From an uncultured Ruminococcus sp. (GTDB lineage Bacteria; Bacillota; Clostridia; Oscillospirales; Ruminococcaceae), in the NCBI GenBank assembly GCA_946534605.1, contig CAMNCU010000003.1, positions 954 to 64,953 on the forward strand: a DNA stretch of 64,000 nt, read 5' to 3'. The notes beneath the pieces were generated by a model. The model had not been told where the DNA came from. It ran no database searches and saw nothing but the letters and a program-made list of their open reading frames with translations. Numbering within the stretch: position 1 is the first letter of the stretch; the number at the start of each line of letters is the position of its first letter. Position numbers and translations under genes: made by a program. This document shows, piece by piece, positions 1 to 64,000 of this stretch.

Positions 1-153
1 GCACCAGCTGTCTTTCAGATTGACACTGCCCTGACGGATAGACTTGACTTCTGTTCCAGTGAGTTCAATACCGGCTTCAAAAGTTTCCAGAATAAAATAT
101 TCGTGTCTTGCCTGGCGGTTTTCAGTGATAAGTTTTGTACCTTTGGAGCGCAT
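1..153 (-). CDS. smpB: SsrA-binding protein SmpB, N-terminal fragment (gene runs off the left edge)
   Basis: ATG at 153..151 on the minus strand reads [51 protein letters not shown] to base 1 with no stop. This matches the conserved SmpB N-terminus. It is absent from the ORF track because it is truncated. Confidence 0.85.
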
Positions 154-198
154 GATTTCACCTGCTTTCCGGATTTAGGATATGAAAAAGATTCAGAA

Positions 199-435
199 TT
201 ATTCGTCGAAGCTGTCCAGATTCAAAGTATCGATTAATTCACGAAGCTTGACAAGCTCATCGGCGGTGAAAGTAATGCCTTTTCCCATGCGACTGTGGTC
301 AGGAGACCAGTCGCGGATGTCATATTTGGGTTCACGGTCATTCCAGCTGACAAGATTCAGTTCCTTTGTCCAGCCGCGACCGTTGTCGCCGAGTTCACCG
401 AGATGTTCTGTAATTTCAAATTTCAGTTCTGCCAT
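199..435 (-). CDS. PC4/YdbC-like single-stranded DNA-binding protein
   Basis: 78 aa. The stretch GWTKELNLVSWNDREPKYDIRDWSPDHSRMGKGITF closely resembles the Lactococcus YdbC / PC4-fold family as I recall it. Confidence 0.7.
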   Translation of the reverse strand: MAELKFEITEHLGELGDNGRGWTKELNLVSWNDREPKYDIRDWSPDHSRMGKGITFTADELVKLRELIDTLNLDSFDE

Positions 436-540
436 GATAGATTCCTCTTTCCGGGTGTTGATATACAGTTTTTCAGACCTGTATTTATATTATACAACAT
501 CCGGAAAGATTTTGCAAGTGTTTTTTGAAAAAATTTAAAA

Positions 541-2121
541 TTATTTTTTTTCTTCGTAATGCCACTGGAATTTGATTCGTTCATGATTGTTCGGGTCTGC
601 ATGGGGGAAGATGATGAAATTTTTTCCTTCGGCAGAAGCTTCAAGTTTTTTTCCTGTCAGGAGCTGCTTGACCTGAAAGGCATTGATTTTAATTTTTCCG
701 AAATGAACGGACTGCAGGTTCATACCGCAGTTCTGGCACAGTCCGGAAAGCCGGAAAAGAACCTGCCCGCACTGGGGGCAGAGATAGAGTTCTTTTGTTT
801 TCCAGGAAGGGGGATGACTTTCCTGATTGACTTCAGGAGAAATTTTAAAAATTCTGTTTTCATTTTTCGGATGGAGTTCGACAGGGGAGTGATTCAGGAG
901 TTGTTTTGTCTGTTCATTAGTCAGGAAAATCTGATTTTTCTTGTTCAGGCTGTCAGGCACAGCGTACAGCAGCATACCACAGGAACAGGAACGGGTATTT
1001 TTGTTTTTCCGACCGGACAGAAGCAGCGGTTTCTGACAGTTTGGACAGAGCGCATCATATTTCACGGAAGCCGCATGATGCATCTTACTGAGATTCCTGC
1101 CGCATTTGCAGTAATCAGAATTTTCAGCATCACTGGCATAAACAGCCCTTTTGCAGGAAGGGCAGCAGCCAAGGGGCTTTTCGTGCAGAAGTCTGCTGTA
1201 TTCCGCAGAACAGCTTTCCAGAATTTTCTGATACAGCTGATTTTTGCTGTCATTCTGCTTGAACCATGAAACTGCCTGTGTCCGTGTTTTCTGAGACATG
1301 GGAGAAAGACCGGATTCTGTTTCAAGTGCCTGAATTCTGGATTCCAGTTCGTCAAGCCGGGCGACTTGTTTCCGGATTTGTGCATTCTGAATCCGGATTT
1401 CATTCTGATTGGAAAATACAACAAGAGAACGGAGACGTTTCTGAATTTCAGAATCTTTACAATATGTCTGAATCAAGCGGATATGATTCTGATTCTGTGT
1501 CAGGGGGTCATCATAATCGCCGCAGATTAATTTTTTATTTTTATTATCATAACTGATTTTGATTTCTGATTTCCAGTGTTTGCATTCCAGTACCAGAATC
1601 AGCCGGGACGTTATCAGAATAAAATCGGACTGTGCGCTTTCCTTATCCTCACCGGAAAGATAGAAATCATGCAGAAGAGTCATATTTTTCGGAATGCTGC
1701 ACAATTTATCATACACCATTTTTTCGCCTTTGTCCCCGGCGGAAGTATTGGAGATTTCAGAATTCAGTTCTTCTTTGAGTTCTTTGACGCGAACCGGAAG
1801 GGAAGAGCTTTCCGGAAAGGAAGCATCCAGTTTCCGGGATAATTTTTCCAGTTCACTGATGTAACTGCTGTGATTCTGAAAGGCTTTCAGTACAGTGCAT
1901 TTTTCTTTTGTCTGAGCAGAATTTGCCGGAGTTTTGGACTTCTGATATGACTGCACAGGTTTTGCCGGCGTTTTTTTCTTCTGATATGACCGTACAGGCT
2001 TAGCAGATTTTGCCGGAGTGTCCGTCTTTTTCTGCCGTGCCGGGCTTTCTTCTTTTTGATTGCCGGAAACCAACTTTTTCCAGAAACTGCCAAAATTCTT
2101 AAAAACTCCCATTGCTTGCAT
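541..2121 (-). CDS. NERD-domain protein with Lys-rich N-terminal repeats and C-terminal zinc ribbons
   Basis: NERD-like core (DFILITSRLILVLECKHW). N-terminal repeats PAKSAKPVRSYQKKKTPAKPVQSYQKSKTPA. Three CxxC...CxC(G) zinc-ribbon pairs in the C-terminal half. Confidence 0.6.
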   Translation of the reverse strand: MQAMGVFKNFGSFWKKLVSGNQKEESPARQKKTDTPAKSAKPVRSYQKKKTPAKPVQSYQKSKTPANSAQTKEKCTVLKAFQNHSSYISELEKLSRKLDASFPESSSLPVRVKELKEELNSEISNTSAGDKGEKMVYDKLCSIPKNMTLLHDFYLSGEDKESAQSDFILITSRLILVLECKHWKSEIKISYDNKNKKLICGDYDDPLTQNQNHIRLIQTYCKDSEIQKRLRSLVVFSNQNEIRIQNAQIRKQVARLDELESRIQALETESGLSPMSQKTRTQAVSWFKQNDSKNQLYQKILESCSAEYSRLLHEKPLGCCPSCKRAVYASDAENSDYCKCGRNLSKMHHAASVKYDALCPNCQKPLLLSGRKNKNTRSCSCGMLLYAVPDSLNKKNQIFLTNEQTKQLLNHSPVELHPKNENRIFKISPEVNQESHPPSWKTKELYLCPQCGQVLFRLSGLCQNCGMNLQSVHFGKIKINAFQVKQLLTGKKLEASAEGKNFIIFPHADPNNHERIKFQWHYEEKK

Positions 2122-2129
2122 TCTCGCTT

Positions 2130-2172
2130 TCTAAAAAAATCATTCTGCCGGAACAGAAATATTCCGGCAGAA
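2130..2172 (-). terminator. Intrinsic terminator after the trxA/FTR-like pair
   Basis: Arms TTCTGCCGGAA (2143..2153) and TTCCGGCAGAA (2162..2172), followed on the minus strand by a T-run (2132..2140). Confidence 0.7.
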
Positions 2173-2177
2173 AGAAA

Positions 2178-2378
2178 TCATTTCTGATTGTCTTTATAAT
2201 ATAACAGACAGTGACAATATCCTTCAAATGCAGGGTCAGCAATCTGTTCCCGGAACTCTTTGCACATGCATTTTGTATCCGGTGTGCGTTCCAGACGGCA
2301 GGGGCAGTAACCGCCTGTGTTTTTCAGTCCTTCGCGAATCATATCGACAATCTTTTTATCTTCGTTTAATCTGACCAT
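2178..2378 (-). CDS. Ferredoxin-thioredoxin reductase catalytic-subunit-like protein
   Basis: 66 aa from ATG 2378 (MVRLNEDKK...). Carries the CPC...CMC...CHC cysteine pattern of FTR catalytic chains. The start lies 1 nt after the trxA stop. The longer track ORF (to 2462) overlaps trxA and is unlikely. Confidence 0.65.
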   Translation of the reverse strand: MVRLNEDKKIVDMIREGLKNTGGYCPCRLERTPDTKCMCKEFREQIADPAFEGYCHCLLYYKDNQK

Positions 2379-2379
2379 G

Positions 2380-2697
2380 TCAGGAAACCCCGTTTTTCCG
2401 GAAAATTTCCTTAATCTGTGCCGCGTTGTGCAGTCCGGTGATACGCTCCGCAGGCTGACCATTCCGGAATAGAATCATTGTCGGAATGGCAGAAATTCCG
2501 TATTTTATCAGCAGTTCGCGGTTTTCGTCAGCATTGACCTTGCCGATTTTCAGAGCGGGATTTTCTTCATCAATCTGATGGAGAATTTCTCCCTGCATCA
2601 TGCAGGGCGCACACCATGCTGCCCAGAAATCGACTAAAATCGGCACATCACTCTGGATTGCCTGTTCAAAACTTTCCTGATTGAGATTGGTAATCAT
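2380..2697 (-). CDS. trxA: Thioredoxin
   Basis: 105 aa with the WCAPC active site (DFWAAWCAPCMMQ) and typical thioredoxin length. Confidence 0.9.
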   Translation of the reverse strand: MITNLNQESFEQAIQSDVPILVDFWAAWCAPCMMQGEILHQIDEENPALKIGKVNADENRELLIKYGISAIPTMILFRNGQPAERITGLHNAAQIKEIFRKNGVS

Positions 2698-2719
2698 AAT
2701 GAAAAATTCCTTTCTGTTT

Positions 2720-2763
2720 GATTTTTATAAAACAGAGGTCAGAACACTGTGTTATGACCTCTG
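2720..2763 (-). terminator. Intrinsic terminator downstream of the lipoprotein gene
   Basis: Arms CAGAGGTCA (2733..2741) and TGACCTCTG (2755..2763), with T-rich tracts on both sides. Confidence 0.55.
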
Positions 2764-2799
2764 CAATATTTTTTGATATCTGAACTTGTTTTATACAAA

Positions 2800-3714
2800 T
2801 TATTCAGCAGCTGCATCAGCGGCTTCTGCGTCAGCATCAGCAGCCGGCGCGTTGCTTCCGTCAGTACCTGTAATGCTGAATGTCACTTCTACAGTTGTCC
2901 ACTGTGCGAAGGCAGCCGGGTCGATAATCTGTGCAGAATAATCTGCGCAGGCATCCAGAGCGTTGCCGTCTGCGTCATACAGTGCGCCGTCCGGAGTGCG
3001 GGCATCATCAGAAGGTGCAGACACATAAGAATTATAGATATTCGTTCTGGTTTCTGCGCCGTCATCACTGGAAGTATAGTTTTTAGCGGTCAGTTCCACT
3101 TCATTGCCGTCTACTTTAATGCTTTCCACTCTGATAACTGCACCCGGATAGAGGGATTCGCCGTCCGGAATCATAACGGACATGAAACTCAGACCTTCCG
3201 GAACATACTGATCTGTCGGGTCGCCTGTCGTATCATAACGGAAACCGTTGGTATCGGCAGTAACGCTGACAGTGTAAACGCCGTCGCCCTGAATATCAGC
3301 GATACCGGCATTATAGGAAAGCATATAGCCGTCTTTTTCAGCACTGCCCCAGTACTGAATCCACCACTGACCGTCTACAATGGCAAGATATGCCTGACCG
3401 GGCTGTGCGGAATTGGCAGGTTCAAATTCCACATCCTGAGCGGCAGTGACTTCCTGTGCGTTCTGGGAAGCATCAGAACCGCCTTCAGCAGAATTATCAG
3501 CTGAAGAATCAGCCGGCGCATCAGATTCAGCGGCACTTGCAGCAGCATCGCCGTTGGCAGCAACCGGAGAAGTTTCCGGAGCTTCCTGAACGACTTCGGA
3601 ACTTGTATTGTCAGCAGCAGTAGAAGAATTTCCATTAGAACCGCCGCAGGCTGTAAATGCAGCACCCATCATCAGGGCAGCAGTCAGACAGGCAAGATAT
3701 TTTTTCATTTTCAT
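2800..3714 (-). CDS. Secreted lipoprotein, function unknown
   Basis: Signal peptide plus lipobox (MKMKKYLACLTAALMMGAAFTAC-GGS), an Ala/Ser/Asp-rich linker, then a globular C-terminal domain. Start chosen 9 nt after AGAGGA; the track ORF extends to 3744. Confidence 0.6.
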   Translation of the reverse strand: MKMKKYLACLTAALMMGAAFTACGGSNGNSSTAADNTSSEVVQEAPETSPVAANGDAAASAAESDAPADSSADNSAEGGSDASQNAQEVTAAQDVEFEPANSAQPGQAYLAIVDGQWWIQYWGSAEKDGYMLSYNAGIADIQGDGVYTVSVTADTNGFRYDTTGDPTDQYVPEGLSFMSVMIPDGESLYPGAVIRVESIKVDGNEVELTAKNYTSSDDGAETRTNIYNSYVSAPSDDARTPDGALYDADGNALDACADYSAQIIDPAAFAQWTTVEVTFSITGTDGSNAPAADADAEAADAAAE

Positions 3715-3869
3715 AATCATTAGTCCTCTTTTCATAGTTTTCAAAATAAATATATTTCTATGATTTAATCATACACGATTTTTCAAAAAAGTGCAATATA
3801 CGAAATGCAAGAATTTTATGCGTGCTTTTCTCGGAAAACTGTCATAACCGACAAAAATCGGCACTTCTG

Positions 3870-5795
3870 TCAGGAATCCAGTTCGCAGAGTTCAGCGAAA
3901 CAAGCTTCGGACTGATTTTTTGCCTGTTCCATTTCTGCACAGACTTCCTGCATTTTCTGATAATCCGTACAGATTTCGGGGAGTGTGAGTTTTTCTTCGA
4001 GTTCGGCGATTTTGAACTCCAGCGTTTCAATCTGGTTTTCGAGTTCTTTGATTCTGTTTCGTCTGGCGGCATCGGCACTGCGCTGGGCTTTGGAACGATG
4101 GGAAGAAGCTGCCGCGGCTTGTTTTGCCTGTCTTGCCTTTTCAAGCTGTTCCGCCTGTGCCTGCGCCTGAGCAGCAGCTTTCTGTTTTGCTTTTTCTTCG
4201 AGATATTTTTCAAATCCGTAAGGATGCAGAACTGCGCCTTCCGAAGTGAGTTCCAGAAGCTGTGTCGCTAATTTTTTCAGAAAATATCTGTCATGAGAGA
4301 CAAACAGAAGCGTTCCGGTATAATCATCAAGAGCCTCTTCGAGTACTTCTTTCATGGGCAAATCCAGATGATTGGTCGGTTCGTCCAGAAGCATTACATT
4401 CGCATGTTCAAGCATGAGCAGAGCGAAACACACTCTTGCGCGTTCGCCGCCGCTGAGTGCCGAAACCGGCTTGAAGACATCTTCTCCGGTAATGCGAACC
4501 TGTCCGAGCAGATTCCGGACTTCGCCGTCGAGCATGGCAGGGAAGCGGTCATGCAGTTCGTCAATGACCGTATTTTCCGGATTCAGATTGGTACTTTCCT
4601 GGTCGAAATAAGCTGTTCTGATATTTTTATTAAAACGGATAATGCCGTCATGCGGCAGAAGATTCAGGATTTCTTTCAGAAGCGTAGATTTGCCGATGCC
4701 GTTCACGCCGATAATACCTAATTTTTCGCCGCGCCGGACGATAAAATTAATATCTTCCAGTAATTTTTTCCGGTCTGCGCCTTCGCCGACGGAAATATCC
4801 GCGTGTTTGACTTCCAGAACTTCCTGCGGCGGTTCGATTTCGTAAGTGAAACTTAATCCGGCGCGTTTCTGTGCCGTAACGGGCTTTTCGATGCGTTCCA
4901 TTTTATCAAGCTGTTTCTGACGGCTTTTCGCGCTTTTCGAGGTCGAAGCCCTTGCCATGTTCCGGGCGACATAATCTTCCAGTTTGGCGATTTCCTTCTG
5001 CTGAAGTGCGTATTCTTTCGCCTGACGTTCGACTGCGGCGGCTTTCAGAACTGTATAATCTGAATAATTGCCTTTGAACCGGGTTAGTCTGCCGCGTTCG
5101 ATTTCGCAGATGCTTGTGCAGAGTTTATCCAGAAAATAGCGGTCATGCGAAACTATCAGGAGCGCACTCCGGCTGGATTGCAGATAGTCTTCCAGCCACT
5201 GAATCGTTTCAAAATCCAGATGATTGGTCGGTTCGTCAAGAATCAGCAGATTCGGAGATTCCAGAAGCAGCTTACAGAGGGCAAGCCTTGTTTTCTCGCC
5301 GCCGCTGAATCCGGAAACTGTCCGGTGAAATTCTTCCTGTGTAAAACCCATACCGAACAGAACTGTCCGGATTTTCACTTCGATTTCATAGCCGCCGCTC
5401 ATCTGAAACCATGCGGAAAGCCTGTCATATTCTTCCAGAATTTTTTCATCATGATTGGTAAGCTGCTGTTCAAGCTTCCGGATTTTCTCCTGTGTTTCGA
5501 GCAATTCAGAAAAGACGCTCTGCATTTCCTCCCAGACGGTCAGACTGGAATCCAGTGCGGCGGACTGTGCCAGATAGCCGACAGAAGTCTTGGCGGCGCG
5601 GATAATCTGTCCGTCGCCTTCCTGTTCATGGTCGGGCAGAATCTGTCCGAGCAGAATCTTCAATAAAGTGGATTTTCCGCATCCGTTCGCGCCGATTAAG
5701 CCGATTCTGTCATTATCTTCAATTTGCAAGTCAATATCTGACAGTAATTTCACGCCGTTGTAGATTTTATTTATCTTCACTGCTTTGAGCAGCAT
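3870..5795 (-). CDS. ABC-F family ATPase (two ABC domains, no permease, C-terminal coiled coil)
   Basis: Two Walker A motifs (GANGCGKST, GVNGIGKST), two signature motifs (FSGGEKTR, LSGGERAR) and a charged Ala/Gln/Lys-rich C-terminal tail. Confidence 0.85.
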   Translation of the reverse strand: MLLKAVKINKIYNGVKLLSDIDLQIEDNDRIGLIGANGCGKSTLLKILLGQILPDHEQEGDGQIIRAAKTSVGYLAQSAALDSSLTVWEEMQSVFSELLETQEKIRKLEQQLTNHDEKILEEYDRLSAWFQMSGGYEIEVKIRTVLFGMGFTQEEFHRTVSGFSGGEKTRLALCKLLLESPNLLILDEPTNHLDFETIQWLEDYLQSSRSALLIVSHDRYFLDKLCTSICEIERGRLTRFKGNYSDYTVLKAAAVERQAKEYALQQKEIAKLEDYVARNMARASTSKSAKSRQKQLDKMERIEKPVTAQKRAGLSFTYEIEPPQEVLEVKHADISVGEGADRKKLLEDINFIVRRGEKLGIIGVNGIGKSTLLKEILNLLPHDGIIRFNKNIRTAYFDQESTNLNPENTVIDELHDRFPAMLDGEVRNLLGQVRITGEDVFKPVSALSGGERARVCFALLMLEHANVMLLDEPTNHLDLPMKEVLEEALDDYTGTLLFVSHDRYFLKKLATQLLELTSEGAVLHPYGFEKYLEEKAKQKAAAQAQAQAEQLEKARQAKQAAAASSHRSKAQRSADAARRNRIKELENQIETLEFKIAELEEKLTLPEICTDYQKMQEVCAEMEQAKNQSEACFAELCELDS

Positions 5796-5813
5796 AGTAT
5801 CACCCTTGATTTC

Positions 5814-6950
5814 TTATTTTTTCTTTTTGAGCATTTCCAGAAACAGGTCTTTGATTTTCTTTTTGCCTTCCGGGGTGTCAAGTTCTTCCTGACGCATTTC
5901 GCCCTTGAAAATCATTTCCAGAATTTTGATATAGGCTTCACCGAGCGCAGTAGTCAGCAGTCCGGCGGTCGCGCCGGAAATCGTTCCGCCAACGGCAGTT
6001 CCCACGCCGGGAATCAGTTTCAGCAGATTGGAAACAATCGTTCTGCCGAGAATCGTTGCACCGCCTGCACCGATAGTCGAAGATACAAAACAGGTCAGCA
6101 GACTTTTGCTGATATTCATGCCGAATACTGCCGTAATGCTCGCAAGCATGGTGACCTGTGTCGGCACGAGCATAGAAGCATCCGCAAACGGTACAGGAAC
6201 AAAACCCTCACCAAATGCCGCGGTGACGGAAGCCGCGACGATGGCGTGCGCTCTCTTTTTTTTTGCTTCCAGAGAAGCTTTCTGCACGTTCTGCAACGTG
6301 TCCTGTAAATCGTCCGGAAGTACGCTTGTCATGAGTTCAATCAGCGTGTCAAGTCCGTAAGCCTTGACGGTATAATCTTCATCAAGTTCCATATCCTGCG
6401 CCAGTACCGGAACGACTTTATTAATATGAAAATTCTCTGCTTCTACCAGTTTCTGCATTTCGAGAGCCTTCTTTTTCGGACAGCCCTGCGTCAGAATGAT
6501 AAAAATCGGCACTCTGGTGATTTTATTTTCTTCTGTGAATGTTCTGAGCCATTCTTCCTCGAAGCTGTCGAATGTCCGGTTTGAGCCGACATTGATGCAG
6601 TACCAGATACAATGAATGGCTTTGTTGACATCTTCCGAAGCCGCCCCGTCGCGGATAAGCTTCAGAACTTCCTGTTTAGTTCTGTCCTGCTGTTCCTTGC
6701 TGAGTTCAAAACCGGGCGTATCGTAGATAGTCAGCGGAAAATCCGGTTTTGTATAGCTTCTGATTTCCTGTGTGACAGGTCTGCCGATTCCGGTTTCGGC
6801 GAGGTTTTCGCGGAATACGGAATTAATCAGCGTACTCTTGCCGACACCCGATTTTCCCAGAATGACAATATTTAATTTATTCAGATTCCGGATTTTCTGA
6901 TTGATTTCCTGAATGCATTTTGCAGCTAATTGTTCGGGATGATATTCCAT
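5814..6950 (-). CDS. GTPase domain fused to a Gly/Ala-rich DUF697-like membrane-associated domain
   Basis: P-loop GKSGVGKSTLINSVF and DTPG. The C-terminal half is hydrophobic and Gly/Ala-rich (VGTAVGGTISGATAGLLTTALG). Confidence 0.6.
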   Translation of the reverse strand: MEYHPEQLAAKCIQEINQKIRNLNKLNIVILGKSGVGKSTLINSVFRENLAETGIGRPVTQEIRSYTKPDFPLTIYDTPGFELSKEQQDRTKQEVLKLIRDGAASEDVNKAIHCIWYCINVGSNRTFDSFEEEWLRTFTEENKITRVPIFIILTQGCPKKKALEMQKLVEAENFHINKVVPVLAQDMELDEDYTVKAYGLDTLIELMTSVLPDDLQDTLQNVQKASLEAKKKRAHAIVAASVTAAFGEGFVPVPFADASMLVPTQVTMLASITAVFGMNISKSLLTCFVSSTIGAGGATILGRTIVSNLLKLIPGVGTAVGGTISGATAGLLTTALGEAYIKILEMIFKGEMRQEELDTPEGKKKIKDLFLEMLKKKK

Positions 6951-6966
6951 AACAAATCACCCTTTC

Positions 6967-7143
6967 TTATTCAGCATCAAATTCGTCGTCATTTTGCTTG
7001 TCCGGATACATGATGTGATAAGCCTTGCTTGTCAGCTTATCCAGAAGCACAGGCAGAAACAGAAGACTTGCCAGACCTGCAACGAGACTGCCGAGAACAT
7101 AAAACAGCGTGAGTTTCTTCTTTCCAGTCTTTTCTTTTTTCAT
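6967..7143 (-). CDS. Small membrane protein, hypothetical
   Basis: 58 aa from ATG 7143, 9 nt after AAGGA. It has one predicted TM segment (LTLFYVLGSLVAGLASLLFLPVLL). Confidence 0.4.
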   Translation of the reverse strand: MKKEKTGKKKLTLFYVLGSLVAGLASLLFLPVLLDKLTSKAYHIMYPDKQNDDEFDAE

Positions 7144-7172
7144 AACAATCAATCCTTTCATTAAGTTAAATT

Positions 7173-7922
7173 TTACAAGTCAATTTCCAGACCTACCGGA
7201 CAATGGTCGCTGCCCAGGATTTCCGGATAGATTTCCGCTTTGCTGATTTTATCTGCAATCCGGTTCGAGACAAGAAAATAATCGATTCTCCATCCGACAT
7301 TCCGGCTTCTTGCCTGATGCATGTATGACCACCATGTATAGGCATCTTTCTGGTCTGGATGCAGATACCGGAAAGAATCCGTAAATCCGGCAGATAATAA
7401 TTCTGTAAATTTTCCGCGTTCTTCGTTTGTGAATCCAGCGTTGCCGATATTCGCTTTGGGATGTTTCAGGTCAATTTCCTGATGCGCGACATTCATATCA
7501 CCGCAGATGATGACAGGCTTGTCCTTATCCAGTTCCTGCATGAACTTCCGGAAATCGCCTTCCCATTCCATACGGTATCCGAGCCGTGTCAGTTCACGCT
7601 GTGCGTTCGGAACGTAGATATTCACCAGCCGGAATTTTTCATATTCGGCGATGATGGTTCTGCCTTCATCAGTGTGAACTCCGTAATTGAATGTTACCTT
7701 CAGGGGCGTTTGTTTCGTGAACAGTGCCGTTCCGGAATAGCCCTTCTTGACTGCACTGTTGAAATACTGTTCATATCCGTCGAATTTTGTTGTCACCTGT
7801 TCCGGCTGCATTTTTGTTTCCTGAATGCAGAACATATCTGCATCAAGGGCTTTGAAGTGTGCTTCAAAACCCTTGTTCAGATTTGCCCGGAATCCGTTGA
7901 CATTCCATGAAATCAGTTTCAT
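7173..7922 (-). CDS. xth: Exodeoxyribonuclease III (AP endonuclease)
   Basis: 249 aa. Starts MKLISWNVNG, with CIQETK and GSDHCPVGLEI motifs typical of Xth/ExoA. Confidence 0.9.
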   Translation of the reverse strand: MKLISWNVNGFRANLNKGFEAHFKALDADMFCIQETKMQPEQVTTKFDGYEQYFNSAVKKGYSGTALFTKQTPLKVTFNYGVHTDEGRTIIAEYEKFRLVNIYVPNAQRELTRLGYRMEWEGDFRKFMQELDKDKPVIICGDMNVAHQEIDLKHPKANIGNAGFTNEERGKFTELLSAGFTDSFRYLHPDQKDAYTWWSYMHQARSRNVGWRIDYFLVSNRIADKISKAEIYPEILGSDHCPVGLEIDL

Positions 7923-7939
7923 CGGGGATTCCTTTCTGT

Positions 7940-8143
7940 TTATTGAGCTAAATAGGCGTTGTCTGATTCGATAATCACCGTATTGGCGCAGACGGAAATC
8001 AGCATCAGCAGATTTTCGTCTTTGTCAGTAATCCGGATATAATTATCCATTTCCTGAATTGTCACATTTTCAAAATGCCGGAAAAACATCCGGTTCATGT
8101 TCTTGTCGTAGAAGCTGACGGTATAATTTCCCATGCTGTTCAC
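7940..8143 (-). CDS. Hypothetical small protein
   Basis: 67-aa ORF placed tightly between the aminopeptidase gene and xth. No recognisable motif. Confidence 0.35.
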   Translation of the reverse strand: MNSMGNYTVSFYDKNMNRMFFRHFENVTIQEMDNYIRITDKDENLLMLISVCANTVIIESDNAYLAQ

Positions 8144-8145
8144 CG

Positions 8146-9561
8146 TCAGGATTCCAAAAAGACCTTAAACGCTCTGTAAGCCGCCCAGACATCTGTTTTG
8201 GCAACGAGTTCATAAGGTGCATGCATCGACAGCACCGGAACGCCGATATCGATAGTATCAATATCCAGATTGGCGATATAAGCCGCAACAGTACCGCCGC
8301 CGCCAAGGTCAACTCTGCCGAGTTCTCCGGTCTGCCAGATAACGCCGCCGTCATCGAGAATTCTTCTGACTTCGCCGACGAATTCGGCAGAAGCATCAGA
8401 AGTACCGGATTTTCCTCTTGCGCCGGTGAATTTCGTCACGCAGACACCGTGATTCAGATACGCGCAGTTATTTCTTTCCAGAACTTCCGGGAAAGTGGGG
8501 TCAAACCCGGCATTGACATCGGCAGACAGGCATTTCGATGCGCTCATGACGGCTCTGCCGTTTGCACTGAAGCATTCCGCTAAATCGCAGAGGAAATATT
8601 TCAGATAAGAAGATTTCAGTCCGGTATTGCCGTCACTTCCGGTTTCTTCCTTATCGGTCAGGATAACAACGCTGGTATGTTCCGGCGCAGTAACAGACAG
8701 AGATGCCCGGAATGCCGGATAAGAACAAACTTTATCATCATGACCGTAAGCACCAATCAGGCTTCTGTCGAAGCCGACATCCTTTGCCTTGTAAGCCGGA
8801 ACAGCTTCCAGTTCGGCAGAGAGGAAATCTTCTTCGGTAATGCCGTATTTTTCGTTCAGTAATTTCATTAAGGCAAGCTTGACGAGTTCGTTTCCGTTAT
8901 CGGACTTGAACGGCATAGAACCGATAACAATATTCAGTTCTTCGCCTTTGATAATCTGCGGAGCGGTTCTTCTCATCTGTTCATCAGCGAGGTGCGGAAG
9001 CAGGTCAGTAATATAGAATACCGGGTCTTCTTCGTCTTCGCCGATGCGGACAGTTACTTTCGAGCCGTCCTTCTTCACGATAACGCCGTGCAGGGAAAGC
9101 GGTACGGTCGTCCACTGATATTTCTTGATTCCGCCGTAATAATGCGTCTTGAAATAGCCGATTTCCTGATTTTCATACAGCGGATGCTGTTTCATATCCA
9201 GACGGGGAGAATCAATATGTGCCGCACACAGACGAACGCCTTCGCGGATATCCGCTGTGCCGATGGTTGCCATAATAACGGCTTTTCCGCGGTTGTTGAG
9301 ATAAATTTTATCTCCGGGATGCAGCTTCATGCCGGGCTGAAATTCCTGATAGCCCTGTTTCTGAAGTTCATCAATTACAAAAGCATTGATTTCGCGTTCG
9401 GTCTTGGCAGTATTCATGAACGCCTTGTAATCTTCGCAGAACTTGTTGCAGGTCTGGAGTTCTAATTCGTCCATGCGCTGTGCGGCGTGTCTGTTCTGTG
9501 CGAACAGCTGTTCTTTCAGGGCTTTTACTTCATCTTTGGTTTTCTTAGGCATAGTAAACAC
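8146..9561 (-). CDS. M18-family aminopeptidase
   Basis: 471 aa with HIDSPRLD and other M18 (aspartyl aminopeptidase-like) signatures. Confidence 0.8.
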   Translation of the reverse strand: MFTMPKKTKDEVKALKEQLFAQNRHAAQRMDELELQTCNKFCEDYKAFMNTAKTEREINAFVIDELQKQGYQEFQPGMKLHPGDKIYLNNRGKAVIMATIGTADIREGVRLCAAHIDSPRLDMKQHPLYENQEIGYFKTHYYGGIKKYQWTTVPLSLHGVIVKKDGSKVTVRIGEDEEDPVFYITDLLPHLADEQMRRTAPQIIKGEELNIVIGSMPFKSDNGNELVKLALMKLLNEKYGITEEDFLSAELEAVPAYKAKDVGFDRSLIGAYGHDDKVCSYPAFRASLSVTAPEHTSVVILTDKEETGSDGNTGLKSSYLKYFLCDLAECFSANGRAVMSASKCLSADVNAGFDPTFPEVLERNNCAYLNHGVCVTKFTGARGKSGTSDASAEFVGEVRRILDDGGVIWQTGELGRVDLGGGGTVAAYIANLDIDTIDIGVPVLSMHAPYELVAKTDVWAAYRAFKVFLES

Positions 9562-9583
9562 TTCTTTCTGAAAAATTAAATAT

Positions 9584-10204
9584 TTAATTTGATAAATAAA
9601 TCTTGACTTTGTCGGCGACTTCTCCGGACAGGTCAGAGAGCTGTTCCAGATTGCCGTTGTTATGAATCACATAATCCGAATGCTGAATGAAAAATGCTTC
9701 ATCAAGCTGGGCGTTCATGCGTTCTCTGGCGGCTTGTTCAGACATGGCATCGCGAGCCATGATTCTGGCACAGCGGATTTCCGGATTCGCCACCACGGAA
9801 ATAATCATATCACAGAAATCAGAAGCCCGGCTTTCAAAGAGCGTCGGCGCATCCAGTAAAATAAAATGACATTCCTGTTCGGCAAACTGATTGATTTTCC
9901 GGAAGATTTCTTCTGTAATAAACGGATAGCAGATACTGTTCAGACTTTCGAGTTTTTTCTTGTCAGTAAAGACAATTTTCGCGAGGGCTTTCCGGTCGAG
10001 ACTGCCGTCGGGATTTCTGACAGAATCACCGAAATAATCGAAAATTTCGGCAAGGCAGGGCATACCGGGTTCGACAACTTCATGAGAAATTTTATCGGCA
10101 TCAATCAGCATGAAACCATGCCTGACGAAAATTTCCGAAACAGTACTTTTTCCCGCGCCGGTCTGACCAGTCAGCCCGACAACAATAGTATGCGGTTCCA
10201 TCAT
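9584..10204 (-). CDS. coaE: Dephospho-CoA kinase
   Basis: 206 aa with P-loop GLTGQTGAGKST at the N-terminus and typical CoaE length. Confidence 0.85.
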   Translation of the reverse strand: MMEPHTIVVGLTGQTGAGKSTVSEIFVRHGFMLIDADKISHEVVEPGMPCLAEIFDYFGDSVRNPDGSLDRKALAKIVFTDKKKLESLNSICYPFITEEIFRKINQFAEQECHFILLDAPTLFESRASDFCDMIISVVANPEIRCARIMARDAMSEQAARERMNAQLDEAFFIQHSDYVIHNNGNLEQLSDLSGEVADKVKIYLSN

Positions 10205-11217
10205 AAGCGAATCACCTCGAATCCGGCGGCACGCATGAGCCTGTTATAGACGGAGAGGTCTGCGCCTGACTGCTCCGGCATACGGACATAGACGGTTTCC
10301 GCGCCTTGTTCGTCGAGTTCCCGGAAGCGGAAAAATAAATCATGTGCCTGATGAATGCCATCATCTCCGTAATGCAGACAGGGAATGCCGCTGATTTCCG
10401 GGTCGGAATCGAACAGCAGACACCAGACACCGGCATTCTGATGCTGACGGACATAGTTTTCAAAAGTCTTGAAATCCGGCGCATCTACGGGGAGAATCTT
10501 TGCTTTCGGGGAGTAATGCTTATATTTCATGCCGGGGGAAGCGACTTTCACATCCGGGGCGGTCTGCTCAAAGACAGCTTTATCAACATAGACAGATTTT
10601 GCATAGGGAATCAAATCTTCTCTGGAAATCAGACCGGGGCGGAGGATATGAATCGTCTGTGCATCATCGAAGCAGATAACAGTTGATTCCACGCCGACAC
10701 TGCACTGACCGCCGTCGAGTACAGCAGAGATTCTGCCGTTCATATCATCCATGACATGTTTTGCGGTTGTGGGGCTTGGCAGTCCGGAACGGTTCGCGGA
10801 AGGCGCGGCAATCGGACAGCCGGAAAGTGAAATCAGCTTCTGCGCCATCGGATGGGAAGGCATCCGGATGCCGACGGTTTCCAGACCGCCGGAAGTGACA
10901 TACGGAATTTCGGCACGTTTCGGAAAAATCATGGTCAGAGGACCTGCCCAGAATTTTTCTGCCAGTCTGAGAGCGATTGCCGGCACATCCGCCGCGATGC
11001 CGTCAAGCATAGACAAATCTGAGATATGCACAATCAGGGGATTGTCTGCCGGTCTGCCTTTGGCGGCGAAGATGGCACGGACGGAATCTTCCCTTCTGGC
11101 ATCTGCGCCGAGTCCGTAAACTGTTTCTGTCGGAAATGCAACAAGTTCGCCGTCACGAATCAGCTGTGCGGCAAGTATTAAATCCTGTTCTGTATCTTGT
11201 AATAATCTGGTCATCAT
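10201..11217 (-). CDS. tsaC: L-threonylcarbamoyladenylate synthase (Sua5/YwlC type)
   Basis: [13 protein letters not shown] motif. The 338-aa length fits a YrdC domain plus a Sua5 C-terminal domain. 4-nt overlaps with its neighbours. Confidence 0.85.
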
Positions 11218-12296
11218 GTATTCTGCCCCGCTAACTTTGCTGCCTGGTCTGCCGTGGCAAGCGCATCAAAAATCTCATCCAAATCGCCGTTGAGAATGCT
11301 TTCCAGACGATAGAGCGTCAGATTGATTCTGTGGTCAGTCATGCGTCCCTGCGGATAGTTATATGTCCGGATGCGTTCTGACCTGTCGCCTGTGCCGACC
11401 TGCATTTTTCTTTCCGAAGCGATTTTGTCATTCTGTTCCTGCTGTTTGATTTCAAATAATCTTGCCCGGAGAACTTTCAAAGCTTTATCTTTGTTTTTAT
11501 GCTGACTGCGTTCATCCTGACATTCCACCACAAGTCCTGTCGGCAGATGGGTGATTCTGACAGCGGATTCTGTCTTGTTGATATGCTGACCGCCTGCGCC
11601 GCTGGAACGGAAGACATCAATTTTGAGTTCTGTCGGACTGAGTTCCAGTTCGACTTCATCAGCTTCGGGCAGTACAGCTACTGTTACAGTAGAAGTATGA
11701 ATTCTGCCCTGTGATTCCGTTTCCGGAACGCGCTGAACGCGGTGAACGCCGCTTTCATATTTCAATCTGGAATAAGCCGCTTCGCCGTCGATGGAAAAGC
11801 TGATTTCCTTAAAGCCGCCGAGTTCCGTCGGACTGGCATTCAGAATTTCCAGTTTCCAGCGGTGCGCCTCTGCATACATGCTGTACATACGGAACAGCGA
11901 ATTTGCAAACAGGGAAGCTTCTTCGCCGCCTGCACCGCCGCGGATTTCGATAATCACGTTCTTGTCATCATTAGGGTCTTTCGGCAGAAGCAGAATTTTC
12001 AGCTGCTGTTCCTGTTCTTCAAGCTGAAATTTTGCATCTTCCAGCTGAGACTGTGCCATTTCCTTGAGTTCGGTATCCTGTCCGGAATCTTCCAGAAGAT
12101 TTTTCGCTTCTTCCAAATCCTTCTGCGCGTTCTGATAAATCCGGAATGCCTCTATAATCGGCGTTAGATTTTTATATTCTTTCATGAGTGCGGCATATTT
12201 TTCACGGTCTGTAATAATTTCGGGACTGGAAAGCTGTTCGCTCATGTTCTGATATTTTTCCGCCATTGTCAGTAATTTTTCAAACATGTGTTTCAC
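11214..12296 (-). CDS. prfA: Peptide chain release factor 1
   Basis: 360 aa with the GGQ motif ([19 protein letters not shown]) and an RF1-type tripeptide region ([17 protein letters not shown]). Confidence 0.9.
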
Positions 12297-12495
12297 CTTC
12301 CTGACTGTCCTGATTTTCCTGATGTGTAACCTGCCGGATATATTTTTCGATTTTCAGTCTTGGCACGAGGAATTCTCTGCCGCATCTGACACAGCGCAGC
12401 CGGAAATCCATGCCGGTGCGCAGCACGAGCATTTCCTTTGCGCCGCAGGGATGCTGTTTCTTCATCACCAGTCTGTCATTGACGCGAATATCCAT
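12280..12495 (-). CDS. DUF951-family small protein
   Basis: 71 aa from ATG 12495 ([22 protein letters not shown]...RCVRCGREF), a conserved small protein often found near prfA. The longer track ORF (to 12615) is unlikely. Confidence 0.6.
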
Positions 12496-12528
12496 TCTGT
12501 AACTTTCTCCTTTTCTTTCTCTCTTGTT

Positions 12529-12557
12529 TTGCAGAAAAAGCAATTCTATTTTATTAT
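12529..12557 (+). promoter_or_regulatory. Candidate sigma-A-type promoter, back-to-back with the minus-strand one
   Basis: Plus strand: TTGCAG (12529..12534), 17-nt spacer, TATTAT (12552..12557). Its -10 overlaps the minus-strand -10 with a 1-nt offset. Confidence 0.35.
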
Positions 12558-12581
12558 ACCGCATTTTTTTGAAAAAGGCAA
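12553..12581 (-). promoter_or_regulatory. Sigma-A-type promoter for DUF951-prfA-tsaC-coaE
   Basis: Minus strand: TTGCCT (12581..12576), 17-nt spacer, TATAAT (12558..12553). Confidence 0.5.
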
Positions 12582-12629
12582 TATTTAGCGTACATAGTTT
12601 TTCGGATTTGTGCAATCATAATAAAAATA

Positions 12630-12664
12630 ACAGTCCTGTCCTGTACAGGTTGCTGTATTTTTTT
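12630..12664 (+). terminator. Terminator-like hairpin in the leader of the 12692 gene
   Basis: ACAG-t-CCTGT, loop CCTGT, ACAGG-ttg-CTGT, followed by A-T7. It ends 28 nt before ATG 12692. Confidence 0.35.
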
Positions 12665-12691
12665 AAATCATCAAACAGGAGATGTCTTTTT

Positions 12692-13039
12692 ATGGAACTT
12701 TGCAGAATGAAAGGCGAATTTGCCTCCGAAGAACTTGCCGAACTTGCTGCCGGACGCATCCGCAGAAGTCTGAAACATGTCCGCAGTCTCCGCATTCGGA
12801 AACTGGGAAAGGCTCTGCCTTCGGTCAGCGGCAGACAGCATTTTACCATGCTCCCGGCAAACCTGAGAATGGAAAATTATGCCACAGATGTCCTGATTTC
12901 TGAGATGAGTGATTCTGTTTACCCGGAACACTGGTTCCGGAAATCTGCCGAACTGACCGTCATCTGTGACAAAGACGATTCCGGCGCAGTTTCGGCGATT
13001 ATGCAGGCTCTGGGCGCGGTGCAGGTTCACTTTGCATGA
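12692..13039 (+). CDS. Hypothetical protein
   Basis: 115 aa from ATG 12692, preceded by ACAGGAG. No recognised motif. Confidence 0.4.
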   Translation: MELCRMKGEFASEELAELAAGRIRRSLKHVRSLRIRKLGKALPSVSGRQHFTMLPANLRMENYATDVLISEMSDSVYPEHWFRKSAELTVICDKDDSGAVSAIMQALGAVQVHFA

Positions 13040-13090
13040 TTTTGTCATCAAATTGTGATAATTTTTGACAAAAAGTAATCATTCATGTAC

Positions 13091-13119
13091 TTGACAAATC
13101 TTCAAAAATATGATAGCAT
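13091..13119 (+). promoter_or_regulatory. Promoter of the S1-domain gene
   Basis: TTGACA (13091..13096), 17-nt spacer, extended -10 TGaTAGCAT (13112..13119). Confidence 0.5.
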
Positions 13120-13136
13120 GAAAGAGATGAAAATCT

Positions 13137-13216
13137 GCCGGATGTCAGAAAGTCATCTGCTGTAGTCGGAATCTGACAGGTTCTATTCCAGACTTATCCG
13201 GCATATACTACAGCAG
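13137..13216 (+). promoter_or_regulatory. Structured 5' leader (interleaved helices, pseudoknot or alternative folds)
   Basis: GCCGGAT 13137..13143 pairs with ATCCGGC 13196..13202. TGTCAGA 13143..13149 pairs with TCTGACA 13172..13178. CTGCTGTAGT 13157..13166 pairs with ACTACAGCAG 13207..13216. Confidence 0.4.
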
Positions 13217-13251
13217 GACTTTTCCTAAAATAAAAATCGGAGGTCGAAAAC

Positions 13252-14202
13252 ATGTATCAGAAACATTTTTGTCCGGAAGGCACGCTTCTGGACACACCCG
13301 AGAATCAGGCAGCCATTTCCAGTCCGCAGGGTCTTTTACAGGCGCAGCTGACCGGAAGAATCCTCGAAGCCAGAGTGACTACCTGTGACAGCAACCATAA
13401 TATGTGGGTGAGTATGCCCTGTATGAGAGGCATGATTCCCCGCGAAGAAGGTGCTGTCGGTATTCTGGAAGGAGAACTCCGCGACATTGCGCTTATCGCA
13501 AGAGTCGGGAAGCCTGTCTGCTTCAAAGTCATCCGTCTGGAAACTGATGAAACAGGGGAGGAAGTAGCGATTCTGTCGCGCCGTGCCGTTCAGGAACAGT
13601 GCATGGCACAGTTTCTCAGCCAGCTGAACCCCGGTGACATTATTGATGCCAAAGTCACCCATCTGGAGCCTTTCGGCGCGTTTGTCGATATCGGTTCCGG
13701 AATCGCGTCCATGGTGCCGATTGATGCGATTTCTGTTTCCAGAATTGCACACCCGTCTGACCGCTTTGTGGTCGGGCAGAATATCCGCGTGATTATCAAA
13801 GGCAGACAGGACAAGAGAATTCTGCTTTCTCACAAGGAACTGCTCGGCACATGGGAAGAAAATGCGGCTCTGTTCCACGTCGGGGAGACTACCTGCGGCA
13901 TTGTGCGTTCCGTCGAAAAGTACGGCGTATTCATCGAACTGATGCCGAACCTCGCCGGACTTGCTGAACTCCGCCAGCCGGTGGAAGTCGGTCAGCGCAC
14001 CAGCGTTTACATTAAGGCTCTCATCCCGGAAAAACTCAAAGTCAAGCTGATTCTGGTGGATGTCTGTGAAGACAGTGCCAAACCTGAACCGCTGCGGTAT
14101 TTCTATCATGAAGACCATATAGACCACTGGATTTATACACCGCCGGGAGCAGGCAAATTTATCGATACCGTCTTTGATGGCAATCTGACGGGCATTCTGT
14201 AA
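13252..14202 (+). CDS. S1 RNA-binding domain protein (three S1-like repeats)
   Basis: 316 aa with repeated S1 signatures (GDIIDAKVTHLEPFGAFVDIG, GETTCGIVRSVEKYGVFIEL). RBS GGAGG lies upstream. Confidence 0.7.
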   Translation: MYQKHFCPEGTLLDTPENQAAISSPQGLLQAQLTGRILEARVTTCDSNHNMWVSMPCMRGMIPREEGAVGILEGELRDIALIARVGKPVCFKVIRLETDETGEEVAILSRRAVQEQCMAQFLSQLNPGDIIDAKVTHLEPFGAFVDIGSGIASMVPIDAISVSRIAHPSDRFVVGQNIRVIIKGRQDKRILLSHKELLGTWEENAALFHVGETTCGIVRSVEKYGVFIELMPNLAGLAELRQPVEVGQRTSVYIKALIPEKLKVKLILVDVCEDSAKPEPLRYFYHEDHIDHWIYTPPGAGKFIDTVFDGNLTGIL

Positions 14203-14211
14203 TGATTTTTG

Positions 14212-14244
14212 AATCCGGTTCTTTCGCAGAACCGGATTTTTTAT
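14212..14244 (+). terminator. Intrinsic terminator
   Basis: Arms AATCCGGTTCT and AGAACCGGATT followed by a T-run. Confidence 0.75.
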
Positions 14245-14369
14245 TTGATAAAATACCGTGAATTTTTATATTATTTTTGTATATTCTGCCGAAATTTACA
14301 GAAATATCATAAAAATTCCGGTTGCCGGACGTATCATAGATAACCAAGTTAAAGAAAGGGGATTTCCTT

Positions 14370-15605
14370 ATGAAATTCAAAAAATTAATCAGTGTGCTTG
14401 CTTCGTGCGTTCTGCTTTCCGGGTGCGGTGCTGTCAGCGAAACGCCCGGTAATAATCTGACTGCTTCCGTGCAGAGCCAGCCCGTCAGCGTATCCGTTCC
14501 GGAAGGTGATTTTCAAACCTCACAGATGCAGTTTGCAGTCAAGCTTTTTCAGGAAAGCGTTTCCGAAACACCGGACGGCAATGTTCTTGTTTCTCCGCTG
14601 TCGGTAATGCTTGCACTCTCCATGACCGCCAACGGCGCGAACGGGCAGACGCTCTCCGAAATGGAACAGGTTCTCGGCAGTCCGCTTTCTGACCTGAATC
14701 AGAATCTTTACAGTTATACGCACAATCTGCCGTCCGGCGAAAATGCGAAGCTTTCTCTTGCAAATTCCATCTGGTTCAGAGACAGAGAAGATTTCAGCGT
14801 CAAACAGGAATTTTTACAGACTGATGCGGATTATTATCAGGCGGATGTATTTCAAGAGGCGTTCGACTCGAAAACATGCAATAAAATCAACAGCTGGGTG
14901 AAACAGAAAACAGACGGCATGATTCCGCAGATTATTGATACTATCGATACCGATACAATGATGTATTTAATCAATGCGCTGTCGTTCGATGCCGAATGGC
15001 TTCATATCTACGAAGATACGGATATTCGTGAAAATCAGAAATTCACGAATGCTGACGGCACAGAACAGACTGTCACGATGATGTCCTCAATAGAACCCAG
15101 ATATCTGAAATCCGAACATGCTAAAGGCTTTATTAAGCCATATAAAGATGGCTATAGTTTCGCGGCGATTCTGCCGGAAGAAAATCTTTCCGTAGATGAT
15201 TATATCGCTTCCCTGAATCCGGAATTGCTTTCTGATATGCTGAACAATGCGCAGAATACCGCTGTCTTTGCCCAGATGCCGAAATTCAAGTCAGAATATG
15301 ATACTTCTCTTGTGAATGCCCTGAAAGCTATGGGAATGCCGACAGCATTTTCCGGTACTGCCGATTTTTCCGGCATAAGTGATACATCTCTGTATATCAG
15401 TGATGTGCTTCACAAGACGTTTATCGAAGTCGACGAGCGCGGAACAAAAGCCGGAGCTGTGACCGCAGTCGCAGTAGCGGAAGGTGCAGGACTCGCATCA
15501 GATGAAAAAACAATTATTCTTGACAGACCATTTGTTTATATGATTATTGATGATGAAAATCATCTGCCTGTATTTATCGGCACAGTCCGGGAAATGCAGA
15601 ATTAA
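14370..15605 (+). CDS. Serpin (serine protease inhibitor), lipoprotein
   Basis: Lipobox LLSGC. Serpin body ending in hinge and reactive-centre loop DERGTKAGAVTAVAVAEGAGLASDEKTIILDRPFVYMI. Confidence 0.85.
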   Translation: MKFKKLISVLASCVLLSGCGAVSETPGNNLTASVQSQPVSVSVPEGDFQTSQMQFAVKLFQESVSETPDGNVLVSPLSVMLALSMTANGANGQTLSEMEQVLGSPLSDLNQNLYSYTHNLPSGENAKLSLANSIWFRDREDFSVKQEFLQTDADYYQADVFQEAFDSKTCNKINSWVKQKTDGMIPQIIDTIDTDTMMYLINALSFDAEWLHIYEDTDIRENQKFTNADGTEQTVTMMSSIEPRYLKSEHAKGFIKPYKDGYSFAAILPEENLSVDDYIASLNPELLSDMLNNAQNTAVFAQMPKFKSEYDTSLVNALKAMGMPTAFSGTADFSGISDTSLYISDVLHKTFIEVDERGTKAGAVTAVAVAEGAGLASDEKTIILDRPFVYMIIDDENHLPVFIGTVREMQN

Positions 15606-15618
15606 GGAGGAATGTTAC

Positions 15619-17001
15619 ATGAAATCGAAAAAATTATTATCAGCCGTTCTGTTGTGCAGTCTTCTGCTGACCGGGTGCGGAGGACAGACCGAATCCCTCA
15701 CACCGCCGGAATCCGCTGTGATTCCTGAAACAGAAACAACGACAGAAACGGAAGTCATCACAGAATCGGAAACAGAAACCCAAACAGAAATTATTACAGA
15801 ACCCGAAACAGAACCGCTTACAGAAACCGAATCCGAAACAGAAACAAACAGTTCTGTTTCCACATGGGAGGATATGACAATGAATGACGCATTCAAAACG
15901 AATCAGATGAATTTAGCAGTTTCACTGCTTCAGAAAGAAACCGAACGGCATTCTAACCAGAATGTTCTGATTTCGCCGTTTTCGATTTCGACGGCGTTAG
16001 CCCTGACCGCTGACGGTTCAGCCAGTGAAACCCGGAAACAGATGGAAGATTTCTTCGGTCAGGATATCGAAACTTTCGGCACGGATTTGAAAAACTATAC
16101 CGAAAATCTGCCTTCTACAGAAAACAGCAAGTGCGTTTCTGCAAATTCGGTCTGGATAAAACAGACAGATGAAATCACCGTAAAAGAAGATTTTCTCAAA
16201 ACTGCCGATGAACTCTATCATGCCGGCGTGTTTGAAGAACCCTTCGATTCCAGCACAAAAGATAAAATTAACGGCTGGGTCAGCGAACATACAGATAATA
16301 TGATTGATAAAATTATTGATGATATCAGCGAAGATGCTGTCATGTATCTTATCAACGCGCTGACATTCGACGCGCAGTGGGATGACCAGTATGAAGATTA
16401 TCAGATTGAAGACGGTACTTTCACGGCTCTGAACGGTACGGAACGAACCGTTTCCATGATGCAGAGTACAGAAGGCAGCTACTATGAAGATGAACATGCT
16501 GTCGGATTCAGCAAGCCTTACCGTTACGGCTATAGTTTTGTTGCACTGCTTCCGGATGAAGATACGGATATTCTGGATTATGTCAGCACGCTCGACGGCG
16601 AAAGAATTCATAATCTTCTGGAGAATCCGCAGAGATATGATGTCAATGCCAAACTTCCGGCATTCGAGACAGACTACAGCACAAGCCTGAAAGATTCTCT
16701 GGAATCCTCCATGCCAGATGCGTTCTCTCAGGAAAGTGCCGATTTTTCCAGGATGGCGGATGTCAATAATCCTGAAAAGAATCTCTATATCAATGATGTG
16801 ATTCATAAAACTTATATCTCCGTCGATAAGAACGGCACGAAAGCCGCCGCTGTGACGGCTGTCGAAATGTACGCTACTGCATCTGCCAGAGAAGAAAGAG
16901 AAATCAAAGAAGTCATTCTCGACCGCCCCTTTGTCTACCTGATTGTTGATAATGCAAATATGCTCCCGTTATTTATGGGAATTGTCACAGATATTGCTTG
17001 A
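15619..17001 (+). CDS. Serpin, lipoprotein with a Thr/Glu-rich linker
   Basis: ATG 15619 after AAGGAGG. Lipobox LLLTGC, a (T/E)-rich linker of about 45 aa, then a serpin body with hinge NGTKAAAVTAVEMYATASAREEREIKEVILDRPF. Confidence 0.85.
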   Translation: MKSKKLLSAVLLCSLLLTGCGGQTESLTPPESAVIPETETTTETEVITESETETQTEIITEPETEPLTETESETETNSSVSTWEDMTMNDAFKTNQMNLAVSLLQKETERHSNQNVLISPFSISTALALTADGSASETRKQMEDFFGQDIETFGTDLKNYTENLPSTENSKCVSANSVWIKQTDEITVKEDFLKTADELYHAGVFEEPFDSSTKDKINGWVSEHTDNMIDKIIDDISEDAVMYLINALTFDAQWDDQYEDYQIEDGTFTALNGTERTVSMMQSTEGSYYEDEHAVGFSKPYRYGYSFVALLPDEDTDILDYVSTLDGERIHNLLENPQRYDVNAKLPAFETDYSTSLKDSLESSMPDAFSQESADFSRMADVNNPEKNLYINDVIHKTYISVDKNGTKAAAVTAVEMYATASAREEREIKEVILDRPFVYLIVDNANMLPLFMGIVTDIA

Positions 17002-17026
17002 CTTTTTGAAAAATTTGCTATATAAT
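16998..17026 (+). promoter_or_regulatory. Sigma-A-type promoter of the xylanase gene
   Basis: TTGACT (16998..17003), 17-nt spacer, TATAAT (17021..17026). Confidence 0.6.
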
Positions 17027-17061
17027 AATAGTAACATATTTTATTCAAAGGGGAAAATTGT

Positions 17062-20000
17062 ATGAAAAAAAGAAGAATCACCGCAGGCATCATGACTGCC
17101 GCCATGCTGTTATCAGCTATGCCGGTCATGAACGTTGCCGCCGAAGATGTCGAACTCGTCAACGATACGTTCGAGGAAGGCTTCAGCACTTGGAAAGCCC
17201 GTACTTCCGGCAGTACGGAATTAAGCTTGTCGGACAAGTATGCCAATTCCGGAAGCAAGTCGCTTTCCGTAACCGGCAGAACTGTCAGCTGGAACGGCGC
17301 AGGTGCGTCCATGATTGGCACAATGTATGCCGGAAAGCAGTATACACTGAGTGTTGCCGTCATGTATGATGATGAAACAGTCGGCGGACAGAATCAGCAG
17401 TTCAATCTGCAATGCTTATACACTGATGCCAACGGCAAGGAAAATTATAAGTATATCAGCAGTGTGAACGCAAAAGTCGGCGAGTGGAGTACCATCAACG
17501 GAACATACACCGTTCCGGAAGATGCTTCCAATATCGTTATCTATGTCGAAGCCGCGACTTTAAGTGACTTCTATATGGATGATTTCACCGTCAAGGGCGA
17601 GAAAATCGAGAAAGAAGCCGGAAACGACGGCTTTTCTGATAATTTTGATGACGGTACTGTCATGAAATGGCAGGGCAGAGGCTCACAGACGACTCTGGAA
17701 GTTTCGACAAAATACGCGCACAGCGGAGAATATTCGCTTTATACAGACGGTCGTCAGCAGTTATGGAACGGCGCAACCTGTAATAAAGCTTTGGTTCTCG
17801 AAGCAGGGGGCTATTACAGATTCGGCTGTTATGTTCTCTATGACGGAGATGAATATACTGATACGCAGAAATTCTCTATCAATCTCCAGTATGATTTGAA
17901 CGGCAAAGAAAATTATTATACTATCTATACCGAAACCGCTAACAAAGGCGAATGGACTTACATCGGCACGGAATGCACCATTCCGGAAGGTGCTTCCAAT
18001 ATGTATGTTTACGTTCAGACAGCTTACAAGCCGGAATCTGCCGTGACAAGTCAGGATTTAATGGGCTTCTATCTGGATGATGTTACAGGCGAACGTCTGC
18101 CTGACCCGGCAATTCAGGAAGATATTGCTTCCCTGAAAGATATCTATGCAGATGATTTCAAAATCGGTTGTGCTGTTGCCGGTGCAGAATTCACACAGGG
18201 CGCGACGAAAGACCTGATTCTGAAACATTATAACAGCGTAACAATCGGAAACGAACTCAAGCCGGAAGCTGTTCTCGACCAGAGCGCAACGCTCGCCTAT
18301 ATGGAAGCCAACGGCGGTGACCAGACAAATCCGCAGATTTCTCTGAAACAGGCTGCTGCTATGCTCAAATTCTGCGAAGATAACAATCTTGATTTAAGAG
18401 GTCATGTTCTGGTATGGCACAGCCAGACGCCGGACTGGTTCTTTAAAGAAAATTATGATGCTTCTGCCGATTTCGTTTCTCCTGAAATCATGGACAAGCG
18501 CATGGAGAATTATATCAAGAACGTCATGGAAGCCATCAAAACGCAGTATCCGAAGCTGAACGTTTATTCATGGGATGTCGTGAATGAAGCCGCTTCCGAT
18601 TCCGGTACAATGAGAAACGCCGGAGCCTACTCACAGGGCGACGGTTCTTCCGGCTGGGTGAGCGTTTACGGCGACCAGAGTTATATCAAGAAAGCTTTCA
18701 CCTATGCGAGAAAATACGCACCGGAAGGCTGTAAATTATTCTACAATGACTATAACGAATACAGCGAGAATAAATTAAAATATATCCAGTCCGAAATTTT
18801 ACAGGAACTCGTTGACGCGAAGTTAATCGACGGCATGGGTATGCAGTCGCATATCGGTATGAGTTCTCCGTCTATCGCGCAGTATGAAACCGCTTTAAGA
18901 AGCTATGCGGCAATGGGTCTGGAAATTCAGGTCACTGAACTTGATGTGTCTCTCCGCTCGAATGCCGATGAAGATTTGCTTGCCTTAGCTGAAAGATATC
19001 GCCAGTGCTTCGATATGTATAAGCGTGTGAAGGCTGACGGTGTAAATCTGTCCGCTGTGGTACTCTGGGGCATTACGGATTCTACAAGCTGGATTGGCGG
19101 CTATCCGTTACTGTTCGATAAGGATTATCAGGCAAAAGCCGCTTATTATGCCGTTGCAGATACTTCCGCAGAAGTACAGACCATCCAGACAGCAAGAGCC
19201 TATATCGCAGGCACTTCCGCACAGCAGGCTTTTGAAGCACAGGCAGAAAATACAATCGGCAGTGCCGGAACGTTTAAAGTCGCTTATTCGCAGAAAACCG
19301 GAGAACTGATGTTCACAATCAATGCCAGAAAAGCCGGAACAGCAGTTCTTATGATTAACGGCGGAAAAGAAACAATTGATGTCGGAGCAGGGGAAAATGA
19401 TTATGCTATGCCCGTCAGTGACCTGAAAGCCGGAGATACTGTCCGTTTTGATATTTCTCTGAACGGCGAAAACTGGAATTCTCTGGGAGAATTATCAGAA
19501 TCCACAAGCGGCAAACTTCTAATTGCAGAAGTTCCGGCAATGGCGGAAGCCGTTCAGGGTACACCCACAATTGACGGCAAAATCGACGAAATCTGGAATA
19601 CGGCGAAAACCATCAATATAGATACTTACTCTATGGGTAACGGTGCGACCGGAACAGCAAAGATTCTCTGGGACAGCAAGAACATCTATGTTCTGGCAGA
19701 AGTCAAAGACCCGGTATTAAGCAAGGCAAGCAGCAACAGCTATGAACAGGATACTGTTGAAATCTTCCTGGATGAAAACAATCACAAGTCAACAGCTTAT
19801 GAAGCGGATGATATTCAGGTCAGAACGAATTTCGACAATGAAAAGTCCGTAACTGACGGACTTTCAACAGACAGATTCACATCCGCGACGACGAAAACTG
19901 CTGACGGCTATCTGGTAGAATTCGCGATTCCGTCAACTCTGGGCGGATTCAAGGCGAATCAGATTGTCGGATTTGACGCACAGGTCAATGATGACGGCAC

Positions 20001-20304
20001 AGGCGACGGAAAGAGAACTTCCATCGCGAACTGGTTCGACCTGTCCGGCATGGGCTATACTGACGTTTCCGGACTTGGTCTGCTGAAACTCACCGGAGAA
20101 GAAAGCAAACTGCCTGGTGATGCGGATTTAAGCGGAAAAGTTGACATTCTGGATGTCATTACCGTGAACAGGGCAGTTCTCGGAAAAGAAACGCTCTCTG
20201 CACAGCAGCTGACAAATGCAGATGTCAATAAAAACAGCAAGCCGGATGCCGCAGATTCTCTGCTGATTATGAAATATATTGTCGGTCTGGTGACTGAATT
20301 CTGA
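17062..20304 (+). CDS. Endo-1,4-beta-xylanase, CBM22-CBM22-GH10-(linker domain)-CBM9-dockerin
   Basis: Signal peptide and two ~150-aa CBM22-like repeats. GH10 motifs WDVVNEA and IQVTELDV. CBM9-like region (DGKIDEIWNTAKTINIDT...). C-terminal dockerin GDADLSGKVDILDVITVNRAVLGKE...DVNKNSKPDAADSLLIMKYIVGL. Confidence 0.85.
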   Translation: MKKRRITAGIMTAAMLLSAMPVMNVAAEDVELVNDTFEEGFSTWKARTSGSTELSLSDKYANSGSKSLSVTGRTVSWNGAGASMIGTMYAGKQYTLSVAVMYDDETVGGQNQQFNLQCLYTDANGKENYKYISSVNAKVGEWSTINGTYTVPEDASNIVIYVEAATLSDFYMDDFTVKGEKIEKEAGNDGFSDNFDDGTVMKWQGRGSQTTLEVSTKYAHSGEYSLYTDGRQQLWNGATCNKALVLEAGGYYRFGCYVLYDGDEYTDTQKFSINLQYDLNGKENYYTIYTETANKGEWTYIGTECTIPEGASNMYVYVQTAYKPESAVTSQDLMGFYLDDVTGERLPDPAIQEDIASLKDIYADDFKIGCAVAGAEFTQGATKDLILKHYNSVTIGNELKPEAVLDQSATLAYMEANGGDQTNPQISLKQAAAMLKFCEDNNLDLRGHVLVWHSQTPDWFFKENYDASADFVSPEIMDKRMENYIKNVMEAIKTQYPKLNVYSWDVVNEAASDSGTMRNAGAYSQGDGSSGWVSVYGDQSYIKKAFTYARKYAPEGCKLFYNDYNEYSENKLKYIQSEILQELVDAKLIDGMGMQSHIGMSSPSIAQYETALRSYAAMGLEIQVTELDVSLRSNADEDLLALAERYRQCFDMYKRVKADGVNLSAVVLWGITDSTSWIGGYPLLFDKDYQAKAAYYAVADTSAEVQTIQTARAYIAGTSAQQAFEAQAENTIGSAGTFKVAYSQKTGELMFTINARKAGTAVLMINGGKETIDVGAGENDYAMPVSDLKAGDTVRFDISLNGENWNSLGELSESTSGKLLIAEVPAMAEAVQGTPTIDGKIDEIWNTAKTINIDTYSMGNGATGTAKILWDSKNIYVLAEVKDPVLSKASSNSYEQDTVEIFLDENNHKSTAYEADDIQVRTNFDNEKSVTDGLSTDRFTSATTKTADGYLVEFAIPSTLGGFKANQIVGFDAQVNDDGTGDGKRTSIANWFDLSGMGYTDVSGLGLLKLTGEESKLPGDADLSGKVDILDVITVNRAVLGKETLSAQQLTNADVNKNSKPDAADSLLIMKYIVGLVTEF

Positions 20305-21182
20305 TGAAAGCAAAATATAAAGCAATTTTACTGATTATCTGTTCGGCGTTCTGTTTCGCGTTTATGAATGCATTTGTACGGCTTTCGGGAGATTTGCCGT
20401 CGGTGCAGAAAAGTTTCTTCCGAAACTTTGTCGCGCTTCTGATAGCTGTCGTTGCGTGTTACAAGGACAGAAAAAACATGAACATTCCCCGGAATGGCTG
20501 GGGCTGGCTCGTTTTGAGAGCCAGCTTCGGCACACTTGGAATCTTATGCAATTTTTACGCGATTGACCATCTTGTTTTGTCTGATGCGTCTATGCTGAAT
20601 AAAATGTCACCATTTTTCACGATACTGTTTTCATGGCTTCTGCTGAAAGAAAAGCTTCGCCCGGCACAGGGTGCGGCAGTACTGACGGCATTTCTCGGCA
20701 GTCTGCTGATTGTCAAGCCTTCTCTGGACTTTACGGATTTCAAAGCTTCTCTGATAGGTCTGACGAGCGGCATCAGTGCCGGCGTTGCCTATGCCTGTGT
20801 GAGAGTGTTAGGTCAGAAGGGAGTCAACAAGAATTTTATTGTCATGTTCTTTTCGGGATTTTCATGTCTGGTAACACTGCCATGGCTGATACTGGATTTT
20901 CATCCCATGACGCTGAAACAAGTGTTGATTCTAATCGGCGCAGGCACAGCCGCCGCCGGAGGACAGTTTTCGATTACAGCGGCATACTGCCACGCACCCG
21001 CGAAAGAAATTTCTGTCTATGACTATTCGCAGATTATCTTTGCGACTTCGCTGGGATATTTATTTTTCCGGGAGATTCCGGATAAATACAGTTTTATCGG
21101 CTATGGAATCATTATTTTCGCAGCGGCGGCAATGTTCTGGTATAATAATTATTATTTAACAAAAAAGCAGTCTGAAAGCTGA
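20304..21182 (+). CDS. DMT (EamA-like) family transporter
   Basis: 292 aa, about 10 TM segments and a two-EamA-repeat architecture. The start overlaps the xylanase stop (TGATG). Confidence 0.7.
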   Translation: MKAKYKAILLIICSAFCFAFMNAFVRLSGDLPSVQKSFFRNFVALLIAVVACYKDRKNMNIPRNGWGWLVLRASFGTLGILCNFYAIDHLVLSDASMLNKMSPFFTILFSWLLLKEKLRPAQGAAVLTAFLGSLLIVKPSLDFTDFKASLIGLTSGISAGVAYACVRVLGQKGVNKNFIVMFFSGFSCLVTLPWLILDFHPMTLKQVLILIGAGTAAAGGQFSITAAYCHAPAKEISVYDYSQIIFATSLGYLFFREIPDKYSFIGYGIIIFAAAAMFWYNNYYLTKKQSES

Positions 21183-21195
21183 ACTTTCAGACTGC
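21167..21195. terminator. Bidirectional terminator between the DMT gene and pnp
   Basis: 12-bp arms GCAGTCTGAAAG and CTTTCAGACTGC, with an A-run upstream and a T-rich tract downstream. Confidence 0.7.
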
Positions 21196-21212
21196 TGAAT
21201 TTTTACAGGAAA

Positions 21213-23345
21213 TTAGCTGTTTTTCTTTTTTGCGGCGATATCGGCGAGGGCTTCTTTTCTGGAAAGATTGATTCTGCCCTGCTTGTCGATTTCGATGACT
21301 TTTACGACGATTTCATCGCCAATCTGAACAACATCTTCGACGTTTTCGACACGGCGGTTTTCCAGCTGGGAGATATGAACCAGTCCGTCCTTGCCGGGAG
21401 CGATTTCCACGAATGCGCCGAAATTCATGATTCTGACAACTTTACCCTTATAGATAGCACCGACTTCAGGGTCGTTGGCGATGGTTTCGACAATCTGGAT
21501 GGCTTTCTTGGCATTTGCCATATCGATACCGCTGACGAATACGCTGCCGTCTTCATTGATATCAATCTTGACATCGCATTCCGCGCAGATTTTCTGAATG
21601 ACTTTGCCGCCCTGACCGATAACTTCACGGATTTTGTCAACCGGAACTCTAGTCTGGAGCATCTTGGGCGCATAAGCACCGACTTCGGGACGAGGTTCCG
21701 GAATCGCTTTGAGCATGATTTCATCGAGAATATATAATCTTGCTTTTCTGGTTTTCTCGAAAGCCTGTTCGATGATAGCCGGGGTCAGACCGTCTACCTT
21801 GATATCGACCTGAATCGCTGTGATACCCTTGTGAGTACCGCCGACTTTGAAGTCCATATCTCCGAAGAAGTCTTCCAGACCCTGAATATCTACCATAGTC
21901 ATGAAGTCGTCGCTGTCCGGCAGAGTAATCAGACCGCAGGAAATACCTGCTACAGGTGCTTTAATCGGAACGCCTGCATCCATCAGTGCCAGAGTAGAAC
22001 CGCAGATAGAACCCTGAGAAGTAGAACCGTTGGAACTTAATACTTCGGAAACGAGTCTCATGGAATAGGGGAATTCTTCAACGGACGGCAGAACCGGAAC
22101 AAGTGCCTTTTCAGCGAGTGCGCCGTGACCGATTTCACGTCTGCCGGGTCCTCTGGAAGGCTTTGTTTCGCCGACGGAGTAAGACGGGAAGTTATACTGA
22201 TGCATATAACGTTTGGAAGTTTCTTCATCCAGACCGTCAATTTTCTGCGCATCGCTGACGGGTCCCAGAGTAGCCACCGTCATGACCTGTGTCTGACCTC
22301 TGGTGAAAAGTCCGGAACCGTGAACTCTCGGCAGAACACCGACTTCGGCAGCCAGAGGACGGATTTCATCAATGCCTCTGCCGTCTACGCGCTTGCCGTT
22401 ATAGAGCCAGTTACGGACAATCTTTTTCTGTAATTTATAAATGCATTCGTCAATTTTTGCGATAGTTGCATCACCGAACTGTTCCGCAAGCTTTTCATCG
22501 AAAGCGGCGTGAACTTCGTCAATAATCGGCTGCATACGTTCATCACGAACGTTCTTGTCGTTGGTATCGAGAGCGACTTTGACTTTTTCACCGACGAGGG
22601 CTTCTACAGCATCAAAGACATCATGCGGAATTTCCTGAGATTCAAACTCGAACTTCGGCTTGCCGATTTCTTTCTGAATGTCAGAGATAAAGGCAACCAT
22701 TTTCTTGATTTCTTCATGACCGGTCAGGATAGCATTGAGCATAGTTTTTTCGTCAACTTCGTTTGCACCTGCTTCAATCATGACGATTTTATTGGCACTT
22801 CCGGCAACAGTCAGAACAAGGTCATTGTTTTCTCTCTGTTCTTTGGTAGGATTGAGGACGATTTCGCCGTTCACCAGACCGACGCTGATACCTGCAATAG
22901 GTCCGTTCCACGGAATATCAGAGATAGAAATCGCGATGGAAGTTGCAATCATGCCGGTGATTTCGGGAGAGCAGTCCGGGTCAACGGAAAGTACGGTCAT
23001 GACAACAGAAACATCATTTCTCATGTCCTTGGGGAACAGAGGTCTGATAGGTCTGTCCACCATACGGGAAGTCAGGATAGCCTTTTCAGAGGGCTTGCCT
23101 TCGCGCTTGGTAAAAGAACCCGGAATCTTGCCGACAGAGTATAATCTTTCCTCATAGTCAACGGAAAGAGGGAAGAAGTCCACACCTTCACGGGGCTTGG
23201 GGCTTGCGGTGACGTTTGCCATGACAACCGTATCGCCATAGCGAACCCAGCAGGAACCATTGGAGAGCGCACAGGTCTTGCCTGTTTCTACTTTGACGGG
23301 TCTGCCTGCATAGGTTGTTTCAAAAGTTCTGTAATTTTCAAACAT
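21213..23345 (-). CDS. pnp: Polyribonucleotide nucleotidyltransferase (PNPase)
   Basis: 710 aa with two RNase PH domains plus KH and S1 domains. Sits in the classic rpsO-pnp arrangement. Confidence 0.95.
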   Translation of the reverse strand: MFENYRTFETTYAGRPVKVETGKTCALSNGSCWVRYGDTVVMANVTASPKPREGVDFFPLSVDYEERLYSVGKIPGSFTKREGKPSEKAILTSRMVDRPIRPLFPKDMRNDVSVVMTVLSVDPDCSPEITGMIATSIAISISDIPWNGPIAGISVGLVNGEIVLNPTKEQRENNDLVLTVAGSANKIVMIEAGANEVDEKTMLNAILTGHEEIKKMVAFISDIQKEIGKPKFEFESQEIPHDVFDAVEALVGEKVKVALDTNDKNVRDERMQPIIDEVHAAFDEKLAEQFGDATIAKIDECIYKLQKKIVRNWLYNGKRVDGRGIDEIRPLAAEVGVLPRVHGSGLFTRGQTQVMTVATLGPVSDAQKIDGLDEETSKRYMHQYNFPSYSVGETKPSRGPGRREIGHGALAEKALVPVLPSVEEFPYSMRLVSEVLSSNGSTSQGSICGSTLALMDAGVPIKAPVAGISCGLITLPDSDDFMTMVDIQGLEDFFGDMDFKVGGTHKGITAIQVDIKVDGLTPAIIEQAFEKTRKARLYILDEIMLKAIPEPRPEVGAYAPKMLQTRVPVDKIREVIGQGGKVIQKICAECDVKIDINEDGSVFVSGIDMANAKKAIQIVETIANDPEVGAIYKGKVVRIMNFGAFVEIAPGKDGLVHISQLENRRVENVEDVVQIGDEIVVKVIEIDKQGRINLSRKEALADIAAKKKNS

Positions 23346-23400
23346 AAAAAAATTCCTCGCTTTTCCAGCATAAATTTTTTTGTGTCAGGCAGCGTTTTTA

Positions 23401-23507
23401 GCAAAAAACCCTGCTCCGGATGACGTTCCGGAGTACGGCAGAATGCTAATAAGCCGCTGCTGACAACATGCACAGAAAGGCAGACGGCATAAAAGCCGCT
23501 GCCTTTT
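23401..23507 (-). promoter_or_regulatory. rpsO terminator(s) and structured pnp leader
   Basis: Minus-strand hairpins AAAGGCAGCGGC...GCCGTCTGCCTTT (23476..23507) and CTCCGGA-acgtca-TCCGGAG (23414..23433). The second is followed by a T6 run (23403..23408). Confidence 0.55.
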
Positions 23508-23516
23508 ATGTGTTTC

Positions 23517-23783
23517 TTACTTACGGATGCCGAGCTTTGCAATAATGGCACGGTATCTTTCGATGTCCTTCTTCTTGAGATAAGCAAGAAGGTTTCTTCT
23601 GCGACCAATCATCTTGAGCATTCCTCTTCTGGAATGATGGTCATTCTTGTGGACTTTCAGATGTTCTGTCAGGTCGTTGATACGACGTGTCAGAATAGCA
23701 ATCTGCACTTCAGGAGAACCTGTATCAGTATCATGATTGCGGTTCTGCTCGATGACAGCGGTCTTTTCTTCCTTACGCAGCAT
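23517..23783 (-). CDS. rpsO: 30S ribosomal protein S15
   Basis: 88 aa with a typical S15 sequence ([35 protein letters not shown]-like). Confidence 0.95.
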
Positions 23784-23886
23784 TATGATTCACCCCTTTA
23801 TAATAAATTTAATTCTCCGCGAACGCAGAAAAGGGAAGGCGAAAATTCCCGTTTCGGGCATAACCCCTTAACCGGGTACGCGGAAC
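23784..23886 (-). promoter_or_regulatory. Structured rpsO 5' leader (possible S15 autoregulatory element)
   Basis: Leader of about 100 nt with TCCGCG...CGCGGA enclosing CCCG-AAA-CGGG and AAGGG...CCCTT pairings. Confidence 0.35.
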
Positions 23887-23893
23887 AATTAGT

Positions 23894-23922
23894 ATTATAC
23901 CATATTTTTTTTGATTTGTAAA
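23894..23922 (-). promoter_or_regulatory. Sigma-A-type promoter of rpsO
   Basis: Minus strand: TTTACA (23922..23917), 17-nt spacer, TGgTATAAT (-10 at 23899..23894). Confidence 0.6.
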
Positions 23923-23975
23923 GTCTTTTTTTCAAATTTTTTAAAAATTTTTTTGTTCTGAAAAAAGCCGGCTGC

Positions 23976-24650
23976 CTATAATAATATTTCGGCGTTGGTA
24001 CCGTAGAAAATATCCGGTTTTCCGGCGATTTTATCAAGCAGACGCTCCATTCTGTCCCAGTTGTGATTGCCGTCGAATTCATAGCTGTGTCCCCAGATAT
24101 AGAATATCTGTCTTTCATCCGATTCAGATGCGAGAAATGCTTCGGCAAGCGAAAACAGATTTTCATCATCATGATGACATGTCGGCAGAAACACAAGCAG
24201 ATTCTGCTGTAACGCAAAGCTATGACTTGGATGAACAATTCTGCCGTAACGGATTCCGGCAGACTTCAGGCATTCTGTCACGGTCTGGCTGTGACATCCG
24301 TAAGGATAAGCCATCCCGACCGGCACGCTGCCGAAAAGTTCCGTAAGCCTGTCACGGTCGGAGAAGATTTCCTCATGCAGTTCCGATTCGGAAAGTTCTG
24401 TCATATTTCTGTGGAATGTTCCGTGAACGGCGATTTCGTGTCCTTTGTATAAATCAATACATTCCGGAAGGTTCAGCCTGCGGACGGGCATTCCCTGATA
24501 GAGCCATTCTGTAGAATTGTCCAGCCCGGAATTCAAGTTGAAAGTGCATTTCACGCCGTACTGATTAAACAGCTTCACAAGACGGATATCCTGTTCGTTT
24601 CCGTCGTCATAGCTGAATGTGACAGCTTTCCGGAAGCGTTCCGGAATCAT
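23976..24650 (-). CDS. Polysaccharide deacetylase (CE4 family)
   Basis: 224 aa from ATG 24650 (ATGA overlap with the upstream gene). NodB-type motifs FSYDDG and HG..H. Confidence 0.7.
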   Translation of the reverse strand: MIPERFRKAVTFSYDDGNEQDIRLVKLFNQYGVKCTFNLNSGLDNSTEWLYQGMPVRRLNLPECIDLYKGHEIAVHGTFHRNMTELSESELHEEIFSDRDRLTELFGSVPVGMAYPYGCHSQTVTECLKSAGIRYGRIVHPSHSFALQQNLLVFLPTCHHDDENLFSLAEAFLASESDERQIFYIWGHSYEFDGNHNWDRMERLLDKIAGKPDIFYGTNAEILL

Positions 24651-25807
24651 CTGCAAAGTTCCTCTGCCATGGCTTCCATTTCTTTCAGGTTGGCAGACTT
24701 GACAGCGGCAGTAATTTTCACGGAAGATTCCAGCCATGTGATATTTTTAGACTTCTCGAACATGGATTTCATGACCTTAGCGGCAAGCGGTGCCCATGAG
24801 CCGTTTTCAATCAGCCCGACAGTACGGTTCTGATAATTCCGTTCTGTCAGGGATTCGATAAAGTTCCGCATTGCCGGGAAAATATCGCCGTTATAGGTTG
24901 TCGTTGCGAGGACAAGTTTTCCGTAACGGAAGGCATCTTCCACCGCTTCGGCAGCATCTTCACGGACGAGGTCACAGAGGACAACTTTCGGACAGCCTTT
25001 TTCTGTGAGTTGTTCAGCAAGGAGTTCAGCAGCTTTTTTCGTGTTGCCGTATACAGAAGTATAAGCAATCATCACGCCTTCGGATTCCACACCGTAAGAA
25101 GACCAGGTATTATATAAATCAAGATAATAATTCAGATTTTCTTTCAGAACGGGACCGTGCAGGGAACAGATTATCTGAATGTCAAGAGCGGATGCTTTTT
25201 TCAGGACAGCCTGCACCTGTGCGCCGAACTTTCCGACAATGCCGAAATAATATCTTCTGGCTTCGCAAGCCCATTCTTCCTCAACATCGAGTGCGCCGAA
25301 CTTTCCGAACGCATCGGCAGAGAACAGCACTTTGTCTGTTTTGTCATAAGTGAACATAACTTCAATCCAGTGAACCAGCGGCGCAAAGATAAACTGAAGT
25401 TCATGCTTTCCGAGAGAGAGCGTTCCGCCGTCAGTGACGACAAGTTTTCTTTCTCCGAGGTCTAAGTTCTCGAAATATTCGCCGAGCATTTTGAATGTCT
25501 TTGCATTGCCGACAGCAACCGTTTCCGGATATTCTTCCAGAAATGCCATGATATTGGCAGAATGGTCAGGCTCCATATGCTGAATTATCAGATAATCGGG
25601 CTTTCTGTCTCCGAGTGCTTCTTTCAGATTGGCAAGCCATTCCTCTTTGAAATTGCCGTCTACAGTATCGAACACGGCAATTTTCTCATCCAGAATCACA
25701 TAAGAATTATATGCCATGCCGTTAGGAACAGTATACTGTCCCTCGAACAGGTCAATCTGATGGTCATTCACACCGATATAGGCGATATCTTCTGTAATCT
25801 TTGTCAT
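24647..25807 (-). CDS. FprA-type flavodiiron protein (metallo-beta-lactamase-like plus flavodoxin domains)
   Basis: 386 aa with the diiron motif HMEPDHS and a C-terminal flavodoxin-like half (IAYTSVYGNTKKAAE). Confidence 0.8.
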   Translation of the reverse strand: MTKITEDIAYIGVNDHQIDLFEGQYTVPNGMAYNSYVILDEKIAVFDTVDGNFKEEWLANLKEALGDRKPDYLIIQHMEPDHSANIMAFLEEYPETVAVGNAKTFKMLGEYFENLDLGERKLVVTDGGTLSLGKHELQFIFAPLVHWIEVMFTYDKTDKVLFSADAFGKFGALDVEEEWACEARRYYFGIVGKFGAQVQAVLKKASALDIQIICSLHGPVLKENLNYYLDLYNTWSSYGVESEGVMIAYTSVYGNTKKAAELLAEQLTEKGCPKVVLCDLVREDAAEAVEDAFRYGKLVLATTTYNGDIFPAMRNFIESLTERNYQNRTVGLIENGSWAPLAAKVMKSMFEKSKNITWLESSVKITAAVKSANLKEMEAMAEELCR

Positions 25808-25894
25808 AAAAAATCCTTCTTTCTGAAATGATATATTTTATATTTTAGCATAAAATCCGGTTGATGTCAATGAATTTTTTGTGAAAAATACAGA

Positions 25895-25923
25895 TTGACA
25901 AAACAAATAAATCATGCTATCAT
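25895..25923 (+). promoter_or_regulatory. Sigma-A-type promoter
   Basis: TTGACA (25895..25900), 17-nt spacer, TATCAT (25918..25923). Confidence 0.5.
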
Positions 25924-25960
25924 AGTGTAAATAATATTTACGTCAGAGAGAAGTGACCTT

Positions 25961-26461
25961 ATGGAGAACTATCAGTTATGGCTCACACCGGAGCAGAAAA
26001 ATCAGCTTTTGAATTATATCAAAGACAGAAGATATCATTTTATGCTGTTGCTGTATCTTGCGCTGATAATTTCTGTTGTGCTGAACGCAGTCAATCTGGC
26101 GGATTTGCTGACTGTCAGAATGTATCTGATACTGGAACCGCATCTGCTTGTTCCGTGGGTCGTTTCCACGGTGGGATTTATATTTCTGTTCTTTCACGGC
26201 ATGGGAAACATCTTCTGGAAAAATTCTGATTATGACTGCCTGAAACATGACAACTATACGCTTGATATCCGCGAGTACGCCGGGAAACTCCCGGATTCCG
26301 GAAAATATCCGTATTTTGTAAAGGCAGCTGACGGAAATTCCTATCAGTGTACCGCATTTATGGACTGGAAACGCGCTCATGACGGCGATATGCTCATCTG
26401 TATCGAACTGAAAAACGGTCAGAAATATGCGTTATTGCAGAAAGTCAGCCTTGAAAAATAA
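25961..26461 (+). CDS. Membrane protein, paralog 1 of a tandem pair
   Basis: 166 aa. N-terminus YQLWLTPEQKNQLLNYIKDRRY, two TM segments, C-terminus FWKNSDYDCLKHDNYTLDIREYAGKLPDSGKYPYF. Confidence 0.5.
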   Translation: MENYQLWLTPEQKNQLLNYIKDRRYHFMLLLYLALIISVVLNAVNLADLLTVRMYLILEPHLLVPWVVSTVGFIFLFFHGMGNIFWKNSDYDCLKHDNYTLDIREYAGKLPDSGKYPYFVKAADGNSYQCTAFMDWKRAHDGDMLICIELKNGQKYALLQKVSLEK

Positions 26462-26474
26462 GGGGGAAACCTGT

Positions 26475-26984
26475 ATGAACTATCAGTTATGGCTTCTGCC
26501 GGAACAGAAAAATCAGCTTCTGGAATATATCAAAGACAGAAGATACAAGCTTATGATTACAATGTATTGTTCGCTGATTGCATCTATCTTGCTGATTCCG
26601 CCGGCAGTATGGGAGTTTCATGATATCGAACGGCAGATTATGGTACGGTATCATTCCAAGGGAGACAGCGCAGGGATGATTATCCTGCTGCTGCTGTGGT
26701 CGGCTTTCACATTTCTGGTGAATTTTGTCCGCGGTGTCGGAAAGGATTTCTGGAAAAATTCCGACTATGACTGCTTAAAACATGATGCCTATACGCTCGA
26801 TATCCGCGAATGTTCCGGAAAACTCCCGGATTCCGGAAAATATCCCTATTTCATTACCGATTCTGACGGGAATGCTTATCAGTGCTGTATGAAGTTTCTG
26901 GAATGGAAAAATCTCCCGGCAGGGGAGGAACTCCTCTGTGTCACACTCCGCAACGGGCAGAAATTCGCGCTGTTACAGGCTTGA
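26475..26984 (+). CDS. Membrane protein, paralog 2 of a tandem pair
   Basis: 169 aa from ATG 26475. It shares the same N- and C-terminal blocks as 25961..26461. Confidence 0.5.
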   Translation: MNYQLWLLPEQKNQLLEYIKDRRYKLMITMYCSLIASILLIPPAVWEFHDIERQIMVRYHSKGDSAGMIILLLLWSAFTFLVNFVRGVGKDFWKNSDYDCLKHDAYTLDIRECSGKLPDSGKYPYFITDSDGNAYQCCMKFLEWKNLPAGEELLCVTLRNGQKFALLQA

Positions 26985-27053
26985 CATTTCCCGAATTCTG
27001 TGCTATACTAGAAAGCAGAAAAGATGACATCAAGAATTCAAGGAGAGGTATTT

Positions 27054-27992
27054 ATGAGAAAAAAATTATTGCTGATAACTGCATTCTGTCTCTGTGCGCT
27101 GACGCTCGCCGGATGCGGCGGAAAGAATAATTCTACAGCAGAAACTTCATCTTCCGAAGCCACGGCAGAAACACAGAGTATCGACAGGGAAGCCGTTCCG
27201 TTTGAACAAACTGTCGGTGTCTGGACTTATGGAACTGATATCATTTTCCATTCCGCGGACGGAAACCGCTATCAGCTGAAAGAAGACAGTTCCGGCACAG
27301 TGCAGGACAAGAACGGGAAAACCTATACGGTTTCCGAATGCGAATATAAACTGCTGAAAATCATGAACCTGACAGAGGATAACATCAACGTCAGGGAAGG
27401 CAGATATTCTGCAAAGTTCCTCGGCAGTGTGGATTATCCGGACGGCTATAAAACGATGATTATCAGCTATCAGAAATCTGATTTGTTCGATATCGAAAAA
27501 CTGGAAGAAGCTGTCAAGGGCGGTGTAACTCCGGCAGATGCCGAAACAGAATCGGAATCACAGACCGAAACCGAAACCCAGCCTTCCGAAACAGAATCCG
27601 AAACTACTACAGAAGCCCCCACAGAAACGGAAACAGAACTGGAATCTGTCACAGAAACTCAGCCCTCCGAATCAGCAACTGAAACCGAAACGGAAACTTC
27701 TGCGGATGCTTCCGAAAAAACAGAAGCTTCCGAAATTCCGGCTGATGCCGAATATGCTGCTATTTACAAGAAAGTACAGGATTTCCTCGAAACAGATAAC
27801 TACAAGCAGAAAGACGCCGGCAACCGTTCTCTTGAAATTTTCAATTATCTGCATAATCTGGCAGATTCCAATATTGAAGAAGCTTCTATCACAAACGATA
27901 CCGCCAAAAATGAAGTCAGCTTCAAGTGCTATGAAAAATATACAATTACCGTCAATAATACAGAAGGTACTATCACCGTCAGCGAAAACTGA
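27054..27992 (+). CDS. Lipoprotein with an acidic Thr/Glu/Ser-rich linker, function unknown
   Basis: ATG 27054, lipobox LTLAGC, central ETESESQTETETQPSETESETTTEAPTETETE linker. Confidence 0.55.
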   Translation: MRKKLLLITAFCLCALTLAGCGGKNNSTAETSSSEATAETQSIDREAVPFEQTVGVWTYGTDIIFHSADGNRYQLKEDSSGTVQDKNGKTYTVSECEYKLLKIMNLTEDNINVREGRYSAKFLGSVDYPDGYKTMIISYQKSDLFDIEKLEEAVKGGVTPADAETESESQTETETQPSETESETTTEAPTETETELESVTETQPSESATETETETSADASEKTEASEIPADAEYAAIYKKVQDFLETDNYKQKDAGNRSLEIFNYLHNLADSNIEEASITNDTAKNEVSFKCYEKYTITVNNTEGTITVSEN

Positions 27993-28006
27993 ACATCAAA
28001 ACAAAG

Positions 28007-28033
28007 CCCCTCTTTCCGGAACAGAAAGAGGGG
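28007..28033. terminator. Bidirectional terminator between convergent genes
   Basis: Arms CCCCTCTTTC and GAAAGAGGGG. Confidence 0.65.
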
Positions 28034-28048
28034 ATAATTTTATTCATA

Positions 28049-28834
28049 TCAGCTTAATCTAACCCATCCGGCACCGGATTTGAGCTTGCCCCACTTTACT
28101 CCGGCGGAATCTGTCATTTCCTGTACAATTGTGAAAGAACCATTAGAACCGATTGTGCCGTTGGAACTGCCGTTCGGACTGGAATAAATCGTAGCAGAAC
28201 CGCTCAGAGATACTACATAGTTGGTACTTGTGATAGTGCCGTCACCGGGCGTATTCTGTGCCACAGTCGTTGTGACTGTTGTGGCATTGCTTCCATTGCC
28301 GGCAGTGGTCAGCGGCGGTGCGAGGGTTGCAATTCCTGAATAAGGGTCTGTTGTCGCAACATAGACCGGAGTCGGGCTGTCAGGTCTTGCACCTGTTGTC
28401 GTATACTGTGCAGACGGTGTCACTGCGCCGGGAGCGGTCGTTTCTCCGGGAACAGCAGGTTCTCCGCCGGGTGCTGTTTCACCTGGCATAGTTTCCGGCG
28501 GTATCGTATCAGAATAAGTAATTTCTTCTGTGGTAGCAAGAGAAGGGTCGAGTACTTCTGCCGGAATCGTTTCTGTTTCCGTATTGCCGTGATTCGGGTC
28601 GACAGTAGTAGCAATGGTTTCTCCGTTTTCTTCCGTAGGTACCTGAATCTGAATTACATTTTCCTGCGGATTGGTATTTTCACCGTGACCGAGGCTCATG
28701 AATGCCGCTACCAGAAGCGCGACAATCACCAGAAACAGCAGGAAAATCAGCACAATTCTGGTGACTTCAGAATCCATCTGAAATTTTTTTCCGCCATTTT
28801 TCTGGCTGCCTTTCTTTGATGCTTGACTTGACAT
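28049..28834 (-). CDS. Membrane-anchored Pro/Thr-rich protein with a C-terminal SH3b-like domain
   Basis: One TM segment (IVLIFLLFLVIVALLVAAFMSL), a P/T-rich spacer, and the C-terminus ATIYSSPNGSS...VKWGKLKSGAGWVRL. Confidence 0.5.
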   Translation of the reverse strand: MSSQASKKGSQKNGGKKFQMDSEVTRIVLIFLLFLVIVALLVAAFMSLGHGENTNPQENVIQIQVPTEENGETIATTVDPNHGNTETETIPAEVLDPSLATTEEITYSDTIPPETMPGETAPGGEPAVPGETTAPGAVTPSAQYTTTGARPDSPTPVYVATTDPYSGIATLAPPLTTAGNGSNATTVTTTVAQNTPGDGTITSTNYVVSLSGSATIYSSPNGSSNGTIGSNGSFTIVQEMTDSAGVKWGKLKSGAGWVRLS

Positions 28835-29042
28835 TTTTTCTTTCAGCTTCTTTCTTCATAAGATTTGAATCACATTCATTATACCATAAACGGCAGGAAA
28901 TTTGCTATTCGCATTATGAACAAATAACACGGACAGAATGCGATTGTTTTCGACAAATCCGTGATACACTGCCGGACTGTTTCTATTATAGCAGAAATCT
29001 GAAAAAATTGCAAGGGCTAATCAGAAAATACTTGAAGTCCCC

Positions 29043-29071
29043 TTGCAAAATTTGTGAAAATGTGCTAAAAT
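29043..29071 (+). promoter_or_regulatory. Sigma-A-type promoter
   Basis: TTGCAA (29043..29048), 17-nt spacer, TAAAAT (29066..29071). The -35 lies in the right arm of a 9-bp inverted repeat (29008..29016 / 29040..29048). Confidence 0.5.
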
Positions 29072-29109
29072 AAGAATAGCATATTTTTGAGAAAAGGAGA
29101 TAATGCTGT

Positions 29110-31488
29110 ATGAAATTTCAAAAAATTGCCTGTTCTGTCACGGCATTCCTGCTAACAGCTGTCATGATGCCTGTTCCGGTACAGGCTGAGAACAAGCTTG
29201 TCGATTCCGGCATGAACTATCAGGAGAGTACCGAGACTATCAATAATCCGGGGGCTGGGTATACCAAAACTTTATGGTATAAGTGCAAGCCCGGTGAAAC
29301 TGCCGTCCAGAATCCGACCGGAAATCTGGTGCTGATGTTTATTGATATCGGGGCATTCTCTTCCGGCGCGAACGGAACTACTTCAACAGATGCCGACGGA
29401 AATGAAGTCTATACCGAAGGAACAGACTATGACCTTGATGAACAGTTTTTCACAGCCATGCGCGGAACGCTCGAAAACTGCCGGAAAAACGGCTCAACCG
29501 TTGCCGTCAGATTCCGCTATGATGCCAACGGCAAAACCAATCCTGAACCGGCAAGCTTTGAACAGGTGCTTCATCACATTCAGCAGATTAAAGAAAACGG
29601 CTTCCTGGAAGACTATAAAGATATTCTCATGTATGTCGAATCCGGCTTTGTCGGCGCATGGGGCGAACAGCACAGCGGAAAATATACCTCTCTGGAATAT
29701 AAAGCACAGCTTCTTGATGCGGTTCTGGATATGACTCCGGATGATATTCCCGTCACCGTCAGAACGCCGAATATCTTCGCGAAATGGGCTGGCATTGAAA
29801 CCAAAGACCTCGCGGACTGGGTTTCCGAACCCGGCAGTCAGGCTTCCAGAGTCGGTCTGTATAATGACGGCTATATGGGTTCTGATTCCGACCTCGGAAC
29901 GTATTCCAACAGAGAAATTGAAACGACATGGCTCGGCAGTCAGACCGTCAGAACCTACTACGGCGGAGAGTTCTCCGGCGCACTCGACTGGGCGAAAAAA
30001 TACGATACATGGGAACCACAGAACGCCATTCCCGAAATGTACAAGACCCATCTGAGCTATATCAATTCCAATATCTATACGATGTATCAGGACTATACGT
30101 TCGGTGAACAGTATGACGTTTCCGGCGTGGATAATTCGGCATATTACGGACAGACGGTCTTTAAGTTTATCCGTGACCATCTCGGCTATCGCTTTGTTGT
30201 CCGTGACTGTGACCTGAATCAGACCGCTGAACAGGGGAGTACATTCAATCTTGATTTTTCAGTTGAGAATACAGGCTTTGCAAATCCCATCCGACCGCAG
30301 AACGCTGAAATCATTCTCGAAAAAGACGGAAATTATGTCGTTCAGGATATTGACATTGATTCCCGTGAGTGGTATTCCTGCACGACTTCACAGGAGAATC
30401 TTGAAATTCAGGTTCCCGGCAATCTGGAAGCAGGGGAATGGAATGTTTATTTAAGGCTGTCTGTCGGGAATCAGGACATTCCGGACGGCAATTTAAGAAC
30501 TGTACAGTTCGCGAATCCAGATATCTGGAACGCTTCCCTCGGCGCGAACAAGATGGGTTCTGTTCAGATTACTGAAACAAAAGATTCTGTTAAGAAAGCA
30601 AATTATCAGTCTGATTTGTATACTTCCGGGAATGTTTTTATCTTTGACGGCATCCGTTCCAGTGATTCGGAATGGACGGAACAGAATCTTATCGCGGAAT
30701 CCGGAGAAAATAAACTCTACATGTCCGCAGATGACAAATATTTATATATCGGCGCGGAAGTACATCACAACGTCGAAAAGCCTGTCTGGAATCTTCGGTT
30801 GGAACATGACGGCGATTCCTACTGGATTTACTATCAGTCCGCCGGATGGTGCTACTATTCCAAAGGCGACGACCATACCGGCTTTGATTTCAAGAAAAGT
30901 GCTGATTTCGCAGAATTCAAGATTGATATGAGTTCTATGAATATCCAGTCCGGAACAGTTTTCGATAAAGTCAGAATCTTCGTGCAGGATGAGGGCGACG
31001 GCTGGAAGGGTGCCGGCGAACTTATCGCGGAAGGCTGTACGCTGAACAGCAGTTTTCCGGTATACTCGGCATATCAGAAAGTCTCTCTGAAAGAGCACCA
31101 GGAATATACCATGCAGGCGGTGACTTCTCTGGAGAATGTTTCTTATCAGTGGCTGAAAGACGGTGAGGAAATTTCCGGCGCGGACAGCAGAACGCTCACG
31201 CTGAAAGATATCAGTCAGGCATCAGCAGGGGACTACTCTGTCAAAATTACGGCTGAAAATGGTACAGCTCAGGAAATTTTATTATATACTGTTGAGAATG
31301 TCTATCCGGCGGAAGCTGTCCGGAAAGGCGATTTGAATGCTGACGGTGCTGTCGATATCAAAGATATCAAATTATTACAGGACTATCTGCACAAGCATGA
31401 AGTTAAGATTCAGGGTGATGCTGACATGAACGGTGACGGCATCTGGAATATCTATGACCTGATTTTATTAAAACGGAGCATTAAATAA
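29110..31488 (+). CDS. Dockerin-bearing putative glycoside hydrolase (DUF4874/DUF4832-like) with an Ig I-set-like domain
   Basis: Signal peptide. GFVGAWGEQH-type motif in the N-terminal TIM-barrel-like region. Ig-like segment YQWLKDGEEISGADSRTLTLKDISQASAGDYSVKITAENG. C-terminal dockerin GDLNADGAVDIKDIKLLQ...DMNGDGIWNIYDLILLKR. Confidence 0.55.
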   Translation: MKFQKIACSVTAFLLTAVMMPVPVQAENKLVDSGMNYQESTETINNPGAGYTKTLWYKCKPGETAVQNPTGNLVLMFIDIGAFSSGANGTTSTDADGNEVYTEGTDYDLDEQFFTAMRGTLENCRKNGSTVAVRFRYDANGKTNPEPASFEQVLHHIQQIKENGFLEDYKDILMYVESGFVGAWGEQHSGKYTSLEYKAQLLDAVLDMTPDDIPVTVRTPNIFAKWAGIETKDLADWVSEPGSQASRVGLYNDGYMGSDSDLGTYSNREIETTWLGSQTVRTYYGGEFSGALDWAKKYDTWEPQNAIPEMYKTHLSYINSNIYTMYQDYTFGEQYDVSGVDNSAYYGQTVFKFIRDHLGYRFVVRDCDLNQTAEQGSTFNLDFSVENTGFANPIRPQNAEIILEKDGNYVVQDIDIDSREWYSCTTSQENLEIQVPGNLEAGEWNVYLRLSVGNQDIPDGNLRTVQFANPDIWNASLGANKMGSVQITETKDSVKKANYQSDLYTSGNVFIFDGIRSSDSEWTEQNLIAESGENKLYMSADDKYLYIGAEVHHNVEKPVWNLRLEHDGDSYWIYYQSAGWCYYSKGDDHTGFDFKKSADFAEFKIDMSSMNIQSGTVFDKVRIFVQDEGDGWKGAGELIAEGCTLNSSFPVYSAYQKVSLKEHQEYTMQAVTSLENVSYQWLKDGEEISGADSRTLTLKDISQASAGDYSVKITAENGTAQEILLYTVENVYPAEAVRKGDLNADGAVDIKDIKLLQDYLHKHEVKIQGDADMNGDGIWNIYDLILLKRSIK

Positions 31489-31491
31489 CAT

Positions 31492-31806
31492 ATGCACAAC
31501 GGCAGAGTAATAGTATGGATGATGACGGCGACTTTCTTCATGATGATACTGGACAGCCTGCTTGCGTATCTCTTTCAGTCGCTGCTACATTTCAGAATTT
31601 CTGATATGCTTTCCGATGATTTTGAAATGATGTTCCTGCTGTTTTTCTTACTTCCGGTTATGGTTGCCGGTGCTTGTGCTATTATTTATGATGTCAGATT
31701 TGACAGAGATGCAAGAAAAGCCTATTTTGAAAGAGAAGTTAAAATAATTGCATTGGTAAATTTAATATCTGTAATCGGATTTTGTATATTAGGAGCGATA
31801 GCATGA
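31492..31806 (+). CDS. Small membrane protein, hypothetical
   Basis: 104 aa with three predicted TM segments. Begins 4 nt after the upstream stop. Confidence 0.45.
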   Translation: MHNGRVIVWMMTATFFMMILDSLLAYLFQSLLHFRISDMLSDDFEMMFLLFFLLPVMVAGACAIIYDVRFDRDARKAYFEREVKIIALVNLISVIGFCILGAIA

Positions 31807-32330
31807 ATGACTGGAAATCTACAGAATGGCAGGAAAGAACGTGGCAGAAGCCTTCCCGTTACTGGATTCGCGACGAGATAGAAGAAATCATCAAAGAAGA
31901 AAGCATCGACAGAACCAGATTCGGTGAGTATTCCAAATTCCGATATGATAAAATTATCAGAAGATTTTATTATACTTTCTGCGACTATCAGAATTTTACG
32001 CCGTCTGTCATTCCTCTGGAACATTATCACATGCATCTCCGTCAGAATCTGGAATGTGAATGCATTGCCGGATTTCTCCGGTCGTGTAACTGGATAACCT
32101 ATCTGGAAGAAATCCGGAACGAAATCCCGGAATCAGCAGACAAGTGCTTCCTGATTTTATCCGAAGGCTGGGTTTATGAAGGCTGTCCGGAAGAAATCAG
32201 AAAAGTCCTGAGCGAAACTGACGGCTGGCTTGATGATTTCATCATCTTATCCAACAAATTTGAATGGTTTGTCATTCATGATGACATTGCGGAATGTGCT
32301 TTCCTGTATCGGAGAAATTGTGCAAAATGA
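31803..32330 (+). CDS. Hypothetical cytoplasmic protein
   Basis: 175 aa from ATG 31803 (ATGA overlap). No recognised motif. Confidence 0.45.
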   Translation: MNDWKSTEWQERTWQKPSRYWIRDEIEEIIKEESIDRTRFGEYSKFRYDKIIRRFYYTFCDYQNFTPSVIPLEHYHMHLRQNLECECIAGFLRSCNWITYLEEIRNEIPESADKCFLILSEGWVYEGCPEEIRKVLSETDGWLDDFIILSNKFEWFVIHDDIAECAFLYRRNCAK

Positions 32331-32376
32331 CGAACAAATCAGCAGGGGAGTGCCTCCCCTCTCATCATAATCAACA

Positions 32377-32406
32377 AAAACAGCACTCTTTTCAGGGTGC
32401 TGTTTT
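32377..32406. terminator. Bidirectional terminator
   Basis: Arms AAAACAGCAC and GTGCTGTTTT between convergent genes. Confidence 0.65.
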
Positions 32407-32410
32407 ACTC

Positions 32411-32848
32411 TTATTCTTCTAATAACCGGATAGCGTTCTGATATTTCTCGAATCGTTTCAGAGCCTTTTCATCAATTTTATCCAGTCTCGATAAGTCGCT
32501 GTTATGGCGCAAATCAGCCAGTTTGACGGCTCTTGCAATCGGATTTTGCTTGATTCGCAGAACATATTCTGTATATTCTTCACCGGAATCATGCGTCAGC
32601 AGGGAAACGGCTTCCACAACATTTTCAGAAAAGCCCATGTTTCGCAAGTCCTGAACCGATAGGGGAGTGTCTTCCACAACATCATGGAGCAGGGCAGTGG
32701 TGACAGTTTCTTCTGTTGTCATCTGTTCCGCCAGATGAAACGGGTGGAACACATAAGGCATACCGCTTTTGTCAACCTGGTGCTGATGGGCTTCAAAGCA
32801 GAGTTTCAGGGCTTTTTTCGTCTGTTCTGTATAAATCATAGCAATCAT
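32411..32848 (-). CDS. HD-domain (p)ppGpp-hydrolase-like protein (small alarmone hydrolase type)
   Basis: 145 aa with RelA/SpoT hydrolase-domain motifs (HPFHLAEQ, LLHDVVEDT). Confidence 0.65.
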   Translation of the reverse strand: MIAMIYTEQTKKALKLCFEAHQHQVDKSGMPYVFHPFHLAEQMTTEETVTTALLHDVVEDTPLSVQDLRNMGFSENVVEAVSLLTHDSGEEYTEYVLRIKQNPIARAVKLADLRHNSDLSRLDKIDEKALKRFEKYQNAIRLLEE

Positions 32849-33636
32849 TCCTCATCATAAGACGGCATGGGCGGAGCGGTTTCCGGAGCTTCCGGTTCCG
32901 GTTCTTGCGGAGAAGTCATAGGCGGAGCGGTTTCGGGCGGATTGGTTATCGGGGGAGCGGTTTCCGGAGCTTCCGGTTCCGGTTCTTGCGGAGAAGTCAT
33001 AGGCGGAGCGGTTTCGGGCTTTTCGGTAATGACCTGAACAGGTTCGGTCTTTCTGACCGCTGTTGTTTCGGCAGGTCTTTGCGTCGTGTAAACCACGGGC
33101 GGAGCCGTAACGGGAACGGTTTCTGTTTCTGTGGTGATGTTTCTGGTTGTGCCGTTCTGGTCAGTATATCTTCTGACAGTTGTGCTTCCATCACTGCTGC
33201 CGGTATTTGTACCGGATTCCAGAGTATCGGCAGTTGTCATAGTACCGGATTCACTGGTTTCTGTAGCGGCTGTTGTGGATTTTTTGCCGGAATATCGCGT
33301 TGATTCGTAAAAATTATCATAAAACTCTGTTGTAGTAGATGTGACAGCTGTAGAAGTATGCGGTGCAGTGGTGACAACTTCTACAAACTCAAAAGAAACC
33401 GCAGTCGTTTCAGAGGTTGTCTGCATCTCGTTCTGAATATAGTTGTTTGTTCTGGGTGCGCGTTTCGCGAGATTCACAAAACCGAATCCGAGTACTGCAA
33501 TAATTGCGATAATCAGAATTGCAATCAGAATCATCGGTGCAATTCTGGAAATGACGGATTCAGATTCGGCTTCTTCGTAATCATCTTCGACAGGAACATC
33601 GATATCCATATCACGATTGTGGTGATTTTGTGCCAT
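32845..33636 (-). CDS. Membrane-anchored Thr/Pro-rich repeat protein
   Basis: Acidic N-terminus, one TM segment (IAPMILIAILIIAIIAVLGFGF), and a Thr-rich then Pro/Glu-rich C-terminal tail carrying a 27-aa tandem repeat. Confidence 0.5.
   Translation of the reverse strand: MAQNHHNRDMDIDVPVEDDYEEAESESVISRIAPMILIAILIIAIIAVLGFGFVNLAKRAPRTNNYIQNEMQTTSETTAVSFEFVEVVTTAPHTSTAVTSTTTEFYDNFYESTRYSGKKSTTAATETSESGTMTTADTLESGTNTGSSDGSTTVRRYTDQNGTTRNITTETETVPVTAPPVVYTTQRPAETTAVRKTEPVQVITEKPETAPPMTSPQEPEPEAPETAPPITNPPETAPPMTSPQEPEPEAPETAPPMPSYDEE
32871..33020 (-). repeat. 81-bp in-frame tandem duplication (2 copies)
   Basis: GGAGCGGTTTCCGGAGCTTCCGGTTCCGGTTCTTGCGGAGAAGTCATAGGCGGAGCGGTTTCGGGC starts at 32873 and again at 32954. 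It encodes PETAPPMTSPQEPEPEAPETAPP. Confidence 0.8.
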
Positions 33637-33794
33637 GATAAAAACTCCTTTTTAAATTTTTTTGAAAATAGAATTCTTTGTTTATTCTAACACAAACAGC
33701 GAAAAATGTCAAGAGGGAGAAATATATTCAAACTTGCGCCAAATATCAATTTTGTGCAAGTTTGAACTGCAAATCTGCCGAAGCTTCAAAATAC

Positions 33795-33823
33795 TTGACA
33801 AAAATCAGAAAACGAGATATAAT
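33795..33823 (+). promoter_or_regulatory. Consensus sigma-A promoter of a micro-gene
   Basis: TTGACA (33795..33800), exactly 17 nt, TATAAT (33818..33823). Confidence 0.7.
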
Positions 33824-33846
33824 AAATTTAGAAAGGAGTTGGTATT

Positions 33847-33924
33847 ATGACTATCATTATGAACATTACTGACAGCCAGATGGAACGTGTTCCGGATTTA
33901 AAATTGGAAAACTGGATTGAGTAG
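33847..33924 (+). CDS. 25-aa micro-protein (MTIIMNITDSQMERVPDLKLENWIE)
   Basis: GAAAGGAG ends 8 nt before ATG 33847; TAG at 33922..33924. A consensus promoter precedes it and an intrinsic terminator follows. Below the ORF-track size cut-off. Confidence 0.5.
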   Translation: MTIIMNITDSQMERVPDLKLENWIE

Positions 33925-33934
33925 AGTATGTTAT

Positions 33935-33966
33935 CCCCTGTTTCTTATGAAACGGGGGTATTTTTG
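33935..33966 (+). terminator. Intrinsic terminator of the micro-gene
   Basis: CCCCTGTTTC, loop TTAT, GAAACGGGGG (one G-U pair that works only on the plus-strand RNA), followed by TATTTTT. Confidence 0.75.
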
Positions 33967-34051
33967 ACTTTGTGCAATATGCTGAATCATGCAATAGACT
34001 AAAGACTTCTGTTTTAGTCAAAGTGCATAAATCGGATTTGTTTCCGTACAC

Positions 34052-34080
34052 TTGCCTTTTGAAATAAAATATGTTATAAT
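34052..34080 (+). promoter_or_regulatory. Sigma-A-type promoter of the CDF transporter gene
   Basis: TTGCCT (34052..34057), 17-nt spacer, TATAAT (34075..34080). Confidence 0.6.
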
Positions 34081-34117
34081 TTTTATGATAAGATTATTTT
34101 CAAGGAGTCTGATTACT

Positions 34118-35254
34118 ATGTTGATTCAAAACGAACAGAACGAAAACCGGGATAAAATTATTATCCGGACGAGTATTATCGGCATTGCCGCGAATGTGCT
34201 TCTTGCCGGGTTCAAAGCCGCTGTCGGCATTCTGGCGCATTCGATTGCGGTCACGATGGATGCTGTGAACAACCTCAGTGATGCCGGGTCTTCCCTGATT
34301 ACCATTATCGGAACGAAACTCGCCGGAAAACAGCCGGATAAAAAACATCCGTGGGGCTATGGCAGAATTGAATATCTCAGTGCTATGCTGATTGCCGTGA
34401 TTGTACTTTATGCCGGTGTGACTTCCCTGTCCGAATCTGTGAAAAAAATCATTTCTCCGGAACTGCCGGATTACTCTGCTGTTTCGCTGGTTATCGTCAG
34501 CGCGGGCGTGCTTGTGAAGATTCTGCTCGGACAGTTTGTCAAGAAAACAGGCGAAAAAGTCAATTCTGATGCGCTTGTGAACTCCGGCACGGATGCCCTG
34601 ATGGATTCCATTATTTCGGCATCGACGCTGGCAGCCGCTGTGATTTATCTGCTGTTTCATGTCAGTCTGGAAGCGTGGCTTGGCGCGGTGATTTCGGCGG
34701 TGATTATCAAATCCGGAATTGAAATGCTGAAAGATACGCTTTCCGAGATTCTCGGTGAACGAATCAGCCCGGAAACCGCAAAGGCGGTCAGAAAATGCAT
34801 TCTCTCCTTCCCTGAAATCAGCGGCGTGTATGATATGATATTCCATGATTATGGTCCCGACAGAATCAACTGTTCCGCACATATCGAAATCCTGGATACC
34901 ATGACAGCAGACCGGATAGACCAGCTTCAGAGAGATATTACAATGAAGCTGTTTCAGGAACAGAATATTATCCTGACAGCCCTGAGCGTCTATGCCGTCA
35001 ATACCAGAGACAGCCATGTAAAGGAAATCCGGAATCAGATTTATAAAACAGTTCTGAATCTGGAACATGTCATTCAGGTACATGGCTTTTACCTGAACGA
35101 AGCCGAAAAAAGAATGCAGTTTGATGTCATTGTCGACTTTGATGCCGAGGACAGAACTGCGGTTTATCAGCAAGTGATGCAGAACGTCAGCAGTTTATAT
35201 CCGGAGTATCAGTTATTGTGTACTTTAGATACAGATTTCAGTGTCAGCGAATGA
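34118..35254 (+). CDS. Cation diffusion facilitator (CDF) family metal efflux transporter
   Basis: 378 aa from ATG 34118 after CAAGGAG. Six TM segments with HSIAVTMDAVNNLSDA, and a C-terminal cytoplasmic domain. Confidence 0.8.
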   Translation: MLIQNEQNENRDKIIIRTSIIGIAANVLLAGFKAAVGILAHSIAVTMDAVNNLSDAGSSLITIIGTKLAGKQPDKKHPWGYGRIEYLSAMLIAVIVLYAGVTSLSESVKKIISPELPDYSAVSLVIVSAGVLVKILLGQFVKKTGEKVNSDALVNSGTDALMDSIISASTLAAAVIYLLFHVSLEAWLGAVISAVIIKSGIEMLKDTLSEILGERISPETAKAVRKCILSFPEISGVYDMIFHDYGPDRINCSAHIEILDTMTADRIDQLQRDITMKLFQEQNIILTALSVYAVNTRDSHVKEIRNQIYKTVLNLEHVIQVHGFYLNEAEKRMQFDVIVDFDAEDRTAVYQQVMQNVSSLYPEYQLLCTLDTDFSVSE

Positions 35255-35273
35255 TAATTGTTTGAAAAAACAC

Positions 35274-35302
35274 TTGTCATTCGCTGACAAATATGCTATA
35301 AT
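35274..35302 (+). promoter_or_regulatory. Sigma-A-type promoter of the ABC/FtsX gene
   Basis: TTGTCA (35274..35279), 17-nt spacer, TATAAT (35297..35302). The -35 overlaps the right arm of a 12-bp inverted repeat (35243..35254 / 35277..35288). Confidence 0.55.
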
Positions 35303-35361
35303 AAAACAATACAGAAGATAAAAATCAAGAGTTCAGCCATAAGGAAAGGAGTTATGATGCT

Positions 35362-38300
35362 ATGCTGCAAATCAAAAATATCCGGAAACAGTATGTCACT
35401 GGTGATTTGGTGCAGACAGCCCTTGATGATGTCAGCCTGAATTTCCGCGATAATGAGTTTGTTGCCATTCTGGGACCTTCCGGCTCCGGTAAAACGACAA
35501 TGCTGAATATTATCGGCGGTCTGGACAGATACGATTCCGGCGACCTGATTATCAACGGCATTTCGACAAGACAGTATAAAGACAGAGACTGGGATTCCTA
35601 CCGGAATCATACGATAGGATTTGTATTTCAAAGTTATAATCTGATTCCGCATCAGAGCGTACTCTCGAACGTGGAACTTGCCCTGACGATTTCCGGCATT
35701 TCCAAAGCGGAACGCCGCAGACGTGCCAAAGAAGCCCTCGAAAAAGTCGGCCTGGGAAATCAGGTGCATAAAAAGCCGAACCAGATGTCCGGCGGACAGA
35801 TGCAGAGGGTCGCCATCGCCAGAGCTTTAGTAAACAATCCGGCGATTCTCCTCGCCGACGAACCAACCGGCGCACTGGATTCTGAAACCAGCGTGCAGGT
35901 CATGGAAATGCTCAAGGAAGTCGCCAGAGACCGCCTTGTTATCATGGTGACGCACAATCCGGAACTCGCCTATGAATATGCCACCAGAATTGTCAAGGTT
36001 AAGGACGGCAGAATTCAGGAAGATTCCATGCCGTTCGATTCCGCCAAGGAACAGCCCGGTCATCACGAGAATATGGGAAAATCTTCCATGTCCGTCCTGA
36101 CTGCCTTAGGACTGAGTTTCAACAACCTGAAAACCAAGAAAGGCAGAACACTCCTGACTTCCTTTGCCGGGTCAATCGGCATTATCGGAATTGCCCTGAT
36201 TCTGTCACTCTCCAACGGTGTCAACACTTACATTCAGGACTTGCAGAAAGATACCATGACTGCCTATCCGATTTCGATTGAAGCGCAGTCTTTTGATTTT
36301 ACCACACTGATGCTTTCCGGACAGAACAAGAAAAAAGAAAAGTTTCTGGAAGATGCCGACCATAAGCTTGACGGCGTATACTCGGACGGCAGCAATCTGG
36401 AAATGGCTTCCACGTTCAAGACCAGCCTGAAAGAAAACAATCTGACCGAATTCAAGAAATACCTGGATGACCCGGAAAGCGAAATTAACAGCTATATCGG
36501 AGAAAATGGCATTGTCTATAATTATGATACCCGTTTCAGCGTCTTCACGCATGACGAAGACGGCGAACTCGTCAACACGGACGGCAGTACCCTCTCCGAA
36601 GATAATAACTATATGGTCAACATGATGCTGACTACCAGTTTCACCAGTACCATGCCTTCCAACAGCTCCAATAACTTTGAACAGCTCATGCCCGGCGCAG
36701 AAGGCACACTTGTCAGCCCCACAGTTACACAGCATTATGATTTGCTTTACGGCTCCATGCCGAATGCTTATAACGAACTGGTTCTTGTACTCGACAAACA
36801 GAACGAAATTCCCCTCACTGTCCTGTATCAGCTCGGCTTTCTGCCATCGGAAGAATATAAAGACCTGATGAAACGCGTCCGGGACGGCGAAGAAGTCACC
36901 CTCGATTCCCAGAAAATCAGCTATACAGAAATATGCAGTCAAAAATTTTATCTTGTTCCCGAATGCGATTTCTATGAAGAAAAACAGGACGGCTTATTCA
37001 AGAAAACAAATGCTTCTGATACAGAGAAAATCGAAACGCTTCTTGATGATGCGCTGGAACTGAAAATTACCGGCGTTATCCGCCCGAATGATGATACTGA
37101 CACAACTCTCATCAACAGCGCGGTCGGCTATACCCATGCCCTGACGGAATATCTGATTGACTATACCAATAAGAGCGATGTTGTCCGCGCTCAGGAAAAA
37201 CAGGAAGATGTCAATATCCTGACTGGTATGCATTTTGACGCTGACAACGACAAAAAAGAGAAAATTCAGGATATTACAAATTATATCAATGATTTGGGCA
37301 TTTCTGAAAAAGCGATGATGTATCAGACAACCATGATGATTGAACAGATGCGGAAATCCGACAGTTCCAAAGATGAAGAAGAAACAACAGAAAACTCTCC
37401 CGTACAGAACGTTTCCTACCAGTCTCCGCGTGACGCACAGGTGTTCGGACTCGCCTTCCATCCGGAAAGCGTCTCTGTCAGACCGCTTTCGGAACTTTCC
37501 TTCCCGGAAGAAGAAACTTTCACCGAACCCGAAGAACCGGAAACAGCCTTCACAGAAACATCTTTCTCCGAATCAGAAACCATTCCGGAATCCGATACCG
37601 AACCAGAAACAGAATCCATTCCGGAAGAGACGGAAGAACCTACAGAACCCGAAACCGAAAGCGATTCCGCTTCCGAAACAGAATCCGAGAGTGAATCCGA
37701 ACCGGAAAGTGAAACGGAATCCGAATCCGAAACAGAAGCTCTCCCCCCTGACCTCACGCCCGAACTGCTGATGCAGTACCTCGAACAGCTGAAAGAAAAT
37801 ATTGCAAATGCCATCGGCACGGAAAAAGAAAATATCGACGCGGCTATCGAAAGCCAGAAACAAGCCGCTGAACAGAGACAGCAGTATCTTGATAATGCAA
37901 TGCGAGCCGGAGACGAACTTCTGCATGATTTCTATCATACACTCAAAGCAATTGCTTCTCTGGGCAATCTGATTCCCGATACCAGCAGCATGTCACAGGA
38001 AGACCTGCTCCGCATGTATCTCGAACAGATGGGCGGCGGTGCAGCTTCCGGCGGCGGCATGAATATGCAGGATTTAATGTCCATGTACAGTTCCGCTTCC
38101 GGTATGCAGGATTTGCTGAATCAAGGCTCCGGCGGTCAGAGCTTGCAGGATTTAATGTCCATGTATACAGCCGCCTCTGGAATGCAGGATTTGCTGAATT
38201 TTTCCTCGAATCCGGCGGCAATGTCCGGAACAGGCACTTCCGCACAAGACCTGATGAAAATGTATACAGCCGCTTCCGGCGTTTCTCAGGAAGATTTGAT

Positions 38301-39354
38301 GAAGATGTATCTTCAGGATAATGCTTCCGGTGCGTCCGGTACTTCCGCTCAGGATTTAATGCAGGCTTATGCTTCCGCTTCCGGTACTTCTACAGAAGAC
38401 CTCATGAAAGCTTATGCTGCTTCGACCGGCATGTCCACAGATGACCTCATGAAAATGTATACTGCTCAGAATTCTGAAACCTCTTCCAATGCCGGAAACG
38501 CTTCCGGAAAAGTCATGACCCCCGAAGAAATGATGAAAGCCTATCTCGACGGCTCTATGTCTCAGGAAGAACTTATGAATATCTATGCACAGCAGCAGGG
38601 CATGTCTCAGGAAGATATGAAAGAAATGATGAGCCTCGCCGAACTCTCCGAAACCGAACTCGCCCAGAAAATGGATGAGTATATGAAAGACCCTGACGAA
38701 GATACCCTTCTCGAACTCTATGACAGATATATCGCTTCCGGAAGCTATGACGACAATATGAGTACATTCGGCGTTGTCAGCATGGATGCGCCTTCTGCTA
38801 TCGAACTTTATGTAGACAGCTTTGAAGCCAAGGAATCTATCCAGAAATGCATTGATGACTATAATGCAGATGTTCCCGAAGAAGACAAGATTCAGTATAC
38901 AGACTATGTCGGCTTGCTGATGAATTCCGTCACAACGATTGTCAACGTCATTTCTTATGTCCTGATTGCGTTCGTTGCCGTTTCGTTGATTGTTTCTTCC
39001 ATCATGATTGGCATTATTACTTATATCTCCGTACTGGAACGGACAAAAGAAATCGGCATTCTCCGTGCCATCGGCGCGTCCAAGCAGAATATCTCACAGG
39101 TATTCAATGCCGAAACGTTTATCATCGGTCTGTGTTCCGGGCTGATTGGTGTCGGCATGACAGAACTGATTCTCATCCCCGGCAATTTTGTGATTCATTC
39201 CCTCGCCGATACTGATGCTGTCAGTGCGGCTCTGCCGTTTGCAGCAGCCATTATCCTGATTATCATCAGCGTGATACTGACCTTAATCGGCGGTCTGATT
39301 CCGGCAAAGAAAGCCGCTACCAAAGACCCTGTCACCGCACTCCGTACAGAATAA
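35362..39354 (+). CDS. Fused ABC ATPase / FtsX-type permease (MacB-like) with a ~900-aa extracytoplasmic insert
   Basis: N-terminal ATPase (GPSGSGKTT, MSGGQMQRVAIARAL, LLADEPTGALD). TM1 at about aa 262-285. FtsX block ERTKEIGILRAIGASKQNI and three C-terminal TM segments. An acidic linker and a Met-rich repeat array lie between. Confidence 0.8.
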   Translation: MLQIKNIRKQYVTGDLVQTALDDVSLNFRDNEFVAILGPSGSGKTTMLNIIGGLDRYDSGDLIINGISTRQYKDRDWDSYRNHTIGFVFQSYNLIPHQSVLSNVELALTISGISKAERRRRAKEALEKVGLGNQVHKKPNQMSGGQMQRVAIARALVNNPAILLADEPTGALDSETSVQVMEMLKEVARDRLVIMVTHNPELAYEYATRIVKVKDGRIQEDSMPFDSAKEQPGHHENMGKSSMSVLTALGLSFNNLKTKKGRTLLTSFAGSIGIIGIALILSLSNGVNTYIQDLQKDTMTAYPISIEAQSFDFTTLMLSGQNKKKEKFLEDADHKLDGVYSDGSNLEMASTFKTSLKENNLTEFKKYLDDPESEINSYIGENGIVYNYDTRFSVFTHDEDGELVNTDGSTLSEDNNYMVNMMLTTSFTSTMPSNSSNNFEQLMPGAEGTLVSPTVTQHYDLLYGSMPNAYNELVLVLDKQNEIPLTVLYQLGFLPSEEYKDLMKRVRDGEEVTLDSQKISYTEICSQKFYLVPECDFYEEKQDGLFKKTNASDTEKIETLLDDALELKITGVIRPNDDTDTTLINSAVGYTHALTEYLIDYTNKSDVVRAQEKQEDVNILTGMHFDADNDKKEKIQDITNYINDLGISEKAMMYQTTMMIEQMRKSDSSKDEEETTENSPVQNVSYQSPRDAQVFGLAFHPESVSVRPLSELSFPEEETFTEPEEPETAFTETSFSESETIPESDTEPETESIPEETEEPTEPETESDSASETESESESEPESETESESETEALPPDLTPELLMQYLEQLKENIANAIGTEKENIDAAIESQKQAAEQRQQYLDNAMRAGDELLHDFYHTLKAIASLGNLIPDTSSMSQEDLLRMYLEQMGGGAASGGGMNMQDLMSMYSSASGMQDLLNQGSGGQSLQDLMSMYTAASGMQDLLNFSSNPAAMSGTGTSAQDLMKMYTAASGVSQEDLMKMYLQDNASGASGTSAQDLMQAYASASGTSTEDLMKAYAASTGMSTDDLMKMYTAQNSETSSNAGNASGKVMTPEEMMKAYLDGSMSQEELMNIYAQQQGMSQEDMKEMMSLAELSETELAQKMDEYMKDPDEDTLLELYDRYIASGSYDDNMSTFGVVSMDAPSAIELYVDSFEAKESIQKCIDDYNADVPEEDKIQYTDYVGLLMNSVTTIVNVISYVLIAFVAVSLIVSSIMIGIITYISVLERTKEIGILRAIGASKQNISQVFNAETFIIGLCSGLIGVGMTELILIPGNFVIHSLADTDAVSAALPFAAAIILIIISVILTLIGGLIPAKKAATKDPVTALRTE
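37990..38631 (+). repeat. In-frame array of about a dozen degenerate [E/Q/D][D/E]LM(K/S)MY-type repeats
   Basis: aa 877-1090: SQEDLLRMY, MQDLMSMY (x2), AQDLMKMY, QEDLMKMY, AQDLMQAY, TEDLMKAY, TDDLMKMY, PEEMMKAY, QEELMNIY, separated by Ser/Gly/Ala spacers. Confidence 0.8.
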
Positions 39355-39363
39355 CGTTCCCGT

Positions 39364-39391
39364 CAGCACAGTTTTTCCGGAAACTGTGCTG
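39364..39391 (+). terminator. Intrinsic terminator
   Basis: Arms CAGCACAGTTT and AAACTGTGCTG followed by a T-rich tract. Confidence 0.65.
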
Positions 39392-39398
39392 ATTTCTC

Positions 39399-39427
39399 TT
39401 GCAAAATCCGGAAAAATATGCTATAAT
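39399..39427 (+). promoter_or_regulatory. Sigma-A-type promoter
   Basis: TTGCAA (39399..39404), 17-nt spacer, TATAAT (39422..39427). Confidence 0.6.
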
Positions 39428-39460
39428 CTAATTATTACCATAATTCAGGAGGATGATTTC

Positions 39461-41404
39461 ATGAAATCTTATCAGTTCAGAAGATGTGCTGCTGCTCTGA
39501 CAGCACTTTCCCTTTGTCTTGCTTCTGCCGTTTCGGCGGTGTTTCCGGCGAAATCAGAAATTCTGCTGACCGCTTCCGCCGCGGATGACATGCAGATTCT
39601 GACAGACAAAATCAACGCGCTCCGCGCAGAAAAGAACCTTTCCCCTGTTGTGCTGAATGCGGATGCCTGTGAAGCTTCCGCTGTCCGTGCCGCGGAACTC
39701 GCGCAGAAAGTCTCTCACGAACGTCCGGACGGCAGAGATTCTTTCACCGTTCTGGAAGAAAAAAATATCTACTATACCAAAGCCGCCGAAAATATCGCTG
39801 TCACTTCTGAAAAAGACCCGGAAGCCGCTTTTGCTCAGTGGCTGAACAGTGAAAGCAATCTTGAGAACATGCTCGGCGAAGATTTTGAATATCTCGGTGC
39901 TGCCTGTGCCTATGATGCCGAAGATTTACAGACCCCGTATCACTGGCAGATTTTCCTGTTTACCGGACAAGTACCCGGTATCAGTCAGGAAATTCCGGCG
40001 GATTACGCACAGACTGCCATGAACGAAATCAATGCGCTCCGTGCTGAAAACGGTGCAGACCCTGTTTCCCTTCACGATACCGCCGCAACTGCCGCACAAC
40101 TCCGCGCTCAGGAACTCGCGCAGTCTTTCACCCATACCCGCCCCGACGGCAGTTTGCCCACCACTGCCCTGACAGAACTCGGCATTACCCTCAGCTGTGT
40201 GGCAGAAAATATTCTTCTGACTGCCCTTCCGGATGCTTCTCTTGCCGTGGAATACTGGAAAAACAGCACAGGACATTTTCAGAATATGATTAACCCGGAA
40301 TTCCAGTCTATGGCAATCGGCTGTTATTATGACGAAAATGCCAATTCCGAAACGCCGTACTGCTGGTGCCTGTTCCTGTTTACCGAAGATGACGGTTCAG
40401 AGACTCCCGAGATTTCCACAGAACAGAAGAAAACTTCCCTTCTGGAACAAATCAACACGCTCCGGAAAGAAAACAATCTGCCGGAATTCCAGACTATGCC
40501 GGAACTCTCCGGAGTTTCTGACTTACGCGCTGAAGAAACCGTACAGGAATTTTCTCACAGCCGACCGGACGGCAGCAGTTATACCACCGCTCTGGAAGAA
40601 GCCGGCATTCCGTTCGTCAACTCGAATGAACTGCTTGCCGCCGGACGTTCCGAAGCAGAAGAAGTTCTCAAGCAGTGGCTGAATCAGGAAAGCTCGGAAA
40701 AACTGCTTCTGAGCAGTGCTTACTCTCATATCGGAATCGGCTGTTATGCAGATGCGTCCGCGCCGTATCAGTATTACTGGACACTGGTTTTCATCAGTTC
40801 GCCGGGCAGCAATGTGCAGACTATGCTGGACAGTATCAACAGTCAGCGTGAAGAAAATCAGCTTCCTGCCCTGACCCTGAACGAAGAACTGAACGCTGCC
40901 GCGGATGTCCGCGTGAAGGAACTGACGGAATCGTTCAGCCATACCAGACCGGACGGCTCGAACTGTCTGACAGCTCTGGATTCGCTTTCTTATCAGGCAG
41001 GGAAAAAAATGGAAATCTTTTCTTCCGGAAATCCTGACCCTGCCGAAGTTCTGGAAGCTTGGCTCGATTCCAAGACGCATAAAGAAGTGATTCTGAATCC
41101 GGATTACACGAATATCGGCATCAGTTTTCTTTCCGACCCGGAATCAGAATATCAATATTACTGGGAAATCTGGTTCACGGACGGAACTGCACAGTCAAAC
41201 AGCGGCGAACTTCCGGGCGATGCCGATTTGAGCGGAAAAATTGACATTCTGGATGTCATTACCGTGAACAGGGCGATTCTAGGAAAAGAAACCCTCGATA
41301 CACAACAGCTGAAAAATGCTGATGTCAACCATAACAGCAAGCCGGATGCTGCTGATTCTCTCCAGATTATGAAATATATTGTCGGTCTGGTGACAGAATT
41401 TTAA
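39461..41404 (+). CDS. Secreted protein with four CAP/SCP (PR-1-like) domains and a C-terminal dockerin
   Basis: ATG 39461 after AGGAGG, then a signal peptide. A ~130-aa unit occurs four times (N.LR.E......L......A..RA.EL...FSH.RPDGS ... W..S..H). The dockerin GDADLSGKIDILDVITVNRAILGKE... is nearly identical to the xylanase dockerin. Confidence 0.75.
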   Translation: MKSYQFRRCAAALTALSLCLASAVSAVFPAKSEILLTASAADDMQILTDKINALRAEKNLSPVVLNADACEASAVRAAELAQKVSHERPDGRDSFTVLEEKNIYYTKAAENIAVTSEKDPEAAFAQWLNSESNLENMLGEDFEYLGAACAYDAEDLQTPYHWQIFLFTGQVPGISQEIPADYAQTAMNEINALRAENGADPVSLHDTAATAAQLRAQELAQSFTHTRPDGSLPTTALTELGITLSCVAENILLTALPDASLAVEYWKNSTGHFQNMINPEFQSMAIGCYYDENANSETPYCWCLFLFTEDDGSETPEISTEQKKTSLLEQINTLRKENNLPEFQTMPELSGVSDLRAEETVQEFSHSRPDGSSYTTALEEAGIPFVNSNELLAAGRSEAEEVLKQWLNQESSEKLLLSSAYSHIGIGCYADASAPYQYYWTLVFISSPGSNVQTMLDSINSQREENQLPALTLNEELNAAADVRVKELTESFSHTRPDGSNCLTALDSLSYQAGKKMEIFSSGNPDPAEVLEAWLDSKTHKEVILNPDYTNIGISFLSDPESEYQYYWEIWFTDGTAQSNSGELPGDADLSGKIDILDVITVNRAILGKETLDTQQLKNADVNHNSKPDAADSLQIMKYIVGLVTEF

Positions 41405-41411
41405 ATCAAAA

Positions 41412-41438
41412 GATTCCCCCTGTTTGTCAGGGGGAATC
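41412..41438. terminator. Bidirectional terminator
   Basis: 11-bp arms GATTCCCCCTG and CAGGGGGAATC between convergent genes. Confidence 0.7.
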
Positions 41439-41440
41439 TG

Positions 41441-41614
41441 TTATTCTATAATCTCGAACATGCCCATCATGCCGTGAAGCTTTGTTCCCACGTCGCTCCC
41501 GAACGGCAACAGCGCAACCGCTACCGGAAACAGTTCCGGATTATCGGCATCCAGCTGTTTCAGCTGTGCATAGTCGCCCTGAATATCTGTGATAATATAA
41601 TCATGCATTTCCAT
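41441..41614 (-). CDS. 57-aa hypothetical protein coupled to recN
   Basis: ATG 41614 lies 5 nt after the recN stop, with AAAGGA upstream. Translation MEMHDYIITDIQGDYAQLKQLDADNPELFPVAVALLPFGSDVGTKLHGMMGMFEIIE; TAA at 41441. Below the track cut-off. Confidence 0.4.
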   Translation of the reverse strand: MEMHDYIITDIQGDYAQLKQLDADNPELFPVAVALLPFGSDVGTKLHGMMGMFEIIE

Positions 41615-41619
41615 AAAAA

Positions 41620-43296
41620 TTATCCTTTCTGAATGATTTTTTCCAGTTCTTCCCTTGCGTTCTCCAGCATGAGTGCGCTTGGATTTTCTCCGCCCATGAT
41701 ACGCGCGATTTCCTGAATCCGCCCTTCAAAATCCAGAAGATGCACCTGTGTGACCGTGCGTTCCTGTTCGGTATGTTTTTCAATCAGATACTGTGTATCT
41801 GCCATGACCGCAATCTGTGACAGGTGTGTGACGCATAACACCTGCTTGTCCCGGCTGACTGCCCGGAGTTTGATGCCGATTTTCTGTGCGGCTTTTCCGC
41901 TGACTCCCGTGTCGATTTCGTCAAAAATCAGCGTCGGAACGTTTCCGGCAATCACGGATTTCAGAGCGAGCATGATTCTGGAAAGTTCGCCGCCGGATGC
42001 AATTTTAGAAATCGGCTTCGGTTCTTCGCCCTTGTTTGCCGAAATCAGAAACAGTACGGAATCCCGTCCGTGAACGGTCAGCTTGCCTTTCTCCTGCTGT
42101 ACGCTCAGAATCACATCCGGCATGTCCAGAAACTGTAATTCTCCGGCGACGCGCCGGGAAAATTCCACAGCTGTCCGGGCGCGGTATTCGGAGAGCGCGT
42201 TCGCCTTTTCGGTCACGGTTTCCAGCAGTTCTGCTTTCCGGGCTTCGAGCGCGTTGATTTTTTCGGTATCTTCCTGCATGGTTTCGATTTCTTTTTTTGC
42301 CGTTTCGTACATGCGGATTAACTCATCAAAATCACAGAAAAACTGCTTCTTTGCCTGACTGATTGCCTGATACCTCTGCCGGATGCGGAGCAGTTCATTT
42401 TCATCAAGAGCAATGCTTTCGGAAAGTCCCTGCAAATCCTGTGCAATGTCTTTGAGTTCAATCAGACAGGACTGTAACCGCGCCGGAATCTCACCGGTTT
42501 CCGGATAGACATCTTCAATTTCCTGTAACAGCACCATAGCAGAACGTACCTGTTCCGCTGCCGAACCTTCCTGTTCCGTACCGAGCAGTCCGGCACTCCC
42601 GGACAGTGCCGAAATAATCCGTTCGGAATTCTCTGCCTGAATCAGAGCCGTTTCGAGTTCATCTTCTTCGCCGGGTTTCAGGTGCAGTGCGCCGATTTCC
42701 TGAATCTGCTTTTGCAGAACCACGGCTTTCTGACGGCGTTCCTGTTCTTTCTTCTTTCGTTTGCCGAGTTCCTTTGCCACGCTCTGGAGTTCCCGGAAAG
42801 ATTTCTGATATTCTTCCAGAAATGACGGATTTCCGCCGAATTCGTCCAGAATCTGCAAATGATTCTCTGGATTGAGCAGAATCTGGTTGTCATGCTGTCC
42901 GTGAATGGAAATCAGCAGAACGCCGATTTCCTTCAGAGCCGAAACAGAAGCCGTTCTGCCGTTGATTCTGCCGATACTGCCGCCGTCCGCACGGATTTCT
43001 CTTGTCATGGTAATCTGCTGTTCTTCGCAGGAAACGCCGCGTTCGGAAAGTATCTGCATGACTTCTTCCGAAAGATTTGTGAACAGTGCCGTAATGACCG
43101 CGCGGTCACAGCCGGTGCGCACCCAGTCACGGGAGACTCTCTGCCCCAGAACAGCCTGAATGCCGTGAATCAAGATAGACTTTCCGGCTCCGGTTTCGCC
43201 TGTGAATACATGGAATGCATTCTGAAACCGGATGCAGGCTTTCTCAATCACGGCAAGATTTTCAATATATAGTTCTTCAAGCATAGTTTTCCTCAC
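41620..43296 (-). CDS. recN: DNA repair protein RecN
   Basis: 558 aa. SMC-like, with N-terminal Walker A GETGAGKSIL, a long coiled coil, and C-terminal GGELSR plus Walker B. Confidence 0.9.
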   Translation of the reverse strand: MRKTMLEELYIENLAVIEKACIRFQNAFHVFTGETGAGKSILIHGIQAVLGQRVSRDWVRTGCDRAVITALFTNLSEEVMQILSERGVSCEEQQITMTREIRADGGSIGRINGRTASVSALKEIGVLLISIHGQHDNQILLNPENHLQILDEFGGNPSFLEEYQKSFRELQSVAKELGKRKKKEQERRQKAVVLQKQIQEIGALHLKPGEEDELETALIQAENSERIISALSGSAGLLGTEQEGSAAEQVRSAMVLLQEIEDVYPETGEIPARLQSCLIELKDIAQDLQGLSESIALDENELLRIRQRYQAISQAKKQFFCDFDELIRMYETAKKEIETMQEDTEKINALEARKAELLETVTEKANALSEYRARTAVEFSRRVAGELQFLDMPDVILSVQQEKGKLTVHGRDSVLFLISANKGEEPKPISKIASGGELSRIMLALKSVIAGNVPTLIFDEIDTGVSGKAAQKIGIKLRAVSRDKQVLCVTHLSQIAVMADTQYLIEKHTEQERTVTQVHLLDFEGRIQEIARIMGGENPSALMLENAREELEKIIQKG

Positions 43297-43733
43297 CTGT
43301 TCTGTAATTTTGCGGTCAGTTCCTCTGCCAGCTTTCTTGCCTGCGGAGAACTTCTGACCAGTACAAAGATAGTATCATCTCCGGCGATGGTTCCGACGAT
43401 TTCCGGATGATTCAGGTCGTCCAGAATCGTGCAGACTGCCTGCGCCGTGCCGCTTCGGCACTTGACACACATGATAGTACCGGCATGGTCGATTTTTATG
43501 ACATTATTCGCGAGCAGACCAATAGCGGACATAGCGGAATCCCGTTCCTGATAGTAATAAAACCCATTTTCATCTGCCTTTTTAATCAGCTGTAACGTCC
43601 GGATATCGCGTGAAACAGTTGCCTGTGTCACCGGAAAGCCGGACTGTGCAAGCAGTTTCTGCAAGTCGTCCTGTGTATTGATTTTTCTGGCATGAATCAG
43701 CTTGAGAATCATTTCCTGTCTGGCGTTACTCAT
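43293..43733 (-). CDS. argR: Arginine repressor
   Basis: 146 aa from ATG 43733. Winged-helix VTQATVSRDIRTL and the C-terminal GTIAGDDTIFV motif. Confidence 0.85.
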   Translation of the reverse strand: MSNARQEMILKLIHARKINTQDDLQKLLAQSGFPVTQATVSRDIRTLQLIKKADENGFYYYQERDSAMSAIGLLANNVIKIDHAGTIMCVKCRSGTAQAVCTILDDLNHPEIVGTIAGDDTIFVLVRSSPQARKLAEELTAKLQNR

Positions 43734-43753
43734 AAAACAAACAACATCCTTTA

Positions 43754-44641
43754 TCAATATATTTCTGTTTTATTTTCAGAAAAGCCCTTGATGGACTGCA
43801 TTAGCTTCTGATTGACGGAATCAAAAAAGCCGCTTTCCCTCATGCCGATGATTGTGACAGTATGTCCGGACTTGCGGATTTCGAGGGAATCTTCCGGCTG
43901 AAACAGTACCGGGTGTTCTCCGTCCGCGCTGATATAGATAGGTCTTTCCGGGTCGGCAGTGTGCCGGATGGTGACAGTTCTTTCCGCAGACAGCAGCAGC
44001 GGACGGTTAAACAGCGAATGCGGACAAATCAGGGTCAGTTCAATGCAGGAAAGTTCCGGTTCCATCAGGGGACCCCCTGCCGAAAGCGCGTAGGCTGTCG
44101 AGCCGGTGGGCGTACTGCAGACAATGCCGTCCGCGCGGTACTGTCCAATCAGCGATTCATTCGCCATCACCGAGAACGGAAACACTTTCCCGTAAAAGCC
44201 GGAAACCACAATATCATTCAGGGCAAGAAAGTGAAGATTTCTTTCTTCCTGTTTCAGGACGGCTTCCAGCAGCATGCGTCTGGAACGGAAATATTCACCG
44301 CAGAATAAGTTTTCGAGTTCATTCAGCTGTGTGGCTTCCAGACCTGTCATAAAGCCCATATGTCCGGTATTGACACCCAGCAGCAGTGCGCGTGAGCCAA
44401 TCATCTCTTTGGCACAGCGGAGCAGCGTGCCGTCTCCGCCGATGGCAATGACAGCCTCCGCTTCCTGCGCCAGAACTGAAAAATCTCCGTATTCTACATA
44501 CTCCAGACTGGAAAAATATTTCTGATGGGAACGGTCTGTCCGGATTTTTCCGCCGAGTCTGTGCAGTCTGACGCAGGCTTCTATTGCACAGGTCAGGGCA
44601 TTCGGTTTCTGAAAATTCGGATAGATGACAAAATTATGCAT
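43754..44641 (-). CDS. nadK: NAD kinase
   Basis: 295 aa from ATG 44641 (GAGG 6 nt upstream) with the GGDGTLL motif. Confidence 0.85.
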   Translation of the reverse strand: MHNFVIYPNFQKPNALTCAIEACVRLHRLGGKIRTDRSHQKYFSSLEYVEYGDFSVLAQEAEAVIAIGGDGTLLRCAKEMIGSRALLLGVNTGHMGFMTGLEATQLNELENLFCGEYFRSRRMLLEAVLKQEERNLHFLALNDIVVSGFYGKVFPFSVMANESLIGQYRADGIVCSTPTGSTAYALSAGGPLMEPELSCIELTLICPHSLFNRPLLLSAERTVTIRHTADPERPIYISADGEHPVLFQPEDSLEIRKSGHTVTIIGMRESGFFDSVNQKLMQSIKGFSENKTEIY

Positions 44642-44654
44642 AATATTCCTCACT

Positions 44655-45488
44655 TTACTGCAAATCGATGACAACGAGTTCCGGGCGGTTATAGAAACGC
44701 GGAATTTTCGTAGATTCTCTGGCAAGTCCGCGGCTGACTATCATTGTGACGCTGTTTTCCTGATATTCTCCCCCGGCGAATTTCGGGAAAAATCCCTGAT
44801 TCGGCGCATAAAGCCCGTTGAGAATGCCGGGAATCCGACATTGACCGCCGTGAGCATGTCCGCACAGGACTAAATCAAAATTCAGATTTTGATACTCCGG
44901 AAAGAGTTCCGGACGATGGGACAGCAGAATGCTGTATGTTCCGCCGGGAACAGAATCGCTTAACAGCTTCATCTGCTGTCCGGTGCTGTTCCTGTTTTCG
45001 GAATAAGCGAGGCTGTCCGGGTCGTCGATACCGCCGAGATACAGCTTCTGTCCGCCGATTTCGAGTGTTTCTGCCGTGCCGGAAAGTATGTGTATCTGAT
45101 GTGCTTTCAGGAACTCCATATTCCGGAGAAATTTTTCTTTCGGAGACCAGCCCTCATGATTTCCGGTGACATAATAGCAGGGATATGTTTCTGAAATGCC
45201 GGCAAGGGTGATTTCGGTATTTTCGTCAGAGCGTTCGTCATCGAAAATATCTCCGGCGAGGGCGATGATATCCGGATTCTGCTCGTCTATGGCGGAAAGC
45301 AGAGTTTCCTGATTCTTTCCGTATTTGCAGGAATGCAAATCCGTAATCAGCACGATTCTGACCGGACTGGTAATTTCTTCGGCATCCAGTTCATAATGCC
45401 GGACAAGCATTCTCTGGTCAAGTCCCGGCAGAATCAGAATCAGCAGAATGACGAAAAGTATCAGTTTGATTTTTTTCTTCTTGTTCAT
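44655..45488 (-). CDS. Membrane-anchored metallophosphoesterase (YkuE-like)
   Basis: N-terminal TM segment and calcineurin-like motifs DLH, GDIFD, GNHE, GHAHGG. Confidence 0.75.
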   Translation of the reverse strand: MNKKKKIKLILFVILLILILPGLDQRMLVRHYELDAEEITSPVRIVLITDLHSCKYGKNQETLLSAIDEQNPDIIALAGDIFDDERSDENTEITLAGISETYPCYYVTGNHEGWSPKEKFLRNMEFLKAHQIHILSGTAETLEIGGQKLYLGGIDDPDSLAYSENRNSTGQQMKLLSDSVPGGTYSILLSHRPELFPEYQNLNFDLVLCGHAHGGQCRIPGILNGLYAPNQGFFPKFAGGEYQENSVTMIVSRGLARESTKIPRFYNRPELVVIDLQ

Positions 45489-46222
45489 GGCGTTTCCTTC
45501 CGGAGATATAATAAATACTCAAGATTGCCGCTTCCGCCCTGCACCGGAGATTCACAGGAATCCATCACCCGGAATCCGGTCTGTCCGGCGAATGCCGAGA
45601 TTTCGGAAAGTACCTGTTTCCGGATTTTCTCAGACCGGACAACGCCCTGTTTGTTCAGGGCTTTTTTTCCGGCTTCAAACTGCGGCTTCACCAGAGCGAT
45701 ACATTCGGCAGAATCCGCCAGAATCGCGAACGCTGACGGCAGTATCAGTTTCAGCGAGATAAAAGAAACGTCAATACTGCAAAATTCCGGACGAAGGTCA
45801 AAATCATCCGGAGTCAGATTCCGGATGTCTGTATGTTCCAGATTTCTCACACGGGGATGAAGTTTCAGGCTTTCCGCCAGCTGGTCATGACCGACATCGA
45901 CAGCATAGACCAGTTCCGCGCCGTGCCGGAGCATACAGTCGGTGAATCCGCCTGTAGACGCACCAATATCCAGACAGACTTTCCCTTCCGGATTCGCCGG
46001 AAATGCTGTCAGTGCGCCTTCCAGTTTCAGTCCGCCCCTGCCGACAAACGGCAAATCTTCGACTTCCAGAACATCACTGTCAGAAACCATCACAGAAGGC
46101 TTCCGGCACGGCTGCCCGTTCAGCAGAACCTTTCCTTCTGTTATCAGCAGTTTCGCCCGTGAACGGCTCTGACAGAGTTTCCGTTCCGTCAGCGCGATGT
46201 CAATCCTTGTTTCCATAAGCAT
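45485..46222 (-). CDS. tlyA: TlyA-family rRNA 2'-O-methyltransferase
   Basis: S4-like N-terminus and SAM motif DIGASTGGFTDC. The start is uncertain between two ATGs 6 nt apart. Confidence 0.8.
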   Translation of the reverse strand: MLMETRIDIALTERKLCQSRSRAKLLITEGKVLLNGQPCRKPSVMVSDSDVLEVEDLPFVGRGGLKLEGALTAFPANPEGKVCLDIGASTGGFTDCMLRHGAELVYAVDVGHDQLAESLKLHPRVRNLEHTDIRNLTPDDFDLRPEFCSIDVSFISLKLILPSAFAILADSAECIALVKPQFEAGKKALNKQGVVRSEKIRKQVLSEISAFAGQTGFRVMDSCESPVQGGSGNLEYLLYLRKETP

Positions 46223-48104
46223 AGATATACCGACAGACGGCGTGCGCGGAAAGTTCCGATTTCTCCAGCAGTGCCGGAACAGATGCCTGTTTCAGGAAAC
46301 AGTCTGCCGAGACGCGGACATATCTGCCCTTGAAGCCGTACTGTGCCAGCAGTGACCCGAATATCGTGGAAATGCCTCCGTAGCCGCTGCTTTCTTCAAA
46401 GAACATCACAACCCGGTAAGGCAGAGCCTGTTCGACAAGTTCTTCCACCACCGGGAAGATTCTGGTCAGCTTTAACAGGCTTGTCGGACAGCCGCTTTTT
46501 TCGCAGGTCTGATGTGCTTCCCAAAGTGCCTGATAAATTCTGCCGTAAGAAATCAGCAGCATGTCACTGCCGGGAGATTCCGTGAACGTGTATTCTGTAT
46601 TCAGATTTTCTTTCGGGAACGTCATCTCTTTGTCGTTGCCGCGCGGATAGCGGACAGCGGTCAGCCCGGTATCTTCCTGAATGGCGCGTCTCATGCACAG
46701 CCGCAGTTCTTCGTAACACGCCGGAGAATAAATGACTGCCCCCGGAATCGAAGTCAGCATGGGAACGTCAAAAGTTCCCTGATGGGTTTCGCCGTCTTCA
46801 CCGACAATTCCGGCGCGGTCAATTCCCAGTACCACATGAAGCTTCCCGATTGCGACATCATGCAGAAGCTGGTCGTACGCTCTCTGTAAAAACGTCGAAT
46901 ACACCGCGAATACCGGAATCATTCCGGCGGCGGCAAGCCCTGCCGAAAATGTGACAGCATGCTGTTCCGCAATGCCGACATCATAGAAGCGTTCCGGAAA
47001 TTTCTGCTGGAAATACTGTAAGCCCGTCCCGAACGTCATCGCCGCCGTAATCGCGCAGATTCTCTCATCCTGTCCGGCGAGTTCGGCGAGTTCCTTTCCG
47101 AAGATATCGGAATAACAGCCGTTTCCGGAAACTTCCGGATTTCCGGTCATGATATCGAATTTCGGAACGCCGTGGAACAGGCTCGGATTCTTTTCCGCCG
47201 GGAGATATCCCCTGCCCTTCACGGTCTTGACGTGAATAAACACGGGCGCATGATAGCGTTTCGCCGTCCGGAGAACTTCTTCAAGTTCCTGCATGTTATG
47301 CCCGTCAACGGGTCCCAGATACACAAAGCCGAACTGCTCGAACATCGTCGCCTGCTGGAACATAATGCGCTTGAAGCCGTCCTTCGTCTTTTTCAGGACG
47401 CGGACAGCGTGCGTTCCGACTCCGGGTGTGTTCAGCAGATTCTTTTCCAGCTGCTGTTTCCGGCGGACATAGCTTTCACTCTCCCGGATAGACCGCAGAT
47501 AGCCCGAGACTGCCCCGACATTTCCGGAAATGGACATATTATTGTCATTCAGGATGACAATCAGGTTTTTCATTTTCTTCTTGCCGCCGTTGTTCAGCCC
47601 CTCGAATGCCATGCCGCCCGTCAGTGCGCCGTCACCAATCACCGCAATCACATGATGCTGTAAATCGCCCTTCATGCGCATGGCTTCGGCAATGCCGCAG
47701 GCGACTGAAATCGAAGTGCTGCTGTGTCCGCTGATAAAAATATCATGTTCCGATTCATCCGGCTTCGGAAAGCCGGAAATCCCGTTTTCCTTCCGGATAG
47801 TCGAAAACCTGTCCGCCCGTCCGGTCAGAATCTTGTGCGTATAACACTGGTGTCCCACGTCCCAGATGATTTTATCTTTCGGCGACTCGAAAATCCGGTG
47901 CAGTGCCATGGTCAGTTCCACCGTTCCCAGATTCGAGGCAAGATGTCCGCCGTTGTGCGAGATGACGCGAATCATCAGCGAACGGATTTCCTTCGCCAGC
48001 TTCCGGCATTGATAAAAATTCAGTTTTTTTAAATCTTCCGGCAGATTCAGGTCTTTCAGCTGAATGTCCCGGTTTTCCTGATTTGCTGTATTTATAGAAT
48101 TCAT
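46200..48104 (-). CDS. dxs: 1-deoxy-D-xylulose-5-phosphate synthase
   Basis: 634 aa with the TPP motif GDGALTGGMAFEGLN and typical Dxs length and order. Confidence 0.92.
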   Translation of the reverse strand: MNSINTANQENRDIQLKDLNLPEDLKKLNFYQCRKLAKEIRSLMIRVISHNGGHLASNLGTVELTMALHRIFESPKDKIIWDVGHQCYTHKILTGRADRFSTIRKENGISGFPKPDESEHDIFISGHSSTSISVACGIAEAMRMKGDLQHHVIAVIGDGALTGGMAFEGLNNGGKKKMKNLIVILNDNNMSISGNVGAVSGYLRSIRESESYVRRKQQLEKNLLNTPGVGTHAVRVLKKTKDGFKRIMFQQATMFEQFGFVYLGPVDGHNMQELEEVLRTAKRYHAPVFIHVKTVKGRGYLPAEKNPSLFHGVPKFDIMTGNPEVSGNGCYSDIFGKELAELAGQDERICAITAAMTFGTGLQYFQQKFPERFYDVGIAEQHAVTFSAGLAAAGMIPVFAVYSTFLQRAYDQLLHDVAIGKLHVVLGIDRAGIVGEDGETHQGTFDVPMLTSIPGAVIYSPACYEELRLCMRRAIQEDTGLTAVRYPRGNDKEMTFPKENLNTEYTFTESPGSDMLLISYGRIYQALWEAHQTCEKSGCPTSLLKLTRIFPVVEELVEQALPYRVVMFFEESSGYGGISTIFGSLLAQYGFKGRYVRVSADCFLKQASVPALLEKSELSAHAVCRYIYAYGNKD

Positions 48105-48131
48105 AGGCTTATCACTACTTATTATCGTATT

Positions 48132-48563
48132 TCAGAGCGGCATTGCCGCACCGATAAGAATTCCCAATATTGCGCCGCAGACGACCTGCAAAGGCGTATG
48201 CCCCAGTAATTCTTTGAACTGTGTTTCCCTTGCTTCGCCGTCTTCGGAAAACAGCTTTTCCATAATTTCGTTCAGCTGACGGGCATGCTTTCCGGCTTCG
48301 AGCCGGACGTTGGCGGCATCATACATGATAATCGCCGAAACGACGAACATCACCGCGAACACTGCCGAATCCCATCCGGCTGACCTGCCTGTCGAAATCA
48401 GCGTCGCACAGACCATGGAAGAATGCGAACTCGGCATTCCCCCCGAACCGTAAAGCCGCTCCAGCTTGACAGATTTGTTCTGCACAAGGAATAAGATAAA
48501 CTTTATGACCTGTGCCGCACCCCATCCCAGAATGCCGGCACACAGTATCGGATTATATATCAT
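48132..48563 (-). CDS. Divergent PAP2 (DUF212/YuiD-like) membrane protein
   Basis: 143 aa with the GGMPSSHS motif and 3-4 TM segments. Confidence 0.65.
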   Translation of the reverse strand: MIYNPILCAGILGWGAAQVIKFILFLVQNKSVKLERLYGSGGMPSSHSSMVCATLISTGRSAGWDSAVFAVMFVVSAIIMYDAANVRLEAGKHARQLNEIMEKLFSEDGEARETQFKELLGHTPLQVVCGAILGILIGAAMPL

Positions 48564-48587
48564 GACTTCTCTCTTTTCTGTTGAGGA

Positions 48588-49505
48588 TTACTGTACCCGG
48601 ACAAGCAGGGTTTCTGTCAGGGCGTGAAGGAATTCACGGGTTTCGGATTCCGGAAAGCTGCTGAGTATGCCGTGCGCCCGTGCCGTCAGTTCCGCGGCGC
48701 GGATTTTCGCCTTTTCGATACCGAGCAGCGTCACAAAGGTCTGCTTGCCTTCTTCGGCATCGCTTCCGGCAGGTTTTCCGAGCTGTTCGGAAGTGCTTGT
48801 CACATCCAGAATATCATCAATCATCTGGAATGCCAGTCCCACAGCCAGACCGTAGCGTCCGGCGGCTTCGGCTTGTTTCGGCGTACCGCCGCCGCAGACA
48901 ATCCCCATCTGACAGGAAGCTTTCATGAGTGCGCCGGTCTTGCCCAGACACATGGCTTCCAGCTGTTCCGGGGTGACGGTCTCCGCAGTCTCGAACAGCA
49001 TGTCCAGCATCTGACCGCCCACCATGCCGGAAGTGCCTTCTTCCTGGGCGAGAATCTGAATCAGCTGTGTTTTCTGTTCCGGGGTGAGGGCTTTGTCCTC
49101 GGCAAGAATCTGGAACGGGGCGCAGATTAAGCCGATTCCGGCGAGAATCGCTGTCGCTTCGCCGAATGCCTTGTGACAGGACGGCTTTCCGCGCCGGAAA
49201 TCGTCGTTGTCCATTGCCGGAAGGTCATCGAAAATCAGGGAAGACGTATGTGTCATTTCCATTGCTGCCGCGGCAGCGGCTGCCTGTTCCGGAGAGCCGC
49301 CGCAGAGTTCGCAGAAGGCGTAAACCATAGCCGGACGAATCCGTTTTCCGCCGGCGGTCAGGGAGTGGCGCATGGCTTCAAACAGAGAAGCTGCCGGAAT
49401 CTGACGCTGTTCCGCCTGACGGGAAAGACTGTCCACGACTGCTGAAAGATGTTGTTCTGTCTGTGAAGCGTAAGTTTGCAGACGAAGTTTCTGGTTATCG
49501 TTCAT
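48588..49505 (-). CDS. ispA: Farnesyl/geranyl-diphosphate synthase portion with its own candidate start
   Basis: 305 aa from ATG 49505, preceded by AGAGAGGAA. Polyprenyl synthase motifs FDDLPAMDNDDFRRGKP and FQMIDDILD. Confidence 0.7.
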   Translation of the reverse strand: MNDNQKLRLQTYASQTEQHLSAVVDSLSRQAEQRQIPAASLFEAMRHSLTAGGKRIRPAMVYAFCELCGGSPEQAAAAAAAMEMTHTSSLIFDDLPAMDNDDFRRGKPSCHKAFGEATAILAGIGLICAPFQILAEDKALTPEQKTQLIQILAQEEGTSGMVGGQMLDMLFETAETVTPEQLEAMCLGKTGALMKASCQMGIVCGGGTPKQAEAAGRYGLAVGLAFQMIDDILDVTSTSEQLGKPAGSDAEEGKQTFVTLLGIEKAKIRAAELTARAHGILSSFPESETREFLHALTETLLVRVQ

Positions 49506-50420
49506 GATGATGTTCCTCTCTTTATCGCAAGCCCGGACGGTGAGACTGCCGTCGGGCAGAATGACTCTTAACATGCTGTCCGCCGGAATCTGACGGACAG
49601 AAACAACCGGTTCACCTGAAAGTGTCAGGATTTCCGGGGAATGATGACTTGTGGCGAGTTCCGCCGCCGCCGAGGGCGTGGAAGCCCGTAAATCCGCGGC
49701 TTTATCGGTCAGGGTGAAGTCTGTCTCGTGTCCGACGGCAGAAATCACAGGGGTCTGACACGCGCTGACCGCCCGGACAACGGCTTCGGCATTGAAGACG
49801 CGCAAATCTTCCGCAGAACCGCCGCCGCGTCCCAGAATCAGAACGTCAAACTGCTGTGAATCTGCCGTTTGCAGTGCCTGGCAGATTTCGGCTTCTGCGT
49901 GAATGCCCTGTACATGTACCGGAAAGACGACCGCTTCCGCCGCCGGAGAACGCCGTTTCAGGATATGCAGAATATCCTGTAGTGCCGCGCCCTGTGCCGA
50001 GGTAATCACGCCGATTTTCCGGGGATTCTCCGGAATTTTCTTTTTTCCGGATTCGGTCAGAATGCCTTCGCTGTGAAGTTTCTGTTCTTTCTGCTGAAAG
50101 CCGCGCTGTACGCTGCCGATACCCTGTAATAACATATCCGTCACCCGAAGCTGAAACGTTCCCGAAACCGGATAGAAATCCGCATTGGCGGCGGCAATCA
50201 CCTGCAAGCCGTTTTCCGGCTGAAAGCGCAGACGCTGTGCCAGATGTGCGAACATGACCGCCCGGACAGAACTCTCCTCATCGCGGAGAGAAAAAAACAG
50301 ATGTCCTTTTTCTTCCCGGTGCAGATTTGCGATTTCGCCTTCGGTCAGAAGCAGCTGTAATTTCCGGTTTTTCCGGATGAGCGTTTCTGCCTGCCGGTTG
50401 AGTTCAGTGATACTCAGCAT
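48588..50420 (-). CDS. xseA: Single open frame joining a shortened exodeoxyribonuclease VII large subunit (XseA) to farnesyl-diphosphate synthase (IspA)
   Basis: N-terminal ~305 aa carry an XseA OB fold plus catalytic core (LILGRGGGSAEDL, GHETDFTL, ASTPSAAAEL). After ...VRACDKERNII the frame continues with no stop into MNDNQKL... (IspA). Start MLSITELN at 50420 chosen by similarity to XseA N-termini. Confidence 0.6.
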   Translation of the reverse strand: MLSITELNRQAETLIRKNRKLQLLLTEGEIANLHREEKGHLFFSLRDEESSVRAVMFAHLAQRLRFQPENGLQVIAAANADFYPVSGTFQLRVTDMLLQGIGSVQRGFQQKEQKLHSEGILTESGKKKIPENPRKIGVITSAQGAALQDILHILKRRSPAAEAVVFPVHVQGIHAEAEICQALQTADSQQFDVLILGRGGGSAEDLRVFNAEAVVRAVSACQTPVISAVGHETDFTLTDKAADLRASTPSAAAELATSHHSPEILTLSGEPVVSVRQIPADSMLRVILPDGSLTVRACDKERNIIMNDNQKLRLQTYASQTEQHLSAVVDSLSRQAEQRQIPAASLFEAMRHSLTAGGKRIRPAMVYAFCELCGGSPEQAAAAAAAMEMTHTSSLIFDDLPAMDNDDFRRGKPSCHKAFGEATAILAGIGLICAPFQILAEDKALTPEQKTQLIQILAQEEGTSGMVGGQMLDMLFETAETVTPEQLEAMCLGKTGALMKASCQMGIVCGGGTPKQAEAAGRYGLAVGLAFQMIDDILDVTSTSEQLGKPAGSDAEEGKQTFVTLLGIEKAKIRAAELTARAHGILSSFPESETREFLHALTETLLVRVQ

Positions 50421-51339
50421 AGCGCAGAGCGGCATAAACCGCAGTTCCGGCGGCGTTATCGCGTGAAAATTCCGGTTCGGCAAAGGCGGTTTCTGCCGGA
50501 ACGGATTCTTTCAGGAAGCTTTGCAGATACTGATTCGACATCACGCCCCCGGCATAGAGTACTGGAATCCCGGAATGCTGTTCCAGGGCTTTTTCCGTCA
50601 TGGCGCGGAGAACTTCCCCGACTGCCGAAAGACAGAATTTCGCGACTTCCGGCTTTTCGTGCTTCTGCAGCATGTCTCTGCACTGGTTCTCCAGTCCCGA
50701 AAGACAGCAGTCAAGCCCTTTCATAACGGGCTTGTACCGGAACTGCTTCCGGCTTTGTGAAGCTGATTCTTCCAGAGCCGCGCCGCACGGGAACGGTAAG
50801 CCCATCATCAGCCCGACACGGTCAATCAGCTGACCGGCTTTCAGGTCGAGCGACGACGATACCGGCAGAATGTGCAGAAGTCCGGCTTCGTCCGGCTGAC
50901 ACAGAACACAGTCCGTCGTGCCGCCGCTGACGTGAAACGCCAGAAACTCACGGTTCAGCCAGTTCAGCTTTCCGGCGGAATACAACGCCGCCAGAATATG
51001 TCCGTTCTGATGGCTTGTCCCATAAACCGGAATCCCTAACGCTTGTCCCGTCATCTTCGCCGCGCCTTCTCCGCAGAGAAAACACGGCATGTATGACCCT
51101 TCTGTGTTCCGGGGTCTGACGGAAACGCCAATCGCCGAAAGTTCCGGAAGTGCCAGTTCTGCCAGTACTTCCGGAAGCTGTACCGTATGATGAAAGACCG
51201 CGTCACTCTGCCGGAGTCCCTTTTCTCCCGGCTTGACCGGAAGCAGTTTCTTCGCCTGTAATATCTTCCCCGTTCCGGTATCGTAAACCGCCGCCGAGGT
51301 CGTATAATTACTGGTATCCAGTCCGAGAAAGACGCTCAT
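50404..51339 (-). CDS. Kae1/TsaD-like (peptidase M22 / ASKHA fold) protein
   Basis: 311 aa with N-terminus VFLGLDTSNYTTSAAVYD and an actin-like ATPase pattern. This is not a canonical TsaD sequence, so the call is at family level only. Confidence 0.45.
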   Translation of the reverse strand: MSVFLGLDTSNYTTSAAVYDTGTGKILQAKKLLPVKPGEKGLRQSDAVFHHTVQLPEVLAELALPELSAIGVSVRPRNTEGSYMPCFLCGEGAAKMTGQALGIPVYGTSHQNGHILAALYSAGKLNWLNREFLAFHVSGGTTDCVLCQPDEAGLLHILPVSSSLDLKAGQLIDRVGLMMGLPFPCGAALEESASQSRKQFRYKPVMKGLDCCLSGLENQCRDMLQKHEKPEVAKFCLSAVGEVLRAMTEKALEQHSGIPVLYAGGVMSNQYLQSFLKESVPAETAFAEPEFSRDNAAGTAVYAALRYAEYH

Positions 51340-51740
51340 TCTGTTTTGTCCTCTGTGCGGATGTAGTTCCCCAGTACGCCGTTGATGAATGCGGTATCTT
51401 CCGGAGAAGCGTAGATTTCTGACAGGTGAACGGCTTCACTCACAGCGATACCGACAGGCTGTTCCGGGTACTGACGCAGTTCGTAAATTGCCATCCGGAG
51501 CAGAATCAGGTCAGTTCTGGCGATACGGTTCAGGGCGCGTTTCTTGCTGTAGGAAGCGATAATGCTGTCGAGTTCCTCTGTCTGTGCGAGAACACCGGTC
51601 ACCAGTGTGCGGCTCTTGTCAGTGAGTTTGATTTCGCCGATTTCTTCGGCAAGCTGAAAGAGCGTTTCCGGAGAATCGTCCCGGAACGACGCTTCAAACA
51701 GGATTAAAAATGCATTTTCTCTGTACTGGCTTGCTTTCAT
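51336..51740 (-). CDS. nusB: Transcription antitermination factor NusB
   Basis: 134 aa with a typical NusB helical sequence (RMAIYELRQ...PVGIAVSEAV). Confidence 0.85.
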   Translation of the reverse strand: MKASQYRENAFLILFEASFRDDSPETLFQLAEEIGEIKLTDKSRTLVTGVLAQTEELDSIIASYSKKRALNRIARTDLILLRMAIYELRQYPEQPVGIAVSEAVHLSEIYASPEDTAFINGVLGNYIRTEDKTE

Positions 51741-52045
51741 ACTTCTGTCTCCTGCATACCGCTGATTTCGACGTGTACGTGTACGGCGGTGACGCCGGTC
51801 ATGTCCTGAATGCTCTGCTTGACGGTCTTCTGCACGCGTGAGGCGACTGCCGCAGCGCGGCTTCCGGGCTTGACGAGAATCCGGACTTCGGCGGAAACTG
51901 CGCCGCCCAGATTCGTAATTTTCACAGGGGTTTCGGCTGAGGCAACGCCCGGCACGTCTGCGGCAGAAATTGCGGCAACCTGACGGAGTACATCATCGGA
52001 AATCCGGATAGTCCGTTCGGAACGGTTCACTTTGTCCATACTCAT
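51737..52045 (-). CDS. Asp23/Gls24-family (alkaline shock) protein
   Basis: 102 aa (RISDDVLRQVAAISAADVPGV...). Occupies the yqhY-like position upstream of nusB. Confidence 0.75.
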   Translation of the reverse strand: MSMDKVNRSERTIRISDDVLRQVAAISAADVPGVASAETPVKITNLGGAVSAEVRILVKPGSRAAAVASRVQKTVKQSIQDMTGVTAVHVHVEISGMQETEV

Positions 52046-52087
52046 GAAAAATACTTCCTTTCTTTGTTCAGGGTTCTGTTATCTTTT

Positions 52088-52116
52088 ATTTTAACACAAA
52101 ATCATAAGAATGTCAA
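52088..52116 (-). promoter_or_regulatory. Sigma-A-type promoter for the asp23-nusB... genes
   Basis: Minus strand: TTGACA (52116..52111), 17-nt spacer, TAAAAT (52093..52088). Confidence 0.55.
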
Positions 52117-52133
52117 TCCAAAAAACAGATTTT

Positions 52134-52679
52134 TTACTTGACTTCAAAAATCCTGATATTTTCGGCAGGAATACTGGTTTCTTCCAGAATGATTTCTTTC
52201 ATGACCGCCGCGCCGGAAGCGTCCAGCCCGTCGGTACGGACAACGACCTTCGCGCTCTGCCCGTCCAGATAGACGACGCAGTCAGAAAAGCCCTGCGATT
52301 TAATCAGCGATTCGATAGTGCCTTCTTTTTCGATAAGACTTGCGACTTCGGCAGCGTCGAGCGCGGCGGTCACGGCTTCGTCATCGGTGACATCGCCGCC
52401 GCCAATCATCGTCTGTAAGGTCTGGACGGCTTCGTCACGGCTGACCGTCTTTTCCAGTCTGGCTTTCGCGAAATAGTCGGCAGAAGGGTCAGGCTCTGCG
52501 CTGACGAATTCTGTATCTCCATAATGCGGCGTATCGTTTTCCAGCTCTGTGACGGGCGTGGAGACCGTCAGACCCGTGCGCGAGTAAGTATAGTTCACAT
52601 AGACTGCCGCCGCGAGCAGGACGGTCAGACAGCTGAGAATCAGCTGTTTCTTTCCGATAATCAGAGAAGGCTTCTGCAT
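52134..52679 (-). CDS. spoIIIAH: Stage III sporulation protein AH
   Basis: 181 aa with an N-terminal TM segment (LILSCLTVLLAAAVYVNY) and a YscJ/FliF-like C-terminal domain. Last gene of the spoIIIA set. Confidence 0.75.
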   Translation of the reverse strand: MQKPSLIIGKKQLILSCLTVLLAAAVYVNYTYSRTGLTVSTPVTELENDTPHYGDTEFVSAEPDPSADYFAKARLEKTVSRDEAVQTLQTMIGGGDVTDDEAVTAALDAAEVASLIEKEGTIESLIKSQGFSDCVVYLDGQSAKVVVRTDGLDASGAAVMKEIILEETSIPAENIRIFEVK

Positions 52680-52693
52680 GTGTTATCATCCTT

Positions 52694-53185
52694 TCAGGGT
52701 ATGTTGTCCAGTTTTGTGACATAAATCTGTGAGAGTTTCAGACCGCAGGCGACGGAGACTGTCTGGTAGACGATTTCCTGAACGGTCACCGCGCCGCCGC
52801 CCTCACAGGCGACGACGACACCCGTCACTGCCGGAAGCGATACCGATTCGACAAGGGCTTCCTTCTTCGTACCGCCGACGGTAACATAACGGTTCTGGGA
52901 ATCCTGTGCATAATGACAGGTCTCACTGCCGGAAAGCGTCACCAGAACTTCCGCTCTGCCGACACCGTCAATCTGACAGAGCATTGCTGAAAGTTCCTTC
53001 TGGAGTGCCGTCCGGTAGGCTTCCTGACTGGTGATTTCCGGAAGTTCTGCGGATTCCGGCGTTTCTTCCTGGCAGGACGACAGAACCGTGCAGAGAATCC
53101 CAATCAGCCCGATGAATACCAGAATATGCACCAGATATTCTTTTTTAAGGCTGGCTTTGTACCGATTCCAGAATTTCCGAAACAT
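52694..53185 (-). CDS. spoIIIAG: Stage III sporulation protein AG
   Basis: 163 aa with an N-terminal TM segment and the conserved C-terminus VTGVVVACEGGG...VSVACGLKLSQIYV. Confidence 0.8.
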   Translation of the reverse strand: MFRKFWNRYKASLKKEYLVHILVFIGLIGILCTVLSSCQEETPESAELPEITSQEAYRTALQKELSAMLCQIDGVGRAEVLVTLSGSETCHYAQDSQNRYVTVGGTKKEALVESVSLPAVTGVVVACEGGGAVTVQEIVYQTVSVACGLKLSQIYVTKLDNIP

Positions 53186-53600
53186 GAAGATTCACCCCCT
53201 CACCGAGCAGTTCCCGGAGCGTTCTGAGCGTCTGCTGAAAGTCGTCACAGGTCACACTGACATCACTAATAGATATGCAGTGATTCTCGTCAATATGCAG
53301 AGAAACGGAAATTTCGCTGCAGGAAATGCCCTTCTGCTCCAGAACGGAAGCAAGGGTCTGTTTTACGGTCTGTTCGGTGAGAGCGAGGGCGGTGCGGTCA
53401 GCCTGTGACTGCTGAACACTTCCCGGAATATCAGAGAATTCCGGACGGACAAACGCCGGAAGCAGGCTCACCAGAAACATCAGCGAAACCAGAAAGCGCA
53501 CCTGTTTCCGGAGTGCGTTTTCCGGACAGAGGAACAAGCAGACCGAGACGGCAATACTCAGCAGGCAGACGGTCAGCACGGAAGATTTCAGTGTTTCCAA
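53145..53600 (-). CDS. spoIIIAF: Stage III sporulation protein AF
   Basis: 151 aa from TTG 53600, 6 nt after AAAGGAG. Two N-terminal TM segments, as in SpoIIIAF. The track's ATG 53699 has no RBS and would translate a hairpin repeat. Confidence 0.65.
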   Translation of the reverse strand: METLKSSVLTVCLLSIAVSVCLFLCPENALRKQVRFLVSLMFLVSLLPAFVRPEFSDIPGSVQQSQADRTALALTEQTVKQTLASVLEQKGISCSEISVSLHIDENHCISISDVSVTCDDFQQTLRTLRELLGEGVNLHVSEILESVQSQP

Positions 53601-53628
53601 GTTTATCTCCTTTCTGGCTTGCACCTTT

Positions 53629-53751
53629 GTGAACAGATGAGAATCACCGTCAAGGGGCTGGCTTTTAAGCCCCTTGCGGTTATTCTTGTTCACACACATG
53701 TTTTACCGCAATATATTTCTATATATTATATAGCCACTTGCGGTAATTTTT
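53629..53751. repeat. Structured module A: long imperfect hairpin plus a second hairpin with an AT-palindrome loop and T-run
   Basis: Hairpin 53629..53693 (GTGAACA...TGTTCAC, with inner CAAGGGGCT / AGCCCCTTG). Hairpin TACCGCAA 53704..53711 / TTGCGGTA 53738..53745, whose loop contains CTATATATTATATAG, followed by ATTTTT. Confidence 0.6.
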
Positions 53752-53862
53752 GCGGCAATCCGGCGGCAGAGGGCGGCACGGCTGAACGCGCGTTCAAAAA
53801 TGAAAAATGTAAAGTCGACACGACAAAATCAGGGGGAAGATGCCCTTTTCTGGTTTTGCGTT

Positions 53863-53972
53863 TGTCAATGAACGAGCGGCAGGGTTACAGGGAACGGACT
53901 TTAAGTCCCCTGTTGCTCATTGACAGGGACAATATTTTTCTATATTATATAGGGTGATTTCCCTGTTTTTTT
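53863..53972. repeat. Structured module B (diverged copy of module A)
   Basis: Hairpin 53863..53925 (TGTCAATGA...TCATTGACA, inner ...GGACTTTAAGTCC...). Hairpin ACAGGGA 53923..53929 / TCCCTGT 53960..53966, whose loop contains CTATATTATATAG, followed by a T-run. Confidence 0.6.
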
Positions 53973-54013
53973 CCCTAGGCAGCAAAACAATACTAACTGA
54001 CCGGGAGAAAACT

Positions 54014-54156
54014 TGCGCAAAACGAAGATTTTGTGCAGTTCCTGAATACGGCTTCCACCCGGGTGGAAAAAACGTTCACCCGAGTGAACAGAATTTGTAA
54101 ACTCGAGTTTACAAAATGTTGAGTCGACTCAACAAAAATGTGACATCAATGTCACA
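54014..54156. repeat. Phased array of six different short palindromes/hairpins directly after the spoIIIAE stop
   Basis: 54014..54037 TGCGCAAAA-cgaaga-TTTTGTGCA. 54053..54068 TTCCACCCGGGTGGAA. 54074..54089 GTTCACCCGAGTGAAC. 54094..54115 TTTGTAAACTCGAGTTTACAAA. 54118..54133 GTTGAGTCGACTCAAC. 54139..54156 TGTGACATCAATGTCACA. Confidence 0.7.
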
Positions 54157-54164
54157 AAATCCCG

Positions 54165-55175
54165 TCATGTACTGCTCACCGCCGCCAGAATCCCCGTACT
54201 CACACAGAACATCACCCCGAATGAAGCCGAGACCGAAAACCCTACCGAAATCATCGCTTCCAGATTCCGGAACAGCCTCTGCAACGATTCCAGCGCGAAG
54301 ACTTCTGATACTGCCGCCGCTGTCCCCGTCAGTATCTTCCAGAGAAAAAATTCGATAATTATCGGCAGTAATATCGATAAGACCGCGATAACCCCCGTCA
54401 TCCCGGCAGTCGATTTCAGAACGTTCAGACTGCCCAGCACTGCCGCGTAAGCGTCCGATACTGCTCCCCCGACAAACGGCACAGCCCCGGCTATCGCGTA
54501 TTTCGCAGCTTTTGTTCCGGCTCTGTCCGCCGTTACGGAAACGACACTCTGCACTGACAGAAAGCCCAGAAACAACGCCATCAGAAAGCCAAGCACCCAG
54601 ACCGTGAACTTCTGAAACAGCGTCAGAATACCGTTCAGAGAGAGTTCCGGCGTGACTGCCTCCGTCAGACTGACTGCCAGTCCCATCGTCAGCACCGGAA
54701 ACAGCACCCGAACGGCGATTTCCAGCGCAAGATTACAGAGCAGCAGCACTGCCCCCTGATACCCTGCCGAAGCTGTCACATGTCCGCTGACCGCCAGAAT
54801 CCCCCCGAAGATTCCCGAGAAGGTCACCATAAAATCTGCCGAATGCGTCAGCACTTCCGCTGCCTGCTGAAAGGCTTCCGTCAGCGGACTGATGAGAATC
54901 CCCACCGCACACAGTACCGCTGTGACATCACAGATTTTTGAGATTCCGGATTTCTCGCTCCGGAGACTTCCGGCAAGCGCGGAAAGCAGAATCACCCCTG
55001 TGAGCAGTCCGAGCGTCTGCAAGGGCGCGGAAATCCGGTTCTGTACCATTTCCAGAACCTGTCCGGCGAATTCCGGAAGCTGTAATTCCGACAGCGATTC
55101 TGTATCGGGAATTTCCGCCGGCGCGTCTTCCAGAAGCGTTTTCAAAATTTCATCATAAGTATAGTCCTGATTCAC
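54165..55175 (-). CDS. spoIIIAE: Stage III sporulation protein AE
   Basis: 336 aa polytopic membrane protein, Gly/Ala-rich TM segments. Position and overlap with spoIIIAD match the operon order. Confidence 0.8.
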   Translation of the reverse strand: MNQDYTYDEILKTLLEDAPAEIPDTESLSELQLPEFAGQVLEMVQNRISAPLQTLGLLTGVILLSALAGSLRSEKSGISKICDVTAVLCAVGILISPLTEAFQQAAEVLTHSADFMVTFSGIFGGILAVSGHVTASAGYQGAVLLLCNLALEIAVRVLFPVLTMGLAVSLTEAVTPELSLNGILTLFQKFTVWVLGFLMALFLGFLSVQSVVSVTADRAGTKAAKYAIAGAVPFVGGAVSDAYAAVLGSLNVLKSTAGMTGVIAVLSILLPIIIEFFLWKILTGTAAAVSEVFALESLQRLFRNLEAMISVGFSVSASFGVMFCVSTGILAAVSST

Positions 55176-55558
55176 TGTATCATCTCCAGTACGGTTTCCG
55201 AGAGCGTCACGAACAGCGGCAGTGCGAGTACCAGAAGCAGAACTCTGCCGCAGAGTTCAACCGCCGTTCCGAGCGCGTTTTCTCCTGCGTCCCGGCAGAT
55301 GTCCGTTCCAAACTGCGTCAAGTACGAAATTCCGACTGCCTTACACAGAATCCCGAAATAAGAAGCGTCAACATTTCCCCGGTGCAAGGTTTGTTCCGCT
55401 GTGGATAAGATTCTTTCCGCGTCCGGCAGAATCTGCACTATCACCAGAAGGCACAGCCCGATACTCAGCAGTAATCCGTAACTTCTCTGGTACTGTTTCA
55501 GCACCAGCACCAGAATACAGCCGATAATGCATAAGATAATTATCTGCTCTGTTCTCAC
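55172..55558 (-). CDS. spoIIIAD: Stage III sporulation protein AD
   Basis: 128 aa with four TM segments and the conserved GISYLTQFGTDICRDAGE block. Confidence 0.8.
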   Translation of the reverse strand: MRTEQIIILCIIGCILVLVLKQYQRSYGLLLSIGLCLLVIVQILPDAERILSTAEQTLHRGNVDASYFGILCKAVGISYLTQFGTDICRDAGENALGTAVELCGRVLLLVLALPLFVTLSETVLEMIQ

Positions 55559-55749
55559 AATCCGAACACCGTCCTGACCGTCTCGAACAGTTCGCTAATC
55601 TGGTCGACGATAAGCATTAGCACAACAATCAGCCCGGCGAGAACGGTCATCATGGCTTGTTCGTCGCGGTCTGACTTCTTCAAGACCAGACTGAGTACGG
55701 AAACGATAATTCCGATTCCGGCGATTTTGAAAATCAAATCCAGTTCCAC
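55555..55749 (-). CDS. spoIIIAC: Stage III sporulation protein AC
   Basis: 64 aa with two TM segments (IFKIAGIGIIVSVLSLVLKKS..). Operon position fits. Confidence 0.8.
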   Translation of the reverse strand: MELDLIFKIAGIGIIVSVLSLVLKKSDRDEQAMMTVLAGLIVVLMLIVDQISELFETVRTVFGL

Positions 55750-55776
55750 ATGATACAGCCCCTTACTCCTGAATTT

Positions 55777-56268
55777 TTACAAAAACATGACCGCGCACAC
55801 CGCACCGCCAAGCCAGCCGAGCGACTGGTATAACCGACATTTCTGCGCACTGACCGCCTGACACGCTTCCAGAGCGGTACACATCTGCGCCCGGCACAGT
55901 GTCAGCACGGCGGTCTGCCCCTGCAAATCCGATTTTCCCAGTTCACTCCCTAACAGCAGAAGAATCCGCCTTGCTTCTTCCGGCAGATGACTTTCCTCAA
56001 GAGCCTGATTCCAGAGCGTTTCCGGCGGAAGCCCCGGTACAGGGTTCAGCTTCCGGACGAAGTCAAGATTCTGATACACGGCTTTTCCGGAAAGAATCCC
56101 GAATAATTCTTCCAGATTCAGATGCTGATACTGCATATAGGTCAGGCAGTCTTCCAGAAGTAATAATAAATTCTGATAAGTTCTGACCTGATTCCGGATT
56201 CCGCAAGCCGCATACATGCCGCACCCGGCACAGCAGACCATCATCAGCAGAATCCCCGGAAACTTCAT
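55777..56268 (-). CDS. spoIIIAB: Stage III sporulation protein AB
   Basis: 163 aa with an N-terminal TM segment and a GspF-like cytoplasmic domain. Operon position fits. Confidence 0.75.
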   Translation of the reverse strand: MKFPGILLMMVCCAGCGMYAACGIRNQVRTYQNLLLLLEDCLTYMQYQHLNLEELFGILSGKAVYQNLDFVRKLNPVPGLPPETLWNQALEESHLPEEARRILLLLGSELGKSDLQGQTAVLTLCRAQMCTALEACQAVSAQKCRLYQSLGWLGGAVCAVMFL

Positions 56269-57137
56269 GACAGCCTCCTGATGGTCTGGACAGCACAGTC
56301 TTTCAGAAAGACCAGATTCCCGAACACAGACGCTTCCAGAAGCGGACGGAGAACAGTTCTGTTCCGGAGTTCGTCAGGGCTTCCGGCATGGCACGAAGCC
56401 GCGAACTTGACACCGCATCCGGAAGCCGTCAGAACAGCCTGTACATCTTCCGGGGTACTGATTTCATCACAAATCAGATATTCCGGATTCATCACGCGCA
56501 GAGCGGTCAGAATTCCGGCGGCACGCGGATAGTTATCGAAAATATCGGTCATTCTGCCGACATCATGAGAGGGCGCACCTCTCTGAACAGCGGCGAGTTC
56601 TCCCCTCTCGTCGATGAGAGCCGTCCGGCAGTGATTTCCGGCAATCCGGCAGAAATCGCGCAGATACGTCGTCTTACCGCTCCCGACTGTTCCGGCAATC
56701 AGCACACTGCCGGGACATTGTTTCCAGAGCTGTTCGGCAATGCCGGGATATTCGCCGGGGATTCTGAAATTCAGACTGCTGATATATTTCAGCGACTTGA
56801 CATTCTGATGTTCCCGGACAGCACTGCCGCAGATTCCGACACGGCATCCGCCCCGAATCGTCAGATATCCTTCTGACAGTTCCTGTTCAAAGCTGTAGAC
56901 CGAATAGGAACATACCGCCTGAAACGTCCGGGAAAGTTCCTCGAAGCTGACCGGAATTCCGGTATTCTGTTCCTTTCCCCGGATGACGATTCCGGCAGTT
57001 TTCTGATTCCGCAGGCGGATTTCCTGAATTTCGGCGCGTTCGGATTCCGGCATTCTGCTGAGATACTCCCGGACAGCACCGGGCAGATAGTTCAGGACTT
57101 CTTTCAGGCATTCGGCAGTGTTCAAGCTTCTGCACAT
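56265..57137 (-). CDS. spoIIIAA: Stage III sporulation protein AA (secretion-type ATPase)
   Basis: Walker A GTVGSGKTT and the N-terminus ...LKEVLNYLPGAVREYL...IQEIRLR, as in SpoIIIAA. The start is uncertain: ATG 57137 sits directly against its RBS, and TTG 57125 is an alternative. Confidence 0.8.
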   Translation of the reverse strand: MCRSLNTAECLKEVLNYLPGAVREYLSRMPESERAEIQEIRLRNQKTAGIVIRGKEQNTGIPVSFEELSRTFQAVCSYSVYSFEQELSEGYLTIRGGCRVGICGSAVREHQNVKSLKYISSLNFRIPGEYPGIAEQLWKQCPGSVLIAGTVGSGKTTYLRDFCRIAGNHCRTALIDERGELAAVQRGAPSHDVGRMTDIFDNYPRAAGILTALRVMNPEYLICDEISTPEDVQAVLTASGCGVKFAASCHAGSPDELRNRTVLRPLLEASVFGNLVFLKDCAVQTIRRLS

Positions 57138-57157
57138 CCTTTCTGTTAGCTTACTGC

Positions 57158-57187
57158 ATCTTATGCACAGCCTGTCCGTTTTATGAC
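57158..57187 (-). promoter_or_regulatory. Sigma-E-like sporulation promoter of spoIIIA
   Basis: Minus strand: GTCATA (57187..57182), 16-nt spacer, CATAAGAT (57165..57158). Compare the sigma-E consensus ATA-N16-18-CATACAnT. Confidence 0.4.
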
Positions 57188-57188
57188 A

Positions 57189-57222
57189 GAAAAACGGCTC
57201 ACCCGTAGGCAAGCCGCTTTTC
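57189..57222 (-). terminator. Terminator of the dockerin/serpin gene string
   Basis: Minus-strand hairpin AAAAGCGGCT...AGCCGTTTTT followed by a T-rich tract. Confidence 0.45.
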
Positions 57223-57268
57223 TTTGAGATATATCTAAGATTTCAGGAGAGTAAAATGCTGATGAAAT

Positions 57269-58297
57269 TTATTCTGTCAGACCGACAATCATTTTCATAA
57301 TCGTCAGAGAATCGGAAGCGTCGATTTTCTCGTCCTTGTTGGCATCCGCGGCGAGTTCCTGCGCAGAATTCAGCTTTTCTTTGCCGAGAATTGCTTTATT
57401 GAGAATAATCACATCCAGAATATTCAGTTTGTCGTCCAGATTCAAATCCCCGGCTTTGATTTCTACTGCTGCATCTGTAGGGAAAATTTCTTCCGGGTCA
57501 GGCTTTTTCACTATACGGAATTCAAAATCACATAATTCCAAAAAGCCCTGTTCCTGACAGTAATTTTTTATCCGGTCAATGTCTTCCTTTGTGTATGCTG
57601 TCACCGCTATGCTCATGCCTGTAACATTGAAAATACTCCCGTAATGATTGCGGGATACAAAACCCTCATATCCGTTGCTTTCCATGAATGCCTGAATCTG
57701 TTTTGCAGCCTCTGTTATGGACATTACCAGATTCTCATCCATCTGATAGACAAGATGATAGTCAATCGTATATTTTTCCGAAAAGCCCTGTTCTTCGCAG
57801 TAAGCTTCCATCAATTCTTTTATTTTTGTGCTTGCACACATGACAGTGAGAGAATTGTGGAAATAATCATAGAAAACGCGGTATGCATAGTCAGCCCCTG
57901 CCAGTTCACCGAGATATTTTTCCGTCTGCAATGCGGCGGAAATCAGCGCGTTCTTTTCTTCTTCGGGAAGTTCCGGAAGAATTTCACCGTCAAATTTCAG
58001 GAAAAACTGATATGTCACACCGTCTGTCAGATTTTCCTGCTGACAATATTCCATCATGTTGCTTTTTACATTTTCATAATGCGCCTGACTTCCGGTGTTT
58101 ACTACAACAGAAATGAGGTTCTGTTCTTCGTCACAGGTGATAGTATACAGCTGTACTGACGGCGGAATTGCATCTGCAATCTGATTGCAGATACTTTGTA
58201 CTGAAATTTCCGTTTCTCCGGCGAAAACGGGAATACTGATTTCGGACTGTATACAGCACAGGAACGCCAGCACAGCGGCTAAGAGTTTCTTTTTCAT
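57269..58297 (-). CDS. Secreted protein: three 'YCxEQGF' repeat modules plus a C-terminal dockerin
   Basis: ATG 58297 after GAGGTG, then a signal peptide. Modules end in MEYCQQENL, MEAYCEEQGF and KNYCQEQGF. Dockerin KAGDLNLDDKLNILDVIILNKAILGKEKLNSAQELAADANKDEKIDASDSLTIMKMIVGL (57272..57457). Confidence 0.65.
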   Translation of the reverse strand: MKKKLLAAVLAFLCCIQSEISIPVFAGETEISVQSICNQIADAIPPSVQLYTITCDEEQNLISVVVNTGSQAHYENVKSNMMEYCQQENLTDGVTYQFFLKFDGEILPELPEEEKNALISAALQTEKYLGELAGADYAYRVFYDYFHNSLTVMCASTKIKELMEAYCEEQGFSEKYTIDYHLVYQMDENLVMSITEAAKQIQAFMESNGYEGFVSRNHYGSIFNVTGMSIAVTAYTKEDIDRIKNYCQEQGFLELCDFEFRIVKKPDPEEIFPTDAAVEIKAGDLNLDDKLNILDVIILNKAILGKEKLNSAQELAADANKDEKIDASDSLTIMKMIVGLTE

Positions 58298-58330
58298 AAA
58301 AAGCACCTCGTTTCTGAAAATTTAAATAAT

Positions 58331-60418
58331 TTATGATTCAATGGACTTCACCGCGCCCATAAATACGGGCAGATGATTTTCCATATCGACAATCATATAG
58401 ACGAACGGTCTGTCGAGCGTGACAGTTTTATAGTCCATTACAGCGGTTACGCCGTCCATCTGGACGACTGTCACAGCGGCGGCACGAGTGCCTTCTTCGG
58501 TCACGTCGATATGCGTCTTATGCAGAACTTCCCCGATATGCAGAATATCCCATTCTGCCTGCATATCCGCCATTCTGGTGAAGTCGGCGTTCAGGGGGTC
58601 GAACGCGGTCGGCATACCCATTTCACAGAGGGGCTTTTTCAGCGTGATATCATAATCATAGCTGAACTTCGGCATTGATGTGTAAGTCTTGACAGAAACC
58701 GGGCTGGAAAGCGTATTCTGTAATGATTCGGCAGTCATGCCGGAAATATATTCATCTACAGAAATTCCCTCGTTCGGAAGCATTGCCGCGAAGGCGTATC
58801 TTCCGCCGTCATAATATTTATAGAATCCGGTCGCGGAATCGTCTTCCAGATAGGCATATTCTTCGGAATGCATCATGCTGACGGTTTCGGCAGAGCCGTC
58901 CCAGGCGGTAAAATCTCCGTCATGAACCTGATATTCCGAATCATAGGGATTCTGCCATTTTGCGTCGAAAGTGACGGCGTTAATCAGATACATCAGAGTA
59001 TCGGGGTCAATGGGCTGTTCAGGGTTGAGGACTTCCGGAATCATCCGGTCGGTCTTGTTGCTGACCCAGTTGTTAATATCTGTAACGGTAGAATCATCAA
59101 ACGGGGCTTTATAGGCATCGGCAGAGTAATAATCCGCATTGACTTTCAGGAAGTCCGGCAGAACCTGAAATCTTTCTTCAAAGTCGCGATACCAGATAGA
59201 ATTTGCCGTTGACAGCCGGCATTTGGCAGTATCCGGCTGACTGATTCGCTGTGTATACAGATACTGATTCAAATCATTGAGAGGCAGTCCGCCGAGAGTC
59301 TGTTCCATCTCGGAGAGCGTCTGCCCGTCCGCGCCGTTGGCAGTCATCGCGAGAGCCTGCATCACGGAATAAGGCGAAACAAGAACATTCTGTTCCGGAG
59401 TTTCCTGTTCGGCTTTCTGGAACAGATTCAGATAAAAGCCTGTCTGCGCCTGAATAAACGCATCATCAGCGGCTTTGCCCTCAACAGCATCTGACTGTAC
59501 AGACTTGCTTAAATTCACAGAAGCCGGGCTGAGAGCCTTGTCACTGGGTTTTTCGAGCAGTCCGACGATAGCTTTCATAATCGCCAGAGAATCGGAAGCG
59601 TCTATTTTCTCGTCCTTGTTGGCATCGGCGGCGAGTTCCTGAACGGAGTTCAGCTTTTCTTTGCCGAGAATCGCTTTATTGAGAATGATAACATCTAAAA
59701 TATTCAGTTTATCGTCAAGATTCAGGTCTCCGGCTTTGACAGTTACGTCCATACCTTCTACACCGGTTTCTGTAGGGTCTGGTTCTTCATCATCAGATGT
59801 CCATGCAATAAAAATAAAAGCATACTTTTCTGTAAAGCCCTGTTCCTGACAGAACGCCTTTACGGTTTCAAGCTGAGAATCTGCTTTTTCCCTGACTGCC
59901 TGATTTTCTTCTGAACTTGAGAACATTTCCGTTTCTGAAAGATATGCTGTCACCTGAATCAAACCATTGTTAGGAGCGGCAGTGATATAGTTCAGCTGAT
60001 TTTCATCAGCGAACTGATTGATTTGTTCAGCAATCTTCTGCTGACCGTTTTCCTCGGCGGTAAAGCGAATATCGAAATCATTCAGAAAGCCCTGTTCTTC
60101 GCAGTAAGCTTTGACGGTATCGAGATTCGCGCAAATCTTTTCCCAGTCGTAGTTGCTGTCATGGGAGGGAATTTCTATCGTCACGAAGATAACGGGTTCA
60201 GGTGTATAATCCACATTGCAGTGGATATATACAAAATTCTTTTTAAAGATAAAATTACTGATTTGATTACTCACATCACTGGAAGTCATTCTCCGGGTTT
60301 CTTCCTGCGTTTCTTCTTCGGTCGGCGCGAGGGTCACGGCATTTGCATTCAGGCTGATTCCGGTCTGGAAGCAGAGCAGTAAAGCGGCAATTCCTGCAAA
60401 AATTCTTGTTTTTTTCAT
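58331..60418 (-). CDS. Secreted protein: two 'YCxEQGF' modules, dockerin, serpin
   Basis: ATG 60418 after GAGGTG. Modules with VKAYCEEQGF and VKAFCQEQGF, dockerin (59558..59737), then a full serpin with hinge/RCL EEGTRAAAVTVVQMDGVTAVMDYKTVTLDRPF. Confidence 0.8.
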   Translation of the reverse strand: MKKTRIFAGIAALLLCFQTGISLNANAVTLAPTEEETQEETRRMTSSDVSNQISNFIFKKNFVYIHCNVDYTPEPVIFVTIEIPSHDSNYDWEKICANLDTVKAYCEEQGFLNDFDIRFTAEENGQQKIAEQINQFADENQLNYITAAPNNGLIQVTAYLSETEMFSSSEENQAVREKADSQLETVKAFCQEQGFTEKYAFIFIAWTSDDEEPDPTETGVEGMDVTVKAGDLNLDDKLNILDVIILNKAILGKEKLNSVQELAADANKDEKIDASDSLAIMKAIVGLLEKPSDKALSPASVNLSKSVQSDAVEGKAADDAFIQAQTGFYLNLFQKAEQETPEQNVLVSPYSVMQALAMTANGADGQTLSEMEQTLGGLPLNDLNQYLYTQRISQPDTAKCRLSTANSIWYRDFEERFQVLPDFLKVNADYYSADAYKAPFDDSTVTDINNWVSNKTDRMIPEVLNPEQPIDPDTLMYLINAVTFDAKWQNPYDSEYQVHDGDFTAWDGSAETVSMMHSEEYAYLEDDSATGFYKYYDGGRYAFAAMLPNEGISVDEYISGMTAESLQNTLSSPVSVKTYTSMPKFSYDYDITLKKPLCEMGMPTAFDPLNADFTRMADMQAEWDILHIGEVLHKTHIDVTEEGTRAAAVTVVQMDGVTAVMDYKTVTLDRPFVYMIVDMENHLPVFMGAVKSIES

Positions 60419-60452
60419 AATCAAGCACCTCATTTCTGAAAATTTAAATAAT

Positions 60453-61985
60453 TTATGATTCAATAGATTTCACCGCGCCCATGAATACAGGCAGATGATT
60501 TTCCATATCAACAATCATATAGACGAACGGTCTGTCGAGCGTGACGGTTTTATGTTCTTCAACGGCATCATTTCCGGCTAACATGACGGCTGTCACAGCG
60601 GCGGCGCGAGTGCCTTCTTCGGTCACGTCGATATGGGTCTTATGCAGAACCTGCGCGATATGCAGAACATCGCTAGGGTCTTTCATCTCCGCCATTCTGG
60701 TGAAATCGGCATTCCATTCGTCGAACGCGGTCGGCATACCCATTTCACAGAGGGGCTTTTTCAGCGTGATATCATAATCATAGCTGAACTTCGGCATTGA
60801 TGTGTAAGTCTTGACAGAAACCGGATGGGAAAGCGTATTCTGTAATGATTCGGCAGTCATACCGGAAATATAGTCATCTACGGAAATTCCCTCGTTCGGG
60901 AGCAGAGCCGCGAATGCGTATCTTCCGCCGTCATAATATTTATAGAATCCGGTCGCGGAAGCATCTTCCAGATAGTAATATTCTTCAGAGTTCATCATGC
61001 TGACTTTCTGCGCCGAGCCGTCCCAGGCGGTGAAATCGCCGTCATGAACCTGATATTCGGAATCATAGGGAGACATCCACTTGGCATCGAATGTGACGGC
61101 GTTGATTAAGAACATCAGCATATTAGGGGCAATCGGCTGTTCAGGGTCGAGAACGCCCGGAATCATTCTGTCGGTCTTATTGCTGACCCAGTTGTTGACA
61201 TCTGTAATGGTAGAATCATCAAACGGGGCTTTGAACGCATCGGCGGAATAATAATCCGCGTTGACTTTCAGGAAGTCCGGCAGAACCTGAAATCTTTCTT
61301 CAAAATCTCTGTACCAGATGGAATTTGCCGTTGACAGCCGGCATTTCTCTGTATTCGGCTGAGAGGTTCTTTGTGTATACAGATACTGATTCAAATCATC
61401 CAGAGGAAGTCCGCCGAGGGTCTGTTCCATCTCGGAGAGGGTCTGACCGTCCGCACCGTTGGCAGTCATGGCGAGAGCCTGCATCACCGAATAAGGCGAA
61501 ACCAGAACATTCTGTTCCGGGGTCTGTGCTTCGGCTTTCTGGAACAGATTCAGGTAAAAGCCCGTCTGTGCCTGAATAAACGCATCATCGGCGGCTTTGC
61601 CCTCGACAGCATCAGATTTGACGGCTTTACTCAAATTCGTGGAAGCCGGGCTGAGAGCCTTGTCACTGGGCTTTTCGAGCAGACCGACGATAGCTTTCAT
61701 AATCGCCAGAGAATCGGAAGCGTCGATTTTCTCGTCCTTGTTGGCATCGGCGGCGAGTTCCTGCACGGAAGTCAGCTTTTCTTTGCCGAGAATCGCTTTA
61801 TTGAGAATGATAACATCTAAAATATTCAGTTTATCGTCAAGATTCAGGTCTCCGGCTTTGACAACGACTTCAGCATTATCGCCAATTTCCGTAGGTTCTT
61901 CGGCGGCATTCGCGGTCAGGCTGATTCCGGTCTGGAAGCAGAGCAGTAAAGCGGCAATTCCTGCAAAAATTCTTGTTTTTTTCAT
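60453..61985 (-). CDS. Secreted dockerin-serpin
   Basis: ATG 61985 after AAGGAG, then a signal peptide, dockerin (61680..61859) and a serpin with hinge/RCL EEGTRAAAVTAVMLAGNDAVEEHKTVTLDRPF. Confidence 0.8.
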   Translation of the reverse strand: MKKTRIFAGIAALLLCFQTGISLTANAAEEPTEIGDNAEVVVKAGDLNLDDKLNILDVIILNKAILGKEKLTSVQELAADANKDEKIDASDSLAIMKAIVGLLEKPSDKALSPASTNLSKAVKSDAVEGKAADDAFIQAQTGFYLNLFQKAEAQTPEQNVLVSPYSVMQALAMTANGADGQTLSEMEQTLGGLPLDDLNQYLYTQRTSQPNTEKCRLSTANSIWYRDFEERFQVLPDFLKVNADYYSADAFKAPFDDSTITDVNNWVSNKTDRMIPGVLDPEQPIAPNMLMFLINAVTFDAKWMSPYDSEYQVHDGDFTAWDGSAQKVSMMNSEEYYYLEDASATGFYKYYDGGRYAFAALLPNEGISVDDYISGMTAESLQNTLSHPVSVKTYTSMPKFSYDYDITLKKPLCEMGMPTAFDEWNADFTRMAEMKDPSDVLHIAQVLHKTHIDVTEEGTRAAAVTAVMLAGNDAVEEHKTVTLDRPFVYMIVDMENHLPVFMGAVKSIES

Positions 61986-62015
61986 AACAAACACACTCCT
62001 TATAAGATAAATAAA

Positions 62016-62990
62016 TTATTGATTTTGATTTTCGGAATTGAAAAACAGATTCCGGAATTCTTCTTCGCTGATGTCAGCACTGCGGAACAGATAGTAATTT
62101 TCTTCGCCCTCGAACTGTACCGCGGCGGCTGTTCCGTAAGGCATTCCCTCGATAAGATAGGCATTGCCGATATTTTCCACTAATTTCTGTGAGCCGTCCG
62201 GATAGCGGACAGTGACATCAATGGTATCGAACCATTCGCCGACGAGCTCCGGGCTGACAGTGTTTCCGGTCAGGCAGAAGACAGCATCTTCTCCGGAATC
62301 GTTGCCCAAGCTGTTTTTCGCCAGATGAAGCGTAATTCTCGGAAAGGCGAACGCGATAGACGCCCCCTGTTCGGTGAGTTCGTCCGGAACGGTATCCGGA
62401 ATTTCTTCTGTCTGTCCTGCGATGATGGGAAGCGTTTCCGATTCAGCAGGAATCGTCGTTGTTTCGGGGATGGTTTCCGTCGGCGGAACGGTTTCCGGAA
62501 TGATTTCCGGCTGTTCGGTAATGGGAACAGCTTCCGGAACTTCCACAAGTTCAGGGGCTTCGGTGACAGGTTCAGGCGCGTTCTGAATCGGCTGAACGGT
62601 CTGTGTTGTTGTCTGAATCATCACAGAAGTTTGGATTTCTGCGGAAGTCTGTATAGCTGTTGTACTGATTTCGGGAAGCGTCTCGGACGGGCTTTCCGGA
62701 ACGGTTTCGGGAATTCTTGTTTCTGTGATGATAGCCGGAACGGATTCCGGAACTGTTGTTGCAGATGTTGTTTCTGATTCTGTTTGAACGGCAGTTTCTT
62801 CCGGAACGTTCGGGACTGCCGGAAAGTTCTGCCGGTTCTGCCACGGATGCAGACCCATCACCACCACGAAGCCGAAACTTGCCATCACGGGCGCATACCG
62901 GAAAAACAGAACCTTCTGCCGTTGTTTCTTTCTGAGATAGTCATCACGCGCGGAAAAGACCGCCTGCGCCATCTGCTGATATGTTTTCAT
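62016..62990 (-). CDS. Putative anti-sigma factor (single-pass membrane protein with an extracytoplasmic domain)
   Basis: ATG 62990 overlaps the sigma stop (ATGA). Short cytoplasmic N-terminus, TM segment (YAPVMASFGFVVVMGL), a Thr/Pro/Glu-rich linker and a globular C-terminal domain. Confidence 0.55.
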   Translation of the reverse strand: MKTYQQMAQAVFSARDDYLRKKQRQKVLFFRYAPVMASFGFVVVMGLHPWQNRQNFPAVPNVPEETAVQTESETTSATTVPESVPAIITETRIPETVPESPSETLPEISTTAIQTSAEIQTSVMIQTTTQTVQPIQNAPEPVTEAPELVEVPEAVPITEQPEIIPETVPPTETIPETTTIPAESETLPIIAGQTEEIPDTVPDELTEQGASIAFAFPRITLHLAKNSLGNDSGEDAVFCLTGNTVSPELVGEWFDTIDVTVRYPDGSQKLVENIGNAYLIEGMPYGTAAAVQFEGEENYYLFRSADISEEEFRNLFFNSENQNQ

Positions 62991-63526
62991 AAGCAACCGC
63001 CTTCCTTTTCGAGTTGAAGTTTCAGTGATTTTCTGGCATTGTACAGAAGATTTTCGACCTGTTTTCTGGTTTTCCGCATAATCCGGGCGATTTCGTCATT
63101 GCTGAACTGCTCGAAATAAGAAAGATAAATCGCCTGCTGATAGTCCGGTTTCAGATTCCGGATAGCCTGATGCACGATAATTTTCTGTTCTTCCTGAATG
63201 TAGTCCTGTTCGATATCCTGTAAATCGGCGAATTCGGCGGCATCGTCGAGCGGAACGGACGGGCGGTGTTTCCGTAGCATATCGCGCGTGACGTTTCTGC
63301 CGATAGCGTAAAGCCATGTTTTAAAAGAAGAATTTCCGCGGAACTTAGGCTTTTTAATCGCAAGTCTGATGAAAGTTTCCTGCACACAGTCTTCTGCATC
63401 ACTGATATTGTTGGTAAAACTGACGAGATACAACAGCAGACCGTCTTTATAGTCGCGGATTAATTCCGTCATGCCGCTGTCATCTCCCTCGATATAACGG
63501 CGGTAGCTACTTGCACCGTTATCCAT
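62987..63526 (-). CDS. ECF-type sigma-70 family RNA polymerase sigma factor
   Basis: Region 2 (DAEDCVQETFIRL...FKTWLYAIGRN) and region 4 (LSYFEQFSNDEIARIMRKTRKQVENLLYNARKSL). The start could be ATG 63526 or GTG 63556. Confidence 0.8.
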   Translation of the reverse strand: MDNGASSYRRYIEGDDSGMTELIRDYKDGLLLYLVSFTNNISDAEDCVQETFIRLAIKKPKFRGNSSFKTWLYAIGRNVTRDMLRKHRPSVPLDDAAEFADLQDIEQDYIQEEQKIIVHQAIRNLKPDYQQAIYLSYFEQFSNDEIARIMRKTRKQVENLLYNARKSLKLQLEKEGGCL

Positions 63527-63602
63527 GAATTGGGGAACTCCTTTCTGCGCTTTCACTTATTAGACGAGAGGAGCGAAGCAAAACACTAAGTGAATTTTAA
63601 AA

Positions 63603-63638
63603 TTTTTTGAAAAAAATTTCTCCCGGCATTCCGGGAGA
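63603..63638 (-). terminator. Intrinsic terminator after queA
   Basis: TCTCCCGG / CCGGGAGA hairpin followed on the minus strand by a T7 run (63611..63617). Confidence 0.7.
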
Positions 63639-63644
63639 GAACTT

Positions 63645-64000
63645 TCAGGCGATAAACATGGCATCTCCGAACGAGAAGAAGCGGTATTTTTCTTCCACGG
63701 CGATTCTGTAGGCATTCATCGTATGTTCATAGCCCATAAAGGCAGAAACGAGCATAATCAGCGTCGACTCCGGCAGATGGAAGTTTGTGATAAGTCCGTC
63801 AATGACTTTGAATTCATAGCCCGGATAGATAAAGATATCGGTATCACCTTCACAGGCAGTCAGACCGTCAGGGCATCGCTGGGCGGCGGATTCGAGCGTT
63901 CGGCAGGAAGTCGTTCCGACGGAAATCACTCTTCCGCCGTTTTTCTTAGTTTGATTAATTAAATCTGCTGTTTCTTGAGGTAACATAAAATGTTCGGAAT
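63645..64000 (-). CDS. queA: S-adenosylmethionine:tRNA ribosyltransferase-isomerase, C-terminal part (gene runs off the right edge)
   Basis: ...[37 protein letters not shown]...[12 protein letters not shown] matches the QueA C-terminus. The frame stays open upstream of the track's ATG to base 64000. Confidence 0.85.

Follow-up and report, generated by a model that had tools for sequence, protein, structure and literature searches.

The exonuclease VII (ExoVII) holoenzyme is a Mg-independent single-stranded DNA exonuclease. The locus studied here raises the question of what remains of this enzyme when its large subunit, XseA, lacks the region that binds XseB, when no xseB gene accompanies it, and when its reading frame runs without a stop into ispA. 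The window, a stretch of 64,000 nucleotides from an uncultured Ruminococcus sp. (contig CAMNCU010000003.1 of GCA_946534605.1), belongs to a 2.55-Mb metagenome-assembled genome of 133 contigs that is 90.6% complete (G000), and all genomes compared with it are metagenome-assembled as well. On the minus strand a single open frame (48588..50483, 631 aa from TTG 50483) encodes a shortened XseA, hereafter XseA', followed by IspA. Its start is likelier to be ATG 50435 (615 aa, the choice of the gene caller) or ATG 50420 (610 aa, MLSITELN) than the TTG. The frame, xseA'::ispA, lies in the operon asp23-nusB-tsaD-like-xseA'::ispA-DUF212-dxs-tlyA, whose best promoter-like site by consensus scan only is found at 52088..52116 on the minus strand (TTGACA-17-TAAAAT with TG); the same scan found no promoter-like site on the minus strand within xseA'. 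The arrangement xseA-xseB-ispA, described as conserved in the original prediction, was indeed seen as nusB-(tsaD-like)-xseA-xseB-ispA-DUF212-dxs in 15 further species of the genus and also in 16 sampled species of the order, one per family.

To define XseA', we compared it with family profiles, with E. coli XseA (PDB 8TXR_A) and with an AF2 model, and the Pfam, TIGR00237 and 8TXR_A alignments agree that it keeps the OB fold and the catalytic core but not the helical stretch, as had been proposed. The N-terminal, DNA-binding OB fold (50133..50417, minus strand) corresponds to the PF13742 match (tRNA_anti_2, ORF residues 23-117; 82 bits, cut-off 27), and its strands (residues 29-103) form a β-barrel in the AF2 model (pLDDT 83-93). 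The catalytic domain (49641..50108, minus strand) was delimited by profile match, E. coli alignment and conserved residues. It contains D155 (49974-49976), R205 (49827-49829), H238 (49728-49730) and D241 (49719-49721, all on the minus strand and in E. coli numbering), the four residues essential in E. coli XseA, which are kept in all 17 short XseA proteins aligned. Both XseA profiles are matched in part only: Exonuc_VII_L (PF02601, 213 bits, cut-off 35.9) at positions 2-211 of 315 (ORF residues 142-365), and TIGR00237 (334 bits, cut-off 180) at positions 1-259 of 389. Because only residues 10-271 of the E. coli protein align (phmmer E 1.3e-61), with a weak alignment of the tail to 404-438, the helical XseB-binding region at approximately 272-403 has no counterpart in XseA'. 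About 130 residues of this domain are thus gone, and aligning short with long XseA proteins leaves a sharply bounded gap, 110-145 residues long. The in-frame deletion scar (...AAELATSHH / SPEIL...) lies at 49638..49643 on the minus strand, and the boundaries of the deletion are identical in 17/17 short forms.

After the scar follows the short C-terminal segment that had been noticed in the original prediction, a 37-aa remnant of the XseA C-terminal domain (SPEILTLSGEPVVSVRQIPADSMLRVILPDGSLTVRA, 49530..49640, minus strand), recognized by hhalign and AF2. Its homology (SPEIL...LPDGSLTVRA) to the C-terminal domain of long XseA proteins of the same genus was detected by hhalign (97.5%, E 5.7e-12, 42 columns), and AF2 places strands in it at 268-271, 288-293 and 296-301 (pLDDT 75-85). 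Some 37 of the approximately 60 residues of the domain are left, and its leading LDPLxxLxRGY motif is gone. The remaining 305 residues and the stop constitute a complete ispA (48588..49505, minus strand), identified by Pfam, NCBIfam and Foldseek. Polyprenyl_synt matches ORF residues 367-594 (PF00348, 205 bits), NF045485 scores 295 bits (cut-off 275), the two Asp-rich motifs are present (DDLPAMDNDD at 49200-49229 and DDILD at 48804-48818, minus strand), and the fold matches E. coli FPPS (1RQI) and CrtE (7MY0) with Foldseek TM values of 0.88-0.90. By score, motifs and trans-prenyltransferase fold, IspA is thus assigned as a farnesyl diphosphate synthase whose chain-length specificity is putative. 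The AF2 model of the whole fusion is confident (mean pLDDT 85.7) and finds 8TXR XseA and FPP synthases as its top fold matches; its inter-domain placement is of low confidence (pTM 0.56; linker pLDDT about 61).

Next to the missing helical domain stands the missing xseB. As predicted, there is no such gene between xseA' and ispA, and a PF02609 profile search of the G000 assembly did not find one elsewhere (best E-value 0.15, within large ORFs), nor was a second xseA found in that assembly. Among 25 species of the genus, 10 gave no xseB match, and these are exactly the species with a short XseA or no detected xseA, while xseB adjoins xseA in 15 of the 15 long-form species. A concatenated five-protein tree groups the xseB-less species that could be placed in one clade with 100% support. 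It contains seven of the nine other xseB-less species; the remaining two (G021 and G024) have no match to xseA, xseB or ispA, with the locus not assembled, and stand outside the classification and the tree. The short forms are likewise a single clade in the XseA tree (100%), on a long stem branch of 0.77 substitutions per site that is compatible with adaptation and also with temporarily relaxed selection. Read from these alignments and trees, the loss of the helices and the loss of xseB are one ancient, clade-wide event.

Of 401 genomes from the order, G000 alone combines an intact XseA with the absence of XseB. Several candidates for a second case were rejected: the weak TIGR00237 matches to other seemingly helix-less XseA proteins were all contig-end fragments, split matches inside frames of approximately 400 aa adjoining xseB, or a 93-aa remnant (G201), and in G329 the frame leaves the contig end and the helices are present. 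Open frames of 761-892 aa that looked like triple XseA-XseB-IspA fusions have normal stops between the three genes at their loci, and in the clusters P0012 (899 aa) and P0011 (521 aa) the gene calls read through and contain stretches out of frame. A search of a database of 5.8 billion clusters with a 201-aa query (candidates ≤350 aa) found no short XseA beyond the clade; it matched the clade members P0237 and P0238 and truncated calls of long forms. Complete loss of ExoVII has occurred elsewhere in the order (G162, G264 and G299).

We then analyzed the junction. The xseA' part ends in an eight-codon tail (CDKERNII, 49506..49529, minus strand) that holds the ispA ribosome-binding site and, in this species, no stop codon by direct reading of the DNA. 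The uninterrupted frame into a complete IspA (ATG 49505) and the ribosome-binding-like GAGG upstream (49515-49518, 9 nt 5' of the ATG) were both reproduced. Species G023 (71% identity) and G004 (64%) share this fused frame, which independent assemblies show in about 12 protein clusters altogether, with P0002-P0010 drawn from NCBI, ENA and Logan (e.g. GCA_002449575.1 and SRR1222429). Since the frame is real and recurs in these clusters, a fusion polypeptide is encoded, at the level of sequence, in line with the bifunctional product that had been envisaged, and the ortholog comparison extends both the architecture and the deletion boundaries given above beyond this genome. Internal initiation of IspA, the other product envisaged, is supported by a Shine-Dalgarno sequence (AAGGAG, GAGAGG or GTGAGG) that precedes the ispA ATG by 8-12 nt in 6 of the 6 junctions read as DNA, fused or not. 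In this genome ispA begins ATGAACGA; in most relatives it begins ATGAATGA, a start that puts TGA in both other frames. Therefore, two of the three frames stop xseA' no more than 8 nt from the ispA start and the third reads through, and the junction is indifferent to indels, so that fused and separate states can interconvert. One-base indels in the A/T runs of the spacer between Shine-Dalgarno and ATG have flipped lineages between the fused state and a stop overlapping the ATG at least 5 times: G004 is fused (GAGGAAAATAATTTTATG), with P0125 and P0237 as separate-state relatives (GAGGAAGATAATTTATGA), and P0007 is fused (AAGGAGAAAAATTTCATG) and its sister P0122 separate (AAGGAGAAAATTTCATGA). Roughly two-thirds of the lineages are fused, and the five separate-state lineages stand singly among them in the XseA tree.

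Whether xseA' is maintained was assessed from dN/dS, mainly in the fused-fused pair of G000 and the P0002 species (dS 0.69). The value for xseA' was 0.129 (0.095 over the OB fold and 0.099 over the catalytic domain), comparable with that of the neighboring ispA (0.162), tsaD-like (0.126) and nusB (0.082) genes. Together with the four catalytic residues, this low dN/dS indicates that xseA' is not a pseudogene and argues against the suggestion that xseA is decaying, at least in this species. The C-terminal domain and tail are under weaker constraint (0.475), and this fast evolution makes the remnant doubtful as a dimerization element. In pairs of fused and separate copies dN/dS was 0.148-0.176, and in an unfused-unfused pair 0.155, a clear sign by this measure that purifying selection also acts on xseA' in the unfused state. 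These values differ little from the 0.129 of the fused pair. In 4 of 5 relative-rate tests, however, separate-state XseA' evolved about twice as fast as its fused sister, a weak hint that fused copies are more strongly constrained and that the fusion may not be fully neutral. The gene has also been cleanly lost in three species by two independent events (G010; G014 together with G019), leaving a gap of 70-85 nt between the tsaD-like gene and ispA. Because these complete deletions arose independently in sister lineages, xseA' is dispensable, and its contribution to fitness is modest.

Altogether, we consider it probable that XseA' is a lineage-specific minimal ExoVII large subunit. The trees and alignments place in the common ancestor of one Ruminococcus-type subclade an in-frame deletion of the whole XseB-binding helical domain and a second deletion that removed the xseB gene, leaving the OB fold, the catalytic domain and the remnant of approximately 37 residues abutting ispA. 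The dN/dS values indicate that xseA' was then retained by purifying selection with its active site intact. Most likely, XseA' still acts as an XseB-independent single-strand DNA nuclease. Weighing against this, E. coli XseA needs both its helices and XseB for activity (PMC3439923), and an XseB strand completes its catalytic fold (PMC10835039), so that XseA' would need compensating changes to act without XseB. At the junction, the ispA ribosome-binding site sits in the last codons of xseA', where spacer indels have switched the frame between lineages; it is open in this genome. Ribosomes coming from the xseA' start would produce an XseA'-IspA fusion of about 68 kDa, and ribosomes starting at the conserved internal Shine-Dalgarno/ATG would produce free IspA. 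The fusion looks incidental: selection does not seem to act on it as such, and it is probably tolerated and near-neutral rather than a selected feature.

A different reading is that nuclease function was lost together with XseB and that xseA' persists as a dead relic, either for ispA translation, to which it would be coupled or serve as leader, or because the fusion would be poisoned by an N-terminal half that does not fold. In its favor, E. coli XseA is inactive without its helices or without XseB (PMC3439923). Moreover, translation of xseA' ends at or enters the ispA start in every junction state, xseA' was lost outright twice, and ExoVII as a whole has been lost elsewhere in the order too. 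Yet a leader has no need of the four catalytic residues kept in 17/17 proteins or of a dN/dS near 0.10 over the OB and catalytic domains, as low as that of neighboring housekeeping genes. In addition, ispA is independent of xseA', because in the deletion lineages it follows the 70-85 nt gap with its own Shine-Dalgarno kept, and unfused copies, which cannot poison IspA, stay constrained. We therefore regard a dead relic as unlikely.

It is also conceivable that the fusion itself is adaptive, with the obligate IspA homodimer replacing the XseB-stiffened rod and the C-terminal barrel, or otherwise stabilizing or regulating the XseA' modules; the fused protein would then be the functional state and separation the first step to loss. 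A fused ancestor is slightly favored by parsimony on the XseA tree (5 changes versus at least 6), the fused lineages are the majority, and in 4 of 5 relative-rate tests the separate XseA' has about double the unique substitutions of its fused sister (p 0.003-0.09), with weaker effects in the IspA controls. Both loss lineages adjoin lineages in which separate forms occur. Dimerization in E. coli depends primarily on the helical and C-terminal domains (PMC10835039), and the remnant is weakly constrained here. However, the unfused gene is constrained too, at least 5 independent separations have lasted to species-level lineages, each switch amounts to a simple slip at a homopolymer, in a spacer that has a further role in starting ispA translation, and the AF2 arrangement of the domains is not confident. 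An adaptive fusion is thus rather improbable, and quite improbable is the specific combination in which XseA' is active without XseB and the IspA homodimer takes over from rod and barrel in holding two catalytic modules. If this combination were true, a DNA-repair nuclease would be physically tied to an isoprenoid enzyme, and the 50-nm ExoVII rod would be a replaceable scaffold outside the catalytic mechanism. Finally, an artefact, whether a stop or frameshift overlooked at the junction or a wrong join that dropped the helical region and xseB, could be suspected from the 133-contig source and because the sole other record of the identical protein (ENA ERZ28612959), being 100% identical in DNA over 7.8 kb, may come from the same data, but it is highly improbable given the same deletion boundaries and gene order in 17 sequences of 55-84% identity from NCBI, ENA, JGI and Logan, a junction without a long homopolymer in this genome, and the clade-wide absence of xseB.

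In the view of those who solved the ExoVII structure, the reason why the catalytic domains need a long XseB-decorated helical rod is not clear (PMC10835039). The clade is a natural counter-example, an XseA selected without rod or XseB in at least 17 lineages. Aligning short forms with long-form sisters from within the genus (about 50% identity) yields a delimited list of candidate substitutions for XseB independence, and XseA', as a small protein, is probably more tractable for structural and biochemical work. There is also an annotation aspect: NCBI names the fused proteins 'exodeoxyribonuclease VII large subunit' only, and with the 613-aa product labelled in this way an FPP synthase would seem missing in metabolic reconstructions of these rumen genomes.

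ATGA-type stop/start overlaps are typical of translationally coupled gene pairs, in which a frameshift can produce fusions. The junction resembles them in that sister lineages show an ATGA or ATGAATGA overlap and the fused state is one homopolymer base away; it differs in that at least 5 switches occurred in one small clade and both states persist with both coding parts constrained. The C-terminal 305 residues correspond to bacterial IspA (E. coli 1RQI; NF045485) and form an FPP synthase that is complete and has its two Asp-rich motifs, but in this species it is encoded behind xseA' without a separating stop. E. coli ExoVII is an XseA4.XseB24 complex (PDB 8TXR) in which the XseA C-terminal domain is a domain-swapped β-barrel dimerization element. 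According to PMC10835039, one XseB provides a β-strand that completes the catalytic fold, and tail length varies among ExoVII proteins in quantized steps; that study surveys approximately 340 species, and its main text makes no mention of a natural XseA with zero sites. XseA' shares with the E. coli protein the OB fold, the catalytic domain with its four residues and a C-terminal β remnant, and 8TXR is its top Foldseek match, but the helical neck and tail with their six XseB sites and the xseB gene are missing, so that the 50-nm rod, the XseB strand and the catenated tetramer cannot form in the same way here. In E. coli, XseA by itself has no activity and is apparently misfolded, no helix deletion is active, and the Δ267-393 protein ('Δ123') neither binds XseB nor shows activity in vitro (Poleszak et al. 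2012, PMC3439923). This engineered protein has the same make-up as XseA' (OB fold, catalytic domain and C-terminal segment, without helices or XseB), whereas the natural one, once past its long stem branch, has been preserved by purifying selection in many species. The same study found equal numbers of xseA and xseB genes in every complete genome analyzed, a rule that the short-XseA clade breaks. Closest among natural proteins is ExoVII of Thermotoga maritima (PMC2566859, as described in PMC3439923), which is active with a shortened XseA helical region; it keeps two helices and XseB, and the XseA' clade has neither.

On the reverse strand, the open frame xseA'::ispA spans positions 48588..50483 and encodes 631 aa from its first TTG, with alternative starts at ATG 50435 and ATG 50420 giving products of 615 and 610 aa. 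Pfam detected in it an OB fold (residues 23–117), Exonuc_VII_L (residues 142–365, covering profile positions 2–211 of 315 only) and polyprenyl_synt (residues 367–594), while the NCBIfam xseA model scored 334 bits over positions 1–259 of 389 only and the FPP-synthase model exceeded its cut-off over residues 344–629. Homology assigns the N-terminal half to the XseA family and identifies the C-terminal half as an FPP synthase. Alignment with E. coli XseA (PDB 8TXR) covered residues 10–271, the tail matched 404–438 weakly, and the counterpart of E. coli ~272–403, the XseB-binding helical region, was missing. NCBIfam, Pfam and 8TXR all confirmed the helical deletion proposed in the original prediction. 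The short C-terminal segment recognized behind the deletion, a 37-residue tail, matched the C-terminal domain (CTD) of long XseA forms of the same genus (hhalign 97.5%, E 5.7e-12), which identifies it at the sequence level as a true CTD remnant. The predicted read-through into a complete IspA was also found: no stop separates xseA' from the IspA ATG at 49505, and the expected ribosome-binding-like motif, GAGG, lies 9 nt upstream. Neither xseB, predicted to be missing from the locus, nor a second xseA, of normal length or otherwise, was detected in the assembly of this genome (G000; 2.55 Mb, 133 contigs, 90.6% complete). The fusion product is not a canonical ExoVII, because two defining features are absent: the helical platform that binds XseB, and XseB. 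The original prediction had described the locus correctly in every detail. An AF2 model of the 615-aa product was confident (mean pLDDT 85.7), with the CTD remnant modelled as ordered strands, a linker of 10 residues at low confidence, and the two halves without a defined mutual arrangement (pTM 0.56); Foldseek ranked 8TXR XseA chains first, followed by FPP and GGPP synthases (TM 0.86–0.91).

The single other record with an identical protein is 100% identical at the DNA level and may share source data with G000. An assembly artefact is countered by the recurrence of the architecture at 55–84% identity across many independent assemblies, with deletion boundaries (...TPSAAAELAxxx followed by (Y/S)PEIL...) common to 17/17 short sequences. 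Fused forms occur in 2 other species of the genus (G023 and G004) and in the database clusters P0002–P0010, including NCBI GCA_002449575.1 and the Logan assembly of SRR1222429; unfused short forms are P0121, P0122, P0123, P0125, P0237 and the G017 copy. Two apparent XseA-XseB-IspA joins, P0012 (899 aa) and P0011 (521 aa), were rejected as spurious read-throughs containing extended low-complexity segments that are out of frame, a caution against accepting domain lists uncritically. Likewise, the open-frame lengths of 761–892 aa returned by the genome search at several loci disagreed with stop-to-stop frames read from the DNA, and such lengths alone are unfit as evidence of gene fusion. Separately, the gene call of P0016 (889 aa; 4.5 kb ENA contig) carries polyprenyl_synt and three DXP-synthase domains, a putative IspA-Dxs fusion that skips DUF212.

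Among 25 species of the genus, 15 have a normal long xseA (~400–445 aa) with xseB and ispA, 3 have the fusion (G000, G023, G004), and 2 have a short xseA' whose own stop overlaps the ispA start (G009, ATGA; G017, ATGAATGA). In 3 others xseA is absent and ispA lies 70–85 nt after the tsaD-like gene (G010, G014, G019), and the assemblies of the remaining 2 (G021, G024) do not contain the locus. The absence of xseB matches exactly the set with short, absent or unassembled xseA; all other species have it. In a five-protein tree the 8 classifiable xseB-less species form one clade (100% support), within which xseA' was completely lost at two separate places. The XseA tree recovers the same clade (100%) on a long stem of 0.77 substitutions per site, versus 0.13 for this split in the five-protein tree, an excess of roughly two- to three-fold after allowing for the generally faster rate of XseA. 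Either adaptation to the lack of XseB or a period of relaxed selection would fit this stem. From the species distribution and the two trees, therefore, one ancestral event pair likely removed the helical domain and xseB, followed by a burst of change in the retained domains, long persistence of xseA' and two later losses. G000 alone among 401 genomes from 179 genera of the order combines an intact XseA with the absence of XseB. Of the remaining candidates, those in G383 and G329 were cut off by contig ends, and the xseB-less G201 keeps just a 93-residue N-terminal remnant. Three genomes at least 90% complete (G162, G264, G299) have neither gene, and whole ExoVII is thus sporadically lost elsewhere in the order. 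A length-restricted search of a 5.8-billion-cluster protein database returned no helix-less XseA from outside the clade among its best 120 matches.

The original prediction had offered a fusion, internal initiation of IspA, or decay of xseA. Decay was not borne out. In the unsaturated pair G000 versus the P0002 species (dS 0.69), dN/dS was 0.129 for whole xseA', 0.095 for its OB fold, 0.099 for its catalytic domain and 0.475 for the CTD remnant plus tail, compared with 0.162 for ispA, 0.126 for the tsaD-like gene, 0.082 for nusB, 0.048 for DUF212 and 0.035 for dxs; deeper pairs gave 0.10–0.24. The residues D155, R205, H238 and D241, essential in E. coli XseA (PMC3439923), are kept in 17/17 short sequences. 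The helix-less, XseB-less xseA' is under purifying selection and, judged from its sequence, is not decaying; its loss from sister species shows that it is dispensable there. In place of the catalytic motif GHETD, one sublineage (P0007 and P0122) has GHQKD and another (P0005 and P0006) has GHESD; both retain H238 and D241 and differ in the two residues between them.

The other two readings found support at the junction. A Shine-Dalgarno core (AAGGAG, GAGAGG or GTGAGG) lies 8–12 nt upstream of the ispA ATG in all 6 junctions read as DNA, embedded in the last xseA' codons, which explains the conserved K/R-E tail of XseA'. Since ispA starts with ATGAATGA in most species, both non-zero frames end in a stop, ATGA or ATGAATGA, and the remaining frame reads through; exactly these three junction types were observed. 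Frames switch by single-base changes within homopolymer runs of the spacer: T4 in the fused G004 is T3 in the separate forms P0125 and P0237, and A5 in P0007, which is fused, is A4 in P0122, its separate sister. The XseA tree implies at least 5 fused/separate switches, with five separate lineages each alone among fused ones, and a fused ancestor is slightly more parsimonious. Thus, G000 has an open frame into ispA, internal initiation signals are conserved, and the frame has switched repeatedly. Separate copies are still constrained (dN/dS 0.155, separate-separate pair); their roughly doubled number of unique substitutions relative to fused sisters in 4/5 relative-rate tests is only a weak hint of stronger constraint on fused copies. 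The promoter scan detected no promoter-like site on the coding strand inside xseA'. Its best site, a near-consensus extended -10 site (TTGACA-17-TG-TAAAAT; 52088–52116, reverse strand) upstream of the asp23-like gene, is likely the start of a predicted operon asp23-nusB-tsaD-like-xseA'::ispA-DUF212-dxs-tlyA. We infer that both the ~68-kDa fusion and free IspA would be made, the fusion being a tolerated by-product of an indel-insensitive junction and most likely incidental. The 3' end of the 311-aa PF00814 (TsaD/Kae1-family) gene (50404–51339, reverse strand) overlaps the xseA' start by 17–32 nt. This gene occupies the slot held by folD in Bacillus, and its placement there is conserved across the genus and the taxonomic order. 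At the G009 locus (L028, contig C30, 871–2210) it is missing between nusB, ending at 1254, and xseA', starting at 1275.

XseA' is probably still a nuclease, one that works without XseB. The chief difficulty for this reading is the E. coli precedent: neither XseA Δ267–393 nor XseA on its own is active (PMC3439923), and the catalytic fold of E. coli XseA is completed by a strand from one XseB (PMC10835039). If XseA' works, other changes in it must compensate, and these may lie on the long stem branch. Poleszak et al. (PMC3439923) counted as many XseB as XseA genes in every complete genome they analysed, our literature search found nothing on XseA-IspA fusions or XseB-less XseA, and NCBI names one fused protein just 'exodeoxyribonuclease VII large subunit'. 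The main text of PMC10835039 describes tail lengths that differ by quantised numbers of XseB sites and raises the question of why there is a rod at all; no zero-site form is mentioned there. In contrast to canonical ExoVII, XseA' genomes have neither the helical platform nor XseB. The finding is real, and this natural minimal variant of XseA should surprise ExoVII specialists and opens the structural question to testing.

What the first reader, a model, noticed from the sequence alone, without database searches (positions are those of the whole stretch)
53601..54164. A ~560-nt ORF-free, densely structured insert splits the spoIIIA operon between spoIIIAE and spoIIIAF
Elsewhere in this window the spoIIIA genes are tightly packed. 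AA/AB, AD/AE and AC/AD overlap by 4 nt, AF overlaps AG, and the other gaps are under 30 nt. That matches the compact eight-gene operon known from Bacillus and Clostridia. In contrast, about 560 nt separate the spoIIIAE stop (54165) from the best spoIIIAF start (TTG 53600, 6 nt after AAAGGAG).

This stretch has no ORF with a ribosome-binding site. Nearly all of it is inverted repeats: two paralogous two-hairpin modules, a 14-bp perfect palindrome (TGAACGCGCGTTCA, 53783..53796), a triplicated TTGCGG(T/C)AAT motif (53704..53758), and a phased palindrome array. The insert could hold one or more small RNAs, a terminator/promoter switch that uncouples AA-AE from AF-AH, or a nest of palindromic repeat elements. 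I do not recognise it as any named RNA family.
Basis: partly seen in the sequence, partly recalled or inferred. Interest (0 to 1): 0.72.

Follow-up and report, generated by a model that had tools for sequence, protein, structure and literature searches.

The report
Captured phage replication origins inside spoIIIA
The 564-base gap in this sporulation operon is not an RNA gene: it is a patchwork of phage DNA signals, including two orphan copies of a phage replication origin, one almost identical to the origin of a present-day phage.

Summary
A 564-nt ORF-poor, palindrome-dense spacer (53601-54164) separates spoIIIAE from spoIIIAF. It is identical in independent assemblies. Relatives with 66-69% identical SpoIIIAE have a 14-19 nt junction instead.

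The RNA or switch reading is not supported. There is no Rfam hit and no sigE/sigK-type -10 motif, and the hairpins are weak.

The two "paralogous modules" match the non-coding region just downstream of the primase-helicase gene in a large family of Clostridia and Firmicutes phages.
- Module 2 is 93-96% identical over 153-173 nt to one phage contig.
- An HMM built only from two other phages finds module 1 (E=3e-17) and module 2 (E=5e-7), and nothing else in the 64 kb.

That phage region looks like an iteron-type origin of the SaPI kind. Short words lie in both orientations around an AT-only palindrome, followed by a GC hairpin. The words change together with the primase C-terminal HTH.

The module-2 core is 120/125 identical between two host species whose four-fold sites are only 60% identical (P~7e-21). 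It is equally close to the phage copy. So it is either constrained or repeatedly refreshed from phage.

One of the phased palindromes matches 25 nt inside a phage DUF3102 gene. Any function in the host is unproven.

The parts
54165..55175 (-). spoIIIAE (336 aa). Its stop codon is the upstream boundary of the spacer.
   Evidence: ORF; TIGR02829, E=3.5e-29; homologues carry PF09546.
54139..54156 (.). Palindrome 1, TGTGACATCAATGTCACA. It has the frame TTTTGT-N4-T(C/T)(G/A)A-N4-ACATTTT and looks like a weak terminator on the sense strand.
   Evidence: The RNA hairpin is 7 bp with a 4-nt loop, -7.9 kcal/mol.
54117..54134 (.). Palindrome 2, TGTTGAGTCGACTCAACA.
   Evidence: -7.6 kcal/mol. The exact 18-mer is absent from the viral contigs.
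54094..54115 (.). Palindrome 3, TTTGTAAACTCGAGTTTACAAA. With its flanks, the 25 nt ATTTTGTAAACTCGAGTTTACAAAT are identical to a site inside a phage DUF3102-like gene.
   Evidence: 14 viral contigs from two lineages; DUF3102, PcfJ and Gp157 context.
54074..54089 (.). Palindrome 4, GTTCACCCGAGTGAAC (one G-T position).
   Evidence: -6.9 kcal/mol.
54053..54068 (.). Palindrome 5, TTCCACCCGGGTGGAA.
   Evidence: -7.1 kcal/mol.
54014..54037 (.). Degenerate palindrome A' (TGCACAAAATCTTCGTTTTGCGCA). It is the counterpart of the perfect TGCACAAAATAATGATTTTGTGCA in the sister species.
   Evidence: The perfect form occurs in intergenic DNA of 5 unrelated viral contigs.
53840..53987 (-). Module 1, an orphan phage-origin module of the L108/L107 type. 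Forward words AGGGAAA lie at 53970-53976 and 53958-53964. The AT palindrome CTATATTATATAG lies at 53940-53952. Inverted words CCCTG lie at 53924-53928, 53888-53892 and 53880-53884. The inverted repeat GTCAATGA/TCATTGAC lies at 53917-53924 and 53864-53871. A hairpin lies at 53887-53913. A decayed former RBS (AAAAGGG) lies at about 53843-53849.
   Evidence: nhmmer with phage-only HMMs gave E=3e-17 (L107+L108) and E=2e-11 (L108 alone). blastn to L108 gave 80% over 71 nt, and to L107 84% over 62 nt. Alignment A2; coordinates.
53920..53948 (+). Sigma70-like promoter match on the antisense strand of module 1 (TTGACA-17-TATTAT, 11 of 12).
   Evidence: This is a consensus match only, and it is not conserved in the wider phage family.
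53808..53825 (.). Palindrome 6, a broken unit of the same frame (TGTAAAGTCGACACGACA). The orthologue in the sister species is a perfect but different palindrome, TGTAGAATCGATTCTACA.
53783..53796 (.). Palindrome 7, TGAACGCGCGTTCA (14-nt perfect).
   Evidence: It is not conserved in the sister species.
53601..53780 (-). Module 2, an orphan phage-origin module of the L106 type. Forward words TGCCGCC lie at 53772-53778 and 53762-53768, and CCGCAA at 53750-53755 and 53738-53743. The AT palindrome CTATATATTATATAG lies at 53719-53733. An inverted word TTGCGG lies at 53706-53711, and a forward CCGCAA at 53674-53679. The inverted repeat TGTGAACA/TGTTCACA lies at 53687-53694 and 53628-53635. A GC hairpin lies at 53646-53680. 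The RBS AAAGGAG at 53607-53613 serves spoIIIAF.
   Evidence: blastn to phage contig IMGVR_UViG_3300028454_000257 gave 93% over 173 nt (E=4e-70) and 96% over 153 nt. nhmmer gave E=1.3e-32, or E=5e-7 with L106 left out. Coordinates. The core 53636-53760 is 120/125 identical to the sister species.
53689..53717 (+). Sigma70-like promoter match on the antisense strand of module 2 (TTCACA-17-TATATT, 10 of 12).
   Evidence: Consensus match only.
53145..53600 (-). spoIIIAF, with TTG start at 53598-53600. Gene callers wrongly extend it to the ATG at 53699, inside module 2.
   Evidence: The extended 184-aa call appears in L092.

Best explanation
The spacer is a DNA-level mosaic of phage cis-acting sites, not an RNA gene.

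It holds two tandem orphan copies, in the same orientation, of the complete non-coding region that lies between the primase-helicase gene and rusA in a family of Firmicutes phages. Faecalibacterium phage FP_Lugh is a cultured member of that family. Short operator-like palindromes surround the two copies.

In the phages this region reads as an iteron-type replication origin. Four to fourteen copies of a phage-specific word start within the last codons of the initiator gene. They lie in both orientations around an AT-only palindrome, which is the presumed unwinding element, and a conserved GC hairpin follows. The words would be read by the C-terminal helix-turn-helix of the primase-helicase, which would load on either side of the AT stretch, as described for SaPI Rep and PriRep.

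The two host modules carry different words, CCGCAA and AGGGAAA. They are therefore origins of two different phage specificities, and no initiator gene is nearby.

What is shown: the homology; the anatomy; the linkage between words and initiator in phages; the restriction of the insert to a two-species clade; and the non-neutral conservation of the module-2 core.

What is inferred:
1. The phage region is an origin.
2. The DNA moved from phage to host. The sister species keeps the palindrome that contains the phage primase stop codon.
3. AF-AH are still expressed by read-through from the spoIIIAA promoter, using the RBS that module 2 brought with it.
4. The core stays phage-like because it still interacts with infecting phages, either through selection on binding of the phage initiator or through repeated gene conversion by phage DNA.
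For: Homology of the host modules to phage DNA:
- Module 2 matches a phage contig over 173 nt at 93% (E=4e-70). This is the only similarity between that phage locus and the window.
- In the phage the match spans exactly from the primase stop codon to the rusA RBS.
- HMMs built only from phage sequences recover both modules at full length, and nothing else in the 64 kb.
- L108 and L107 share module 1's words, AT core and flanking repeats.

The architecture is general in this phage family:
- It recurs downstream of the ~740-aa primase in about 100 phage loci and in FP_Lugh.

Words travel with the initiator:
- Word type follows the primase C-terminal HTH without exception in about 65 loci, whatever lies downstream.
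- In L035 versus L041 the primase N-terminal 2 kb is 92% identical and its last 600 nt 72%. The iteron arrays are unalignable, and the stretch from the AT palindrome to rusA is 97% identical. So the C-terminal domain and its iterons swap as one cassette.

Precedent:
- The SaPI origin is defined the same way in PMC9371898.

History in the host:
- The insert is absent in relatives with 66-69% identical AE.
- Four-fold-site identity between the two insert-bearing species is 60%, while the module-2 core is 120/125 identical (P=7e-21).
- The phage copy is equally close, 4-5 differences in each comparison.
- The adjoining spacer is only 55-60% identical.
- Palindrome 3 has a 25-nt identity to a phage DUF3102 site.
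Against: - No experiment shows that the phage region is an origin. The word-HTH linkage could partly reflect physical adjacency, and the region could instead (or also) be an operator or promoter region.
- Module 2 has only 4-6 words, at the low end of what is described for SaPI origins.
- No mechanism is known that would deliver exactly the intergenic region twice, without any coding DNA, to one host site.
- No close phage source was found for module 1 (best match 62% identity) or for four of the five phased palindromes.
- The conservation of the core does not show what, if anything, it does in the host.
- Read-through expression of AF-AH is assumed, not shown.
Confidence: 0.7

Rival explanations
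1. The phage region, and so the host modules, are a transcriptional control region rather than an origin. In this reading they hold operators and a promoter or terminator for the rusA to late-regulator to terminase genes. The primase C-terminal HTH, or another phage protein, would act as a regulator, and the host copy is a leftover of that region.
For: - The region sits at the boundary between the replication genes and the rusA / DUF1492-sigma70_r4 / terS genes.
- It contains a large hairpin and AT-rich -10-like sequences.
- Sigma70-like matches occur in modules 1 and 2 and in L107 (read from the sequence).
Against: - The good promoter matches point away from the downstream genes and are not conserved across the family.
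- There are 7-14 words in both orientations, starting inside the initiator gene. They swap together with its C-terminal domain while the downstream genes stay the same. That is the pattern of initiator plus iterons (PMC9371898).
- The hairpin has no adjacent U-run.
Confidence: 0.13
2. The insert works as a terminator/promoter switch or mRNA-stability element. It would uncouple spoIIIAA-AE from AF-AH, with the serial hairpins ending or protecting the upstream transcript and a new start serving AF-AH.
For: - Palindromes 1, 2 and 4 fit a hairpin plus T-run consensus on the sense strand. The scan found 9 terminator-like sites against 1.5 expected.
- B. subtilis and C. difficile do have an internal spoIIIA promoter, in front of AG (PMC4605598).
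- The five units share one geometry, a 7-bp stem and 4-nt loop.
Against: - The hairpins are weak, -6 to -8 kcal/mol.
- The sense strand has no sigma70-like promoter and no CATA -10 core anywhere in the spacer. The candidate spoIIIAA promoter does have one.
- Close relatives manage with a 14-19 nt junction.
- This reading does not explain the phage homology, or why the core is conserved to match the phage.
Confidence: 0.1
3. The modules encode one or more structured small RNAs or a riboregulator. The differing words at equivalent positions would then be compensatory changes in RNA helices.
For: - The fold z-score is -8.
- The inverted-repeat arms and the GC hairpin differ in sequence but keep pairing between module 1, module 2 and the phage versions.
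- Antisense sigma70-like promoters are present.
Against: - No Rfam family matches in the host or in the phages.
- The words also occur as same-orientation direct copies upstream of the AT palindrome and inside the primase coding end. RNA pairing does not need that, but iterons do.
- Palindromy is equally expected for DNA sites bound by dimers or for hairpins formed in single-stranded DNA.
- The architecture is tied to an initiator gene, not to a conserved transcript boundary.
Confidence: 0.05
4. The spacer is inert debris. Phage DNA was inserted by illegitimate recombination and is merely tolerated because it supplies an RBS. The high identity of module 2 would reflect a very recent transfer between the two host lineages or from a phage, not any function.
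For: - The insert is confined to two species.
- Module 1 looks partly decayed: its hairpin is shortened and its former RBS is degenerate.
- Palindrome 6 is broken.
- Phage homology of 50 bp or more is enough for recombination with infecting phage (PMC5615212).
Against: - The shared insert has the same boundaries in both species, and its flanks have diverged to 55-60% identity. So the insertion is old while the core is 96-98% identical.
- Only cis-acting sites are kept. These are complete intergenic origins and a 25-nt palindrome taken from the middle of a phage gene, with no coding DNA, which is not what random debris looks like.
- This rival overlaps with the gene-conversion branch of the best explanation.
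Confidence: 0.2
5. The elements are generic REP/BIME- or MITE-like palindromic repeats of this genome.
For: They are palindrome-rich and intergenic, and the units share a repeated frame.
Against: - No other copy of the module core, the frame motif or the phage-origin HMM exists in the other 63 kb.
- No hit was found in PLSDB plasmids or GenBank phages by blastn.
- The metagenome pattern scan returned only the orthologous locus.
Confidence: 0.02

Closest known systems
Replication origins of staphylococcal pathogenicity islands (SaPI ori, with Rep or PriRep self-loading helicase)
   Same: In both cases short iterons begin immediately downstream of the initiator ORF. They lie on both sides of a central AT-rich stretch in opposite orientations. 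They are read by a C-terminal winged-helix/HTH domain of a primase-helicase, and their specificity differs between elements (PMC9371898).
   Different: - The initiator here is a PriCT_2 + AAA_25 protein of phrog_2597, not a SaPI Rep.
- The AT element is a compact perfect palindrome and is followed by a conserved GC hairpin.
- The copies in the window are orphans inside a host operon, with no initiator gene.
- Replication activity is untested.
The non-coding region between the primase/helicase gene and rusA of Faecalibacterium phage FP_Lugh (MG711464.1, 13278-13543) and of the related uncultured phages L106-L108
   Same: This is the same family of element. The gene order is helicase, primase-helicase, gap, RusA, small regulator, TerS. 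The gap holds word repeats, CTATATATAATATAC and a long GC hairpin. L106 is 93-96% identical to module 2.
   Different: The FP_Lugh gap is unannotated and uses different words (CGGAAAATAGC). In the phage the element lies next to its initiator, whereas in the window it lies between spoIIIAE and spoIIIAF.
Phage-encoded resistance (PER): cloned phage origins that protect Lactococcus and Streptococcus hosts
   Same: In both cases a phage origin is present in the host in trans, without the rest of the phage. The known consequence of such a construct is interference with phage replication (PMC8965321).
   Different: PER is a laboratory construct on multicopy plasmids. Here the copies are natural, single-copy and chromosomal, and no resistance phenotype is known.
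REP/BIME palindromes between genes of enterobacterial operons (for example malE-malF). This comparison rests on my own knowledge.
   Same: Both are arrays of short palindromes inside an operon that could act on mRNA 3' ends.
   Different: REP elements are present in hundreds of copies per genome and share one consensus. Here the units are unique to this locus, and each has a different inner sequence.
Internal promoter of the spoIIIA locus, in front of spoIIIAG, in B. subtilis and C. difficile
   Same: It shows that the eight-gene operon is not always a single transcription unit (PMC4605598).
   Different: That promoter lies before AG and is sigE-dependent. The spacer here lies before AF and has no sigE/sigK-type -10 core.

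Membership tests
Iteron-type origin of a self-loading primase-helicase (SaPI-type) | The element lies immediately downstream of the initiator (rep or pri-rep) ORF. | tested here: not met
   This is met in every phage relative; the words even start in the last codons of the primase gene. It is not met in the window. tblastn finds no primase homologue in the 64 kb, and the modules lie between spoIIIAE and spoIIIAF. The host copies are therefore orphan origins, not a complete replicon.
Iteron-type origin of a self-loading primase-helicase (SaPI-type) | Several short iterons on both sides of the AT-rich centre, with the two sides pointing in opposite directions. | tested here: met
   Module 2 has four forward words upstream of the AT palindrome and one inverted word directly after it, plus one forward word and one degenerate inverted word further on. 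Module 1 has two forward words upstream and three inverted plus one forward downstream.
Iteron-type origin of a self-loading primase-helicase (SaPI-type) | A central AT-rich unwinding region. | tested here: met
   AT-only palindromes lie at 53719-53733 and 53940-53952, each with an AT-rich extension (GAAA(A/T)ATATT). An equivalent AT palindrome is found in most phage relatives.
Iteron-type origin of a self-loading primase-helicase (SaPI-type) | The iteron sequence is matched to the initiator's C-terminal DNA-binding domain. | tested here: met
   This was tested in the phage relatives only. Word type and HTH type agree in about 65 loci, and the C-terminal domain swaps together with its iteron array as one cassette. 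The test is comparative, not biochemical, and adjacency could contribute to the agreement.
Iteron-type origin of a self-loading primase-helicase (SaPI-type) | The element supports initiator-dependent replication. | not testable with these tools
   This needs a plasmid replication assay or marker-frequency analysis during infection.
Any curated RNA family (Rfam 15) | A covariance-model match at the gathering score. | tested here: not met
   There was no match in the window or in 7 phage loci. At E<=10 only chance-level hits appeared.
REP/BIME/MITE-type dispersed palindromic repeats | Many copies at unrelated loci in the same genome. | tested here: not met
   No further copy was found in the 64-kb window. 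The whole genome could not be scanned.
Intrinsic terminator | A stable GC-rich hairpin directly followed by a U-run. | tested here: inconclusive
   Palindromes 1, 2 and 4 pass a loose consensus scan on the sense strand, but their stems are only -6.9 to -7.9 kcal/mol.
sigE/sigK-dependent sporulation promoter (like spoIIIA P1/P2) | A -10 element with a CATA core at the right distance from an ATA or AC -35 element. | tested here: not met
   No CATA occurs on the sense strand between 54164 and 53601 (sequence). The region upstream of spoIIIAA does show TCATAAA-N14-CATAAGAT.

The most novel reading that the evidence does not exclude
The spacer could be a natural chromosomal 'decoy shelf'. In this reading it is a stack of cis-acting sites copied from several phages: two origins with different iteron specificity, plus operator-like palindromes with different inner sequences. 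Selection would keep these sites matched to circulating phages because they capture, misdirect or sense phage DNA-binding proteins during infection. One example would be titration of the initiator. Another would be initiator-driven firing of replication inside the host chromosome, which would abort or slow the phage. That would be a natural, single-copy counterpart of the laboratory PER phenotype.
Probability: 0.13. Interest if true: 0.85.

Novelty: new variant of a known kind. Interest (0 to 1): 0.62.

Why it matters
Three things follow from the finding as it stands.
- It names the probable replication origin of a large, mostly uncultured family of gut and rumen Firmicutes phages, including FP_Lugh, where that gap is unannotated. 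It also gives a readable code linking iteron word to initiator HTH.
- It corrects an annotation artefact. spoIIIAF and the phage rusA are both called with 33 extra residues that are translated origin DNA.
- It links an uncultured phage contig to its likely Ruminococcus hosts.

The more interesting point is the non-neutral conservation of an orphan origin in two host species. If that reflects selection, bacteria would be keeping phage origins as bait. That would be a defence principle so far known only from engineered plasmids, and it is directly testable by deleting 564 bases. If it instead reflects repeated gene conversion, the locus is a natural recorder of recombination between phage and chromosome.

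Tried and rejected
Searches that found nothing:
- Rfam scans of the window and of the phage loci.
- blastn of the spacer against GenBank phages and PLSDB plasmids. The palindrome array alone gave only a chance hit.
- Protein searches with the peptide translated from module 2 on either strand, tried as a way to locate other copies.

Searches that gave only chance matches:
- The metagenome pattern scan for the AT core found only the orthologous locus plus AT-rich chance matches.
- A word-spacing pattern for module 1 in the viral contigs.
- A two-unit frame pattern for the palindrome array. One hit, L192, is an unrelated iteron origin inside a replisome-organiser-like gene.
- The exact 18-mer of palindrome 2 gave no viral hit.

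Readings considered and dropped:
- Invertible promoter: the inverted repeats enclose only about 26-30 nt.
- CRISPR-like array: the units are palindromes and no constant repeat alternates with variable spacers.
- parS or Noc-binding sites: palindromes 4 and 5 resemble parS half-sites but have 4 extra central bases. This comparison rests on memory and was not tested.
- Excision scar of a skin-like element: no att-like structure is present, and the homology is to an origin.
- Attenuator with alternative helices: no terminator follows.
- DnaA boxes: at best 7-8 of 9 matches, and not conserved.
Full report
OBSERVATION

The spoIIIA operon lies on the minus strand. NCBIfam matches support AA to AG. 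The genes are tightly packed: there are 4-nt overlaps at AA/AB, AC/AD and AD/AE, a 27-nt gap between AB and AC, a 14-nt gap between AG and AH, and AF overlaps AG. The exception is the stretch between the spoIIIAE stop (54165-54167) and the spoIIIAF start, which is 53601-54164, 564 nt. The AF start is TTG at 53598-53600, 6 nt after AAAGGAG, and it matches the start of AF in relatives.

The region holds the densest cluster of palindromes in the window. The shared palindrome frame gives 5 hits against 0.02 expected, all inside the spacer. The RNA fold z-score is -8.0. GC content is 0.44, against 0.53-0.55 in the flanking genes.

The spacer is not an assembly artefact. It is identical in NCBI MAG GCA_002393815.1 and in an independent Logan assembly.

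WHERE THE INSERT OCCURS

SpoIIIAE homologues were traced to their contigs.
- The nearest species, Ruminococcus sp. UBA7014, has 80% identical AE and about 82% DNA identity over the operon. Its spacer is 265 nt and is the same in 9 assemblies.
- Three further relatives with 66-69% identical AE have a normal 14-19 nt junction.

So the insert is confined to a two-species clade. The sister species' spacer aligns with window 53830-53601, which covers palindrome 6 and module 2. The window species additionally carries 54164-53831, which covers five phased palindromes and module 1. A degenerate copy of the sister's first palindrome sits in between, at 54014-54037.

WHAT THE MODULES ARE

A pattern taken from the AT-rich core found one viral contig, IMGVR_UViG_3300028454_000257 (loci L008, L009, L106), that carries module 2. 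The match is 173 nt at 93% (E=4e-70), or 96% over the central 153 nt. It is the only similarity between that phage locus and the window.

In the phage the matching stretch is exactly the non-coding gap between two genes. Upstream is a 744-aa DNA primase/helicase (PriCT_2 + AAA_25, phrog_2597). Downstream is rusA, followed by a DUF1492/sigma70_r4 regulator and the small terminase subunit. The primase stop codon lies inside the palindrome GTGTCACCCCCTGACAC. The sister host species keeps that palindrome, which suggests the DNA moved from phage to host. The homology ends at the RBS, and in the host that RBS now serves spoIIIAF.

Relatives of the phage RusA and primase gave 160 further phage loci. 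In most of them the primase gene is followed by 150-400 nt of non-coding DNA with the same plan:
- many copies, in both orientations, of a phage-specific word of the form "GC-rich 4-5-mer plus A-run" (GGAAAAT, GGACAAAG, CCGAAAAA, GTGAAAA, CCGCAAAA, TTGCGAAA, AGGGAAAA), starting within the last codons of the primase gene;
- then an AT-only palindrome;
- then an inverted word;
- then a GC-rich hairpin flanked by a second inverted repeat;
- then the RBS of the next gene.

The cultured Faecalibacterium phage FP_Lugh has the same layout, and its 266-nt gap is unannotated.

The two closest relatives of the L106 phage carry different words.
- L107 (90% identical primase) uses ATTGCGAAA.
- L108 (72% identical primase) uses (T/G)AGGGAAAA.

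Module 1 of the window shares with them its AT core (GAAATCACCCTATATAATATA), its words (AGGGAAA), and the motifs TCCCTGTCAATGAGC and CATTGACAAACGCAAA.

As an objective test, an HMM was built from L107 and L108 only. It hits the window at module 1 (53984-53844, E=3e-17) and at module 2 (53753-53613, E=5e-7). The next best hit anywhere in the 64 kb has E>0.5. The homology of both modules to this phage element is therefore secure.

WHY THE PHAGE ELEMENT IS READ AS A REPLICATION ORIGIN

First, in about 65 phage loci the word type follows the primase C-terminal helix-turn-helix without exception, whether rusA or a small extra ORF lies downstream:
- TEKTVRNRLK or GEKTIRNYIK goes with GGAAAA (7-10 copies);
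- SEKTVRRYIK goes with GGACA (12-14 copies);
- SVDTVYNYID goes with CCGAAAA (9 copies);
- SDDTIRRHLK or SRDTAERRVK goes with CCGCAA (4-5 copies).

Second, two otherwise near-identical phages, L035 and L041, show a cassette swap. Their primase N-terminal 2 kb is 92% identical, the last 600 nt only 72%, and the word arrays cannot be aligned. The stretch from the AT palindrome to rusA is again 97% identical. The DNA-binding end of the initiator and its word array thus move together.

Third, this anatomy matches what is described for SaPI origins. There, 6-12 iterons lie immediately downstream of rep, with an AT-rich centre and iterons on the two sides in opposite orientation. They are read by a C-terminal winged-helix domain, and pri and rep are fused in SaPI5 (PMC9371898).

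This inference is comparative and no replication assay exists. The main rival is that the region is a transcriptional control region.

THE HOST COPIES ARE NOT EVOLVING NEUTRALLY

Four-fold degenerate sites of the eight spoIIIA genes are 60% identical between the two host species (396 of 659). The part of the spacer next to module 2 is 55-60% identical. The 125-nt core of module 2 (53636-53760) is 120/125 identical, with a binomial P of 7e-21. That makes it more conserved than any coding stretch of the operon.

The phage copy is equally close: 4 differences to the window and 5 to the sister species. The pattern is star-like. The insertion has the same boundaries in both species and diverged flanks, so it looks old. 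The core must therefore be either under selection in the hosts or repeatedly overwritten by recombination with infecting phages. Homology of 50 bp or more is enough for such recombination in SPP1 (PMC5615212). Either way the locus is still interacting with phages. The data do not decide between the two explanations.

THE PALINDROMES

The five phased units share the frame TTTTGT-N4-TCGA-N4-ACA(T/A)TTT with a 21-22 nt period. The inner 4+4 bases differ between units but remain complementary. As RNA, each would form a 7-bp stem with a 4-nt loop at only -6 to -8 kcal/mol.

Palindrome 3 with its flanks (25 nt) is identical to a site inside a DUF3102-like gene in 14 viral contigs. One of these, L211, has diverged flanks but keeps the palindrome. 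A Paenibacillus phage has a different 20-nt perfect palindrome at the same codons. One GenBank phage record carries both a DUF3102 homologue and a primase of this family.

The sister species' first palindrome, TGCACAAAAT-N4-ATTTTGTGCA, recurs in intergenic DNA of five unrelated viral contigs. No phage source was found for palindromes 1, 2, 4 and 5.

The spacer thus looks like a collection of phage protein-binding sites with no phage coding DNA. I cannot explain how such a collection arises.

WHAT THE SPACER IS NOT

- It matches no Rfam family.
- It has no other copy in the window.
- It has no sigE/sigK-type -10 core on the sense strand, whereas a good candidate (TCATAAA-N14-CATAAGAT) precedes spoIIIAA.
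- It has no sigma70-like promoter on the sense strand. The two strong sigma70-like matches, 11 of 12 and 10 of 12, lie on the antisense strand inside the modules. L107 has one too, but the wider phage family does not. Their role is open.

I infer that AF-AH are expressed by read-through, with translation starting from the RBS brought in by module 2.

VERDICT

The RNA and switch interpretations are not supported. The region consists of two orphan phage origins of different specificity plus phage-type palindromic sites, captured in a core sporulation operon.

The kind of element, an iteron origin, is known. The setting is unusual in three ways: the origins are orphan, they are stacked, and one is held close to the phage sequence across a host speciation. 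This leaves open a natural-decoy reading, to which I give about 13%.

Noticed in passing
L201-L214 (e.g. L202 3104-3123); L217 (Paenibacillus phage Pd_22F, MZ092003.1): DUF3102-like phage genes carry a 20-nt perfect palindrome at the same codons (around ..DFVNSSLQIG..) in distant lineages, with different sequences: TTGTAAACTCGAGTTTACAA and TTGCCGATACGTATCGGCAA. In L211 the flanking codons have diverged but the palindrome is unchanged. This suggests a DNA site embedded in the gene.
   Followed up: partly
L001 4610-4633; L194-L197 and L200; window 54014-54037 (degenerate): The palindrome TGCACAAAAT-N4-ATTTTGTGCA recurs in AT-rich intergenic DNA of five unrelated viral contigs. Fewer than one match would be expected by chance, so it is probably the operator of a widespread phage DNA-binding protein.
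   Followed up: partly
window 53601-53699; L092 3477-4031; L008 1228-1929: Gene callers extend spoIIIAF to 184 aa, and the phage rusA to 233 aa, by starting at an ATG inside the origin module. This adds the same spurious N-terminal peptide, MCVNKNNRKGLKSQPLDGDS..., and is an annotation artefact present in public records.
   Followed up: yes
window ~57160-57190, minus strand: There is a candidate sigE-type promoter for spoIIIAA, TCATAAA-N14-CATAAGAT, just after the terminator-like hairpin of the upstream dockerin-containing gene (57269-58306).
   Followed up: no
L035 vs L041 (also L013, L028 and others): Otherwise near-identical gut phages differ by a swapped cassette made of the primase C-terminal ~200 aa plus the adjoining iteron array. 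The GGACA type and the GGAAAA type are exchanged this way, which is a clean natural example of an initiator/origin specificity exchange.
   Followed up: yes
L218 7779-8044 (Faecalibacterium phage FP_Lugh, MG711464.1 13278-13543): The unannotated 266-nt gap between the AEP primase-helicase and RusA of a cultured phage has the same origin-like plan: CGGAAAATAGC words, CTATATATAATATAC and a long GC hairpin.
   Followed up: partly
L192 ~1960-2040: An unrelated viral contig has three 21-nt direct repeats (TTTGACATTTTGTAAAATCGA) inside a 276-aa replisome-organiser-like gene. That is the classical 'origin inside the rep gene' arrangement. It turned up only as a chance hit of a pattern scan.
   Followed up: no
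window 53689-53717 and 53920-53948, plus strand: Strong sigma70-like promoter matches point antisense to spoIIIAE from inside both origin modules. If they are active, they would make RNA antisense to the 3' end of spoIIIAE.
   Followed up: partly

Follow-up and report, generated by a model that had tools for sequence, protein, structure and literature searches.

Two modules, A and B, that stand between spoIIIAE and spoIIIAF in the sporulation operon spoIIIA of an uncultured Ruminococcus sp. are probably orphan chromosomal copies of a phage non-coding cassette, which from its anatomy is most likely a replication origin. A tblastn search of the whole analysed stretch of DNA (64 kb, hereafter referred to as the window) with the phage primase gave no match; the copies are orphans and not a complete replicon. 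The capture is unusual, since an origin-type cassette of a phage was taken up without a phage gene, twice, and inside an essential operon.

A composite insertion separates spoIIIAE from spoIIIAF

The spoIIIA operon occupies the minus strand of the window. Pfam searches identified spoIIIAA (56265-57212), AB, AC, AD, AE (54165-55175) and AH (52134-52679); for spoIIIAF, only a weak match was obtained, in an open reading frame ending at 53145. Comparison with relatives placed the start of spoIIIAF at a TTG codon at position 53600, with GGAG ahead of it. The ATG at 53699, which had been chosen by the gene caller, was rejected as the start because it lacks a Shine-Dalgarno sequence (SD) and because relatives start where TTG 53600 stands. 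The annotation of spoIIIAF is thus corrected, the 184-aa call beginning within phage-derived DNA. Genome matches to the window were Ruminococcus sp. UBA7014 and UBA3665, and dockerin and serpin genes were present upstream; taken together, they assign the window to a cellulolytic Ruminococcus.

The entire gap between spoIIIAE and spoIIIAF is built of hairpin elements, and the two modules are parts of this larger composite. In the sense direction it runs from short hairpins h1-h5 through hairpin X', module B, the decayed hairpin h0' and module A to the SD:

53601-54164, minus strand: composite insertion of 564 nt, between the spoIIIAE stop codon (54165-54167) and the spoIIIAF TTG start (53600)
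54056-54156, minus strand: five tandem short hairpins, TGT-N4-T[CT]G[AG]-N4'-ACA, with a period of 21-22 nt
54015-54036, minus strand: hairpin X' (GCGCAAAA...TTTTGTGC), orthologue of TGCACAAAA...TTTTGTGCA in L003, a UBA7014-like genome
53846-53984, minus strand: module B, an equivalent cassette from a different phage lineage, with iteron AGGGAAA, partly decayed
53808-53825, minus strand: h0', a decayed short-hairpin copy, orthologue of the intact TGTAGAATCGATTCTACA in L003
53608-53780, minus strand: module A, a copy of the phage cassette from the last primase/helicase codons to the rusA SD
53607-53610, minus strand: spoIIIAF SD (GGAG), which comes from the inserted cassette and lies within homology to the phage rusA SD region CCAGAAAGGA

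The whole gap folds far better than shuffled sequences (z of -7.5 and -6.5 on the two strands). On the sense strand, a T-run comes after each of the five short hairpins, whose folding energies are -7 to -8 kcal/mol; the same unit was also found in arrays in other phages.

The 564-nt gap arose by insertion, as three relatives have an empty site: the spoIIIAE-spoIIIAF junction is a 14-nt gap in UBA3665 (L004; AE 68% identical) and in L186, and a 4-nt overlap in L187-189. The SD at the empty site of L004 differs from the spoIIIAF SD of the window. In UBA7014-like genomes (L003, L011, L176-185; AE 80% identical) the gap is 262 nt long and contains module A, at a site identical to that in the window, together with a single hairpin X and a single short hairpin; module B is absent. 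In L003, the orthologue of hairpin X' is located directly 3' of the spoIIIAE stop codon.

The modules match an intergenic region of siphophages

A pattern scan followed by blastn screening revealed a viral contig, IMGVR_UViG_3300028454_000257 (L044, the same as L046), with which module A shares 93% identity along 173 nt, including an identical core of 116 nt. L044 is a genuine siphophage in which genes for an SNF2-type helicase and a 744-aa primase/helicase are followed by the module and by genes for RusA, an ArpU-like regulator and TerS. The counterpart of module A is the intergenic DNA that separates the primase/helicase gene from rusA. The 744-aa protein contains PriCT-2 and a RepA-like helicase domain (match to RSF1010 RepA, PDB 1g8y). 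Chromosomal copies of the L003 type retain GTGTCACCCCCTGACAC, which includes the stop codon of the phage gene; in these copies the match takes in the last ~14 nt of that gene. The presence of a phage gene 3' end and stop codon in chromosomal copies indicates that the transfer went from phage to chromosome.

Module B could be aligned with the related phages L048 and L190. In the corresponding phage region it is 80% identical to L048, and over positions 53914-53984 it is 84% identical to L047. A closer donor for module B was not found with a longer B-type pattern, which retrieved only L048 and L190 from viral contigs, and the module B apex pattern had no match in viral contigs.

Homologues recognizable by sequence were found only in uncultured viral contigs; blastn of the gap region against 50,697 GenBank phages and 72,556 plasmids gave no match. 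When 241 million metagenome records were scanned with an A+T-palindrome pattern, 35 stretches were retrieved, 34 of them chance occurrences in A+T-rich DNA. The only real one (L011) is again located at spoIIIA. The same type of scan of viral contigs returned six stretches, of which one, L044, was real. There is no further copy of the module within the 64-kb window. In these collections, cassette copies were thus met only at the spoIIIA site and in phages.

Anatomy of modules A and B

The original prediction had described two diverged copies of a module with two hairpins, a palindrome in the loop of the second hairpin and a T-run behind it, and all of these elements were found in the sequence:

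53629-53693, unstranded: module A hairpin 1, 65 nt, imperfect, with apex GGCTGGCTTTTAAGCC (CTTAAAAGCC on the sense strand)
53703-53746: module A hairpin 2, stem TTACCGCAA/TTGCGGTAA, loop palindrome CTATATATTATATAG at 53719-53733
53703-53758, unstranded: module A iteron and A+T core, with a layout that aligns with phage copies
53689-53717, plus strand: sigma-70-like match TTCACA-17-TATATT (10/12) inside module A, a consensus match only
53863-53925, unstranded: module B hairpin 1, outer stem TGTCAATGA/TCATTGACA, apex GGACTTTAAGTCC
53923-53929 paired with 53960-53966: module B hairpin 2, ACAGGGA/TCCCTGT, loop CTATATTATATAG at 53940-53952
53923-53976, unstranded: module B iteron and A+T core, with the inverted iteron at 53923-53930 and the A+T palindrome at 53940-53952
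53920-53948, plus strand: sigma-70-like match TTGACA-17-TATTAT (11/12) inside module B

Hairpin 1 of module A is formed by an outer stem (GTGAACA/TGTTCAC), a middle iteron-like stem (ACCG.CAA/TTGCGGT) and an inner stem (CAAGGGGCT/AGCCCCTTG). What had been described as hairpin 2 is an inverted iteron pair around an A+T-only palindrome. In module A, the inverted iteron is TTACCGCAA on the plus strand (53703-53711), and two direct iterons are located at 53738-53746 and 53750-53758, beyond the A+T-only palindrome (53719-53733). A further copy with one mismatch is present at 53674-53682. Three of the four exact matches to TTRCCGCAA in the 64 kb fall within the iteron and A+T core of module A. In module B, direct iterons AGGGAAA are found on the minus strand at 53958-53964 and 53970-53976.

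The T-runs after hairpin 2 (53747-53751 in module A, 53967-53973 in module B) lie between the direct iterons. Read on the other strand they are A5-A7 spacers, TTGCCGCAAAAATTACCGCAA and AGGGAAAAAAACAGGGAAA, and they are conserved in phage homologues. Both modules have an AT-rich region flanked by oppositely oriented repeats, two direct and one inverted (TTRCCGCAA in A, AGGGAAA in B). When aligned, module A reads TTGCCGCAAAAA-TTACCGCAAGTGG-(CTATATAATATATAG)-AAATATA-TTGCGGTAA and module B reads CTAGGGAAAAAAA-CAGGGAAATCACC-(CTATATAATATAG)-AAAAATATTG-TCCCTG, each followed by the hairpin.

In the promoter-like match of module B, the long hairpin provides the -35 hexamer at its base, and the A+T palindrome provides the -10 hexamer. 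This geometry is also seen in L047 and L048 and is absent from more distant phage modules.

The cassette is a trait of a large family of temperate phages

The 744-aa protein has relatives in at least 425 viral contigs. These contigs belong to a family of temperate siphophages of Firmicutes that includes Faecalibacterium phage FP_Lugh, Streptococcus Javan prophages and Enterococcus phage EFC-1. The family protein, of ~740 aa, combines PriCT-2, a helicase of the RepA type and, at the C-terminus, a winged-helix-like domain, and its gene precedes the cassette, which is followed by rusA. The cassette begins 0-20 nt 3' of the primase/helicase stop codon and consists of at least two direct iterons with an A-run between them, a palindrome of A+T only, an iteron in inverted orientation, a hairpin and the SD of the next gene. 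The hairpin is 60-70 nt long; its outer stems echo the iteron, its inner G+C stem covaries and its apex is semi-conserved (~CTTAAAGC). The cultured phage FP_Lugh has a matching arrangement, which is unannotated.

The layout was counted in 80 of the 425 viral stretches, which yielded 65 distinct regions after the stop codon; coding DNA of the same loci was used as control.

Non-AT 7-mer repeated at least 3 times: 64 of 65 phage regions, 27 coding controls
A+T palindrome: 53 of 65 phage regions, 8 coding controls
Repeats, palindrome and G+C hairpin together within 120 nt: 37 of 65 phage regions, 0 coding controls

By these crude criteria, about 40% of the relatives are without one of the three layout features.

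The repeats were found to go together with the C-terminal tail of the helicase. The last 75 residues were compared in phage pairs whose helicase bodies agree at 90% or more of positions: identity in this tail is 97% for pairs that share the repeated 7-mers (n=65) and 21% for pairs that do not (n=139). Thus, L046 and L047 have bodies that are 90-98% identical and C-termini that are 62-66% identical, and their iterons are TTACCGCAA and TTGCGAAA, respectively. A helix-turn-helix signature (…AEFLGVT.KTV..R…) is recognizable in the tail, and its Pfam matches to winged-HTH families are weak, with HTH_DeoR (22.7 bits) above its cutoff. Judging from these comparisons, the cassette and the matching C-terminal domain appear to be exchanged together among phages. 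An origin-like cassette with a matching C-terminal putative DNA-binding domain is hereby defined for temperate phages of the gut, the rumen and streptococci that form a very large family.

A helicase with its own putative DNA-binding domain, followed by cognate repeats around an A+T-only palindrome, is the arrangement seen at the origins of staphylococcal pathogenicity islands (SaPI), and on this ground the cassette was read as a probable origin. A search of the literature gave no description of a replication origin for this phage family, so we infer the origin from anatomy, which is that of an iteron-type origin of the SaPI or RSF1010 kind. Under this model, the C-terminal domain of the phage initiator/helicase would attach the protein to the iterons on either side, and the protein would open the A+T palindrome and load itself there. 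This would expose the long inverted repeat, which as a hairpin might serve as a loading or priming signal. The cassette could also, or instead, have a role in transcription control.

The long hairpin is conserved as a structure and does not indicate a strand

Both modules fold far beyond shuffled controls. For module A the folding energy is -50.3 kcal/mol, compared to -22.0 +/- 3.3 for shuffles (z -8.5), and for module B it is -35.7 kcal/mol, compared to -23.3 +/- 3.0 (z -4.1); none of 200 shuffles reached the energy of either module. The opposite strands, which the original prediction had proposed to fold as well, behaved nearly equally (z -8.4 and -4.5 for A and B), so folding does not pick a strand. 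The caution with which that prediction had left the choice between an RNA and a DNA cruciform was justified.

It had also suggested that two diverged copies kept one architecture through compensatory change. This is borne out by an alignment of A, B and phage relatives, in which 13 of 31 consensus pairs are kept through two-sided changes. The differences between A and B that look compensatory have two sources, a switch of iteron specificity and real covariation of the hairpin. For the inner hairpin stem, at least 10 perfect versions that differ in sequence were found, all of them at a conserved offset, with loops that resemble (T/G)AAAGC. By this comparison of sequences, the long hairpin is conserved as a structure.

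When whole segments were folded, 25 of 35 modules showed a preference for the strand antisense to the phage genes (the plus strand of the window), with 125 G.U pairs against 71. This preference was not confirmed by a cleaner count in which hairpin arms were compared mismatch by mismatch: wobble-type changes numbered 28 and 21 on the two strands, next to 87 transversions, with no G.U bias. Mostly transversions and no wobble bias are as expected of a palindrome maintained at the DNA level.

Alternative explanations

The original prediction had read A and B as two paralogous small RNAs transcribed from the plus strand, antisense to spoIIIA, and ending in hairpin 2 and a U-run. The strong folding of both modules, the compensatory pairs, the T-runs after hairpin 2 on the plus strand and a terminator-like scan that flags 53949-53966 on that strand all agree with such RNAs, and yet we consider them very improbable. 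The T-runs are iteron spacers kept in phages, and hairpin 2, with a loop of 26-30 nt, is not a terminator stem. The prediction had noted that no convincing sigma-A promoter could be found. This holds for the plus strand upstream of 53629 and 53863, where a simple scan gave no sigma-70-like match, but not for the interior of the modules; from the internal matches, the only ones on the plus strand, transcription would begin past the palindrome. The equal fold of the opposite strand and the lack of a G.U bias in arm mismatches likewise speak against an RNA, and no Rfam family was matched, either by the whole window at gathering thresholds or by the region at E <= 1. Both sequences belong to intergenic DNA of phages, which covaries with a putative DNA-binding domain. 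The modules are copies of a phage cassette, i.e. fragments of a mobile element, an outcome that the prediction had itself named as speaking against its small RNAs, and a false lead, antisense sRNAs in a sporulation operon, is removed. A transcription attenuator, with a motif shared by segments 1:2, 2:3 and 3:4 and an alternative 2:3 pairing, was considered and rejected, because the motif is the iteron that covaries with the protein domain.

The occurrence of a ~170-nt sequence with strong inverted repeats in at least two unrelated contexts, and two insertions at one site, could also be produced by a small mobile element, autonomous or not (MITE-like), that has landed in phages as well. This is hardly credible given that the phage cassette always follows the primase/helicase gene and is present in the whole family, its repeats differing by lineage and matching the protein, and that chromosomal copies carry the 3' end of a phage gene, i.e. 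the transfer was from phage to chromosome. By-eye comparison of junctions in the window, L003, L044 and the empty sites revealed neither terminal inverted repeats nor a target-site duplication, and more copies were lacking both in the 64-kb window and, apart from the one at spoIIIA, in the 241 million metagenome records. We regard as unlikely, though less so, that the cassette is mainly a transcription-control unit (operator, promoter, stem-loop) between the phage replication genes on one side and rusA and the late regulator on the other, co-opted in the host to uncouple spoIIIAF-AH from spoIIIAA-AE. In the host this could work through an internal promoter, through a processing or stabilising 5' hairpin, or through attenuation by the upstream short hairpins. 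The sigma-70-like hexamers inside the modules agree with it, as do a good promoter match just past the hairpin in some relatives (TTGACA-17-TATTAA in L057, for example), the supply of the spoIIIAF SD by the cassette and three terminator-like hairpins 3' of spoIIIAE on the sense strand; an internal spoIIIA promoter has reportedly been described in B. subtilis by Guillot and Moran in 2007. However, the promoter-like matches in A and B point away from spoIIIAF, the interval 53000-54800 has no promoter match on the sense strand, the short hairpins are weak (-7 to -8 kcal/mol), and a 14-nt gap or an overlap of the two genes is sufficient in relatives. Covariation of the repeats with the helicase C-terminus favours an origin over an operator.

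Comparison with known systems

The SaPI origin consists of iterons on both sides of an AT-rich region, lies directly downstream of rep and is bound by a C-terminal winged-helix domain (PMC9371898). Similarly, the phage cassette is found directly 3' of an initiator-helicase gene and has opposed iterons around an AT-rich centre. In SaPIs, specificity resides in the C-terminal winged-helix domain and differs between elements (PMC9371898), to which the covariation of iterons with the C-terminus and its weak winged-HTH matches may correspond. In contrast to SaPI Rep, the phage helicase is RepA-like (SF4-type) and has no homology to it, so the analogy is functional only. The phage cassette also has an extra long hairpin with a conserved apex, and the window copies, unlike SaPI origins, are orphans without a nearby initiator gene.

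At oriV of the IncQ plasmid RSF1010, RepC binds the origin, the RepA helicase unwinds it and the hairpins ssiA and ssiB are priming signals (PMC8567376). Iterons, an AT-rich stretch and a large inverted repeat follow one another in the same order in oriV, where the inverted repeat acts as a hairpin signal for initiation on single strands (PMC8567376), and in the phage cassette, and the phage helicase matches RepA. The two differ in that iteron binder (RepC), helicase (RepA) and primase (RepB') are three proteins in RSF1010, whereas in the phage the helicase and the putative DNA-binding domain are fused. The hairpin sequences are unrelated, and a priming role of the phage hairpin is a guess.

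Per elements (phage-encoded resistance) are cloned phage origins, such as a 302-bp non-coding element of S. thermophilus phage Sfi21; when borne by the host they can be activated by an infecting phage and can interfere with it, the effects being dependent on copy number (PMC6356513). The copies described here resemble them as short non-coding origin-like elements of a phage that reside in a host apart from the phage. The phage family is different, however, and the chromosome contains only one copy of each type. The PeSL of T4-type phages, described by Arbiol et al. in 2010, are said to be cassettes of an early promoter and a stem-loop, with many per genome. Like these, the cassette is small, non-coding, bounded by gene ends and apparently a unit of recombination between phage genomes; unlike them, there is one cassette per phage, with iterons matched to a putative DNA-binding domain.

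State and possible role of the chromosomal copies

Module A would derive from a phage similar to IMGVR_UViG_3300028454_000257 and module B from a relative with a different iteron specificity, both having been placed between spoIIIAE and spoIIIAF by illegitimate recombination. The right-hand junctions of A and B are both at the SD (CCAGAAAGGAG and CCAGAAAAGGG), which suggests capture mediated by microhomology.

Module A shows 95-98% identity when the two Ruminococcus species are compared, against 81-82% for flanking coding DNA and 63% for the adjacent upstream non-coding DNA. In L194 and L195, phages that have the module A iteron, the module is more diverged (~70% identity, estimated by eye from the alignment), and constraint alone, therefore, does not explain the identity of module A. 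On the available sequences, the best account of its near-identity to a living phage is that an infecting phage similar to L044 recently donated it, by transfer or by gene conversion. The junctions are not alike in the two species: one has an intact primase remnant, which in the other has decayed, and the spacer between SD and start differs at four of five positions. A module that is kept, or refreshed, near-identical to a circulating phage in two Ruminococcus species constitutes a link between host and phage.

Since no initiator gene is present, the orphan cassettes alone are only passive DNA through which spoIIIA transcription reads; expression of spoIIIAF-AH must cross the gap or begin within it. 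For their role in the host, we rank an inert relic refreshed by phage recombination as the likeliest, followed by co-opted control of spoIIIAF-AH and then by an origin that acts in trans, either as a decoy or to amplify DNA locally. It is rather doubtful that the orphans are still functional origins that a matching initiator, supplied by infection or prophage induction, would bind and fire in the chromosome. The pristine 116-nt core of module A is compatible with this, and fits simple recent gene conversion equally well. Active copies could titrate the initiator as a natural chromosomal Per decoy with two tandem specificities against two phage lineages, could amplify the spoIIIA region for packaging, or could physically block the operon and so couple infection to an arrest of sporulation at stage III. 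They would provide a natural example of an origin decoy or of local replication triggered by a phage.

Module B is partly decayed. Its long hairpin is interrupted by 13 unpaired nucleotides, and its folding energy is -28 to -31 kcal/mol, compared to -37 to -47 kcal/mol for L048.

The primase/helicase tail and the phage cassette

Phage loci encoding relatives of the primase/helicase (L046–L125) were compared over the last ~75 codons of this gene and the region downstream. To judge from these sequences, phages swap the non-coding cassette together with the putative DNA-binding tail at the C-terminus, as a single unit. In 139 phage pairs the helicase bodies are at least 90% identical, while the tails are just 21% identical and no repeats are held in common.

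Two further contigs were noted. A viral contig (L196, IMGVR_UViG_3300012974_000203) contains TTACCGCA/TTGCCGCAAAAATTACCGCAA repeats at 640–700, without the A+T palindrome and without the hairpin. Logan contig L002, whose spoIIIAE is identical to that of the window, stops within the A+T palindrome of module A (window ~53726); assembly would be expected to break off in this way if that sample contains the module in at least two contexts.

The start of spoIIIAF

Gene callers predict SpoIIIAF proteins of 184 aa (P0001) and 182 aa (P0002), with the start placed at an ATG at 53699, within module A. SpoIIIAF of insert-free relatives is 145–147 aa long and starts at the position equivalent to a TTG at 53600. 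The N-terminal extension (window 53601–53699, minus strand) is probably an annotation artefact. In the phage, the ATG matching window 53699 is in the rusA reading frame.

Comparison of window 53551–53600 with L003, a UBA7014-like Ruminococcus locus carrying module A, revealed a single difference between the two Ruminococcus species in the first ~50 nt of spoIIIAF, the remainder of the gene being ~80% identical. The near-identical 5′ end may mark where a tract of conversion or transfer taking in module A reaches its limit; alternatively, constraint on the membrane segment at the N-terminus may account for it.

Immediately 5′ of the Shine-Dalgarno sequence on the sense strand (window 53616–53625, minus), three base pairs close a GNRA-type loop, and L003 and the siphophage contig L044 have this small hairpin at the same position. 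It reads GGC-GAAA-GCC in phage, GGC-GGAA-GCC in L003 and GGT-GCAA-GCC in the window, and may be a coincidence.

Short hairpins in the spoIIIAE–spoIIIAF gap

The gap also contains short hairpins:

54056–54156, minus (sense) strand: five tandem short hairpins, TTTTGT-N4-T[CT]G[AG]-N4′-ACATTTT, 21–22-nt period
53808–53825, minus (sense) strand: a decayed copy of the short hairpin

The N4 cores of the five hairpins differ between units and are self-complementary within each. No other copy of the unit was found elsewhere in the 64-kb window (chance expectation 0.6). As terminators these hairpins would be weak, given their −7 to −8 kcal/mol. The same unit is carried by 50 viral-contig stretches, often in 2–5 copies with a 35-nt period, and N4 is perfectly complementary in 29 of the 71 viral units. 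The viral units are located in lysogeny modules, adjoining genes for CI-like repressor, Fic, TM2 and integrase.

Genes upstream of spoIIIAA

Immediately upstream of spoIIIAA (window 57269–58306 and L001, 1–3907) are genes with dockerin and serpin domains, a neighbourhood of cellulosome type.
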